A stretch of DNA of 64,000 nucleotides from Antechinus flavipes (Eukaryota): NCBI RefSeq assembly GCF_016432865.1, contig NC_067400.1, forward strand, positions 295,864,001 through 295,928,000, read 5' to 3'. Position 1 is the stretch's first letter; every line of letters starts with the position of its first letter. The notes beneath the pieces are model-generated. The model was not told the origin of the DNA. It worked only from the letters and a program-made list of their open reading frames with translations, and made no database searches. This document shows, in pieces, positions 1 to 64,000 of the stretch. Made by a program: the position numbers and the translations under genes.

Positions 1-510
1 ATTTAAATATAATTTAAGGGGAAAATGTCTGGAGAGAAATTTTGTAACACTCTGCATTCTGGAGTCTCTTTTCCTTCTTTTACATGGCACCCTGTAGTCA
101 TGAAAATAAGCAGTGAGATGTATGCCTGGGGCCTACAAGAATTCAGGATAAGCCTCATGAAAATCAGCCAGTGAGACTAACACATTTGGATAACTTTTTT
201 CCTCCTTCTGCTCTCCTTTGTTTTAGTTTTCCTGAAACTGGGGCCATATAGGGGATTGAAGTGTGTTTACTGCTCTCAACCAGATGCATATGTGTATTCT
301 CTTAGTCTAATGAGATAAGAGTGCTGCATAAGGAAGGAGATAGATATGACTAAGAGACACTGAGAAGACCCCTGCATATATGGTCAGTCAGATAGAACTA
401 TAGCAAGCCTGGTGAAGACATTGTACCTAGGTCTGGTAATGTGGAATCAGGAAAGAGGGGAAGAGAAGGAAAAGGAAAGAAATAAAGACAAAGAAAGTGA
501 CAAAGAAAAA

Positions 511-681
511 NNNNNNNNNNNNNNNNNNNNNNNNNNNNNNNNNNNNNNNNNNNNNNNNNNNNNNNNNNNNNNNNNNNNNNNNNNNNNNNNNNNNNNNNNN
601 NNNNNNNNNNNNNNNNNNNNNNNNNNNNNNNNNNNNNNNNNNNNNNNNNNNNNNNNNNNNNNNNNNNNNNNNNNNNNNNNN
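511..681. other. Assembly gap (N-run) flanked by purine-rich low-complexity sequence
   Basis: 171 consecutive N. Confidence 0.99.
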
Positions 682-2939
682 AAGAAGTGAGAAAGGGAAG
701 GAGGGAGAGAGAAGGAGAAAAGAAGGAAGAAAAATAATATAATGGAGAATCAATGAGGCAAAAATGTCCTGATTTCCACAAAAACTAAGTATATTATTAT
801 TAGCCTTTTTTTTTTTTTTTTTTGGTAACTCTTGAGCCAGAGGCAGCCCTAGTACCATGTGCCTCTTTTTCTTGGAGGAGATAGGTATCAGAATAATTCA
901 AATTTCTATCAAAAAAGTGAAAAAAAAAATCTCTGCACCCTGCAATTTAATAGAAAAATGTATCTAAAGCAAGTCCTATTAAAACAAAGGGGGGGAGAAA
1001 GCAACTATTTTTATTGTTCAAAATTGTTTATATTAATGCAAATTTACATAGGATTCAACAATGACTATTCATTCCTCAATGTCATTTAAGTATGTCATTC
1101 TTTTATATAGGCATCCTCATGGTGCAGTTCCCACAAGGGTTTTCTACCTTGCCCTTTGTTATTCTCCTTGCTGATTACAAAAGATGTTTGCTTTCAAACA
1201 TTTTTTTTAATCCCTAAAGTCTTTTATCTTGGTCCTATAAAAATTACCAGAGGAAATCAAATTCTTGCTCTTCTTTAACAAGCTAACTGGGGATTAGTGC
1301 CTCCTCCCCCAAGAAGATATAATTATCAAGCTATATATTTTCTTTTTGATAAGCTCATAGAATTAAATTCATCAATTTCCCTAAAATGTGTTATACATCC
1401 TTTCTCAATTATCCTATCCCCAAAGCCCTCCACTTTAAATTGAGTAAAAAATCAGCATAAACTAAACTGGTTAAACATGGATGATTGGACTTATCACTAT
1501 ATTAGAGCAAACTACTGAGTTATGCCTGCTCAAAAGACCAAGATCAAATGAAAACAGATGCTTATATAAGCTTAAGATATTTGTTTTTGATTTATTTTGT
1601 CTTATAATCCAAAAATAAAAAAAATATTGGCTGATATACAACCTTTAATTTGCTCAACTGCTTCAATTGTCTGTTGAATATAAACTAGCTGTTGAACAGG
1701 AAGGTATTTCTCCCTTTTGAAGTTCAATTTATAGTATGATGATAAGAATTACAGTTGGAAGGAATCTTATTAATTACCAAGTCAAACCCCTTCAATGTCC
1801 CTTAAAGTTGAGTGATTTATAAATAATGAAACTGAGTCAGAGAGGTGAAATGACTTATCCAAGATTATATATCTGAAAATTATTCTTTATTCCCAGACCC
1901 CCAGTTACATGAAAACCAATAACACTAATGGAATTTGAAGATGGGATACTTGAAACTTCACCCTAAACTTAGTGTCTTTACTATTGCCTTTTTATTTGAA
2001 TTTTTTTTCATTCTAAATTTAACAAACACCAAATAAAATGAACATTTCCACATACAAGGTGAATGAGAAAAAGAAGATTATATATATAACTGTAAATCTC
2101 TATTTAAAGCTGACTTTTCCTTTCAGGAATATAATAAATTAACATGATTTTCTAAGCCAAATATGTTTCTTTGTGTGTGTTTTTTTTTTTTTATGGCCTG
2201 TATGGTTAATTTAGATTTGGAATTCACATTCAACCGGCATAGTCTTAAAGGGGGTGGGTACAGGCGTATTATTGCCCAGAACCTTGATTTAAATAAGACA
2301 TAAGGGGAAAGGAAACTCATAGAATAAAAATAATATACAATTACTAAACACAGTGGCTGCTATAATAGTAAAGACATTGTGACAAACATACAACATACAT
2401 CATCATCACAACTTCAAGGAAGCATCAACATCTGCATTCCATAGTCACAGCTATTCAGAGAGTTGAGTGGAAGCCATTGCTAGAAAAGCTGAACAGTACT
2501 CCCTAATTGAATTCTCATAGTACTTTTCCACTAAGTGATGTTATTATCTGAGAACAAAGAAAGCACTACCCTAAGTATTATCATTTGATACATGATTCTT
2601 GAGATGGAACAACCTCCAAGGTACAGGATGCTCTATCACAAGAGGCCCACAAAGGAGAATATTTGTTCATTCCTTTAGGAGGACTCTATTTATTTAAGGT
2701 TTTCAGGGTAAACACAGGCTTGCAATAAAGGATACTCATGAATTAATGCACCAGAAAAGTAGCCTCCCTTCTTTATGCTTTCCTGGCATTCTATCAAATA
2801 ACTGCAAGCATATTCCCATATTTTCAGCAAAAAGTTATACAAAAGACATGGTTGAGACTCACTGAAGATTCCTTTCTCACCATCATTCCTTACATGGTCT
2901 TACTTCTGTGCGTTCGATTTAAAATTCTTCAATTACTCT

Positions 2940-3400
2940 CTCTGTCTATCTCCCTTTCTCTCTCTCTTGCTCCCTCTCTCTCTCTTGCTCTCTCTCTCCT
3001 ATTTATTCTTACTTATTTCTCCCCCTCATCCTTCCCCACCAAAAAAGTAAACAAAACCCTTTTGAATAAATAAACATAATTGAGCAAAAAGCATTTTTAC
3101 AAAGTCCACATCCAACAATATGTGTATCATTTTGTACTCTGAATCCATCACCTCTTTCAGAAAGTGGATGATATGCTTCATTATCCGCCCTGTCACATCA
3201 TAATTGGCCATGGCATTAGTCAATGATCTTGTTTCTTTTATTTCTTCTTTATGGTATTGTTGCTGTTGCACAAATCATTCTGGTTCTGTTTACTGCATCA
3301 TTTCATACAAGTCTTCCCACATTTCTATCACAATATTCCTTTTGTCATTTCTTATAGTAAAATCCCCTTCCATTATTTTCATATAGCACAATTTGTTTAC
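2940..3400 (-). mobile_element. (CT)n tract followed by an old LINE-1-like 3' UTR fragment
   Basis: CT-rich tract, then sequence resembling degraded marsupial L1 3' UTR in antisense; recognised from memory only. Confidence 0.4.
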
Positions 3401-3459
3401 CATTTTCAACAATAGAGTTTAGCATTACTCTTACCAGGAACTAGTGAGAATTTATGATA

Positions 3460-3620
3460 ATGAAAGAGCTCCGAATTTGGAGTCATGTGACCTGTGCTTG
3501 ATCCTGGATTGGTCACCTTCTAGATGTAATTCAACTCTTCTGGACCTAAATGTCTTCATCTATACAATGGGAGAAATTAATTGAGAAGTCTGTGAAGATC
3601 CCCTCTATATCTAGATCTTA
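3460..3620 (+). mobile_element. MIR/MIR3-like SINE fragment
   Basis: Degenerate CORE-SINE motif cttcatctatacaatggga and tail gaagatcccctctatatctagatctt. Confidence 0.5.
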
Positions 3621-3913
3621 CTATTCCAAATGACTATTTTAATAGCTAAGAAACAATTTCAAGAGGAGAGCCTTCAAAAAGATAAAACCTCTGTGTAGAA
3701 GTAGAAATAAAGGATCAAGAATCATGAAATGAAAGATTATATAGGAATGGATGGAAGGAACAGCCACACAGATGAGTTCATAATTTCACTGAAGTATTTG
3801 GGTATAGGGTAGTGATAGCTCTAAAGTACATACATACTTTCATTGCCTATCAATCAGCAATTCTATTAAATCAGCCTGAAAGACTAAACACTAGCTTTAA
3901 AGAATTCCCTCTC

Positions 3914-4384
3914 GACTGGCGAGACTTACATGAACTGATGCTAAGTGAAATGAGCAGAACCAGGAGATCATTATATACCTCAACAATGATAGTGTTTGAG
4001 GATGTATTCTGATGGAAGTGGATCTCTTCAATAAAGAGATCTAATTCAGTTTCAATTGATCAAAGATGGACAGAAGCAGCTACACCTAAAGAAAGAACAC
4101 TGGGAAATGAATATAAACTGCTTGCATTTTTGTTTTTCTTCCCAGGTTATTTATACCTTCTGAATTCAATTCTCCCTGTGCAACAAGAAAACTGTTCGGT
4201 TCTGCACACATATATTGTATCTAGGATATACTGTAACCTATTCAACATGTAAAGGACTGCTTGCCATCTCAGGGAGGGGGTGGAGGGAGGGAGGGGAAAA
4301 ATTGGAATAGAAGTGAATGCAAGGGATAATGCTGTAAAAAATTACCCTGGCATGGGTTCTATCAATAAAAAGTTATTTTAAAAA
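3914..4384 (+). mobile_element. Young 5'-truncated LINE-1 (ORF2 end + 3' UTR + A tail)
   Basis: Near-identical to copies at 17291, 27433, 37257 and 52906; G-rich 3' UTR tract, AATAAA and A tail; TSD AATTCCCTCTC at 3903-3913 and 4385-4395. Confidence 0.95.
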
Positions 4385-4849
4385 AATTCCCTCTCAAGAC
4401 TAAGCCAATCTACATCATTAATGTACAAAACCATTGATTGTTGAAGCTTAGAATGTAAGGTTGAAAGAAGAAAGTACTCGATTTTTTTTCTGGTATTTGT
4501 ATCCCCAGAATCTAGCACACCTTGTACATAGTAGATGTTTGATTGATTAATTAGTCTCACTCTTCATCTTATCTATAAGGTGCACATATATGTAAAGTGA
4601 CCTGAGAGACTTGCCTAGCATCATATAACTGGTTCAAAATAAAGCTGGGATTAGAATCTGATTTGCTTCTCATTTTGCTACAGCACACTAACTGTTAGGC
4701 CACCTTCCTTTTTTGGTTTGTTTTGAACCAGTCAATAATAGGCTGAAATAAAGGATTTGCCCAAGGTCATATAGATATTAAGTGTTAGAGTCCAAATTTT
4801 AACTCAGGAAGATCTCAAAAGAAAAGTGAGATGTGAATATTTAGAGGCA

Positions 4850-5020
4850 TTACCACTCCAAATGTAGATATGGACTATTTGTGCTCAACCTGTGGTACGG
4901 CAGAACCTTTCAAGCTCATATTAGTCTGATCAGCCACAGTCAGTTACACTGTACCTTGACCCCAATATAGTGATATAATTTTGGTCCTCTTCAAACAGAA
5001 ACAACAAAAGTCAAATGACC
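4850..5020 (+). mobile_element. RTE LINE 3'-end fragment
   Basis: gctcatattagtctgatcagccacagtc ... ttttggtcctcttc ... acaacaa; same end motif at 54520-54700 and, inverted, at 62600-62700. Confidence 0.75.
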
Positions 5021-5145
5021 AAACACCACCAATAATAGACACTCTAGAAAAATGTTCAATGCTGAAATGGATCTTTTTCAGAGACAGAAAGTGGATATTT
5101 GCAGACTTGTTTGAATGATGTATCATGAAAACTTGCAAAAAGACT

Positions 5146-5378
5146 AGATCAATGGATATCAAATTCAAAAGAAACAGGAGACCATCAAATCCTACATAAG
5201 GATTCCTATGGGCCCCATGTTGACTTAGAAAATCATATATTAACATTATGTATATAGTATTATTTATTTTGTTAGGCATTTCTTAATAAATTTTAATCTG
5301 ATTCACATTATCCTCAAGAATGTTACAGACCACAAGGTAGCCCCATACCTCATGATTACATATTTGAAATCTCTGGAT
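5146..5378. mobile_element. Non-autonomous hAT-like DNA transposon (MITE), degraded
   Basis: Degenerate inverted termini (gatatcaaattc ... tttgaaatctctg); internal sequence resembles marsupial hAT MITEs (from memory). Confidence 0.5.
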
Positions 5379-7994
5379 TAATCACCAAACTTCCTTCCAG
5401 CTCTATAATTGCTTAACTATTTGATGCAGATGTACATGATACAGAGGGTTCAGGTATTCTTTAGAAGAATTCTCACGTCTGTGTTTCATTTGAACTATCC
5501 CTCTTAAAAAATCTAATAATAACATCATCGTAGTGCCAAGCAATAGAGCCATGTTTTTGAGATTCCTCAGGCATTACAATTCTTGTCAAATTCTGGCTTC
5601 CCAAAAATTTGCCTAATAGCTAGCAACACATCATCATTTGTGTCTCCTACTCTGGTTTCTTGCCCCATTATCAAGTCGGGTCAAGATAAATTTCACAATC
5701 TGATGTTTTTATTCCCACAGCATTGAAACACTGGATCTCCCACCCATTCTGGTACCTGTCACAAATTTATAGCCTCAACAATGGGCTCACAAGTTTCTAT
5801 CCCCAAGTGTTCTCTAAACCAGCTGCTTGGAATTATTCAAATAACCAAGACCTACTTCCAAGATATATAGAATAGTGGGATGAAATTGAGGGGGAACAGG
5901 AAGAGAATGGAAAGCATTTCAGGGAGAAATTAAATTCTACTGTCCCGCCTACAAATATATATATTTAAAGGTTCCAAGTCAATTCTATCTGACATTTCCA
6001 TAAAGAAGAATTATGAAGAATATTTCTTCATAAAGCTTCAAGTCCGTTCTTAGGTAATATGAGGCTGACACAAGTAACAATATAGGGCTTTCTTCTTTTC
6101 TTGCTTCTTTGCATTTCACTATAACAGTTTGATATAGGTAAAAATTTGCTTGAAACAAATAACAGACATTATCAAAGGAGAAAAGAAAGATACCATCAAA
6201 AGACAACATTCTGTTTGGTGATGTACGTATATGGGATTTATGAGAGGGTGGGTGAGCAGAGAGTGAGCCAATTCCTGCATGGTAATCATCTTCATATGTA
6301 GGCTTCATATCTCTTTTAGCACAAGCTGACAGGCTATATCTATAGATTTCTCCCCCACCCACTGTCTCCCTGAGTCATCCCAAGTGTAGCTGGGGCTCAG
6401 AGAGAGCAACTACTTTGCTCTACCACAAGGATATTTATGTGAAGGGCATTTATTTGTAAATGAGTTGCCAAGTACTTTTACTTTTGAAATAAGTCCATAT
6501 TCCTAGAAAATTTACCTAGCTATTGGTTTAGCTATATTATCCAAATTCTTTCCCTCTTTTCTTTTCATCCATATTGCAGATGTATGGAAAAGATGTCAGA
6601 AAGGTGAGGGGGAAGATGTGAGAATGTTTTGTTCTTTGTACAAGTACTATATCCATTTTTTGCACTTAATTGATTCAGTTCAGTGAACTTGAACTTGAAT
6701 AAAACCCTGAAAGAGGATGCAATTAAGTTATTTCCCCTATGGTCCTCCAGATTTCCTGTTATGATCAACTCTGTAACTCAATGAGAGACATTCTTTGATT
6801 GCATGACAGGATTCCTGTATGTTATCAAGTATAACTGCTTTGTGTATGAACATGCCAAATATATTTAATCCACTTACCTAGATTTGTGCAGTCACTAAAG
6901 AATTTAAGTATATTTCAATTTGACCAACTAAACATATTTTATCTTATTACTCATTTTGAGATTACTTCAGATTGCCTTAACATACAACAGTCCTTGAACT
7001 TTTCAATCTGAGAATTACTTTAAGAGGACAAAAGTTCTCCATGAAGAACCCATTTCTCCTACTATCCACAAATGACAAAAGAAATCATGTCAACCCCATT
7101 GTAACAATTTCTAATAACTTAATTTTGTGTGATTCAAACTCTCTAGTGGAAAAGTATATTTTTCTGTTTATTAGCCTCCAATCACCAAACTTCTAGTCTA
7201 GTGATGACTATTCCTTGAAACTTCTATTGCATTCCTTCTAAGATTATTATATTTATATGTTTAAAGAGCAACATAATATTGTGTTGGTAAATATTCAAAA
7301 ATCAGGATAAGAAGGAAGGAATGAATGCATATACATATGATTTTTTAAATTTAATCCGCATTGTAAACCTTTTCTTAAATCTCAATAGCCAACAGAATAA
7401 TAAATAAAGCCTTGAGTTTTAGATTAATACTCTGAGATATAAATGCTCACAGTAAATATTTGATAATATATTCTTCCAAACTAGTTAAATTTGCTTAGAC
7501 CTAAGTTCTGAAACTCCTGGTGCAAAGGTTATAAAGTCAAAAATGAAACTCTTCTTGTCCTCAAAGGGATTATAATTTAGTGATAGAAAATATCTAAAAA
7601 GAAAAATAAATGATATCAAATAATTTCAAGGAATTATTATATACAAATGGGGAAAGACTTGACATTTGAAAGTTGACATTTCAGCTTAGCTTTGAAAAGA
7701 AATAGAAATAAAGACAAAAAGAGCATTCTATCTATATACAAACATATATGAAATTCCATATATAAACATTCCAAACATGAAATATTAAATATGGTGAAGA
7801 ATAAAGAGAAAATTTTGATTAGCATGTCAAAACTAGGAGTAATGGCCTTGATGAAAATTGATGACAAGTAATTATTGCTCCCTAAAATGAAAATAGAAGT
7901 CTTATCTCATGGTTCATATGCTTCTCGATTTGGTAAAAATCTGATATTTTTCATGAGTATATGGATGGTCAATATCAAAGCTTTATACTATAGG

Positions 7995-9050
7995 TATCAA
8001 AGTAACCAAAGTGACTCCATTTTGAAAACTGCTTCCATCTTGCCTCTTGTCTACCTCAGAGTCCTGACCCATTTTATGGTTTTATAAGTGTTACAACATT
8101 CAAAGCACTTACTAACAGATGTCACAATTTCTCTCCTCATCCAGGCAATTTTTTTAATTGTATGCCTTTCTAATAACCATGAGACAGCCTGGAGCCATCT
8201 GGAAAGTCCTGAAGTTCTTTACCCCAATGTTAAAAATCCTATTTCTCCCACCCAGTAATCATAGTCCCATGTGGATTTGCCTATGCACACACATACTGTG
8301 GATGGTATGCTATGCTTCTTAACAAAGCTGTTTTAATTTCCCTTCACTTTTGGTGTCAAAATTCTGGTAGCAGTAGTGGGATGGCTGAAGGCTGGGAACA
8401 GATGAAGGGATAAAGTGGCAACACTTTAGGCAGATAAGAGACTTGTGATTTCTGAAAAAGTTTATGCCTTAACTTTCAGCAGTAGGGTATTGAGGTACAA
8501 TCCCCAAGACTACAAGAGATTTGGAGGGTGAGTGTCTTTTATAGCAACCATTCCTTTGGCACTAACCAGGTTATTGCTGGGCTCTCCTCTGTCCGTAATG
8601 ATTGAAAAATATAATGAACCAGAAAAGCTTCCAATAAGCACATTTCTAAGATTATGGCATGACCTATTATGTAAGCTGGAGGCAACTGTACTTTATACAT
8701 AAGGAGAATATCTCAAAGAATTATCAAAAGAGCAACTGGAAAATTTATTTGCCAATCTGGGGATTAGTCTTTCAAGTAATTAGTCTCCTTTAGAGGAAGA
8801 CTTCCTAGTGTTGCAGGAAGTATTAAATACTTGATGAATCTTTAGTCTAAATGATATAGGAAAATTGGCAATGGATTCCATAGATATAAAATGGAAGGAT
8901 ATGGATTATTGACCAAATACTTAACAATATCTATTGTGTAAAAACCAGATTGAAAAAAAATAAATACAGCAATCCAGGAGCTGAAAAATAGGAGATAATT
9001 TAAAAGGAATACTCTCTAGGTAATATCTTGCCAGTGAAGAAGAAAGAAAA
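7995..9050 (+). mobile_element. Old ERV/LTR element: LTR, tRNA-Leu-like PBS and decayed gag-like frame
   Basis: LTR shares motifs with 13690-13975; TGGTAGCAGTAGTGGGAT (8365-8382) matches ERV-L-type PBS TGGTGTCAGAAGTGGGAT at 15/18; frame from ATG 8598 reads MIEKYNEPEKLPISTFLRLWHDLLCKLEATVLYT*GEYLKELSKEQLENLFANLG. Confidence 0.6.
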
Positions 9051-9316
9051 ACTTATAAGTATGAGCATCTATTTATTGCTTTCTACACAATGTTCTCATT
9101 TTATTCTTTCCTTTACATAATGGGGAAATCTAAACAGTCAAAGGTACCTTCTGAGACTCTTTTAAAATAGCAACATAAAAAAATAATTGGCCAATCTGGC
9201 ATGCCTCAGAAATGTAAAGTGTTAAGTGTTTTGTTTTTGTATTGTCAAGTATAATGTAAGCATTCTCTGTCTTGGTAAATCCAAACTGACTTTGATTATC
9301 CAAAAGAAAAAAGTAT

Positions 9317-10050
9317 TGTGGCTAATGAAAGACGACACAACTGAGGAAACAAAAGTTTGATCTTTTGATCATATCAATTTATTAAGAAATGCACAGCAAT
9401 TGCCAACAAAGCAGGCTTAGACCTCCTCGATTTAATCTTAGACACCAAATACAGAAGGACACAGACTATTATATAAATTAAAAGCAACTAATCAAATAAA
9501 GGCAATTACTTCAAAGGAAACAATACATTATATAATCTCATTTCTAATTGGATTAAAGATTAGGGAATTCCTAAGTGTAAGAGGTGGAGCAAACAAGTGC
9601 AATTCCATGATTTCAGAAAAAGAAATGTCTCCCCTTTCCCCATATCTCTGTACACAAAGTTACATGGAACATTTTAACTGACTGATCAGTATGAGGCCAG
9701 TTTTCAGATAAGATATACTTGTGATGTACAATTTGAGAAAACTCCTTGAATCTATCTCTGCATCTGACTAGGTTTCTAGTCAGCAAAACTTCAGTTCTTG
9801 CTTAAGTATGTCTAAGCATCAGGAAAAGATAGTCCAGTTTTAAAGTCATGCAGTGCTCAGTTCAAACAGTGGAATAAAGTTTCCTCCCAATTCCCACAAT
9901 TGAATAAAGCTTTCTCATAAGACAGAATTTGGATCAGAACCATAATTGAAAGAAAATTAAGCTAGCTCTAGGATTTAATCACAAGATGGAGTCACTGTGG
10001 TTCACTCAATTTCCAAAATTAACTACTTGCTGTTCTTGTTTCAATTCCCT
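9317..10050 (-). mobile_element. LTR (antisense)
   Basis: TG start; tttatt (poly-A signal on minus strand) near the left end; caagatggagtcac motif near the right end, also present inverted in the 7995 LTR; no TSD found. Confidence 0.6.
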
Positions 10051-10519
10051 CAATTTCTTCATTGTAAAGAGTGTTGAAAACTTTTCTGCAGAATTTTCAA
10101 AGCTTTCAAAAAAGTGATTTCTCTCTCTCTCTCTGCATATCTGCACAATGGAATTGTTTGAGGATAGCATATCAAAATTCTGTCCTTGAAGAAGTGTTAG
10201 GAGGGCATATTCTAGTCAATTTGTGAAGGATATAAAATCCTCCTGAACTCTAAAAAAGAGGACTAAGAAGATAAGCCTGTCACTTTAAATTCTGGCAGTA
10301 AACTAACTGAAAATAAGTGGATCTTTTAAATTGCTAGTACTTGTCCTTGGGAAAATTGAGATTTTTAATGTTACTATTAGAGACTGTAAATCCAGACTTG
10401 ATTCAATTGAAATTTCTCTGAAATAAATTATAATGTGGTCTCATTTAACTATGGTATGGTAAAAACACAACTTAATGCAAAGTACAATTGCTATTTGACA
10501 TGATGGTAAAAGTCTTTTT

Positions 10520-10730
10520 AAAAAAAGGAAAACCAGAGTTGACATCCAGTCTCAGTAATTGTGTGACCTTAAGCAAGTCATTTCACCTGTTTACCTCAGT
10601 TTCCTTATCTTTAAAATGAGATAATAATAGCATCTATTTCTCAATGTTGTTGTGAGGATCAAATGATAAAGTAGTTAGCTTAGCACACATGGTGTGCCTG
10701 ACACATGGTAAGCACTAAATAAGTGTTAGC
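10520..10730 (+). mobile_element. MIR SINE
   Basis: gtgtgaccttaagcaagtcatttcacc ... cctcagtttccttatctttaaaatgagataataatagc ... gttgtgaggatcaaatga. Confidence 0.85.
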
Positions 10731-11169
10731 TATTTGTTATTATATTAGGTACAATTATTCTATACTTGTCTTGAATGTAGTCAGTATAAAATACCAAAAC
10801 TTTAAAAAATCAAGTAATTTTCTATGCAAGAAAATTTGGAGATTCATTGAAATGAATACATGCTATTCAACTGTAAGTTTTCTTTCATGCTTTAAATCCA
10901 TGATATTGTCTATGTTATTATTGTGTTTCTAAATTTTTCTAATACTATGAATTTGGGAAACCATTGTCTAAGAAAGGCTGTTAAGAGGATGATGCAATTG
11001 TGTTATTTGAAAAATTAATTCCTTCAAAACTATACTAATGGAGAATTAAAACTTCCCTCTCTCAGAACTAAATAAATCCCATGAAACAATAAGTTAAGGA
11101 GGTGAACAGAATTTTAGAAAAGTTAAGTATGATAGATTTTAGAAGAAAATTGAATGGAGAAAGAAAGGA

Positions 11170-11460
11170 ATATACTTTTTTCTCAGCAATATATGACTTC
11201 TACACAAAAACTGACCATGTATTAGGGCTTAAAAATCTCGCAGTCATATGCAGAAAGGAAGAAATATTAAATGCATCTTTTTGGGATTATGATTCAACAA
11301 AAATTATAATAGAGGGCCATGGCAAAATAGACCAAAAATTTATTTGAAACTAAATTAATTGGAAACAACAAATCATAAAAACAATAATTTCATTCAAGGG
11401 AATGATAATGAGACAGCATACCAAAACTTATGGGATGCAATCAAACTAGTTTTTAAGGGA
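11170..11460 (+). mobile_element. Old LINE-1 ORF2 fragment (end of endonuclease domain)
   Basis: Translation KTDHVLGLKNLAVICRKEEILNASFWDYD (IDH...SDH-like EN motifs), then taccaaaacttatgggatgca (YQNLWDA). Confidence 0.85.
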
Positions 11461-13644
11461 ATGTAGAAGCACAATTACATTCTCATAAAGACTTTGTTAA
11501 ACATGAACTATCTGGTGTAAACATTGTATATTTGTATGTCTAAATAACTTGTAATAATGGTATTTTGCTGGCAATAGATATATTCTTTATTCGCACTTTA
11601 GTCATCCAATCTATAATTGTGTTATTTTTCTCTTCAATAAAACAATTTAATAGGGAAAAAAGAAATTTTAATTTCCTTTTAATATGGATACTATGAAATT
11701 ATCGTTATTATAAGTTCTTGTCATAATATTAAAATATATTGAGTCTTTAGTGGGACATATTTGGAATGGAAAAAATAACAATTGATAACTCCAAGAGGAA
11801 TATATTTTTAAAATGAAGAAAGAAACCTTGTAAAACCTCCATACCTTTAAATTTGCCAGGTTCATTGGGCCTTTCTACTTGGGCAAGGTCACAAAATCCT
11901 ATTAGCCCTATGATATGAATATTATCAAACTGTAAAATAATGAGTTAGTTTATTGAGAAATTGGGATCCTCCCTTCCATCATCACACCCATTGACAAGTT
12001 AGGGGAAAGACTTAGAAGTTTGCTTATAGTATAAAAATGATTTTATAATAGTAAAGAAAATTGGGAAATTATGCTTGCCATAGTATATTGAAATTATATT
12101 TTTAGTCAACTTAATTTTAACAGTCTCCAATCTTAAAGATTTATTTTTGCCTTAGAATGTTAACATGCAATACTGTAAGATATGGATAACTGTTATTCTG
12201 GATACTTACAGTAGGTAGCCACTGTTTTTCTAGGTTTTGAGTGAACATATATTCACTATCTATGTGAAATTCCAGAATATAATTATTATCTTAATGTCTA
12301 ATTGCTGATTTTTACACCAAGATGAGTTTAAATTGAAGAAAAATAATGGAGACAGCAGGAGGAAGAAAAGAGTATTGAGTGATTTTTTTAAAAAGCCTAA
12401 TAGATTTTTTTTATTGTTAATTTTTGAATTAACACGAGAGAGATAATAACTATATATATATCCCTAAAATAGTGAACTCACTCAGGTAAAAATATTTTGA
12501 AAATGTAATTTGATATAGTTCTGAATTGGGGATTCAGTTATAATTGTTTGAATAATCATTGTTAGTAATCTAACATCCAAGGGAAATACCATGAACTCCT
12601 TAGAAGAAATATGATCTAATTATATATGTTTTTGTCTTAGAAAGTTGAGAGACTGACCTTCCATAAGTGAAGGTAGGATCATTTTAACTCAGTTTCCCCA
12701 CTATGTTATTTCATTTTTGAACGAGAATATTTCTCACTTGGTTGAGTCTAGGCATGATATCCTGTAAATAATGTGGAACTTTTTTAATGATTGGCTGTTC
12801 CAAAAATTTAACTATGATTGTGACCTGAAGTCAAACAGAACTAGGGCTATTCTTACCTGTCATACCTATGTTAAGTTACTCTGTCCTGTTGATTTAGGCC
12901 TAGAACAGTTTTATTGTTGTTAGCCATTTCTCTCCTTCCTTTCATAGCAAACTATCTAACCATGGAAAGTAAAAATTGTAGTGTTTTAAAATAAATCTTA
13001 TTACAATGTTCCAGCACCTCTGAATTTCTATAACAGAATGCAAGTATATCTTATATATGCGAGACATCTTATTGGATGGTCTATTTTTATGTGCTTTCTC
13101 TGGTTCTGTTGTTTTTCAGGTTAGTTCCATTAAATCTAAGTGATTTTTCACTACATAAACTAATTATTGAAAGGCCAATTTGATTAGATTTTGTTGGGTT
13201 TTACTGAATTATACTATTATCACTAGTAATCATTACCTAGTGACTTCCTCCACAAGTGACCTGACACCTAGAGATGTCAAAAAATATTTCCTCAAACTCA
13301 CCCTGAGCCATCCATAGATACTTAAAAAATATACAAGATGATTGCCAGACATCTGAAAATGATGGACAATGCCAGCAGAATTGACAATCCTAACATTAGA
13401 ATTATATCAGATTCCATTATTTTTCCTGTTGTTATTATACTTTTTTCATTAGTTCTGTATGTTCTGACCTTTTACTTATTCCATAAAGTATATAACATTT
13501 GTGCTTGAATTGATGTTAATTTGGGAATTACTTAAAAATTTTTTTGAGATTATTATTTGTTTCAAAGGAGAGATTTGTAGGTATCAAAATAACCAAAATT
13601 ACTCCATTTTATAAATACTTCCATCTTTTCCCTGGTTCTTATCT

Positions 13645-13975
13645 ATGTAATGGTCCTGGCCCTCTTATGGGCCTATGAGTGTTGGAACAGCAAAAAGCTC
13701 TTTTTAACAGATGTTATAACTTCTCTCCCAAGCTATGCAATGTTTTAATTATATGACTTCTGATAATCATGAAACAGCCTAGAGAACCTAAAAAGTCCCT
13801 CTCTTCTTTATCTATCTATCTATATATCTATATCAATATATAGATATATAGATATAGATATAAACCCAACTCTTTGGCTGTAATTGTTGTTCTATGTAGT
13901 CTGCCTATGCTCACACATATTCTAGGTGATTGCTTTTTGTTGCACTTCATAATAAAGTTGTTCTACAACTGTGGT
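13645..13975 (+). mobile_element. LTR of the same family as the 7995 LTR, with an internal (TCTA)n/(TA)n microsatellite
   Basis: Shared motifs aacagatgt.acaa.ttctctcc, at.catga.acagcct.gag, gcctatgc.cacacata; AATAAA at ~13951. Confidence 0.65.
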
Positions 13976-14231
13976 GTTTAGATTTGACACTATAGTACCT
14001 TTTTAGGGTTTTTCACTCATCTTCCTGGAATTAAATGAAGAAGGTCATCAGAGCATCTGTTGTCCCTCTAGCAACAGAGATTCCAGGAGCTGCAAAAAGA
14101 GAAGGAGGACTTATAATACTTTATCTTTTATCATTACTTTATTACTTTTTTATCTGGAGCCACAAAATTAAGAATGCCCTATTTTGTGGCATAGTTCCTA
14201 TTATTTAAAGAGATGTGATTATTTTACCCAA

Positions 14232-14404
14232 NNNNNNNNNNNNNNNNNNNNNNNNNNNNNNNNNNNNNNNNNNNNNNNNNNNNNNNNNNNNNNNNNNNNN
14301 NNNNNNNNNNNNNNNNNNNNNNNNNNNNNNNNNNNNNNNNNNNNNNNNNNNNNNNNNNNNNNNNNNNNNNNNNNNNNNNNNNNNNNNNNNNNNNNNNNNN
14401 NNNN
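14232..14404. other. Assembly gap (N-run)
   Basis: 173 consecutive N. Confidence 0.99.
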
Positions 14405-14409
14405 GGAAT

Positions 14410-14720
14410 TTTTCCTGAATAGTTATCTAGTTTCTTGAATAGAAGTGTGACATGGTAATAACTGCGCTTTAGAAATATCAATTTAGCAGCTGAGGAATAT
14501 AGATTAGAGTTGAAAGACGCTGAAAGCAAAGAATACAATTAGGAGGTGATTATAATAGTCTAGGTAAGTAATGAGGATGGGTCTGAATCAGAATAATAGT
14601 CATATAAATGTTCAGAAGAAAACAGATGCAACATATGTTGTGATGAGTCAACAAGATTTTTCTCATTGGCTAAGTGGATATATGAGAAAGGGAAGAATTG
14701 AGAATATCTTATGTAAGAAA
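14410..14720 (-). mobile_element. L2 LINE fragment
   Basis: Purine-rich antisense L2-like sequence (aggaggtgattataatagtctaggtaagtaatgaggatgggtctgaatcag). Confidence 0.55.
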
Positions 14721-14879
14721 AATAGTCACCTAAATGATTTATCTGGAAGACCTCCTGGCTCTCCCAGACTTCATCATTAACCCATTACATTGCCTGGAAA
14801 TCTACCATTAGATATATATTCTTTTGAAAATATACATCATTTGTTGAAGAAGCATATCTTAATGCATAAACACCTGAAA

Positions 14880-15110
14880 GGGAAGATATTCTGGATAACT
14901 CACTTTAGAGTAGACATCAACAAAGTAAAATATGTCAGAAAAGGCCAACCAGAATAATTATGGGACTCAAAATTATGTCAAAACAGGATCAATTGTTAGA
15001 ATCAGGAATGTTCAACATGAGAAAGAGTAATGAAAAGAACTGAAAATTGTCATATATTTGAAGGACTGACAAGTGGAGGAGAATTCAGATCTGTTCTACT
15101 TATGTCTAGC
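14880..15110 (+). mobile_element. CR1/L3 LINE ORF2 3' fragment
   Basis: cactttagagtagacatcaacaaagtaaaatatgtcaga...ggaatgttcaacatgagaaagag corresponds to degenerate HFKKDIDKLE.VQ...GMFSLEK. Confidence 0.6.
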
Positions 15111-16446
15111 TTTGATTCAGAAAAAGGAGGATAGATTTGAATCATTGGATACTGGCCTAAGATAATAGATACAAAAATAAGATTTCTGGATGAAAATTGG
15201 GCTGACGATCTGGAAGAAAAGATGAATGAGGAAATAGAGAAGAGATAAAGGCAAACTTTATTCACTTCATCAATTTTTCCTGGAGTCATTCTCAAAAGGT
15301 CATGGCTTTTGACAAACAGAAATGAAATTTAGAAATATACTTTCAGCTGAAAAGTAGTACATGGAAATATGATCATATTTGGCTTTTATTTTATTCTCTA
15401 CCATTTCACTCAAATTCCTATATTACATTTCAAATTAAAAATTGAGAATTTCTAAATTATTATTTCTTTAGTAATGTGCCCACGCTTTTTGCAATAGTCA
15501 CAGCCAGACCATGCTGATTAAAACATCTCTCTTTCTATGATCAGAGTCAAAGGCAAATGCTCACTATATTTCACTGTGAATTTGTGCTTCCCTATTGTTG
15601 CCTTTCAAAGTTATATGTAGTGAACAAAATAGCTAATTGGGGGGAAATGTGATTCTTAGGGTAAAAATGCCCCTAGAATTAAAGAAATAAGGAAATGTAT
15701 TTTTCCCATTAAAATGTCAAAATCTTTCACACTAAATTGTGATAGTGAGTAGGATGAAGCACCAGTAAAAGCCATTACCCAACAAAATAAAGTTTTTATT
15801 CATTAATATTTAACAATTGTGCCTCAATCCTTGTGCCTCAAAGGATGAACTGAAAAGTACCCTCCCAAAAGAATAATATTTTACTTTTCTTATGTATTTT
15901 TTTCATAATTGTCCCAAATCCTTCCTCCTCCTTACCACTCCACTACCCGCCACATAAAATACCACATCATTCACTTTTCATATCAGTATTATAATACTAA
16001 GAGGTATAAGAGAAGATTCTTAGATATAGGGAACTGAATACAGAGCAGGTGTTGGGAAATCGCTGTGATCTAAGTTTTTTGCTTTCTATTACAGAGACCC
16101 ACATCAGGAACCCCTGTTGCTGCTATATTCTCTAAACAGAAGTTTCATTTGATTTTTTTTCCAGTAATGAAACCCAAGTCAGGAAGTTTTCAAGCTGCTG
16201 AGGATGCTACAAAGAATATGGGTCCCTATTAGGCAAGTGTGATTTTGGAGATACCTGCCCCATTCAAAATGTTGCTTCAGGGCACCAAAGTAATCAAAAT
16301 TTCAAGCCCTGCTGCCCCAGTGATACCCCTTCTGGCTGCCCAGCACGATACTTTATAAGCAAAAACATGAACCACTTGCTAAAGAAGTACTTTTTTATTT
16401 ATTATTCACTAAGCCCCAGGGTTTCAGAGGCTCTGATAATACTTAC

Positions 16447-16558
16447 CATGGAAACTGTTCAAAGCTTTATTTTGCTGAAGCACAGCTGATAGAGGGCAAC
16501 CCAGAGAGAGTATCAGAAAGGAGATTCTTTTCCAAGTCCATGTTGTATTCAGCCACAT
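16447..16558 (-). CDS. Candidate first coding exon of an unidentified secreted or membrane protein (signal-peptide-like)
   Basis: ATG with A at -3 and an upstream in-frame stop; MWLNTTWTWKRISFLILSLGCPLSAVLQQNKALNSFH then phase-1 donor CATG|GTAAGT; not in a recognisable repeat; no homologue recognised. Confidence 0.35.
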
Positions 16559-17290
16559 TCTGAATCTAAGCAACTCTAAAGTCAAGGCCCTGCAATAGGT
16601 CAATTTTCTGCATTACATGCCTAGCAGACTGGAGGACCTTATTTTATCATATTTCCCATTTAATCCTTAAATAAATGGGTGACCTGTATCATAGGATGAT
16701 ATAACCAGTCAGCAGATGCTTCTATCATACCAAATAAAGGTAATAAAAGGAAAGATGTCTATGTGAGATTTATTCTTCTCCCTTTTAGAGAGTTATTGAG
16801 TTGGCCAGTGTTTTGAAGATGAGTTAAATTCATGCACCAAATATAATCTATTAACAAGTCTCTCCCACAACTCATTTTTACTGATTCTCTTAACCTCTTT
16901 TTTCCCCTTCCCCATCTCCTTTTTTTCTTTCTCCTTTCATTTTTTATGACTTGTCTTTTTCCATTAGAAATGAAACTCCCTAAAGACAGAATTGTTTTGT
17001 TTTGCATACCAGTGATTAGCACAATGCCTCTTGTATATAGTAACTACTTCATGTTCTAATCTATTTATCTCTCTATCTGTCTGCCTATCTATCTATCTAT
17101 CTAAATATTTTTCTCTATGAGTTGTTTAGGGAGAGGGACACCAATTTTTTTTAGATCAGCAAAGTTACTCTATATCCTGATCCTTTGACTGTGATAACAG
17201 AAAGCCTCTAACAGAAGTACACCCAAAATAAGGGGGAAAGATTCTGAAGGTCATCAAATTACAGCATTAATGTTGTCAAGAATGAACTTG

Positions 17291-17504
17291 TATCTAGGAT
17301 ATACTGCAGTATCTAAGATATATTGCAACATATCTAACATATATAGGACTGCTTGCCATCTAGGGGAGGGGGTGGAGGGAGGGAGGGGAAAAATCGGAAC
17401 AGAAGCGAGTGCAAGGGATAATGTTGTAAAAAAATTACCCTGGCATGGATTCTGTCAATATAAAGTTATTATTAAATAAAATAAAATAAAATATTAAAAA
17501 AAAA
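17291..17504 (+). mobile_element. Young, heavily 5'-truncated LINE-1 3' UTR
   Basis: Same 3' UTR as 3914-4384; TSD AATGAACTTG at 17281-17290 and 17505-17514. Confidence 0.95.
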
Positions 17505-18859
17505 AATGAACTTGAAGTTGTGACAGAAATTTATCATCATCCAGGACTTTGATATAATCTATGAAGAAGGGACATGCACATTATATGAAGGACACAAATA
17601 TTGAGAAAGCCACCCAGGTAAGCAGATTCCCTAAAGCTATCTTATTTTGGCATAATGAAGGTTCACATGTCTCTCCTGCCCTTCTTAATACAATCAGTTC
17701 CATAGATGTAGCACATTTAGGAACATCAACTTCAAAATACTATTCTCCTACTTTTATATGCTTCTTATAAACAGATTAGGATTATAGTTGATATTCTCAT
17801 TAGAATTCCTAAAAGGAATAGTTGACTTCCTTTCCTAATAGTTTTATTCCCATTTCCCTAACTAAAGTAAAATCCTTTAATTTCCTGTGGTTTTGCCCAT
17901 GGTTTTAATCCCCTATGCATCTGGGGATATCTATCTATCTATCTGATGGGAGTAATCTATGGGTCCAGGGATTTAACACCTATGTTTAACTATAGTTGTT
18001 TTTTTTTTTTTTTTCTAATATAAGCATTTATTTTTAGTTTGATGCCAGAATTTTTAGACACTATCAGACATTACATACGAATGCTGATTAATTCTCTGAT
18101 CTAGATTTTTTCTAAGAGTATATCATTTGTGCAGTGGCACAACACAATACAAATAATTACTGTAATGACTATTAAAATGATTACAGTTGATGAAGGAATA
18201 TAATTTTCTTTTCTTTAATCTAATAATAAATTGTAACATGCTTCTTTAAAACCCAAAAGCAATCTCTAACAACCAGAGCAAACCGTCTTAATGTTGGTTG
18301 AGAAGCACTGATTCAGGCCATGACTTATACTGGCTGAGAAAATGCTGACTTGGGCCATATTTATAATATCATATAATATTTCATCTCTTCTATCATAAGA
18401 AGTTAGTTAAAGATCCTGTCCTTAAAAATGCCCTAGGAAAGAAGATTTATACTTTTGATCATTAGCTTGTATTGGTCTAAGGAAATCTTCGTTACAATTA
18501 TTTTCCATATTAATTTGATTTTTTTTTATTCTCAATAGATATGTAAGACTGGTCATCAGCCATTATGAAATAATATTTTGTAGTCTTTGAAAAAGGAATC
18601 ATGTAAATAAAGAAACGTGGCAGCAACAAAAAAATAACAATTGTTGGAGAGTTTGGGAGAATATAGGCATACTAATATTCTGTCAGTGAGGCTATGTATT
18701 GGTAGAAATATTTTAGATAAAATGGAGATTCATGGATCCACACTCAACTTTCCTTTTCTAATCATCTTTGCATGGGAAAACATTCTTGTATGCTGATATT
18801 CAACAAGTTTGTAAAAAAAAAAAAAAAATAAGGCATCAAAGAGGAGTGGGGAAAAAACA

Positions 18860-19085
18860 TTGATTTTAAAATAAGAATATTTAATTCAAACCTTGATTCT
18901 ATCTTTCAAGCTGTGAAACTTTGGACAGATCATTTAATCTCTCTTTATCTCAGTTTTTTCTCTTTAAAATGGGGATAATCATATTTATACTACAAACACA
19001 CCTTTTATAGATTTGTTGTGAGATCTAATGTGTTGTATTATATAGAAGTGCCACATAAATTGCATAAAGCATTATATAAATGAAA
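18860..19085 (+). mobile_element. MIR SINE
   Basis: gctgtgaaactttggacagatcatttaatctctc...cagttttttctctttaaaatggggataatcat...gttgtgagatctaatg. Confidence 0.75.
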
Positions 19086-19299
19086 GGTTTGTTCCTAGAA
19101 TCTTCTTTCGACCCACTCATTTTTTTAAAAAATTAATCTCATAGACCTCAAATCAGAAATTTTTTGCATGATTCTGAAAGAACCAAAAATTTACAGCATA
19201 CTAAGACTGAAAATAACCATGAGAAGTGATTTGTTCTACCTAATTTCCCTCAGTTTTATATAAAACCAGATTCCAAGTAAAGGGGAGGGACAATCTATT

Positions 19300-20237
19300 A
19301 TATTATAAAAATAAATTTATTGATTTGTCATTTCTTACAGCAACATACAATTCCGTTTGCCCTTCTTCTTCCCTTCCCAAAAACAATTCTATATGACAAA
19401 TAATATTGTTTTTAGGAAGGGAAAATAATCCTTCCCTAATTGGCTGATGCATTGAACAATTCCAAAACTGATTACAATATGTAATATCTGTGGACTTCCC
19501 CTCTCCACTCAGGGGTAATTTAGGCTATCTTCTCATAATTCTTCATGCAAGTCTTGCCCAGTTTTTACAATTATACTACATTAACTTTTGCTCTTTAGAT
19601 GTGTCATTTTTCTTTCTACCTTCATTGTTGAGGTTACTACATATAATTTTAATACAATTGCTTTTGGTTTTGTGTATGTGTGTTGAAGGGCTGTATAAAT
19701 TATTTTCTTGACTCTGCTTACATCACTCTGCATCAATTTACAGAGATTCTTCTATGCTTCTCTATATACATCATACATATTTTTCTCCCAGTAGGATTCC
19801 ATTTAATTCATGTATGACAATTGTTTAAACATTCCCCATTCAATAGGCATTATACTTTATTTTTAATTCTTAGCTATCACAAAATTGTTACTGTAAATAT
19901 TTTTTGAGAATATGGGGATTTTTTAAAAATCTATGTCATTCTTAAGAAATAAACCCAGTAATAAAATCTCTGGTTCAAAGACTATGGATAATTTAGTTGA
20001 ATCAATTGCTTACCATAATGATGATGGCATTCCACAATTCCATTAACAATGTATTAATAAATTTATCCTTTCACAACACCTCTTACTAAGTGAAACTTCA
20101 GGATTGTTTTGATTGGCATTTCTGTTATTAGTAATTTAGTACATTTTTTAATTTGGTTATGAATGCAATTCCTTTTTTTTTTTAGAAATGTTTGTTCATA
20201 TTTTTGACCATTTATCTATTGAGTAATGGATATTAAT

Positions 20238-20292
<55 letters not shown>

Positions 20293-20480
20293 ACAAACAC
20301 CTTGGATTCCAAACCCTTTTCAGAAAAAATTGACAAAAAGATTTTTTTTCCCACTCAATCACTTCCCTTCATACTCTCCCTTACTTATCTTGTATTTGTT
20401 CTGTGTAGAAGCTTTTTACTATAAAGTAATAAAAATTATGTACTTTATTTTTGCTAATTTCTTCAGTATGTTGTTTAATT
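19300..20480 (-). mobile_element. Old LINE-1 (ORF2 C-terminus + 3' UTR), antisense
   Basis: ataaacccagta...tctggttcaaag, gttttgattggcatttct, tgtttgttcatatttttgaccatttatctattg are antisense L1 ORF2 C-terminal motifs. Confidence 0.7.
20240..20300. repeat. (CA)n microsatellite
   Basis: Directly visible. Confidence 0.97.
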
Positions 20481-20507
20481 AAAATATATATCTTTTAAAA
20501 AGAACAT

Positions 20508-20647
20508 TTTTTTTTAATTTGCAAGGCAATTAGGGTTGAGTGACTTGTTCAAGATCACATAGCTAATAAGTCTGAGACCAGATTTGAATTCAGGTCCTCA
20601 TGACTCCATGACCAGTGTTCTTATCCACTATCCTATCTAGCTGCCCC
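20508..20647 (-). mobile_element. WSINE1-type tRNA-derived SINE
   Basis: Reverse complement begins ggggcagctagataggatagtggataag; B-box-like gaattcaaatc; T tail; flanks aaaagaacatttt / aaaagaatgcatttt are TSD-like. Confidence 0.85.
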
Positions 20648-21329
20648 AAAAGAATGCATTTTAAAAAAAATAAAATCTGAAACATGGAAGAGAGTAAGAC
20701 ATGATATAGTTTTCTTTACTTTAAAATAAAATCTTAAAAGAATGAGTTAATGGACAATCATAAAAATAATAAATATGTAAAGGATGAAATATATACAAAC
20801 ATTTCTGGGAAACTTTCGTTTTAAATTCATTAGATGCATAATAATTTTTTTCATCCCCTCAGTTTTATTTTATGCATGATTTTGTTTGTTAAATATATAT
20901 TTTTAAAAGCATCCCATTGTAGGGATTTGTTTTCATATATAATTTGTTACTCTTTCATTTTAGTATATTGTTTAATTCATATTTAAAGTTATGAAATTTA
21001 GGTTTATCTTTTTCTCCATCTCTAAAATTGTTTCTCCCTCCCAAGTATAGTTTCTCCCTCCCTGTGCTATAAACACAGTATCACATTCCATCAATTATTT
21101 TATTTTAATCTTTTTTTTTTTAAGATAGTCATATTTCTACTGGCTCTTTCTCCTTTATTAGCATCTCCTCTTTTCATTTTCTAAAAATTTCATTTTTGTG
21201 CCCTTTTTATAAAAGGATTTTTTCACTTTCTTCATTATACAGTTTCTCTTTCTGTTTATACTAGAATTTAAGTCCCTGATTCATGGCTCCATTAGCATTT
21301 GATCTCTCTCTTTACTCTTTTTGCTCCAA

Positions 21330-22305
21330 AAAGTTTTTTGCAGCAAAGTTTTCAAAGTATCAATGTCAGGCTCTGCCCTCTAGGCTTTTTCTACAACTGC
21401 CTTGCAAGATGTGCCTCTCTTGCATCCTGCTTTTCTGTTGTACTTCTCTCTCAGAGCAATGACCTTTATTGCATGTATCAGAAAGGATAGTGTTCCTGTG
21501 TAAGGCAGCTCCCCTCTCCCACTCATATGCACTCTCTCTTGTTCAACTTTTTCCCCCTACATATACCTGGAAATCTCCTCCCTGTATCCATGTTCTCTTA
21601 CTGCTGTGGGTGCCATTTGTCCCCAAGATTTCCAACTTCTCTCCCTCCGGGGACAAGTAGACTTTTCAAGCAGCAAAACCCCTAAGCTTCATACAACATA
21701 AAATCTTCATCTCCCATAAATCTTAGGAGCATTTTTAAGTTTCTGTTTTTTTGTTTTGTGAACCAGAACCAGCATTTCAGAGCCTGCTTTCCAAAAAACA
21801 GTTTAGAATTTTGCAGCATATTTCTTTCTGAATTACATTAGCCATAAGTCTTTTTACTCCTAAGGGGCTGTAGCCAATCTGGCTAATTAGAAGCCCTGGC
21901 TATTAAGAAATTTCCATAGCTTGCTGTTGGGGTCTTTATCACATTGGAAAGTGGAAAGAAGGGAGGAACAGGACATAGTGGTAACAGGAGGAAGAGGATG
22001 TAAACTTATGTCAAGTTTTTGGATTTGCTAATGTGGCCTCACTGACAGTGTGGGAAATATATGGGGGGCACCTTAGTGACTTTTAGTTCCTGTGTTTGGG
22101 GTTTGTCTCATCTTTTTAGGGGTGGGAGGAATTCTTCCTGATCATAGATCATAGAAACAGCTGAAGTTGCTTTATCTTTGATACATTTCCATTTTGGAAA
22201 GTTTTGGGTAGTTATGGTGATCAGAAAAAAATGTCTAATCTGCTATCTTGTTGCTTAAATGTCCCAGAATCTATATTTTAAAGGAAATTATAGGGGAGGG
22301 TTACA
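21330..22305 (-). mobile_element. Degraded LTR-like sequence (probably two pieces, ~21330-21700 and 21869-22305)
   Basis: gacctttattg and gtctttatca (poly-A signals on minus strand); TG...CA termini for the second piece; no TSD. Confidence 0.4.
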
Positions 22306-24209
22306 CAAACTCCTTTGTTAACTTGCAGTTAAACTCCTTCCTCAAGCTTCTGTTCTGTAGAATAAATCATTCTAATTTCTTTCACATTTTCTCGAAGCTC
22401 TGATTCTGTTTGTTACTACAGATCATCAATAATTAATATAATTATCCTGCCAACACAAGCCCACTTATTAACTTCTTGGCCCCTCAGATCTTGCCTGCCT
22501 TCTCAAATTTAATCCGTCTTCCATTTAATTTTTGTGTCCTCAATGTGTTCTTATTGAATATTATCCAGCTGAGTTCATTTCTCAACCCTAACTGTCAAAG
22601 TAGCTTTTAAATTTTGATGTCCATATTCTAAAGCAATTCGGAATTTCCCCTATTCCATTATCCAGCCACCGGAGAAAATGTTAAATATTAGGTCCAGGTA
22701 CAGTACTGGATTCTCAGTATCATCTCCAATTAAATATACTTGCTCTTACATTCTGAGTTCAAACCTTTGAGAAATCTTCTCATTTTTCTAAAAACTATGT
22801 TCTCCAGGTCATGGTTTTCTCTATTGACTGATGAGTACATCAAAAAAGAAATAAATCAAAAAAAGTTGATTTTTATAGTCAAAATAGATAAAGAATAATT
22901 GAAAAGTATAATCAGGTCAAACACTGTCAGAGAATGAGTTTAAATAAAAATTACTTGCTCTTTAAGAAACTTTGAGTTACTCATTTATCTGGGAAATTAT
23001 CATGGTATAACAAAAGTAGAACTGGTCTTAGAATAACAGGCCATTCAAAAACTTTTCACTGTTGTATTCTTGGGTAAGTCATTTGTAGGCCTCAATTTTT
23101 CCCTGTGAAGTGAGAAGGTTGAACTAATTGATTATAAAAGTGACTTAAAACTCTTCTAGAGGAATTTTTTTTTTAATTTTACCTTCTGTTTTTTGTTTTT
23201 TTTCCAGAGCATAAAATTTATGTGAAACAACTGCTAATTCTCTGGTTAATGTTTTTTCCCCCATTTCTTTGGGCATTAGTTTGCTCTTTTCTAAACTTTA
23301 GACACTTCATCTGACATATAGGTTTTCACAAAATTTGTTCCAAAGACTCTAGATTGACTCTGGGTATTTATTTCAGCATTTTGAGATACAAGATATTAGA
23401 GTCTATAGATTATTTATTGACTCTCTATAAGTCATCCACTGTCTCCCTCAACCATTATTTTTCTTTACCTTCTGAGCCCAACCTAAGTTTCTTCATCTCA
23501 AAGTTAAATATTAAACCTGATGTGGTTCTTTTGGGGGGAACCATGTCAATGTAAAGAGTAGAAAGATTGACTTGTAGTCCCTTTAGATGATACTGCCATT
23601 AATCTTTTATTTCAAATGTCAACATATCCCTAACTGGATATCAATTTGCATCCTGCAGGTGTTGGTTTTTTAAGGAATTGCTAATAAATTTAATCTGAAA
23701 GACATTTAAACATAATATGAATTTCAAGTCAATGGAGCTCTACAAAAGTGAATTTTTCTCTGTCATATAAACCTCAGACTGTCAGTGAAACACACAAAAT
23801 GGAGATTCTACCAGTCACTCACAGTCTCTTTGCTGCTACAGGACACAACATGAAAATGCAGACCTTTTAACCAAAGGTTACAATATGCAGATTTCCTGCC
23901 TGGTCAGGATCATTTGGTCCAGTGCAAAATGGTTACGTTCGTGTAAATATGTATTGTTGGAGCTTCTGTGTCCTTTAAAATGCTTATGAACATTTTCTGA
24001 GAAAGTAAATATGACATGTTTTTGTCACTCACTGATCCATGATTTTCTCTTTAAAAATTGAACTAATTTTTATTTAAAGACTATATTTTCATCCATCTCT
24101 ATGGGAAGGTTATACACTTAAAAACATCAATCTATGACAAAATTTTTAATCCCTGACTGGATATATTTTTCTGTCTAAAACATATAGAATTTTCCCATTT
24201 TCATATCTG

Positions 24210-24268
24210 TCAATGAGCATTTATTAAGCATCTACTCAAGATGCTTAATAATATATATATATACATAC

Positions 24269-24340
<72 letters not shown>

Positions 24341-24490
24341 CATTGTGTTAAGCACAGGGGAATCCAAAAAGGGACAAAATAATATATCTCTGATCTCAAG
24401 AAGGTCAGAGTCTAATAGAAGAGACAAAACATAAGCATCCTTTATGTGAATAAGACATATACAAAATAAATTGGAGATAATCAATAAAAG
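24210..24490 (-). mobile_element. L2 3'-end fragment interrupted by (TA)n/(GA)n microsatellite (24250-24340)
   Basis: caatgagcatttattaagcatctact ... cattgtgttaagcacaggg ... tgatctcaagaag...agtctaatagaagagaca. Confidence 0.7.
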
Positions 24491-25899
24491 GTACTGTCTT
24501 GATCAGAAAATGAAAATTCATTTTAATTGTCAAACCATAAATGCCTAGTATTTGGAGGTAATCTTAAGGTTCTTCTTTTCCAGTCTATCTCTTGATTCAG
24601 GACTCTCTTCACTGCATACATGAAAGATGACCAGGTATCATGACTCTGCTTGAACACTTTCATTGACAGTAAGCTCACTACTACCAAAAAAAAAAAAAAA
24701 ATTCATTTTGGTACACCTCTGTATGCCATAGGATCAAAGATTTATAGTGATAAAGGACTTTAGGATGATCTTATGTTGGGGATACTGAGACCCAGATTTG
24801 CTCAAGAATGTACAGTTAAATGGCAAAAGAAGGGATCAAATCTATGTCCTCTGCTTTAAGAAATTATGCTCTGTCCACTACAAATATAGCAAATAGTTCT
24901 CAATATTGACTTAGCCAAAATTTGATTATGGAGGTAAATCTGCCACACATAAAAAACTTTATTATGCTTACTAGTCAAATATCAATAAATTTAGGATATT
25001 TTGGTCTTTTGTGCAGGGACTTTCCTTCTTTATTAAAAAAATAATAATAATTTAAATCTTGAACTGAGCAGGAGAGAGGATGACTGCTTTACACAGTTTC
25101 CGATGCAACAATGAAGCTTACCCTCACTGCCCAAAGCTATATGCTATTCTTGGGCTTGATTTCATAGTAAGTAAACAATTCCTTTTAGGACTTGGATTTG
25201 GAAACCTAAAGAAAGTATATCTAGTTCAACATCATAATTTTAAACTAAAAAAAAAAAAAAGATTTCCATAGAGGGCAAATGGCATAGCATTACCATTAAT
25301 GAATTGGCACTTGAAATTATATTTGCTCTATATGTTTTATATGCATTGCCACATGTTTCTCTTTTGGTAAAATGTATGAGGTAACAAAATGTTAGCCCAG
25401 GTAAAGATCAACTGTCCTTTTATTCATTCAACAAATATACTATTTAGTTTTACTATATGACAATGAGAGAAATATATATATATATATGTATATTATATAC
25501 ATATATATATATATATATGATCCTCTATGCCATCTTTGACCATTGGCTTCTACAACTTCTGTGGTTCCAGAATGTCTGCTTAGTTTGATCCTACATTTGA
25601 TTCTTGATCTTTGCCTTGGTTCTGCAGAGTTTGGCTTCTAGTCTGGCATCTCAAATCAATGACTACTGATAGTTTGGCTTGACACTTGACCTCCAGGAAA
25701 TTACAATTTTGTTGAAAAGGGAAGACTCCCCATTCTTACCACCAATTTCATCCAAACTTTGGCTAATATTTGTCAATACTACCTTTTACCATGTCTTGTA
25801 TATAGCCCCTCTTCTACTCAGACAGGCATCAATCAACCTGTTTCAAGCCCTCAACTCCTCACACCTAAACTTGTAGAAGAGACTTCTTGCTTGGTCTTA

Positions 25900-26630
25900 A
25901 TGACTCAAGTCTCTCTCCATTCGAATCTATCCCTCACTCAGTTTTCAAACTGATCTTCCCAAAGGACAGATCTGGCCTCTCACTCTCCAGGACCAATAGT
26001 GGCTTCCTATTACTTCTAGGATGAAAAATATACCCCACTCCTATTTGGTTTTTAAATAAAGCTCTTTGTTACCTGATCCCTTCCTACTTTTTCAGTCTTC
26101 TTACCCCATCTTCCCCCTTCATACACTCTGGGATCCAGTGACTCTGGCCTCCTTACTGTTTCCTTCACAGGAAACCAGATCTCTTGACTAAGTATTTTCA
26201 CTGGTTGTCCCCCAAGCCTCTAACTTTCTTCATCCTTATCTCCCCTTCCTATCTTCTGCCAACTTTTAGGTAAAGTTTCACCTCTACCAACATTCTTTCA
26301 AAGTCCTCTTTCTTTCTTATTACCTTCTCTTTGTCACAACCCCTATTTTAGCCTGGATACAGGGCATCCTAAAAGTTTCAATATAGTTTTCAACTATTAA
26401 AAGACTAAAATATAGGTATTTTAAGCTATTGATATATCAACTGTGCTAAGGCTTTTGGGATATTCCATTTATCTCTTGTTCATAGTTGTTTACATATTGT
26501 CTCCCTCATTAGAGTGTGAGGTCCTTCAGAAGCAGGAACTGTTTCTTTTCTTTCTTTTTCTTTTTTTCTTTTTATCTCTAATAATGCTTTGTGCAGTGTC
26601 TAGCCAGGTGTGTGATTAATATATGCTTGT
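25900..26630 (+). mobile_element. L2 LINE 3' region
   Basis: Pyrimidine-rich L2-like body ending tctccctcattagagtgtgaggtccttcagaagcagg...aatatatgcttgtt. Confidence 0.75.
26360..26466. mobile_element. Degraded Tc1/mariner-type MITE inside L2
   Basis: TA|CAGGGCATCCTAAAAG ... CTTTTGGGATATTCC; inverted core ATCC(C/T)AAAAG. Confidence 0.5.
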
Positions 26631-27319
26631 TATCTAAGAAGAAAAGATTTTCTGTGATCAAATGCCCAAATGGTTAATGTGAAGAAATTCATAGTAGGAA
26701 ATGATAAGAAGTTTTAAATTTTTGAGAATGCTTGGTAGAGGCAAGGTTGGTGGGATTTGAGTAGTCAAACGGAAAGAAAAATAAAGAAAGGAGATTTGAG
26801 ATAAACAGCTACATAAGCAAAAGCACAGAAGTAGAAATAAGTACTCCCAGATTACATTGTATTTTGTCTTTATGTTTATTCTGTATATGTTTATGAATTG
26901 AGCATGTTAAATTTCTCAAAACCACAGTATCTTGCATAAAGCATGAGCCACTTAATTTCTTTGTTAGCTGGCTCACTCACCCCAAACAATCTGAATGTTG
27001 GTCAGGGTTCCAAGAAAAGGACCAGTACCACATCACTATACTCAATCTCATTTGAATTACTAAGTATAAACCTATAGTTGGAGAATCCACTCCTCCTTTA
27101 CTCACAGTTATAAATCTATCCTTCATTGATGTGATTTCCACTTACACAAAATCACTTATCCACAGTTATGGCACTCCCAGATCTTAAGCACAACCACTTA
27201 GTTAACTTCTATTTCAAAACTGATGAAGCGCTGATGAGTTATTTTTATATACAATAACTATTAAAAGAGAATATAAATAATTCTAATACTATTATATTGG
27301 CTATCATTTTCTTTAAATT

Positions 27320-28240
27320 TATTCTATTATGTCGGACCCTTTGTGACCCTGTTTGAGGTTTTCTTAATAAAGATATTTGTGTGTGGCTTGCCATTTCCTT
27401 CTCCAGTTCATTTGTTAGACAAAGAAACTGAGGTACAAAAAGTTATCAAACTGTGCATACCTTTTGATCCAGCAGTGTTTCTACTGGGCTTATACCCCAA
27501 AGAGATACTAAAGAAGGGAAAGGGCCTATGTGCCAAAATGTTTGTGGCAGCCCTGTTTGTAGTGGCTAGAAGCTGGAAAATGAATGGATGCCCATCAATT
27601 GGAGAATGGTTGGGTAAATTGTAGTATATGAATGTTATGGAATATCCTTGTTCTGTAAGGAATGACCAGCAGGATGAATACAGAGAGGATTGGTGAGACT
27701 TACATGAACTGATGCTAAGTGAAATGAGCAGAACCAGGAGATCATTATACATCTCAACAACGATACTGTTTGAGGATGTATTCTGATGGAAATGGATCTC
27801 TTCGATAAAGAGACCTAACTCAGTTTCAGTTGATCAAGGATGGACAGAAGCAGCTACATCCAAAGAAAGAACACTGGGAAATGAATATAAACTGCTTGCA
27901 TTTTTGTTTTTCTTCCCGGGTTATTTATACCTTCTGAATCCAATTCTCCCTGTGCAACAAGAGAACTGTTCAGTTCTGCACACATATATTGTATCTAGGA
28001 TATACTGTAACCTATTTAACATGTATAGGACTGCTTGCCTCTGGGGAGGGGGAGAGGGAGGGAGGGGAAAAATCAGGAACAGAAGTGAGTGCAAGGGATA
28101 ATGTTGTAAAAAATTACCCTGGCATGGGTTCTATCAATAAAAAGTTATTAAAAAAAAGAAAGAAAGAAACTGAGATAAACAGATTTAAGTGACTTGCCCA
28201 GGGTTACACAGCTAGTATCTGAAGCCAGATATGAATTTGA
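27320..28240 (+). mobile_element. Mar1/MIR-like SINE split by the L1 at 27433-28162
   Basis: Halves rejoin as cttgccatttccttctccagttcattt...aaagaaactgag|ataaacagatttaagtgacttgcccagggttacacagctagt. Confidence 0.75.
27433..28162 (+). mobile_element. Young 5'-truncated LINE-1 (ORF2 C-terminus + 3' UTR + A tail)
   Basis: IPFDPAVFLLGLYPKEI...MFVAALFVVARSWK..CPSIGEW L1 ORF2 motif; TSD AAAGAAACTGAG at 27421-27432 and 28163-28174. Confidence 0.96.
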
Positions 28241-29198
28241 TTATGCTTGACCCCCTCCATCCAGATTTTTACTATATTCTAGGATTTAATGTTTAATAGA
28301 TTTTGGTGATAATTTGAGTTTTTTCATTACTTAGAATTTTCCTGCTATGAGAGTGACATATGATTCCCTTCCAGGGTCCAATCTTTATAACAAAGTATTT
28401 TAAGAGGAAAAAAGAGAAAGAAGTGAAAAAAATCAGTAAAACTTATCAACACATCCTAAAAATTTCATGTCATATGCAATTTTTCATACTTATGGACCCC
28501 TGTCCAAATATCTTTTCTTTAGTACCTATTAACAATATTCATCATTAATTATTTTGTACCTTGAGTTCTTTCCATTTATATTGTTGTAGTCATTGCACAT
28601 ATTGTTTTCCTGGTCTTGCTTATTTTGCTTGCATCAGTTCACATAAATGTTTCTTTTCATGATTTTAATAGCTCATGTCAGAATTCTGGAACTCAATCAC
28701 TATCCTTGCCTCATGATGTGAAAAAGAAAACCTTCAAAGAGTCTGTCCTTTTCTGAAATGTTAAAAACAAGTCCTTGTTGCCCTATTGTCTTAAGGTACT
28801 TGATTCAACCCATCAAGATTTTTACCATTAAATCCTGAAAATCAATCATTTATAAATAAGCTAAGAAAAGACAAAGTCCTATGATATCTGCCATGTCTAG
28901 GTCCTCAAACCTATTCTCTTATTGTTTTGTCTCTAAAAACTATATGATTTTACATTTACATTTTATATTTTTTTAGTAAATAAAAGATCACCTTATGTTC
29001 TTTTAGCACATAAAAAAGACATTACTTTATATCTTTTACAATGTAGTATAATCTTTTTTGATTTTAGAATATTTATTTTCTACCCTTCTTGTCAAGCCAA
29101 ACTACTCACATCTTAATTAAGCACTTTTTTTTACACATAGGTTTGAACATTTTTGTTTTATTTTCTGTCCCTTTCAGCAGTTAAACTGCATATATCTT

Positions 29199-29323
29199 TT
29201 CGCCCCCCTGAGGCACTTGGGGTTAAGTGACTTGTCCAGCGTCACACAACTAAGAAGTATTAAGTGTCTCAGGCCAGATTTGAACTCAGGTCCTCCTGAC
29301 TTCAGAGCTGATACTCTATCTAC
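29199..29323 (-). mobile_element. WSINE1-type SINE, truncated
   Basis: ttaagtgacttgtccagcgtcacacaactaag...gatttgaactcaggtcctcctgacttcag; TSD TAAACTGCA(T/A)ATATCTT at 29182-29198 and 29324-29340. Confidence 0.88.
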
Positions 29324-30212
29324 TAAACTGCAAATATCTTAATAAAACAATTCCTAATACTCTAGCTCCACTTGTCACTTCAATTAGAATATAAGCATCT
29401 TGAACATAGCCATCTTCTTTGTATTTATATGTCCAGTACTTAGCAGATTGCCTGGCAAGTAGTGGGTGTTTAATAAATGTTGGTTGATTGATTCCATCTT
29501 GTGGGCATTGGACAGACTGGAATAGAATAATGGGAAACAAAAATAATAACATATTTAGATATTGCTACTAATGTATATCCTTCTTTGTAATATCATGACT
29601 TTGAGAGCAGCCTATATCATTAAATCAGTAGAGTCTAAGATCTGTCAAATCCCAGCAAGCTAAAAAAATTTTGAGAATTTATCTTGTACTGGACCATATT
29701 TGTATTTTTCAAGGGCCAAATTAGCTAGGTTTATCATTTGGCTGTCTGCAGGTTAAGGAATTATTTACCTAAGCTATCCCAGAAGACTTTTTGTTGGGCA
29801 TAAAATCTTCTAATCAGTGTTGACTGAGTTTTTCCTTAGGAAAAAAAATCATAGATCCTTTAAATATGAATGGAAGTTTATTTATTTCTGTCTTGAGATC
29901 ATTTTCTGGTTTTGATCTTTAAAACCATCCTGAGAGGTAGGCAATATAAGTATTATGAGGGTAGAGATTATTTTTATTTTGCCTTTGTATCCCTAATATC
30001 TAGCACAGTACCTAGCATTTTAGGGTTTATTAAATGTCCTATTTAGTACAATAGACACTAGACACTTAAGAGCTAGGTTTAAGTCCTGATTGACACAAAC
30101 TATTCCTAATGTGACCTTAGATAAATAAATAGCTTAACTTTTTCTGATTCTCAGATTCCTTATCTATAAAGGAAATTTTGAACTCATTTAGTCAAACCTC
30201 TCTTATTATAGG

Positions 30213-30550
30213 TGTGGGAGAAGGGTGCTAGACCCCTTCCCCAAATTAACTAATCAGAGACCTCTTCAGATACAAAGAGAAAGCCTTTATTGCAGAGAGA
30301 GGCCCAAGCACATCCAGGAAACATCTCAGCTCCCAATATGTGCCTGACCTTACAAGCTGGAAACAGGAAAGCAAAAGACCTAAGCCTTTTCATTGGATAG
30401 ACTAAAAAGAAGAAATCATCATTAATCAATGGTCACCAATGTTGTCTGCTTCCTGTGGGTCAAGTCACTTCTTGTAGCTGACTTAAGGTTTAACATTTTG
30501 CTCTAGACCTCCAGGTCTAGAAATCATGTGCCTGATCTTCAGACTCTGCA
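30213..30550 (-). mobile_element. LTR (antisense) abutting the 30551 LTR
   Basis: TG start; aagcctttattg (AATAAA on minus strand); cattgg (CCAAT on minus strand); right boundary uncertain. Confidence 0.6.
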
Positions 30551-31166
30551 TGAGGAGGGGAGCCCTAAAACTCTCTCTCAAACTTGGGGGTGAGAAGAGC
30601 TTGAGAAACTTCCTCAGAGAAGCTCTCCCTGAGAGACCCACCCCAGGGAATCAAGATAAAGTGGTTTCATTCTGATATCTGAGTGGGACTAGTTGAGTCC
30701 AGGACCACTTCTCTATTGAATTGGAGATTAGTCCAGGGACATTCATTCAATTGGAAGATTCTCTATTTTGATTTCAACTCAAAACTGCTCCCAGCCCCCA
30801 CCAACAACTACCCATATAACAAGCTTCCTTCAGCCCAACTCCTTGCAGAGGACCTAGAAGCAGAAATTATGCCAAGGAACCTCTCTCTTCTTGGAATAGC
30901 TGCCACCCTCTGCCCGCTCCCTCTTTATCTCTCTCACCTATTTCCCTGACAGGACCTTATTCACCTCTCTGTCAGGATTTCTCTGCTAGAGGATTTCTCG
31001 GCTACTCTGACACTAAGGAAATCAGCAGACAAAAGCTGATTTCTCAGTTCTAATAATAAACATCTTTTACCAGTTTAACTTTTAGGTTTGTAAATTCATT
31101 TATGAAGGACCTACGCCAACCAGAAGGGGGTTCCCACAACTCCCTGCCCTGCGCAGAACCTCATCA
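30551..31166 (+). mobile_element. Solo LTR, class I ERV-like
   Basis: TGAGGAGGGG...CCTCATCA termini; 4-bp TSD TGCA (30547-30550, 31167-31170); AATAAA at ~31055; homologous to 35366-36355. Confidence 0.9.
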
Positions 31167-31335
31167 TGCATACTACTGGGAATAGGGATCATGTGACTTA
31201 GACCTAAGATTTGACCTATTTTATCTCATAGACTTTTTGAGAAAACTTAACCTGGTCCCATTCATAAGTGAGAAAATTTAAAAATTAAACTGAATTCTTA
31301 TTTTACAGATAAACTGAGACTGTAATTAGTGATAA

Positions 31336-31916
31336 TGAGAAGCAGAGGTTGACTCCCAGAATATATTGGGGTTTCAGGCTAGTGACAAAAGATATCTCAA
31401 AAGAATTTGTAGAGTTGGACCATCACAAAATCAAGAGGTAAAGATTTCATTTTTATTTATATTTCAAAAATGAGTTTAGCAATTAACAGGGGGAAAGACA
31501 AGGGCTATGTTACTTAGTGGAACTCTCCCTTAACAAGAGGGGAAATGCCATAACAAGGGGGAAAAGGCAATATGGCGGGACTAAATACCTTATGAACCAT
31601 TGTGATGCTTGGTAAGCAGATTAAATTCCTAAAAAGGAATTAGTGAATGTCAGATACTAGTAGGTTCTTTTATAGGTGAAAAATAATCTAGGGACCTTCT
31701 GATTGGATGCAATAACTTGTGAGGTAGAAGGGGGAAGGGAAGGGATATTGATAATTTTGTCTCTTAAGGATAACAAAAACCCACTTAAAAACAAATGGTC
31801 CACTAAAAGAAGAGATAATTCTGTCAAAACTTTTCCTCCTTGCCTCAGGGGGTAGCTTGGCTTCCAGATTGTTTGCAGTAATTCAAGCAGTCTCCTATTA
31901 ATGCCCCTCCTTTACA
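31336..31916 (-). mobile_element. LTR (antisense)
   Basis: ttttata (TATA on minus strand), ctgattgg (CCAAT on minus strand), TG...CA termini; TSD not found. Confidence 0.6.
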
Positions 31917-32125
31917 ACCTACCCAGCTACCCAGGACCAAGGACCTCATCAGGCTTAGAGATTGTCCATGACCACATGTCTACATTTGGAAGTACTCTTG
32001 AAGGACATTTAGTTCAATCCTCTTATGTTGCAAATGAAGAAACATGAGTCCAGCAAGATTAACTCATTTGTCCACTATCATACACCTAGTAATAAACAGA
32101 GGTAGGATTTGAATCCAAGTCATTC

Positions 32126-32531
32126 TGTTGAGGGGTAAGATACTCTAACAGCAATGGGGATCCTCAGGCCTATGTTGCAGATTTTACCAAAGAATTCGCA
32201 GTCCCAGTCTGCAACTGAGGTTTGACAAAAATGGGTTTATTTTCACTGAGCAGCTCTGTCCATTGTCAGCTTCCTGATTAGGAAGATAAAGAAGTTTGGG
32301 ATACAGAGTCTTGATTTCTATTTAGCCTCCTATAGCTTGGGGGTAGGGAGCAATTGAGAGGCTAATTTTGAAATCAATAAAGGTGGTGATTGTTTTCCAG
32401 ACCAAAGTGATTTCCAGATCAATTGGAAGAGAGAGTTTTCCTTGGGAACAAGGCAGTTTTCCCAGAGCCAGGAGAGTTTGAGATTTAGGGTCCCCCCAAA
32501 AAAGATCAGGAAACAGATTCCTTTTACATCA
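32126..32531 (-). mobile_element. Solo LTR (antisense) inserted in a MIR-like SINE
   Basis: TGTTG...CATCA termini; TSD ATTC/ATTT; gggtttattt poly-A signal on minus strand; host rejoins as ggatttgaatccaagtcatt|gacttcagag. Confidence 0.7.
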
Positions 32532-32854
32532 ATTTGACTTCAGAGTCTGTGCCTTTGCATTATACCATAGTTACATAGCTAGCAAATAGTATAATCTAGA
32601 GTTGAGGCCATGTCTTTTTTCTTCATATCTAGTTTTCTTTTCACTCTGTCATGCCCCCTTTCAGATAAGATAATATATCAGTGATAGTACTGGGACCAGA
32701 ATTCACATTTCTGTATTTTCATTCAATAATCTTCCCCAAGTTTTTTTTTTTTTTTTTTAATTCCCTTCAAATGTTATCTGCCTAAGGTATTATTGCCTGT
32801 ACTTCTAATAAGGCGTCAATAAATGACCATGAGACAGATAATGAAGGAGACATG

Positions 32855-33888
32855 CCGTGTTTCCCTGATAATAAGACCCATCCCGAAAATAAGCCCTCCC
32901 CTTACTGTGTAAGATTCCTCTAAAATAAGCCCTCCCCCGAAAATAAGCCCTTTTGAGATTGCTACTGTAGTGAAGGTGATCCCCTGCACTACACGCTACA
33001 CTACGGTACCTTCTGTATGCACCATTCCCCCCCACCCCACCCCTACCCTCCCGGGGGGAAATGCATGCTGCGCTCCGAGCTGCATCCAATCAGAGCTGCA
33101 GCAGTGAGCATGTCATCCTGTTCTTCCCCAGTGATTTGCTTGCTGGCGCCATTGAGAGCAATGCCACAGAGGAGAGCTGAGGCAGGACAACATAAAAACC
33201 CAGTATGTAAGCAGGAGTGAGGGGGCATGATGGAGGATAAAAGAAGAACTCAGGGGGCATGATGGAGGATAAAAGAAGAACTCAGCCAGCACGCACCGCG
33301 CTAAAGAAATGAAGAACTTCCTTGCAGAGAGAAGAATAGATCAAGTAACGATTCCTACAGGAATGACTGCCTATCTCCACACCCTTGATATTGCAATAAA
33401 CAAGCCATTCAAGGACCATTTGCACATGGAAATCAATGACTATATTGAAAATAGAATGGAAAGAAATCAGCGTGGAAACTTTGTGAAGCCCTGTCTGCAA
33501 GAAGTAGTGACTTGGGTGAAGAAGTCATGGGATAAAATTACTGACAGCTATGTCACCAAGGCACTACGAGCAGGTTACCTGGACAAGACATGTTCATTTA
33601 AAGAGAGCTATATTGCTGGACATGACAGATTGGGTCCACTTCTTCTGAAGGAAATAGAGGTGCAAGACATCCAGGATGGAATTCAGGGTATGGACACTTA
33701 TGACGATGTTATTGAAGAAGATGACATGATCATTATTGAATAAAGGTACTTTTTTTGGTCACATTTACCTGTTTATTAAAATTGCTGTCAATGTTCATTA
33801 AAATAAGCCCTCCCCTGAAAATAAGCCCTCTGGTGTTTTTCTGTCCAAAAAAATAATAAGACAGTGTCTTATTATCGGGGAAACACGG
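32855..33888 (+). mobile_element. Internally deleted pogo/Tc2-clade (Passer-like) DNA transposon
   Basis: 23-bp TIR CCGTGTTTCCC(T/C)GATAATAAGAC with 1 mismatch (32855-32877, 33866-33888); flanks TG/TA; subterminal AAAATAAGCCC repeats; DDE transposase remnant. Confidence 0.93.
33309..33743 (+). pseudogene. C-terminal fragment of a pogo-family (DDE_1) transposase, 144-aa open frame
   Basis: IPTGMTAYLHTLDIAINKPFKDHL matches the pogo IP.G.T..LQPLD..INKPFK motif; upstream in-frame (N)SASTHRAKE gives 35 residues to the last Asp (DD35D spacing); acidic tail. Confidence 0.88.
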
Positions 33889-35365
33889 TAGGAGAACCAA
33901 ACCTCACTTCGCTTTTAACCTTTGCATCTAAGTCCTTAAAAAGGAGGAAAGAAAACTTGAAGTGCAACAAGTTGTTAAGCAGGCCCAGTCATTTGGGCTT
34001 AGCACAGGTGGGTTCAGGAATGATGCCATGGCAATTAGTGAAAAATAGGAGCACATACAATAAAATAAAGCTGTATGCTGTTTAAATGGCTTTAACAATA
34101 ACCATTACACACCAATTCTTTTAGAGGCAGTAAAGTATCTGCTTTGTAAGAGGAAGGGGGAGACAAAAAAGACAAAAAAAAAAAAAAAAAAAAAAGCTCC
34201 AGAAAATGAAAGCATGGGGATGTGTGGCAGTTGGAAGGGGGAGAATCTGGGAGTGTGAAGGATGTCAGGCTTTTCTTTTCAACAGGCAAATACATTAACA
34301 TTAGAACAATAGATTTCCTTTCTAATCCTTTCAGAAAAGGTTGGTTTGCTTATCTCATCCAGGGGCTTCAAAAAAGGTAGCTCATAAAGCTAGCTGAGGC
34401 TTTATTTATCCATTTGGGTTTCTAGTGCAAGCACTCAGTATAAAAATATACTAGTAATTTTTTGTATAAGGATATCTTTTTAATCAGTCAAATTTAAACA
34501 AGATAGTAAAACATAAATAAAAGTAACTTACAATAATCACAAAAGTACATGATGCAAATTTACAATGCTAGTTGACCAATGATGGGGCCATTTGACAAAC
34601 CACTCTTTAATAGGAGGGATAGACTTCAAATCCCTGTAATCTTTAAGCATGATCCCTCTCCTTTCTTTCCAAATTTTTTTTGTAGATTCTGAATTGTCCT
34701 GGCAGCACTAGTCTAGAGAGCAAAACTTTTTATTATATTCAAACCACAGAAAACACACTCTTAGAAATATTCTTCATACAATAATGGCACTGTTATTGAG
34801 TTTCCTAAGGTCAAGCTAAAAATTAGCCTACTTAATAGAGTTTCAGCATCAAGATCTATGTATCTTATACAGGCTTAATTTGCAAAATGTAGGTCAATAC
34901 TTTGCTTTATGTAATAGATGTATTCCTTAAAAAATTGAGTGGAACATAAAATTTTAATGAGAGATCATAGATTAGAGTTGGCAGAGATTTCAGAGAACAT
35001 CTATTCTACCTCTCACTTTAAAATAAAACTCAAGAGAAATGACTTGCCTAAGGTCATTTAGGTTTAGGTAAAATAGAAAAATCTAACTCTCTGATTCCCT
35101 GATTCCAGCTGTCTTTTCCTATACTACAATGTTCTTCTAGTTAGTCATGATACTTAAAGGAACACTTTGGGCAAATCATTTTGAAAAAAGGGGAAAGGGA
35201 AAGGTGGTTAGGGAGTTTGAGACCTGAATTTGAATAGGAGATCAACTGCTTTGTAACTTTAAGCAAATTTCTTCTCCAGGCCTTTGTTTCCCTATTCATA
35301 TAAAATGTGTAATTAGACTAATTGATCTCTAAGGTCTCTTCCAACTGTGAATCCTGTATTGCTAT

Positions 35366-36355
35366 TGAGGAGGGGAACCCCCAAACTCTTTCTCTTTCCC
35401 CCTCTCTGATTTTGGGAATGAACCATGAGGTAAAACACTTGAAGTTCCTTGAGGGAGAAAATCTCCTTAAACCCTGACACTGTAAAGATGCTGCCCAAGG
35501 ACAGACAGTTTCATTCTGTAACCTAGGTGGGGCTAATTGAATCTGGAGTTGGAGATATCAATCCCATTGAATTGGAGAAACACCCATTCAATTCTAAGAT
35601 TTTCTATTCAATTCCAGGTGGGATTAGCTAGCTCAAGCTGAAACCCAGCTTGGAGACAACTTGGAACTCCCACCTCCCCCATCCCCCACTAGCCTCCTTT
35701 GATTTGTAGCCAAAGCTTCTATTATAAAAGAGCCAATCTAAAACCCTCTCTTTGCAGAGGAGCTAAAATGCCAAGGAAACTCTCTTTCTTCCTGGCATAG
35801 CAAGCCTCTGCCTGTTGGGATGATATTCTTTTCCAGGGATAACTTCTCTTTAACCTCACCTATTTCCGTAACGAGACTTATGCTCCTCTGTCGGGATCTC
35901 TCTACTAGAAATTTTACTTCTCTGCCAGGACTTCTCCACTACTTTACTTTCTGTCGGGACCTTGCTACTAAGAAAGTCAGCCTTTCTGTTCATGCATGGC
36001 AAAGGCTGACGTCCCAATGCCAATAATAAACCTTGTCTTATCAGTCTAGCTTTTTTGGGTTTGTAAATTCCTTTACAAAAAATCTCTGCACTGCCAGAAA
36101 GGAGTTCTCAAAACTCCATACCCATGGGCCAAATCCCAAGGGGATGTAGGGGAGCCAACCCTCTCCATTTGATTCCCTGAACCCCAAACCTGCCACTAGA
36201 CCTTATCATTTAACTCCCTGACAACCAGGAAATCTAATCTCACTTTGGTTTCCTGAATCTAATCTCATCATCTGGTTCCCTGACAACCCTAAATTTAGAC
36301 CTCATCATATTTTGGTTCCCTGACCAAAGGGACTCCCAAAATCTAAATCTCATCA
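35366..36355 (+). mobile_element. Solo LTR, class I ERV-like, with extended PBS-repeat U5
   Basis: TGAGGAGGGG...CTCATCA; TSD CTAT (35362-35365, 36356-36359); TATAAAA ~35722; AATAAA ~36025. Confidence 0.9.
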
Positions 36356-37141
36356 CTATGATCCCATAAACCCTTCTGTAATGTAAATTATCATTTAATT
36401 ATCAAAATGTTTTAGAAGTTCAGATTGTATATTGTGGATTTTCTCAAGGAAAGGGACATAATTAACCTATAAATTCTACTTATGCAAAGGGTCATTGGAA
36501 AGATATGCCAATTTCAAATTGATGGGGAGGAGGGAGTTGTTTGTTTTTTTAATGCTTGAAAATTTTTTAAAAGGAATGAAGTATTTCATTTTGGTGATAG
36601 AAATATTTTTAAATTGCAAATGCTTCCAGAGAAATTGGTAATGTTGCCTAATTTGCTTTAAGACTAAATGATTATTCTCTTATGATTTTTGCTGAGGCAG
36701 TGGAAGGGGAATGAAGTTTTGGTAGGGAAATTTGGGAACTCAAGGCATTCAATATCTGTGAATTGGACAGTATAGAATGCACTATCAAAAATCTACTTCT
36801 ATGCCCTGCTCCTGGTTTTGCTTAGATAAGCATCTTTTCATTTTCCATCCAACTGCACTCCTTTGGATTTTCCTCCTCTTCTCCCTTTCTGTGTTATATA
36901 TTAGATTTTAAAGTCTTTGAGGACAGGAACTGTATGTTGTGTTTTGGTTTTTTTTCATTTTTGTATCGGCATTACTTAGTTTTGTGACTGGCACAAAGCA
37001 GGCACCTAATAAATGTTTATTAAATTAATGAATAACTGAGATTTCCTTTGATGTGGAGATCTCTCTTCCCTTGTCAGGAAGAAGTCCATCTGGCTATTTA
37101 TCAGATATATCAATTCCCAAACTATCTTTTTTATAACTCCC

Positions 37142-37955
37142 TGAATGGGATAAACTGAGTAAAGACCTCTCATAAAAATGTGGTCTTGATCTATGCCCTA
37201 ATTATGACTTCAGACTTTGCAATAACAAGTTGAGCTATAGTTAAATTGGTGTTCCACACTGGGAAATGAATGTAAACTATTTGCATTTTTGTTTTTCTTC
37301 CCAGGTTATTTTTACCTTCTGAATCCAATTCTCCCTGTGCAACAAGAGAACTGTTCGGTTCTGCAAACATATATTGTATCTAGGATATACCCAACATATT
37401 TAACATGTATAGGACTGCTTGCCATCTAGGGGAGAGGGTGGAGGGAGGGAGGGGAAAAATTGGAACAGAACTGAGTGCAAGGGATAATGTTGTAAAAAAA
37501 ATATCCTGGCATGGGTTCTGTCAATAAAAAGTTATTAGAAAATAAAATTTAAAATAATAATAATAATAATAAACTGGTGTTCCATTATCTTAGATAAATG
37601 AATACCTCTCCTGTCTCCTTTACCCTCCATCTTTTCATTAGCATTTAAATACTTAATGTGGTAAACTCTTCTGAGGTCAATATTTAGTCTCTGAGTAAAT
37701 TAGAACTTGCCAACCAATGTGAGAAAAGATCAGAAGGGGTGTGGGGGGGGGGGGAGGGGGAAGAGGTGATTGCTTCTGCTTTAGGGTTTATATAACTTAT
37801 GTTTGCAGCTTGTGCTTTGTACTTCTCTACTGATTATTGCCTTGTCTGTTGGGAGTTGCCCTTTTAGAGCGATGGTAATAAATACTTTTTTTTTTTTTTG
37901 CTTTTTACCTTGAGATTTCTGATTTTAAGTTGGATAAGAGTCTTTATCCCCCACA
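37142..37955 (+). mobile_element. Inner solo LTR (same family as 45885-46322)
   Basis: TGAATG.GATAAACTGAGT start shared with 45885; TSD TCCC (37138-37141, 37956-37959); TATA and AATAAA present. Confidence 0.85.
37257..37570 (+). mobile_element. Young LINE-1 3' UTR inserted in the inner LTR
   Basis: Same 3' UTR as other young copies; (TAA)n tail; TSD AAA(T/C)TGGTGTTCCA at 37243-37256 and 37571-37584. Confidence 0.95.
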
Positions 37956-38639
37956 TCCCAACCTGTGAATTTCTTTAAACAATATTTTGAGATATTAATT
38001 ACTATATCTTTAGAAAGGTCTGGGACCAGGTCTTATAGATCTTCCATCCGGTTCCTCCTTGATCTCCCCCTCTAAGTTCCCACCATTACTTCCCTGATTC
38101 CCTGAGAAACCTCCACAGGATTGGAGGTATGCTCAAAGATCTGTTCATGATGAAGATCTTTGATAAGTTCTTGTCAGGACTAAGCCCACTATGAGGTACT
38201 CTCACTCCCTAATAGTGCTTTCCTTTTAATGCTGCCTTATTCCTTACTTTAGCTAGCTCTGGTTAGTTTGCTAAACTCCTTTATAACTCTAAGCTGACAG
38301 TCAATGGCTTGAGTTATTTCCTTTCTCCTAGTTAACTGTGAGTTTCATTGGGGAATTTTTTTTTCCCCTTACTAACTATATGTTCTTCCAACTCTTTCAT
38401 ACTTCCTATTTTACCTATTATTTTATCTATTTTACCTGTTATTTTATCTATAACCTCTTCCCCTAAATAAACTTACCTTTTGCCAAAGAAATGGCTATAG
38501 TGAATTTGTCACATGTATATTTCAAACTAGGAATTGAAACCATGATCTCATTATTTGGTGCTGAAATCTGACCTCATCACCTTCTTTCCTCTGAGGCTGC
38601 CATTCATGAACAAATACATATAGGAGATATTGGTCAATA

Positions 38640-39270
38640 GCAACAAAAATTGTAAATTTTTTTGGGAGTTGTCTTCCATGCCTCCAATCTCTCCTCACTT
38701 TAATCTGTCCTCTACTCAGCTGTCACAATGATAATTTTAAAATACAACTTAGATCATTAACTCCTGTGACTCCCTATTACCATCAGAATCCAAAAAAAAA
38801 AAAACAAAAAAAAAACACTATTTGGCTTTCAAAACCTTTCATAACCTGAACCCTTTCTACTTTTCTTGTTTTTACCTTACTCCCTTATACATATGCTGTA
38901 AATCCAAAGAAACGGGCTGTCTTTCCTTCATGGCACATGTCTCTAGATTGAATTGAATTGAATATTTTCTCTAGGAGTCACCAAGGCTTAAAAGATTCTT
39001 CTTCCTCATGTCTACATGCTAACTTCTCTGGCTTTCTTCAGAACTTTTTTAGCTCTCCCTAACCTCAATGTCTTCGCTCTATTATTGCTCTCAATTTATT
39101 CAGTGTATATCTTATTTATACATTATAGTTTGCACATAATCTCTTTAGATTGTGAGCACTTTGAGAGCAGGAATTGGTTGTTTGGGGAGTGTTGGTTGGT
39201 TGTTTATGTTGCCTTTCTTTCTCATTAATGTTTATCTCAGTTTACCTTTAATTGTTTAATAATACTTATT
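38640..39270 (+). mobile_element. L2 3' region
   Basis: ccaatctctcc...tactcagctg...; tagattgtgagcactttgagagcaggaatt; aataatacttattgactga. Confidence 0.7.
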
Positions 39271-39660
39271 GACTGATCAACTACATCTTATCTTTAGAAC
39301 TTTTAACTAACAGGGAATGTAATACTATTATCTAAATTATATATATATATATATATCAAAAAATCCAGTTCACATCACTTTACACACTCACACATATAAA
39401 TATAACATTGACATATAGTCAACTCAATTTCAATTCCTTCCTCACCTTTCTTCTCATGTTTTTGTTGTTGTTGTTGTTGTTGTTGTTGTTTGTTTATTTG
39501 TTTGTTTTACAATTTTTGTTGCTATTAACCAATATCTCCTATATGTATACTTTCTCCTTTCTGGGGTTTTTGTGACAGTGTTCTTTCTGGGTTCTCCCTC
39601 TTTCTGCCTGATCAATTCTCAATCTTCTTTTATGATTCTTCACCCCCCCCCCCCGCCTCC

Positions 39661-40261
39661 TGTTGTGCCACAGTTTCCTTTTATTGTCCTAAATTTCCCT
39701 AATGGTCCTGCCTCAGTTTCCCTAATTGTTCTGCCTCCTTTTCCCTAAATTGTTCTGCTTCTGTTTCCCTAAATTGTTCTTCCTCAGTTTCCCTGGTTGC
39801 AACCCTCCTTTTCTGCCCATTAGAACTGAGATAATTAGGACTGTGGAGATCTGACATTCCAGAAAATCTGATTCCAGATGTCTTATCTCAGATACCTAAT
39901 TGGCATTGTTTATACCTCTAAATCCAGACTGCCTGGCTCTAAGCTGGATACCTCCTTAACGCCCAGTTTGTAAGAATTTATGGTCCTACCCCACCCCTCA
40001 CCTGTCAGAACCAGATTGATGGTCCCTGCCTGGAGATAACCGCTCCTCAGAATTTGGACCCCACCTCTCCCCCTGCCTGCCTTTATTTAGCTACCTGAGC
40101 TAAGAGTTATAAATATGTCACTGAGAACTCACATTCTCTGCTGGATGCTTTAGACATCAGCCCTGGGGGCATCCTGCCCCCAGCACAATCCTTCTCAGAA
40201 ATCCAAATAAAAATATTAAAAACTCTAATCTCTATCTTGCCTCAGTTTCTCTGGCATTACA
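39661..40261 (+). mobile_element. Solo LTR with ~23-bp tandem repeats in U3
   Basis: TGTTGTG...TTACA; TSD CTCC (39657-39660, 40262-40265); TATAAAT ~40108; AATAAA ~40206. Confidence 0.88.
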
Positions 40262-40269
40262 CTCCCAAT

Positions 40270-41000
40270 TCTCCTTTACTATTTACACCCCCAATTCTGT
40301 TTTAGATGCCCTTTTCTTCCCTTTTTTATATTCTTACTTGTAGATCCATAGGTTTAATCACATTTCCATGGTGATGACTCATAGATTTGGAAATACAGTT
40401 TTAATTTCTTCCCTATATTGTAGCCTTGCATCACCTACTACATATTGGACATTTTAAACTAGATTTCCCAAACATATCCCCAACTCAAAATTTCCAAAAC
40501 AGAACTAGTTCTCTTCTTACAATAATGTTTCTATTCCTATCCAGACTTCTGCCATCCTTTTAGTCTTTTAGATTTTCAAACTTGGCATTATCCTTAGCTT
40601 CTCACTGTTCTTCACCCTGTACTTCTAAATGTTCTCATTTCTACCCCTAAAACATCTCTCAGATACATCTCTCCTTTCTACTTACATAATCATTACCTTA
40701 ATTCAGGCCCTCATTATCTTTTCCTGAACTATTATAATGAGTTCTTAATTGGTCTCCTGGCCTTCCTCTCTCTTCTTTTCAATTCATTCTCCCCACAGAT
40801 GACAGAGATTTTCCTTATGCTCAGATCTAACCAAACTCTTTAGGGATTGAATACATTGTAATGCTTCTTTATGACTTCTAGGATCAATTATAAAATGACT
40901 TTTAAAGCTTTTAATAACCTTACTCCAGATTTGCAGTCTTGCCTACAATTTACTATCTAGCCAATTTGGCCTTCTTCAATTTCATCATAATGCATTCTCT
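40270..41000 (+). mobile_element. L2 fragment
   Basis: ccatggtgatgactcatagattt ... ccccaactcaaaatttccaaaacagaact ... ttaattcaggccctcattatc. Confidence 0.65.
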
Positions 41001-42294
41001 GAAAAGGCCCTCATAGCAGAATTGCTAGTCATCCCTAAATATCCCATTCACCCCAAGGCTTGAGTTAGCAACTTGGTGGCAAAATTAGAGAAAATGAGCT
41101 TAACCCGGGTTGGGGAGAAGCTTCTTATTTCTTGGTAGTTTGAACCAAGTAGCGTAGTAGATACAGAGTGAAGTGGGTGCAGAACTATATGACATAAAAC
41201 TACAAGGCAGATGGGAGGCAAAATATGAAGGTCTTTCAAACCTGGGGAGAAAGTTTGGTATTTTATCTACAAGACACGGGGAAACATTGAATTTTTTTGA
41301 TTGGAGACTCAATCAGATCTTAAATTTTAGTCCTCTTTAAAAGTAGGCAGAGCTTTCAATTTAAACCTAGGAATGCCCATGTTCAGATAATGCCTTTGAT
41401 AATTCTGAGCTGTGTAACTGGGCAAGTACCTTAATCTTGTTGAGCCTAACTTTCTCATCTATGAAATAAGGATATTAATCCATTGGATCTCATAAAATAA
41501 GGCTGTTTTTATTATCAAATAAGAAAATATAAAGTAGTTGTAATCCTTAAAGAATGTTTTAATGTTTGTGGTTATTATCTATTCTTAGTTTACAAATATT
41601 TATAAGATTGGTCCCAGAATGTCCTCAGGTCAACCCCAGGACCCAGCCGACCATGGTATGGAGCTGCTTAGTAACACTGTTTAAGAATGTGGCATTGCCA
41701 GGAAAGATTTAAGCCTACCAACTAAAGGTGTTCACTTGAGAGTCACTTAGGAAAAATAGCCTTTATTTACAATGGAAGCAACCCTTGCCTGATACACTTA
41801 AGAATGGTACTTCTTCTCCACTTATATTTCATTTCTCTACTACTTCTGCTTGAAGTACTCACAAAGTTTGCTCAATTATGGAGGAAGAGAAAACAGAGGT
41901 CAGAGAACGGGGAATATGAACAATGTTTTGGAAGAATACACTTGACTCCTTTTACTTTCTTCTTTTTGCAAATATCATTTTTTATTTATGCACTTGCTGA
42001 TGTATCTTCCAACTTTAATGTCCAAGTGATAATTATTGTTTCTGTCTAATGTTGCCAGTGCTAACATTTACTTAATGGTCTGTCTCATTTGCTTTCTAAA
42101 TGGAGCAATTTTTGAGCAAATCATAAGACTAATTCAAATAGCTCCCTGCTGTCCAAGTGTTCTTTTGGAACACTTTTGCTCCAAAAGAGCAGGAATGAAG
42201 AACTTGGTTGCAGTGGCAACCAAGAAAGCAATGAAAGAGAAATAGAGCACTAGTCTCAATTGACTTTAAAAAGGATCAAGTCATAAGTGATGCT

Positions 42295-42560
42295 ATAAAG
42301 CAGTTAGGTGACATGGGAGAGTTGGAATGCTGGGCCTGGAGTTGAGAATTCCTATGTTCAAATCTAACTTCAGGGCACTTGTATTTGGGAGATGCTGGGA
42401 AAGTCATTTAACTTCTGTAGACATCAGTTTCAACTATAGAAAGAAAATAATCTAGCACCTAATTCAAAAGGTTGCTGTGAGCCTCAAATGAGATAATATT
42501 GCTAAAATAAATAGAACAATGCCTCACCCTGGTACTTAACAGATGCTTGTTCTGCCTGCT
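42295..42560 (+). mobile_element. tRNA-derived CORE SINE (MIR/Ther-like)
   Basis: gcagttaggtgacat...gttcaaatcta...gggaaagtcatttaacttctg...ggttgctgtgagcctcaaatgagataatatt. Confidence 0.75.
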
Positions 42561-42679
42561 CCCTTCCTTATGTGATAAGCCTTAAGCAAGACACTGAGGG
42601 AAATCTGAAAACATAATTTTCATCCCCAACTTGTCAAAAGTTCAAAAATTAATTCTTTGCAGAATTCTTGCTGTTTTGT

Positions 42680-42935
42680 CATAAATTTTCATTCATCTGT
42701 TTCAGCTACATCAAACTCTTTTTGACCTCATATAGTTTTCTTGGCAAAGATATTTCAGTCATTTTCATTTTCTTCTCCAGCTCATTTTACAGATAAGGAA
42801 CTGAAGCAAACAGAATTAAGTGACTTGCCCGATCACACAGCTAGCAAGTGTCTGAAATCAGTTTTAAACGTAGGAAGATGAGTCTTCTTGACTGCAGGCC
42901 TAGAATACTATCCATTGCACTACCTAACTACCCCT
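42680..42935 (-). mobile_element. Mar1-like SINE
   Basis: ttctccagctcattttacagataaggaaactgaagcaaacagaattaagtgacttgccc...cacagctagcaagtgtctga. Confidence 0.75.
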
Positions 42936-45187
42936 ATATCATAATGCAATGTCATAAATGATGGTCAAGTCATAAGATTAGTCAATGAATATCAATGTAA
43001 GCCCAAATTAAGTTAAACTAATGTTAGTAGTTAATTGAAGCACTGAGTGTTAATTCCAATTGAATTTCACATTTATATAATGCTTTAAAGTTTACAAAAG
43101 ACTGTTTAAAACTCTAAATTAAATTGTACAAAAATTATCACTTTTTAAGATGAAGAAATTAAATAATGATAACTAAAATTTATGTAGAAATTTAAGATCT
43201 ACAAAGTACTTTATAAATATTATTCCATTTTATTCTCACAACTTTGTGAAATAGATGTTATTATCCTTATTTCACAGAGCAGAAAACTGAGGCTAAAAAA
43301 CGTTAAGTAACTTGCCTAGTCACAGCTGATTAATAATTGAGGTCAAATTTGAACTTACTCTTTTGAATAAAATTCAGAACTCTATCCATTCTGCCACCTG
43401 GCTATCTTTAGACACCAAGACTCAGAAAATTAATGATTTACTTCCCATTACAAGATAGAAAAGAGGTGATCCCAAGTGGTCTAATTCCAAGTCCTATGTT
43501 CAATAGAGTTTATTTTAACCCCCAAATTTAAGACCCCAAACACCTTAATCTTGAATTTTTCCTAGCACAATAATCATTTGCCCTCTTTCAAAATTCACCT
43601 TAAAAGTGATACTGTGTGAATTTTCCTTTCCCTATTCCTAATGTGTTTAGAAATTGCTTTTAGGAAAAAAATGTACCTGAGTAATATTTGGAAAGAGGAC
43701 AATGATTAAAATGTCTTAGATCAGTTGAGAGAGGATATGTTTCCAATTGCATGAATTTAGTTTAGGATTTTTAGCCTATCTGTTCAAATTAGAAAATAAA
43801 CATTAGGAGGTCAAGTGGTTTGTTCAAAGAATAAAAGAAGGTTGAGTACAAATAACCTCTCCTCTATTTCTGATTCACATACGTCCTATAAGTATGACAG
43901 CGCCTTTAAAAACCTGACTGAGACTAATTTTTCCTTTCTCATAAAAATGTAGTAAATGCTGGTTCCTGGTCTATCTTTTAGCTTCAGTATCTTTGAATTA
44001 TGTCTGACTTTGACATCTGCCCAGTTTACAATGAGTCTCACTCTCCCTTTTGACCAATATGGCTCTGATGCCAGCAATGACAATCCCTCTATTTTCTGGT
44101 TGATTGTCCAGCATGCCCAGTTTATTCAATGACTGTTGAATGACATCTGCCTAGAGGTTTTTAGAAGCAAACAGAATAGATTTAGTTCTCAAAAGGCTAT
44201 GTCAATTAGATTTAAAGATGTTTATTAAAATTAAGTCAAATTTCCTTCTAAATAGAAATTATTTGAAAGCCATGGGGGAAAAAAAAGAAAATGATACTTT
44301 ATCCTGAGTATCACATCGGAAAGCAGCTGCTCAAATTCCTTATCAATAATTAATTTTGCATTTTTCCCTTTATTTTACAAAAATACCCAATTTTTTGCTA
44401 AACAATAACTACAAAAAGACCAGTAAAGTCACACAATAGAAAAATAAAGTGAATGGAAAATATACATTCCCAACAGTAAATTCCATGATTCTGGAGAAGA
44501 GGCTTATCAAATTAGTCCATCAGTATATATATCTGGAAAGAGTTTTGCAGATAAGTGGGCAAGAAAAGCTATCTAAGATTTATGCAGTATATTAAGATTT
44601 GTGTTGCAATTTACGTAACAATAGTCTTATGAACAAATGTTTTATTACTTCCCATATTCTACAGATATGGAAATCAACATTGAGAGAAGTTAGGACTTGT
44701 CCAGTTTTACAGTACAAATCCTGAGTTATGATTTGAATTTAGGTTTTCCTAACTTCAGGACTATCATTCAATTAATTAACCTATTTAGTTATTTTGTGAA
44801 CAGCAAGAAGACTTCAAGTTGATTAAAAGGAAATTAGGCTCAATGCATACATTTTATAGCTTTTTCAGTGATCCCAGAATACTTCTCCTTTATTCAAATA
44901 CTCTCTCAGTGACAATATTCGGCAACAAATCATGGAACACTACCATGATTTGAAACACTACTACCTTAAAAATTTTTTGAAAATCATAAATAATCCAAAA
45001 AACCTTTGAAGGACTCACATTAGCCACTGATTGATTGATTGTTATTATCAAAAGTGATCTTTGAATGTAAATAACATGAAAGAACTTAAACTGGTCACAT
45101 CGTGAAAATGTGGGAAACTGATTAACAAAAACTTGAGTAATGAATTGCTATACCTCTGATGAAATGAATATGTTTAAGAAACTAAGG

Positions 45188-45376
45188 CAAGACTTCTTAA
45201 GTTTCCTCTGTGTTCCTGATCTCTTTGTCAATCTGGTGCACTTCCTTCTCAGAATATTGTTTTGAATTACATACAATGTCTTGCAAATTATTACAAAGGA
45301 AACCACTTGTGTTGAAATACAGTTATCAAAGTGCTGAAAAACAAAAAATCCTTATACCCCAGATTAAGAATCTCTG
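45188..45376. mobile_element. Non-autonomous hAT (Charlie-like) DNA transposon
   Basis: TIR caagacttcttaa / ttaagaatctctg; 8-bp flanks AACTAAGG / AATTAAGA with central TA. Confidence 0.65.
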
Positions 45377-45499
45377 AATTAAGAGAACTATATTATATGA
45401 ACTTCATCCTCTATAGAAGATTTGTGAAAAGCCATGTCTAAGAATTATCCAAAATGAAAAAGTATGAAAGAATTATTGCCTGTATCATGAAGAGAATAA

Positions 45500-46400
45500 T
45501 CATGACAAAAAATCATGGCTCTATTGAAATATGGGAACTTAAATGATATGCCATAGCACACAGGAATTTTAAAAGTATGCCATAATTGTAGAGAACTGAA
45601 AATTCATGCCCTGGATGCCTGTTCTTATTCCACCAGCTTTCCTTTTCTATGTCCTGATTTCTTATGACAGCAAATAATAATGCACAATGAGCAAAGAAAG
45701 ATTCAAAAACCATATAATCATATCTAATAGTATCTCTAGGACAGAGGGGTAGAGGGGAAAAGAAATTAAAAAAAAGAAATTTACATGATAACTTTGTTTT
45801 AAAGGAATAGCAATAGAAATACATAATAGATTTGCAGTTTTGTGTGCAATCACCTTCTTTTAAAAAAAATTTATACTATGCTATTGAATGTGATAAACTG
45901 AGTGAAAATCTCTCATAAGAATGGAGCCTCGACTTAAATACTACTTATAATTGGTTAATTGTGCTATAACCAAAAACCACAGGTGTTTGCTTATACTTCC
46001 CTCCTGTTTCCGCTGCCCTTTATACCACAATCAGCATTAAGTTCCTAATACGATGAAGAGTGTGTCATTGGCTAGTATTCTTTGTCTCTGGGTAGATTTC
46101 CAAGTTAGGATGTAAGCCTAAACTTCCCAGATAATGGGAGAAAAGGTCAGAAGGGAGTGGGGCTATCCATGCCAGGATCTATATAATACTGTGTTTGCAA
46201 CTTGTGCTTTGCACTCTTCTACTGACAATGCCTTTGTTAGCCTTTCTCATGAGATCATAATAAATCTTTTTTACCTAGAAAGTCTCTAATTTTAATTTGG
46301 GTAAGGATCGTTATCCCATATATTATGGAAATGCTTGTTTTATTCCATAAATTAAAAACAAAATAATCTTAAAAGTAATCAATAAAAAGAAAAAACCCAA
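45500..46400 (+). mobile_element. Old LINE-1-like 3' UTR interrupted by the LTR at 45885-46322
   Basis: gatttgcagttttgtgtgcaatc...atactatg|ttatggaaatgcttgttttattccataaattaaaaa. Confidence 0.6.
45885..46322 (+). mobile_element. Solo LTR (same family as 37142-37955)
   Basis: Shared start and ttgc(a/g)cttgtgctttg...ttctactga motif; TSD CTAT/TTAT. Confidence 0.8.
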
Positions 46401-46559
46401 TTAATTAAGGATCAGGTTATATTACCAAAGAGACAGAGCCTTTGCCATCACAGCCTAGGTCTCTTAGCATATAAATATCATTTCCACCAGACAAGATATC
46501 TAATAGCAGAATTTGAAACTAAGACTATCAGTACAACCTCTACATGATAAGAATCCCTG

Positions 46560-46860
46560 TTATACTGAACATGTGGTTACCTAACTACCGTTTGAAGACC
46601 TTCAGAGAGAAAACCAACATTCACTAAAAACAGCTAATTTATCTTTAGAAATATAATTTAAAATCTTTTGAACTCTAGTTGTTAGGAAATTTTCCCTGAC
46701 ATCTAGTCTAAATTTGCCCCTTTGCAACTTTGTCCATTGCTCCTAGTTCTGCCTCCTCCGGCCAAAGAAAATAGGTTTAATCCTTCATAACACAGGCCTT
46801 TGCATCTTTAAAGAAGATGACTCACATTTTGCCTGAGTCTTTTCTTTTGAAGCCTGTGTG
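46560..46860 (-). mobile_element. CR1/L3-related (MIR3-like) 3' fragment
   Basis: gttaggaaattttccctgacatctagtctaaatttgcccctttgcaactttgtccattgctcctagttctgcc. Confidence 0.65.
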
Positions 46861-47059
46861 GCTAATGACTTTAAGTAGTTTTTATATCAGTGAGTGCAAC
46901 TTAACCAAGGACTGGAGGCATAAATGAATGCTCTCAAAGAGAACAGATTGAGAATAAAGTAGAAATTCTCAGAAGTTCATGGTTGTGGATATCCTAATGA
47001 CCATCATAAAATATAGGCTGATAGTATGTATCTGTACATAAATTTCTACTTCCTGGGAA

Positions 47060-47375
47060 AATGACCACTTCAGCTTGACCCCTCTCTATAGACATGACTT
47101 ACTTTCACACGAAAATTTAGATTTTTCAGCCTCAGTCAAACTGAGACCTGTTGAAGAACTTAGCTTAAAAAGGCCAAGATCTTCCATTTCATCAAGTCCA
47201 TCTCCAGTTGTCTTAATCTGTATCTGACCACTGGACTCAAATGATTCTGGAAGGCAAAAATGAGGCAAGTGATCTTGCACAGCCCTCCCTCACTTAAATC
47301 TAATTCACTTGCATGTCATGAAATCACTTCCCTATCATCATGGTCTTCTTTGAGAATGAAGGAAAAACAACAACT
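47060..47375 (+). mobile_element. RTE-tailed SINE (WALLSI4-like), partial
   Basis: Homologous to 57820-58080; ends ggtcttctttgagaatgaaggaaaaacaacaac (RTE-type tail). Confidence 0.75.
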
Positions 47376-47936
47376 TTCACACAAATCAGAAAGCTGAAAT
47401 CTTCTCAGGGCTGAATGAATGCCTTTACTATTCATTTTTACTTTGCAGAGGAGTCTGACATTTTCAGCTCCTCCTGATAAATAAAGCTCTCAATCAAGAC
47501 CAAAAAGGTACTCCAAGTATGATTCGGCAACACAGATGTCTCTCTTGTCAAAATGAGAGAAATAGAAACTTTAAATACCCAATTCAGAGCAGGTTCTGTG
47601 AGATACATACAGCTATATTTTTTTATCATTTGTAGTTTGTAATAGCAGCCTCTTGAGAGACTGAAACTAAAATCTATTTACTTAAAGAGGAATGTTCACT
47701 CCAGGGTATACTTGATACAGCAAAAACATATACAAAAAGCAATTTACTATGCCAGTTATTTCCCTTCTTTCCTCCTCTATTATCAGAATTATGTGAATCT
47801 GAACCTTTGTTCTAATCCCATCATCCAGATTCTTCTTTTGCTAAATTCAGTAGCTAAATTGTAAATGTCTGTTTATACTAGTTTGATTACTTCATAATAA
47901 TAAAAAAAAAACTACAACTTCCAAATTTTGTTCCCT

Positions 47937-48121
47937 NNNNNNNNNNNNNNNNNNNNNNNNNNNNNNNNNNNNNNNNNNNNNNNNNNNNNNNNNNNNNNNN
48001 NNNNNNNNNNNNNNNNNNNNNNNNNNNNNNNNNNNNNNNNNNNNNNNNNNNNNNNNNNNNNNNNNNNNNNNNNNNNNNNNNNNNNNNNNNNNNNNNNNNN
48101 NNNNNNNNNNNNNNNNNNNNN
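47937..48121. other. Assembly gap (N-run)
   Basis: 185 consecutive N. Confidence 0.99.
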
Positions 48122-48199
48122 TTTTATTCTCTCACTATTTTTTCCTTACTTTACTGTTATAGCTACCATTTAGCAATACCTATATCCATATATCTGTAT

Positions 48200-50640
48200 C
48201 TATATGAGAGAAAGAAAGAGGTGCTGAAGTTATAATGGAGGTCCTTGGTTTGCTGCTTATTTTATTGGAAAGGTCATTAGTTTGTCCCCATTGCATATAA
48301 TGCTAACTACTGATTTTTAGCTCAATAAGAACTACCACTGGATAAAAAAATTTATTTATTCCTACAATTTCTTTTTATTTTGACCAAAATGAGCATGGTA
48401 CTTTACCAAAAGCTGTTTTCATCACCATTTACATAATCACATGAATTTTATTATACTTGTTAGTAATATGGTCTAATATGCTTTTAGTTTCCTAATATTG
48501 AATTAACACTGCTTTTCTGATAAAAATCCAACTGACCATAATGCATAAAGTTTCTAATATGTTGCCATAGTCTATTTGCATTTAAGCCTTTTATTTGAAA
48601 ATTTCCTGGCAATGTTCATTGCTATATTATTCTTTAGCTTTTCTCTCTTTTGATTTTCCTTGGTTTATCTATAAAATATTTCTATCATAGAAGAAATTTA
48701 ATAGTATTGCCTCTTTTTATTTATTGCATATTCAACTGTATTGTATGTGATTGGATCTTTTTTAACAAAAAATCTATTTTGAGGCAGCTATGGCATAGTG
48801 GACAGAGCACCAGTCCTAAAGTCAGGAGGACCTGAGTTCAAATCTAGCCTCAGACACTTAACACTTCCTAGCTGTGTGACCCTATCACTTAACCCTAATT
48901 GCTTCAGCAAAAATAAATAAATAAACAAATAAAAATCGATTTTATGGTCCATTAATTTGTAATTGGGGGTAAATATATATTCATGTCATTTGATGTACAT
49001 TTTATTGACATATAGTTGAACAAAATAATTTCTGATGGTTTCCTTTTCCCCCATTTCTTTTCAATTTTCTTTATAATGGTTTATTTCAGTCATTTAATTT
49101 TCCTCATCTTAATCAAAGTATCTAATAGTTTATCTATCTTATTGTTTTTTAATCATCTTCTAGTTTGAGTTATCAGTTCCTCTTTTTATTTGTTTTCAAT
49201 TTGTTCATCTCTTTAATGTTCTGAATATCTATCTTTTTCTCTTTTAGCATATGATATTTGAAACATTCCACTCCTTTTTAGTCTCAGTTGCTAAATCTCG
49301 TATGAACCTTGGTGGGGTTGCTTGTTTGTAATGGGTCTAGGAAGTCTCCATTCATAAATTCTTGAAATATTTTATGTAGATTCTTTTTTAGTCATAGATT
49401 TAAGATGGTCCCATAGTTCCTAAATTATCTTTCCTTAATCATATTAATCAGTTGTTTATGAAATGAGATACCTTATATTTTCTTCTCTTTCATGAGTCTT
49501 TTGACTTATTTAATAGTTCTTGTTGTATCATAGAGTTAGCTTCTATTTGGTTCATTGTAATTTTTTAATTTCTGTTATTTATGTAAGTTTTTAAATCTTT
49601 TACTAAACTGTTATTTCTGCTTCCAAGTGTTTACTCCAATACTTATTTGCTTTTTAATTCTTTGCTCTAGCACTCATTTCCTTTAAAAATAATTTTATAA
49701 TTTCTTAAACTGTTTATTTTTTTTCCCAAAATTCTGGTTGTGGTATAGCTATATTTTGTGTGAGCCTTTGCTTATTGATTTTTGGAGTTATTCCTTTCTT
49801 CCAAATTTGTCTTACATATATCTGGTACCATAATAGCTTCTGATACTAAGATTCTGATACTGGATCCTTCCAGCATGACTTCCCAAACTTAAAGTTTTTG
49901 CTAAGGCCTGGATCTTTACATTTCTGGAGAAAATTTTGGGGTCCTGTTTATTTTACTTTTATTGCATACAGAATCCTGTTGCTTCTTTCTCCAGGAGTTG
50001 AATGATATAATCTTCAAAAATCCCAAGTACAGCTCAGGCTGATCATTTATAAGCTTTCAGTACCTCCATCTGATCTTATTTAGGGCCAAGTATGTTTACT
50101 GCTCTCTTTCTCTGAATTTTGCAAATTCCTGGACTCACTTTAGAAGTCTAGATTTGGGTAAAACTATGGTTGTCTCTGGTTGGAATAGCAGTCTACTGCT
50201 GCTAGTTCCCATTATTAAATATCAGAAAGCTACATGGTTTCAAAATAGATCTCTTCTCTCTCCCTTCTTCTAAACTCACATCCGTGGTTACTCAGCTTTA
50301 GGCTTGTGCTTCATTCATAAACCTACTCTACAATGAGTGCCACATAATTTCTACAAACTTTTGTCCTTGATTCTTGGATAGTAGATGGTCTCAGATTAGG
50401 TCTGAACTCAATCCATTTCTTAATTAGCTTCTTACCTATCTCTGCATATCTCTCCTTATTCCATGTTGTATCCATTGTCCAGGTCTAGAGTTGTAGCTAC
50501 TGCTCCCTTTTCTTCTTTTCTGAACTGGAAAAATGACTCAGTGTTTAGTCTTTGATTTTCTGATCATGACTCAACCTGTCGCTTTTCCTGGGTCTTTAAG
50601 TAATTGTACAGGGAAGCCATTCTTTCATCTTGCCAAGACT
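48200..50640 (-). mobile_element. Old degraded LINE-1 (antisense)
   Basis: Long T-rich stretch with antisense L1-like motifs (tttgtcccca...ataatgctaact, atgagataccttatattttcttc). Confidence 0.5.
48781..48931 (+). mobile_element. WSINE1-type tRNA-derived SINE
   Basis: gaggcagcta...agtggacagagcaccag (A box) ...gagttcaaatctagcc (B box) ...ctagctgtgtgaccct; (A/AAAT)n tail; TSD AAAAATC(T/G)ATTT. Confidence 0.92.
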
Positions 50641-51869
50641 TCCTAAAGCTTATAACTTCTTAAATATAATTTAAGGCAGCCCTTAATAAAGACACCGTGC
50701 ATGGTTTGGTTTGGGTTTTTTGTTTGTTTTTTTTGTTCTTGCTTTATGAGGGAAGTTCATTAATATGAGGACATACTAACATGGAATTTCTCCCCAATGT
50801 TGCAGATTAGCAACTGCTTTATAATGTCTAGTCTTAGAGAGTTTTCTGAGGCAGCGAGGAGTGAAGTGACAAGCCCATATTCACATAGTATGGGTCAAAA
50901 TTTGTACTGATGTTCTCCTGACTCTGATGTGAACACTACATACAGTACAACACACTCAGCATTTTCTAAAATAAAGTATGAGTTAAATAAGTCGCGAAAT
51001 CTTAAAATATTAGAAAGGATTTTAGGCATCCTCTCATCCAACTCCTTAGCCAATGCTTGAATTCCTTCTATAGAATTTCTGAAAAAATACTGACTATGTC
51101 TGCCTTGACAACTTTCCCTGAAGGGGAGTTCATTGCTACAGGAAACAAACCTCAACTTACCTTTCTACCTATCAAAATGAAGTCATGCAGTCAAACCAGT
51201 GTTGAACATGTAACTAAAGGATCTTGATGTAAATCTTGATTCTATTATTTCCCTTCATTCTAAACTCGTCACATAACCTGTCTATACCTCAGTTTCCTCA
51301 GCTATAAAATAAAGAGATTGAACTAGATGACCTCTAAGGTCCCTTCCATCTCTATAGTTATGAGACCATGAGATTAACCTCAGAACAGCATACTATAGTT
51401 GAATTTAAAAAAAAATTAAACATCATCAACATTCTTGTATATTTTCCTAAAATTTCAGCAGAGATAGCTATATTCCTCATTAATAGTAATATCTTTACCC
51501 TTATTTCTATCTTCTCAAGGTTCATTTATGTTTTCATTTCACTAGATACTCCTTCACAATCATGTATCTTGAATTTCTCACCAATAGCTTCTTTCTTTCT
51601 GCCTATAAATATGACCCTACATCCTCAGTCTCTTAAAATAGAATTTTATTTTTTTCCTTTTTATTAGAAACTTAACAATAATCACCAAGCATAAATGTTT
51701 TAAAAAGTCAACAAGAAAGATAATTATATAGGAAAGGATATGCTATTTATCTTTTAATATTATGTATCATATATGTACATATCTAAGCTAATATGTAATT
51801 TAATGAAGGAATAAAAAATTGCTGTGTCCCCTTTTGCACTTTATTTAAATAAACACATACATGCATTCC

Positions 51870-52700
51870 AAGTTAACAAGCATTTATTAAGTATTTACTA
51901 TATGCCAAATACTGGGCTAAGGGCTGAGAATAAAAAGAAGGGCAAAAGACAGCCCCTGTTCTCAAAGAATCCAGCCTAATGAGAGAGACAACATGAAAAC
52001 AATTACATTCAAGTAAGCTATAAAGAAGAGAAATTAGTACTAATCTCAGTGGTAAAGCACCAAGATTAATGCGAATAGCAAAGGGCTTCCTGTAAAAGTA
52101 AGACATTCACTGAAACTTCAAGGAAGCAAGGAAGATAGAAATAAAAAAAGGAGAGTGATCCAATTATGCTCCATAGCTAGGGAAAATACATAGAGGAGGG
52201 AGATGGAGTTTTACAGGTGGAATCCTGTGAATCTCAGAATATATGGGTGGAAATAACTAAGTTGTAAAAATACTGAAAAAGTAGAAAGGAATCAAGATAT
52301 TACAAATTTAAAAGCCAACAAGAAGATTTTATATCTGACCCAGGAAGGCAGGTTTATTCAATAGATTTTATTGAATGAGGTATGGGTATAAATGACATGG
52401 TCAAACTTGCCCTTCAGGAAGTTTGACAACTGACTAGAGAATGGACTGGAGTGAAGAAAATTTTTAAAAAGAAAGACCATATCAGAAGGCTAATGCCATG
52501 AGATGATGAGGACCTACACATAGGTGGGAGCAATGTTAGAAAAAAGAAAAGAATGTACATTCATAAGAGATGTGTTACAAAGATAGGACTTGACAATTGA
52601 TTAGATAAGTGAGTGGAAAGGTAAGAGAGAACAAGTCAAAGATGATACCTAGATTTTGATTCTGAGTGATTGGGAGGAGGGTGATACCCTTGACAATTAT
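51870..52700 (-). mobile_element. L2 3' region
   Basis: aacaagcatttattaagtatttactatatgccaaatactgggctaagggctgag. Confidence 0.75.
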
Positions 52701-52905
52701 ATGGAAGTAATGTTATATGTAGTCAATAAAAATATCTGAAAAGTCATGCCTCATTTTGCTCTAGTATTCAAGTCTTCCATTTCTTTCATTCTATTCAGTT
52801 AGTGTCCTATATTGCTTTTTCTCTTAATGCTAAATTTCTTCCAAAGTAATCCAATTTCAATACCTCAATCACATGCATCTAATTTTATCATTATTCTAAA
52901 ATAGC

Positions 52906-53430
52906 TTTCTTTCTTTTTTCTTTTTTTTTTTTAATTTTTAAATAACTTTTTATTGACAGAACCCATGCCAGGGTAATTTTTTACAACATTATCCCTTGCA
53001 CTCACTTCTGTTCCAATTTTTCTCCTCCCTTCTTTCACCCCCTCCTCCAGAGGGCAAGCAGTCCTATACATGTTAAATAGGTTACAGTATATCCTAGATA
53101 CAATATATGTGTGCAAAACCGAACAGTTCTCTTGTTGCACAGGGAGAATTGGATTCAAAAGGTATAAATAACCCGGAAAGAAAAACAAAAATGCAAGCAG
53201 TTTATATTCATTTCCCAGTGTTCTTTCTTTGGGTGTAGCTACTTCTGTCCATCCTTGATCAATTGAAACTGAATTAGATCTCTTTATTGAAGAGATCCAC
53301 TTCCATCAGAATACATCCTCATACGGTATCATTGTTAAGGTATACAATGATCTCCTGGTTCTGCTCATTTCACTTAGTATTAGTTCATGTAAATCTCGCC
53401 AGTCCTCTCTGTATTCATCCTGCTAGTCAT
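52906..53430 (-). mobile_element. Young 5'-truncated LINE-1 (antisense)
   Basis: Reverse complement of the 3914/27433 3' ends; poly-T at left; TSD unclear. Confidence 0.94.
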
Positions 53431-53459
53431 AAAATACTATTCTTAAATATTTCTTAAAG

Positions 53460-54000
53460 GTTATTTCCTAATCAAATGACCATTTTCTCAGTCATCATCG
53501 TTGACCTTTCTATAGAATTTAGGACTATTAAATACTGGTCCTTGAGAGTATTTTCTCTTCCTTTAGCTTCACAGATTTTATACCTTTCTGGTTCATCTGG
53601 TTTTCCTTGTTTCTTTCTAACTACTCCTCTTCTGTCTCCACTGACCTTTATTATCTTCCCAGATTTCCAGATTCAAGATATTGTCTTCTGAATTATTTTT
53701 CTCTATTCTCTTTGCACTCTCTCCCTTGACAATATTATCATATGTTAGGCCCTTAAGAAATGTTTGTTGAATCTCATGAACTTCCACCACTTTGACTACC
53801 ACAGAGATTCCAAAATATATATCTCCAACTGTAATCTTATTTCTCAGTTCTAGCTTCACATCTCCAGTTACATATTCAATGTCTTCACCTGGATGTCCCA
53901 CAGATAAACTGAAATTCCCAAAGTTAAACCTGAATTACCACATTTTCTTTACTCTGACTACTTCTGTCCATGGTGCTATGTACCAAGCCTCTCACTGACT
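53460..54000 (+). mobile_element. L2 ORF2/3' fragment
   Basis: gattccaaaatatatatctcc...tagcttcacatctcc...tcacctggatgtccc. Confidence 0.65.
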
Positions 54001-54229
54001 GAATTTTTTTCCTTCTGCTTTCTGAAAGGAAGGAAAAAAAATGTAGTAAATAAGATTAAGAATAGACTAAGAATAAAGCTATAAATTTAATTCTTTCCTA
54101 TTAAGGAAGACACTGAGCTCTTTCTTCAAGTTGAATTGTCAAGCATTCAAAGTCTACTGCAGAGAGCACAACTCCAAAGGGTTGGTCATTGGGATGGGTA
54201 GTTTAAATGAAAAAAAAATTACTTTTGCC

Positions 54230-54715
54230 TAAAATACCATTTTATGAAGAACTCACACAAAGAAAGTGGTTCCATGATCACATGGAGGTCAGAAGATATA
54301 AGTGATACAAAGATATTCTCAAATATCTTTGGAATTCATTGTGAGACATGGGAAATATTAGCATAGACTATCCCAGCATGGTATGCCTTTATCAAAGGAA
54401 GTGTTAAGCTCTATGAGAATTACACTAGTTCAAAAGAAATGTGAGATGCACAAATTTAGAGACATCACTTCTCTTGAATGGTTTATTTGTGCCTGACCTG
54501 TGCTAAAATCCTCTGAGCTCATATTAGTCTGATCATAGTCTGATCCGTCAAAAACAAACAAAAAACTGTGAAAGTAGTCCCTGAGAAATATTGGGCTTAA
54601 ATCTAAATTGGCTTAATTAGTAGAATATTCAGTTTTGCAAACACTTTAGATACACTGTATATTGACCCCAACATGAGGATGTCATTTTGGTCCTCTTCTA
54701 GAAGGAAGGATAAAA
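54230..54715 (+). mobile_element. RTE LINE 3' fragment interrupted by a ~100-bp insert (54550-54647)
   Basis: gctcatattagtctgatc...|agatacactg...gtcattttggtcctcttctagaaggaagga. Confidence 0.75.
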
Positions 54716-55009
54716 ACTAAATTCTGCCTCTGACATTAGTTACATAATTCTGGGAAAGTTATTTAACCTCTCTATATTTATGTTTCCTTATCTTTTACAT
54801 GAATGAGATTACAGTTAATAACTTGAAGTCCCTTTGAGTTCAAAATCTATGACTCTAAGATTATATCAATGATCAAATCTCATTGTTTCTACTTATACCA
54901 TATTGCCAGGTTTTGTTCTCTCCCATGTTTTTTTTTTTTTTTTGCTCAAAACCCTTCAAATGTGCTTCATTACTGTCTAATGAATAAGTTTCAATAAGTG
55001 AATAAGTGA

Positions 55010-56420
55010 TTCCTGACTGCAATCCAAGGACCATTGCCCTATGGAATATCATTTTCTAGGCACTTCGAGTCCTTAAAATGGAAATTGCTAGGTCTTGAAT
55101 AATCCTATTTTAGCTCTGTGAAATTTGAATTATTTCTTTCTGACTACTTGCAGCATTTTCTCTTTTATCTGATAATGCTGAAATTTAGCTACGATATTCC
55201 TTGGAGTTTTCATTTTGAGGTCTCTTTCAGGAAGTGATTGGTGAATTCTTCCAATATTTCTTTTACTTTCTAGTTCTAAATTATCTTGGCAGTCTTGAAA
55301 GGTATTATCTAGGCTTTTCTTTTTAATCATGGGTTTTTAAATATTCAAATAATTCTTAGATTGTCTCTTCTGGATCTATTTTCCAGGTCACTTGTTCTTC
55401 CAGTGAGTTATTTTATATTCTTTTCTATTTTTTTGAATTTTTTTTTTTTTTGGTTTTGTTTGACTGATTCTTGATGTCTCATTGAGTCATTCATCTCCAT
55501 TTCTTCAATTCTAATTTTTAGTGAATTTTTTTTAAGTTAGCTTTTTTTTTAACCTCCTTTTGCATTTGACCAATTGAACTTTTAAATGAGTTGTTTAGTT
55601 CATTGGATTTTTTTTTCCATTTCAGCAATTCTATTTTTTAAAAAGTTGTTCTCTTTTTCTATTTCACCAATTCTGTTTTTTAAAAGAGGAGTTTTCTTTT
55701 CTCCATTTCAACAAATCTATTTGTAAGTAGTTGTACACTTTTTCCATTTTGCCAAATCTATTTTTAAGGAGTTTTCTTCAGATAACTTTTTTTTGTTTCC
55801 TTTTCTGAACTGTCCTGTGAAAACTCTCATTTCCTTTCCACATATTTTTCCAATTCTTTTTTAAGATTCTTTTTGAATTTTCTTAGAGAGCCTTTTGAGT
55901 TGGAGATCAACTAATATCACCTTTTGAGGAATAAATTGGAGACATTTTGACTTTAGTGTCCTTGTCCTTCTCTGTCTCCATAACAGCTATCTATGACCAG
56001 ATTTTTTTTTTTTGCATTTTTGCTCATTTTTAAAGGTCAAGGTCAGCTATTAGGAAGATTGTTCCAATCTTCATCTACAGGAATACAGAGACTTCATATC
56101 TCCCTGGGATGAGACTTCCTTCCCATGCTGAGTGGGTGTTTTCAAGTCCTATATTATACTGGAATTCAGGGGCTCACTATTTTCTTTTTGTAGTTATGTT
56201 GGAGGTCTCACAGCTTGTCTGCTGATCATTGGCTTCTGCACTAGGACATAGTAGACAATGCTACTGTATTTTGGCTTAGAGCCTCCAAAAGATGTTCCTA
56301 ATGACTCTGCAACCTGGTTCTCCTTGTGCTATGTGTTCAAAATCTTCTTAGATTCTTGATCTGGTGTTGATCTGAGAGATTAACAGAAGAGCTCAGACAA
56401 AAGGCTATGTACCCTCTGCC
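55010..56420 (-). mobile_element. Old LINE-1 5' portion (ORF1), antisense
   Basis: IGRIHQSLPERDLKMKTPRNIVAKFQHYQIKEKMLQVVRKK corresponds to the L1 ORF1p RRM/CTD region. Confidence 0.85.
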
Positions 56421-57549
56421 ATCTTGACTCTGCCCCCTAATTTATTCATTTCAAAAAGCAAACTATCCTATAACATTTGTTTATTTCTTTACTTATTTTC
56501 TATCTTGGTTAAAAAAAAAAAAAAAAGATGCACGAGCAATCTGATCTCAATATACATATACAGTGATGAAAGAAATAAAAAAATTAAACATCTGATTGCC
56601 TCTCTGAACCACATGGATAAACCAAAAATTATAAAGAATAGTTTGGAATAATTTTAACAAGATCAGCTCTTTTATATTTGGTCATAGACTTGATTTCTGT
56701 ATAGAGAAGACTTTGTTTCTGAAATTAAGATTACTCCTACATGAATATCTTATCTGGATTTTTTCTGCCATCCAAAGCTAAGTGTCATTTGAAAAGAATT
56801 AAAATCACAACCAAAAATCAGAATAAGTGGTAACATGTCTCAAAGAAGTATGATGTTATAAGATACCATGGTAGAAGTAAGAAAGTATTATTATATGTTA
56901 CAAAGGCATCTTTTTTGGGAAACATTCTGAACAAAAACCAGAATAAGCTACATTTTTAGCAAGCTTAGGAAATCCAAGATAATGGTCATTATAGCTGTCT
57001 GTTAGAGCTGCCTGTCAAGGTAGCTCTTGAGAATTAATTCTAGGACAAGCCCCAGAAAGGAAAACAAAAAGAGAAGAATTTATGAAACAAACAAACAAAA
57101 ACTCTGTGGAAGTGGTCCTTTAGAAGTATTGGGTTTAAATCTAAATTGGCTTAATTAGTGTAATGCTCAATTATGCAAACACTTTGCTTTTGCTAACAAC
57201 CATGTTGAAGTTGTCTTTGAGAAATAGTTTCTATTAACCCTTATATAGTCACTGGGAGAAAATAATAGTAATGATTTAAATCTGAATTTCAAAAACAAAA
57301 AGAAGTGCTAACCTCTCCAATCCTTTTGGAAAGTTGTCTATTTTCATATACTTTTTTATTTTGATGGAGATTCTTACTGGGGGCAGTGGGTGAGAAGTAA
57401 TCCCTTTTTGCTTTCCTTTTTTCACTCCTTCATTCCTTTCTTCCTTCCCTCCATCTGTCCACATAGGTTACCATACCCTAAACTAAAGATGCTTTTATAT
57501 TTTTCTCTTTTGCACCTCTGAACCCTCCCAAGATATCTTGGAGTTTACT

Positions 57550-58080
57550 GATAAATTTCTTTCTCAAGAACCATGCCTTAAACCAAAACCAAACTGATTC
57601 TCATTGGCCATCAGTAGGTCCTAGGCCAAGGCTCATCTGTTCATTGTGTGGGTCCTAATTGCCTCAGACTGAATGAAAATAGTAATCATTTCTGCTTGGG
57701 CCAGAAACCCTGAAGGAATACTCCCAGATTTATTTATTTATTGGTTTGTTTGTTTAGATTTTTTTGGACTAGGTGAAAGAGGAGATTCTTTGCCTCAATT
57801 GCCACTCAACCTTAATTACTGAACCAGTACAGACTCAGTCTAACTGAAACCTGTGGAAGACCTTAGCTTAAAAAGACCAAGGTCTCCCATTTCATCCAGG
57901 TCCATCTCTAGTACTCTTGATCTGTATCTGTACACTAGACCCAAATGGCTCAGGAGGGGAAAGTAAGGCAGATAACCTTGCACAGAACTTCCCTAGCTTA
58001 AATCTAATTCACTTGCATGTCATGGCATCACCTCCCTGATGTCATGGTTCTCTTTGAGAAGGAAGGACAAACAGCAACAG
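57550..58080 (+). mobile_element. RTE-tailed SINE (WALLSI4-like)
   Basis: Homologous to 47060-47375; ends ggttctctttgagaaggaaggacaaacagcaac. Confidence 0.75.
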
Positions 58081-59139
58081 AGAATAACATTAGTAAAAAA
58101 GAAAATGAAAATAAGTTTCAATAATAGTACCAGAATACTTAATAAAGCTATTGAAAATGTATCTTATTATTTTTCTACATCTTTTATGTTCTTACTGAGC
58201 AGAACATTTAGTGCTAAAATTCCTTATAGCAATGAACATGGATAACTCCTTTGTTGCCTGAGCAAAATGGGAGTCACTTGTTCATGGTCATAAAGTTTGA
58301 ACAAGCAAAACTTAAATGCAAGTCCTCATGATTCATGGATAGGCTCTTTATACCCTTCATCTTGTCTTTCATTATGAAGACTAATAATTGGGATTGATCA
58401 TATATAGAGCAAGTTTAAAATCCATATGCCACTTAGCTATAACATTTCTTTCAATGGAGTCTTTGTCATCTTTTTCCTCACCAAATCAAATGGATTTTTA
58501 TTTGTTCTCCTTCTGAACCACACTTTTGCTTTTTAATTTATATTCTTTGTAATCTCAGTTTATGATAATTCTATACTTCTTTTGCTTTTCTCATGCTCTT
58601 TTAATTTCTCTTTTTTTGCTTGAGATTCTCCTTTTTCTCTTTTGCTATTGGCTACTTGAAGCAGATAACTTCTCACTTTTAATACTTATTGACTTATAGA
58701 TTGAATTCATTCAATGGTTTCATTGACATAGAAGTGGATCATGTTCACATCTATGTAGCCAGCCCAAATCCCTTATTCTCATTAGATACTGAAAGAGGAT
58801 GATTTCTAGAAAACATATAAAAAGGAATATAAAATAATACATGAAAGATAAATAGATTAAAGAATATAAATTCTACTCAATGCAACAGAAAGTAAGCTCT
58901 TTAAGGGCAGGCAAGTTTTTTTTTTTTTGTTTGTTTGTTTGTTTGTTTTGTTTTTTTTAATCTTTAATGATTGCATCCCAGTGGCTTTGGGTTTTTCAAT
59001 CTATGTTGACTATTCTGTCTTTAAGTCTGACCTAAAGATCATCTCTTTGCTTTCACCATTATTAACTTTCTTCAAAAGCCTTTCTGCTTAGGATTGGAAG
59101 TATTAGGAGAACTCTGATTTATCTATTTTTTCTTCTGGC

Positions 59140-59370
59140 TTTTTCCCTCTGGTATAGTGGAAAGAGAGAGCTGGACTTGCAATCAAGAAAGACCTGGGTT
59201 TTCCTGTTATACTTCCTGTGATACTATGAAAAAGCCTCTCTCAGAGGCTTCTGATTCTTCACCTGTAAATGGGTATATTAATACCTGTAGTACTTAACTA
59301 TTAGGTCTCTTGTGAAGATTAAATCAAATAATATATGGAAAGCACGTAGCAAATTGGAAAGTTATTATCA
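59140..59370 (+). mobile_element. MIR SINE
   Basis: tggtatagtggaaagagagagctggacttgcaatcaagaaagacctgggtt...cacctgtaaatgggtatattaatacc. Confidence 0.75.
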
Positions 59371-62300
59371 ACTTTGAATATCTCTTTGTCTTGGCCTGCA
59401 TCCCATGAGTTGTGTGTAAAAAGACAGAGTTCACAGTAATTAACCATGTGATCCAAGCAACAGACCAGGTAAATCATAAGAAAAGAGGATACACAGTGGG
59501 TTACTTAGAAGAAAAGACATCAATCTGAACAAAAGAGAAAGCAGTAAATTTTCTATAAGTTGCTGAAGACATTTCAAATTTCAAAAGCCTTGGAAATACT
59601 TCTCAGAAGAGAATACAAAACATCAAAACAAAAGTTAATAGGAAAATGCACATTTGGGGTTGAACGTTAGAGAATACCAGTCATTTTACAGGTCAGTACT
59701 TTGTCTTTTCAAAACAGTTCAATTACCTAAAAACATCTACTTGCAAATAGCAGAATAGCAGGCATTCCAGCAGAGTTTTGCAAATCTGCTGTGCAAAAAT
59801 TCATGCCTTAAAAACAGCCCCTGGTTATAATATTGCTGAAAATATGTTGGGTATTTTCCAGATAAATAAAATATAAAAAAGCCTATTTTATTTGTATAAA
59901 TAAACCTATCTTAGCTTTTCATTTATTCAAGGATGTCTTTGTTCTATGGCATGCCCTTCAATAAAATTATAGCTTAGTTTTAAGAAGCCTACAATTTCAG
60001 GGCCTTACTTTTCTATGAGTTAGTTTTATCTTTTCTTGATTTAAAAACTATTCAGTGCAGTTAGGAAGCAGAGATGTAATTATACACATGCACACATACT
60101 TTCAGCATAATTTTATAGCCCCTATTAAATTTTTTAATTACATGCATTTGGGTATAAATAATAACCTAGAAACTTATCTAAATATTTTTTTCAAAAACAC
60201 CAGTAGCTACTATGAATAGAAAATGGCTTTATAATATTTGAGAAAATGTCTAAGCTTAGGACCCTAAAGTTAAAGTTTAATGTTTTGTGTAATTTTTAAT
60301 TCACTATATGTGAAATTTAAAGAATAAATTTCATATCCATTTTCTGGCAACTACCAGAAAATATATTCCCATGTGGAGAGAAAAAAAAACCCTGTAAAAG
60401 GCATCTTCTCTCTTTTTTATGAAAAGAATATAATTACATAAAACTGGTTTCAATTACACTAATTTCACTGTTTGATTATACTTATTTGTACTATCTTGGC
60501 CCAAATCATTGTAAATAGATGCAAAAGTTCTTCAAGTAAACTGAAAGTATATTTCCAATATAATTTAAGTAATTATAGTTTGAGTTATTTGAAATACAAC
60601 TAAAGTACCTCCCCAGGATTACTTCTACATAATTAGGAATGGCATAAATAGTCTTGATTAATTATATTTTGGGATAGTCATCTGCCTTTGAGCTATCATT
60701 GTTGTTCTTGATAATAGTAAAATAAATGCATGTTTGAATGAGATATATTTATTTATTTTTAAACCTCTTTGGAAAACTGTACCACAAACTATAAAATAGC
60801 AATGCAAAAATCCTCATAAAGGACCTCATTGCAAATCTTATTTGTTAGACATTTGAATGATATTATGCCACCATAGATCATGAGCCTGTGAGTGATAAGC
60901 TAAGAAGTGACAAATCATTTTGTCATGAATTTTCAATGGAACTGGTTTCAAACTTTTATCTCAATTCCCACCCTCATTTTCATCCTTGATTAGTCAAAAG
61001 ATAATAAATAATTTAGCAATGGTTTCTTCACATTCTGAAAATCAACTATATATATATATATATTGGAAGAGGATAATTACCACTACTACTCATAACAATA
61101 ATTCTGTTTTTATTTATTTACTGAAACTGTCACTAGCCTATCATCAGTAAGCTGATGATAAAAAAAAAGTTTGTTTTTTTTTTTAAATTCTGGTGGTTGA
61201 TTTGTATTTGTCCTTTTACATTCTCTTACTCATTCACTTATTGAACAAATACATGGCTTTGCAAGACAGCAAGAAAGGAACTTGAAGCAGGGAGACTAAT
61301 TATAATCTATTATATGTTTTCATAGAAGAATTATAAAAAGTCTGAATTAATATAGTAGCCAGAGGGTCAAAAAAGATGGGAGGAAGATGTGAAAATCATT
61401 GCAAAGGAATAAATGAGACTTGGACACTGATGGAATATGGGAGAAGGACTTAAATTTGATTCTGATATTTCAAGCCTTAATTTTGGGAATGGTACTACAG
61501 CTACTAAATTTATGAATTTGACAGTTGAGAAATGAAGATCGTAAATTTAAAGCTAGAAGGGATGTTATTAGTCATATAGACTCATTTCACATTGAAATTA
61601 AGTTTTAGAGAGGGAAATCACCTAGGATCACACAGATGCTACAGGCCTGAAACAGGATTCAAATCCAAATTTTTCTGAATTCAAGTTCAGCACCTTATCT
61701 ACTATGCCAATGTGTCAAACTTAAATAGAAAGGGAGTGGAAGGCATTAATCAATACATGCAGATCCCTATACACCCTACATTAATTTAGCATCAAAATGT
61801 GATACTAATTAATCTGGTTCCCACTGCAGTATTGTGGGTTGCAAGTATATGTCACATATTTGACACTTTTGCACTATAGGTACTGTTCTCCCTCTCTAGA
61901 TTATTTTTTTCCTTGATTAGGATAAATATATAAGAGGAGTAATATGTGAATGTTTTAATAATGAAAGAATCTCTCACTTTAACAAAATCTTAATGGATGG
62001 ATCCCTTTGAGTAAAATAAATATGGTTTTTCATCATCACCATCATCATAATTCCCTTTAATTATGAGTACCAAATAATGTACTTTGATATCTTGATGAAT
62101 CTATGAATCCATCATTGAGAATATACCTTTCAATGAGGACAATTTCTCTCATTTTCTTAAACTGAATGATTCTTGCCCATAGTTATCCATGAATCTTCAA
62201 TTTTGAATACTTATCCAACATGCCAGAGGACTTCAGTTATTCTAGTAGAAATATGAGATTCTAAATTTGGAGCTGGAGAAAGTAGTAAAGGTAAGATTTT

Positions 62301-62559
62301 TCAATTCCCTTATTTTAAAGATAAGGAAACCAAGGCTTGGTGAACTCTTCAAGGTCAAATGTACAGTAAATAAGAGAACTATTTTTACCTATGCCTAATT
62401 TCACATATTTTCATTAAATTGTCCCATAGTTCATGTATTACAATAAGGCATTAGGATTGTCCATTCATCCTTCACTATCTCTGTAAAATAGGCCTACTTC
62501 CTTATATGGATATCCTACTCCCTTTCTTCATTTTTTTTCTATTTCTCTCATTATTGGTA

Positions 62560-63870
62560 GTGTGTGTGTGTGTGTGTGTATGTGTGTGTGTGTGTGTTGT
62601 TGTTGTTGTTGTTGTTGTTATCCATTTTTGAAGAGGACCAAAGTGATATCACTATGTTAAAATCGAATTACAATGTGTCTGACTGTGGCTGATCAGACTA
62701 ATAGGACCTTAGAATGCTTTGCCACAGGTAAGACACAAATAGTCCATATGAACATTTGGGGTAGCTTCTCTAATTTTATGTATTTCATGTTTCCTTTGGG
62801 CTAATTCAATCCTACTTTGCTCATATCTGATATCTTACCTACCAGTTGATCTTCAAAATCTTTCTAAGACAATTTAAATAGAAGTGATTCAGTTTCCTGG
62901 CATGGCATTGATATACTGTCCAAGTTTCATACCACAATGAGGTCAGCACAATCTGTAGACCTTCAGTTTGGTAGTCATTCTAATACTTTTCCTCTCCCAC
63001 ACTTTCCTATGCAGCTTCCCAAACAGACCCAATTCTGGCAATGTTTGTCAATCTCATTATCAATGTGGACATCTCTGGAAAATATATGGCCAAGGTCAGT
63101 GAACTTATCCACAGCATTCAAAACTTCACCATTTACTGTAACTGATGATTCCATATGTGGATGGTGTAGTGCTGCCTGATGAAGGACTTTTCTTGGTCTT
63201 TCATTAATACGTTTCTTGGTATTAATTTTTAGACCAAAATTAGCACAAGGAGCAGAGAATTGATCCAAATTTTGTTGCATCTCTGCTTCAGAGGCTGCAT
63301 TGAGTGCACAATGATCTGCAAACAAAAATTCATGCATTAACACTCGCTCTACTTTTGTTTTGCCTTATAGCCTTTTCAAGTTGAAGAATTTACCATCGGT
63401 ATGGCAGCTGAATTTGATGCCATGTTTGTTTTCATTGAAAGTGTTTGATAACATGACTGAAAACATCATGAGATAAAGCATGGGAGCAAGCACACAGCCT
63501 TGTTTTACTCCATTGTTGACTTAGAAAGCTCAAAAGTATCCAGGGCCCAGGCAAGCATGCCTCCATGAAATTGATGTATTATACTGATGAACTTCTCTGG
63601 GCAACCAAATTTTAACATAATTTTCTATAGAGGTCTTGTGGGAAATTATGTCAAAATTCTGACAGTATCAAAGGCCTTAGTCAGAACTACAAATGTATAC
63701 AGACCTTTGTTCTACTCCTGGAATTTTTCCTGCAATGGTTGAGCAGTAAACACCATTTGACTGTTCTTTGGTCCTTTCTGAAGCCACAGTTACTCTCAGG
63801 TAGATGACCTTTTTTTCCAGTATAGGGTCATTCTATTAAGGAGGACTCTGGCAAGAATTTTGAAACAGAA
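62560..63870 (-). mobile_element. RTE LINE, 5'-truncated and internally deleted, with decayed reverse transcriptase and (CAA)n/(CA)n tail
   Basis: NGVKQGCVLAPML (~63475-63515); FLFADHCALNAASEAEMQQNLDQFS..CANFGLKINTKK and VDKFTDLG motifs; KILARVLLNR (~63830-63860); RTE 3' end at 62600-62820. Confidence 0.93.
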
Positions 63871-64000
63871 CCAAATAACATGTTTGGTTTAAAAATATTT
63901 TTCATATCTCTTTTTATTTCAAACTAACCACAATATCGTTCATTTTAAGGATGTGATGGTTGACAGCAATTAGTATTTTATAATTGGGAAAAATATTCTA

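Follow-up and report, generated by a model that had tools for sequence, protein, structure and literature searches.

The canonical U5-att-PBS junction of class I endogenous retroviruses (ERVs) consists of a CA, 2–5 nucleotides (nt) and an 18-nt primer-binding site (PBS). HIV-1 with dual or multiple PBSs was reportedly described by Li et al. in 1997 (Virology 238:273), a paper cited in PMC11181671. Passages of PMC8599865 place the stop of primer copying at 18 nt, and passages of PMC1084362 describe HIV-1 culture variants with multiple PBSs, making no mention there of capture into both long terminal repeats (LTRs) or of serial accumulation. In the account given by part of PMC3185550, MAL-type HIV-1 isolates carry a natural partial duplication of the PBS (23 nt, 14% of isolates), and solo LTRs are treated as lacking a PBS in passages of PMC12853362. 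Dual and duplicated PBSs are known from HIV-1. In the literature searched we did not find PBS arrays described in ERV LTRs, nor their serial capture by one LTR lineage; such LTRs may be described in subscription journals, in notes to Repbase/Dfam entries or in supplements. PBS arrays in ERV LTRs were not described in the passages of PMC11334065, PMC2664473, PMC2790888 and PMC3832253, the first two of which held no passage on the PBS.

The family described here was encountered in a window of 64,000 nt from Antechinus flavipes, which is the whole stretch of DNA that was analysed. It resembles the canonical gammaretrovirus-like junction in its TG...CA LTR, 4-nt target-site duplication (TSD) and CA followed by 2–5 nt and an 18-nt PBS, and shares with gammaretrovirus-like ERVs a purine tract before the 3' LTR and an MLV-type RNase H. 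Unlike the canonical junction, the family has up to seven earlier junctions in U5, which leaves PBS sequence in solo LTRs. Like the multiple-PBS variants of HIV-1 it has more than one PBS on one retroviral genome, whereas those variants are laboratory revertants and use different tRNAs. The MAL-type copy, as portrayed in the passages available, is heritable and lies downstream of the working site, as does a decayed leader copy in the long-array branch of the family; it differs in being one copy, outside the LTR and apparently without an LTR-end motif. The features of the window to which the text refers are as follows.

30551–31166, + strand: related solo LTR without units, TSD TGCA (from the sequence; nests among single-unit LTRs on trees)
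35362–35365, + strand: left TSD, CTAT (from the sequence)
35366–36355, + strand: 990-nt solo LTR belonging to a gamma-like (class I) ERV family (TSD; relatives along the full length; internal part of the family with MLV-type RNase H)
35723–35729, + strand: TATA-like box, candidate only (from the sequence)
36025–36030, + strand: polyadenylation signal AATAAA, at the same place in the short LTR; the array lies downstream of the signal, in U5
36140–36167, + strand: probably what is left of an older unit, with most of its PBS gone and the end-like CTCTCCA closing it (by eye, resembles spacer and end of single-unit LTRs and of intermediates L244 and L245)
36170–36208, + strand: unit 1, truncated Glu PBS (11 nt), U5-like spacer and end motif CTTATCA (in proviruses L235 and L236, Glu site and leader directly follow this unit)
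36211–36242, + strand: unit 2, a Glu PBS changed at its 5' end, then a leader-like spacer and short end motif (in L189, L225 and L226, Glu site and leader directly follow this unit)
36246–36270, + strand: unit 3, 11-nt Glu PBS and end motif (of full length in one LTR of L316 and shortened in the other; junction of units 3 and 4 matched at 76 places)
36273–36307, + strand: unit 4, 12-nt Glu PBS, leader-derived spacer and CTCATCA (the LTR stops at this unit in 4 of 30 relatives, and its TSD is exact in L013 and L024)
36313–36355, + strand: unit 5, 13-nt Glu PBS with a 3-nt insertion, leader-like spacer and the true LTR end CTCATCA
36356–36359, + strand: right TSD, CTAT (from the sequence)

With its TG...CA ends, a short TSD and no internal sequence, the 990-nt element at 35366–36355 is a solo LTR, and this copy would be a passive remnant of LTR-LTR recombination. 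The initial annotation had relied on the CTAT TSD to place the whole array within the LTR, and CTAT is indeed found on either flank. It had also described the neighbouring solo LTR as free of the array; this 616-nt LTR, which sits between two TGCA, stops in the alignment where the longer LTR is at about 36137, so that the longer LTR has about 220 extra nt 3' of the polyadenylation signal. The predicted RNA fold of 36100–36355 was mildly stable at most (z −1.97, 7 of 200 shuffles). Elsewhere in the window, an element of about 1.03 kb with 23-nt terminal inverted repeats resembles a DNA transposon (32855–33888), and a 24-nt unit is repeated in 4.3 copies at 39694–39794; similar repeats occur in the leaders of L313 and L314.

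All five PBS-like motifs lie where they had been annotated. Compared with the tRNA-Glu complement, the motifs at 36170, 36211 and 36246 match at 10, 8 and 10 of 11 positions, that at 36273 matches over 12 unbroken positions, and that at 36313 over 13, after which a 3-nt insertion is followed by four more matching positions. Unit 1 too is preceded by an end-like motif, CTCTCCA at 36161–36167, comparable to the CTCTTCA in which the relatives L205 and L268 terminate, and judging from its letters the stretch at 36140–36167 is likely the leftover of a sixth, older unit. Because the units are unequal, at 27–48 nt, the array is not a clean minisatellite; TRF reports just one 25-nt repeat of 2 copies within it. 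Compared with the start of the L189 leader, the spacers are similar beyond shuffles in units 4, 2 and 5 (0, 14 and 59 of 2000 shuffles, respectively) and no better than shuffles in units 1 and 3 (194 and 837 of 2000). Beyond the LTR end and PBS that had been recognised at the outset, a unit also takes in the start of the leader, and it is from there that the spacers largely derive. Unit 3 probably arose from a full unit by loss of sequence between two CCCTGA repeats, and in L316 the full form is present in one LTR and the short form in the other. We rejected a steady decay from outer to inner unit, since agreement with the tRNA shows no steady increase towards the outside; from inner to outer, the commonest unbroken matches per unit are 11, 1, 11, 12 and 13 or 8.

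Aligned to the 3' end of tRNA-Glu, the units match far above chance. The window holds nine 11-mer matches with at most one mismatch where 1.14 are expected, a number reached in 0 of 100 shuffles, and four of the nine fall in the 150-nt array. The units agree at 7–10 of 10 positions with L057, a tRNA-Glu copy of the same genome, and at no more than 6 of 10 with any of 11 other tRNA genes found there, so that complementarity beyond chance is to one host tRNA 3' end. Rfam searches found only tRNA, in 7 loci. The working Glu sites at proviral junctions often have duplications of 2–4 nt near positions 9–13; the Glu PBS is self-complementary, with a 5-bp stem, and slippage may be favoured.

We then asked how widely the array occurs, using 36100–36360 as the query against the same genome. 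The search returned 2410 first-look candidates, a figure that is not a copy number; 40 of them were scored, and we read 30 loci. Each of the 29 other loci read, which are the closest relatives, has the array, with 4–6 units; four end after unit 4, 24 after unit 5 and one after a sixth. An exact 4-nt TSD is found at the outermost end in 13 of the 16 relatives with a readable start, with one mismatch in one and no TSD in two. A 32-nt stretch over units 3 and 4 occurs at 76 places within one mismatch (control 0). Two readings that would have undone the proposal are thereby excluded: a minisatellite unique to one locus by the 29 of 29 relatives with the array, and internal leader sequence beside a coincidental TSD by the 13 of 16 exact TSDs at the outer end. 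At least 53 copies belong to a sister array type of 4–7 units (control 0), 30 of which were read and three found interrupted by other sequence; by eye, its third unit looks like a fusion of window units 3 and 4.

An LTR end followed by a perfect 18-nt Glu PBS was found at 24 places (control 0), continuing into another end motif at 20, into leader and gag-like sequence at two and unclearly at two; among the array-bearing cases, the perfect site is the last unit in seven of eight. A near-perfect PBS with a second spacer type occurs at 122 places (at most one mismatch, control 0). Shortly after the PBS, 27 of the 30 read come to an end, and the 14 with a readable start have a TSD that is exact in six, has one mismatch in five and is absent in three. 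L155 and L156 are solo LTRs with three full-length PBS units of 43–45 nt each, and on trees they lie apart from the long-array branch, so separate arrays of full-length units exist in other branches. Together, the perfect and near-perfect PBSs of TSD-flanked LTRs and the arrays of L155 and L156 mean that intact PBSs lie inside solo LTRs.

Other variations within the family deserve mention. LTRs of an older branch (L033, L077, L162, L167, L169, L170, L177 and L193) contain the LTR-end motif twice, the copies being separated by only 2 nt of PBS, and this doubled motif is common to both LTRs in L212, L213 and L214. In single-unit LTRs, the 22-nt tRNA match is followed by a spacer with the same sequence as about 11 nt at the 5' end of the LTR itself, resembling a circle junction. 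The family LTR at L046 (G000:C4, about 8.40 Mb) has a perfect Glu PBS and is situated immediately 5' of a CpG-rich stretch that by eye could be a host gene's promoter and first exon.

Proviruses of the family use a tRNA-Glu site: we found 45 junctions of PBS and leader (control 0) and 30 leader matches, and in sister array types LTRs of the same family flank internal sequence with a PBS and a purine tract. The layout of array, PBS and leader predicted at the outset is thus present in proviruses. The family copies scanned are deleted and non-coding. One of 14 pieces matched Pfam, an RNase H piece in L213 (E 2.6e-13) whose best PDB matches are p80 of the MLV/XMRV type (E 1.6e-24), and the internal part of L272, an array-bearing provirus, aligns with that of L213; no reverse transcriptase domain was found in the two deleted copies scanned. 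The gammaretroviral-type RNase H and 4-nt TSD point to a gamma-like (class I) ERV family. For the window's own array type, each pattern tried gave 0 proviruses with a working site at or after unit 5, and a 3' LTR pattern for the exact type gave 0 matches; scans of 10 further stretches, and of several provirus loci examined earlier, revealed no 3' LTR. At L121:217–4183 an unrelated LTR element, whose primer site we take to be of the Lys type, is inserted beside a family provirus. By eye, inverted pieces of the family's own internal sequence adjoin the PBS region in L036 and L079, and in L211 and L255 a purine tract precedes the upstream LTR, which suggests tandem proviruses with a common LTR.

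The position of the working site varies among relatives. In loci found by searches with the leaders of array-bearing proviruses, the last intact Glu site before the leader comes after one unit in L235 and L236, after two in L189, L225 and L226, after three in L228, L233, L239 and L241, after four in L240, L249, L251–253, L306 and L340, and after five in L327 and L337; over all relatives with internal sequence the range is 0 to 5 units. The places of window units 2, 3 and 4 are accordingly working junctions in shorter relatives, and the place of unit 5 was seen as a working PBS in the sister array type only.

The initial annotation had expected both LTRs of a provirus to carry the array, followed by an intact PBS. 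Of 17 LTR pairs with captured units, read by hand, this is so in seven (L205, L217, L264, L268, L270, L271 and L272), in which the 3' LTR ends at the motif just before the Glu site; L264 and L272 have an exact TSD. The remaining ten are discordant: two have an equal number but a different unit, six a shorter 5' junction and two a longer one, so that eight of the 17 are unequal in unit number; among these, the 6:2 excess of shorter 5' junctions falls short of significance (p=0.29). Many pairs are probably hybrids of recombination or gene conversion, given this discordance and identities of 84–93% with many gaps. Proviruses of the long-array branch have a second, decayed copy of end and PBS in the leader. 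The 3' LTRs of L270, L271 and L272 end before the upstream Glu site, so that the downstream leader copy is unused; this also disposes of a switch to another tRNA in that branch, which the outer site, Lys-like by eye, had suggested.

To relate unit number to phylogeny, we built trees from the 400 nt upstream of the array, with the array itself left out. FastTree was run on 143 of 176 rows, the other 33 having too weak an anchor, and IQ-TREE on an 82-row subset obtained by removing 13 long rows and thinning large groups; loci for trees and correlations were chosen by patterns, and units were counted by hand, as automatic counting undercounts. Both trees show the same nesting, from unit-free and single-unit LTRs through those with 1–3 units and 4–5 units, where the window LTR lies, to those with 4–7 units, and several steps are supported at SH-aLRT 95–99. 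Median end branches shorten from 0.17 for LTRs with 0 units to 0.07 in the sister type. Unit number falls with end-branch length overall (rho −0.41, n=134, nine 'int' rows left out) and within the long-array branch (rho −0.34, n=81), related copies being treated as independent in both. The unit-free window LTR nests among single-unit rows, and one 4-unit row among 5-unit rows, which fits losses.

These data bear on the outward ratchet first proposed for this locus. Its core, the capture of old end and PBS junctions in both LTRs, is upheld, and one-way, always-downstream priming is not: the unused leader copy of L270–L272, fused and deleted units, the eight of 17 pairs unequal in unit number and the nested shorter rows all contradict a strict ratchet. 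Growth is net outward and not one-way. On these data the array is a lineage-wide part of the U5 of this gamma-like ERV family, and its units are likely former working junctions, composed of LTR end, tRNA-Glu PBS and leader start, which were duplicated and copied into both LTRs.

How this might occur can be outlined. The enzymatic step that we infer is one in which reverse transcriptase slips or switches template at short repeats common to the U5 end, the PBS and the leader start, and so duplicates the junction. Priming at the downstream copy would bring the upstream copies into minus-strand strong-stop DNA, and thus into U5 of both LTRs, and copies downstream of the site used would stay in the leader and decay. 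In the long-lived branch, the inner copies are cut to 11–13 nt or changed at the 5' end; such crippling and shortening probably reflect a cost of double priming. Priming at two sites has been proposed, in passages of PMC3832253, to leave a gap and abort copying, which would favour crippled inner sites. Losses could have two sources, deletion between units and, at the second strand transfer, annealing to an inner PBS, and the outcome would be accordion-like growth with a net outward trend.

Several other explanations have to be set against junction capture. Duplications and losses may have arisen in the chromosomal DNA of master copies, by replication slippage, unequal recombination or LTR gene conversion, with reverse transcription only propagating them. 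The many discordant LTR pairs, only 84–90% identical and with gaps, are what such an origin would produce, and U3 holds tandem repeats too. We nonetheless consider it unlikely, as gains are in register with the junction of end and PBS in separate branches (L155, L156, L073, L063 and the long-array branch), and capture in both LTRs would still require priming downstream of the captured copy. It is somewhat more credible, if still doubtful, that some units originated not from duplication of the leader junction but at the right-hand DNA end, where the tRNA primer itself would have been copied beyond position 58 as far as 55 before a template jump. At the 122 places with the second spacer type, the 18-mer is extended by four further tRNA-complement positions, CpG decay allowed, to 22 nt in total. 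These four positions are present in 0 of 45 proviral junctions, and in the 30 copies read they are followed by the end motif in 27 and by leader in 0. L209 and L269 have the 22-nt unit type in the 3' LTR only, and a second stop one nt before U54 is reported in a passage of PMC8599865. Yet just two of the positions go beyond those that the leader already matches, a single origin with spread by recombination fits equally well, the 22-nt unit is in both LTRs of L205 and L268, and read-through leaves the leader-like spacers of units 2, 4 and 5 unexplained.

Tandem repeats are common in LTRs and the units are degenerate, as would be expected of an ordinary U5 tandem repeat or locus-specific minisatellite that resembles a PBS by chance. 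Such a coincidence can practically be dismissed in view of the perfect 18-mers within TSD-flanked solo LTRs (14, with the TSD exact in six, one mismatch in five and none in three), the specificity for tRNA-Glu, the family-wide array and the working sites of proviruses at the same places. A different question is why the array was kept. The extra PBS copies might serve as putative decoys or additional targets, either for 3' tRNA fragments or for KRAB zinc-finger proteins that bind the PBS. According to passages of PMC12853362, repression by 3'-tRFs acts through PBS-derived sites that solo LTRs normally lack, and in the family longer arrays mark the younger branches. We regard retention for this reason as improbable: the inner units, being 11–13 nt long or changed at the 5' end, would pair less well over the full length, and a passive trend accounts for the pattern.

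LTR boundaries are usually taken as fixed by the primer site, and under the junction-capture reading the boundary has moved many times in one natural lineage. The record left in the LTRs is readable, so that strand-transfer errors and the use of dual PBSs may be tested from genome data. That solo LTRs lack a PBS is a rule broken here, with consequences for LTR annotation tools and for estimates of how many target sites tRNA fragments and KRAB zinc-finger proteins have. A bolder interpretation, which we offer as speculative and on balance unlikely in its entirety, is that of a self-archiving retroelement, whose LTR would record in order up to seven earlier priming junctions, with independent capture in several branches and with the 22-nt units as fossils of the tRNA primer, left by read-through past m1A58 in an ancient germ line. 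If this were true, thousands of solo LTRs would have spread PBS arrays that host tRNA fragments and zinc-finger repressors could read.
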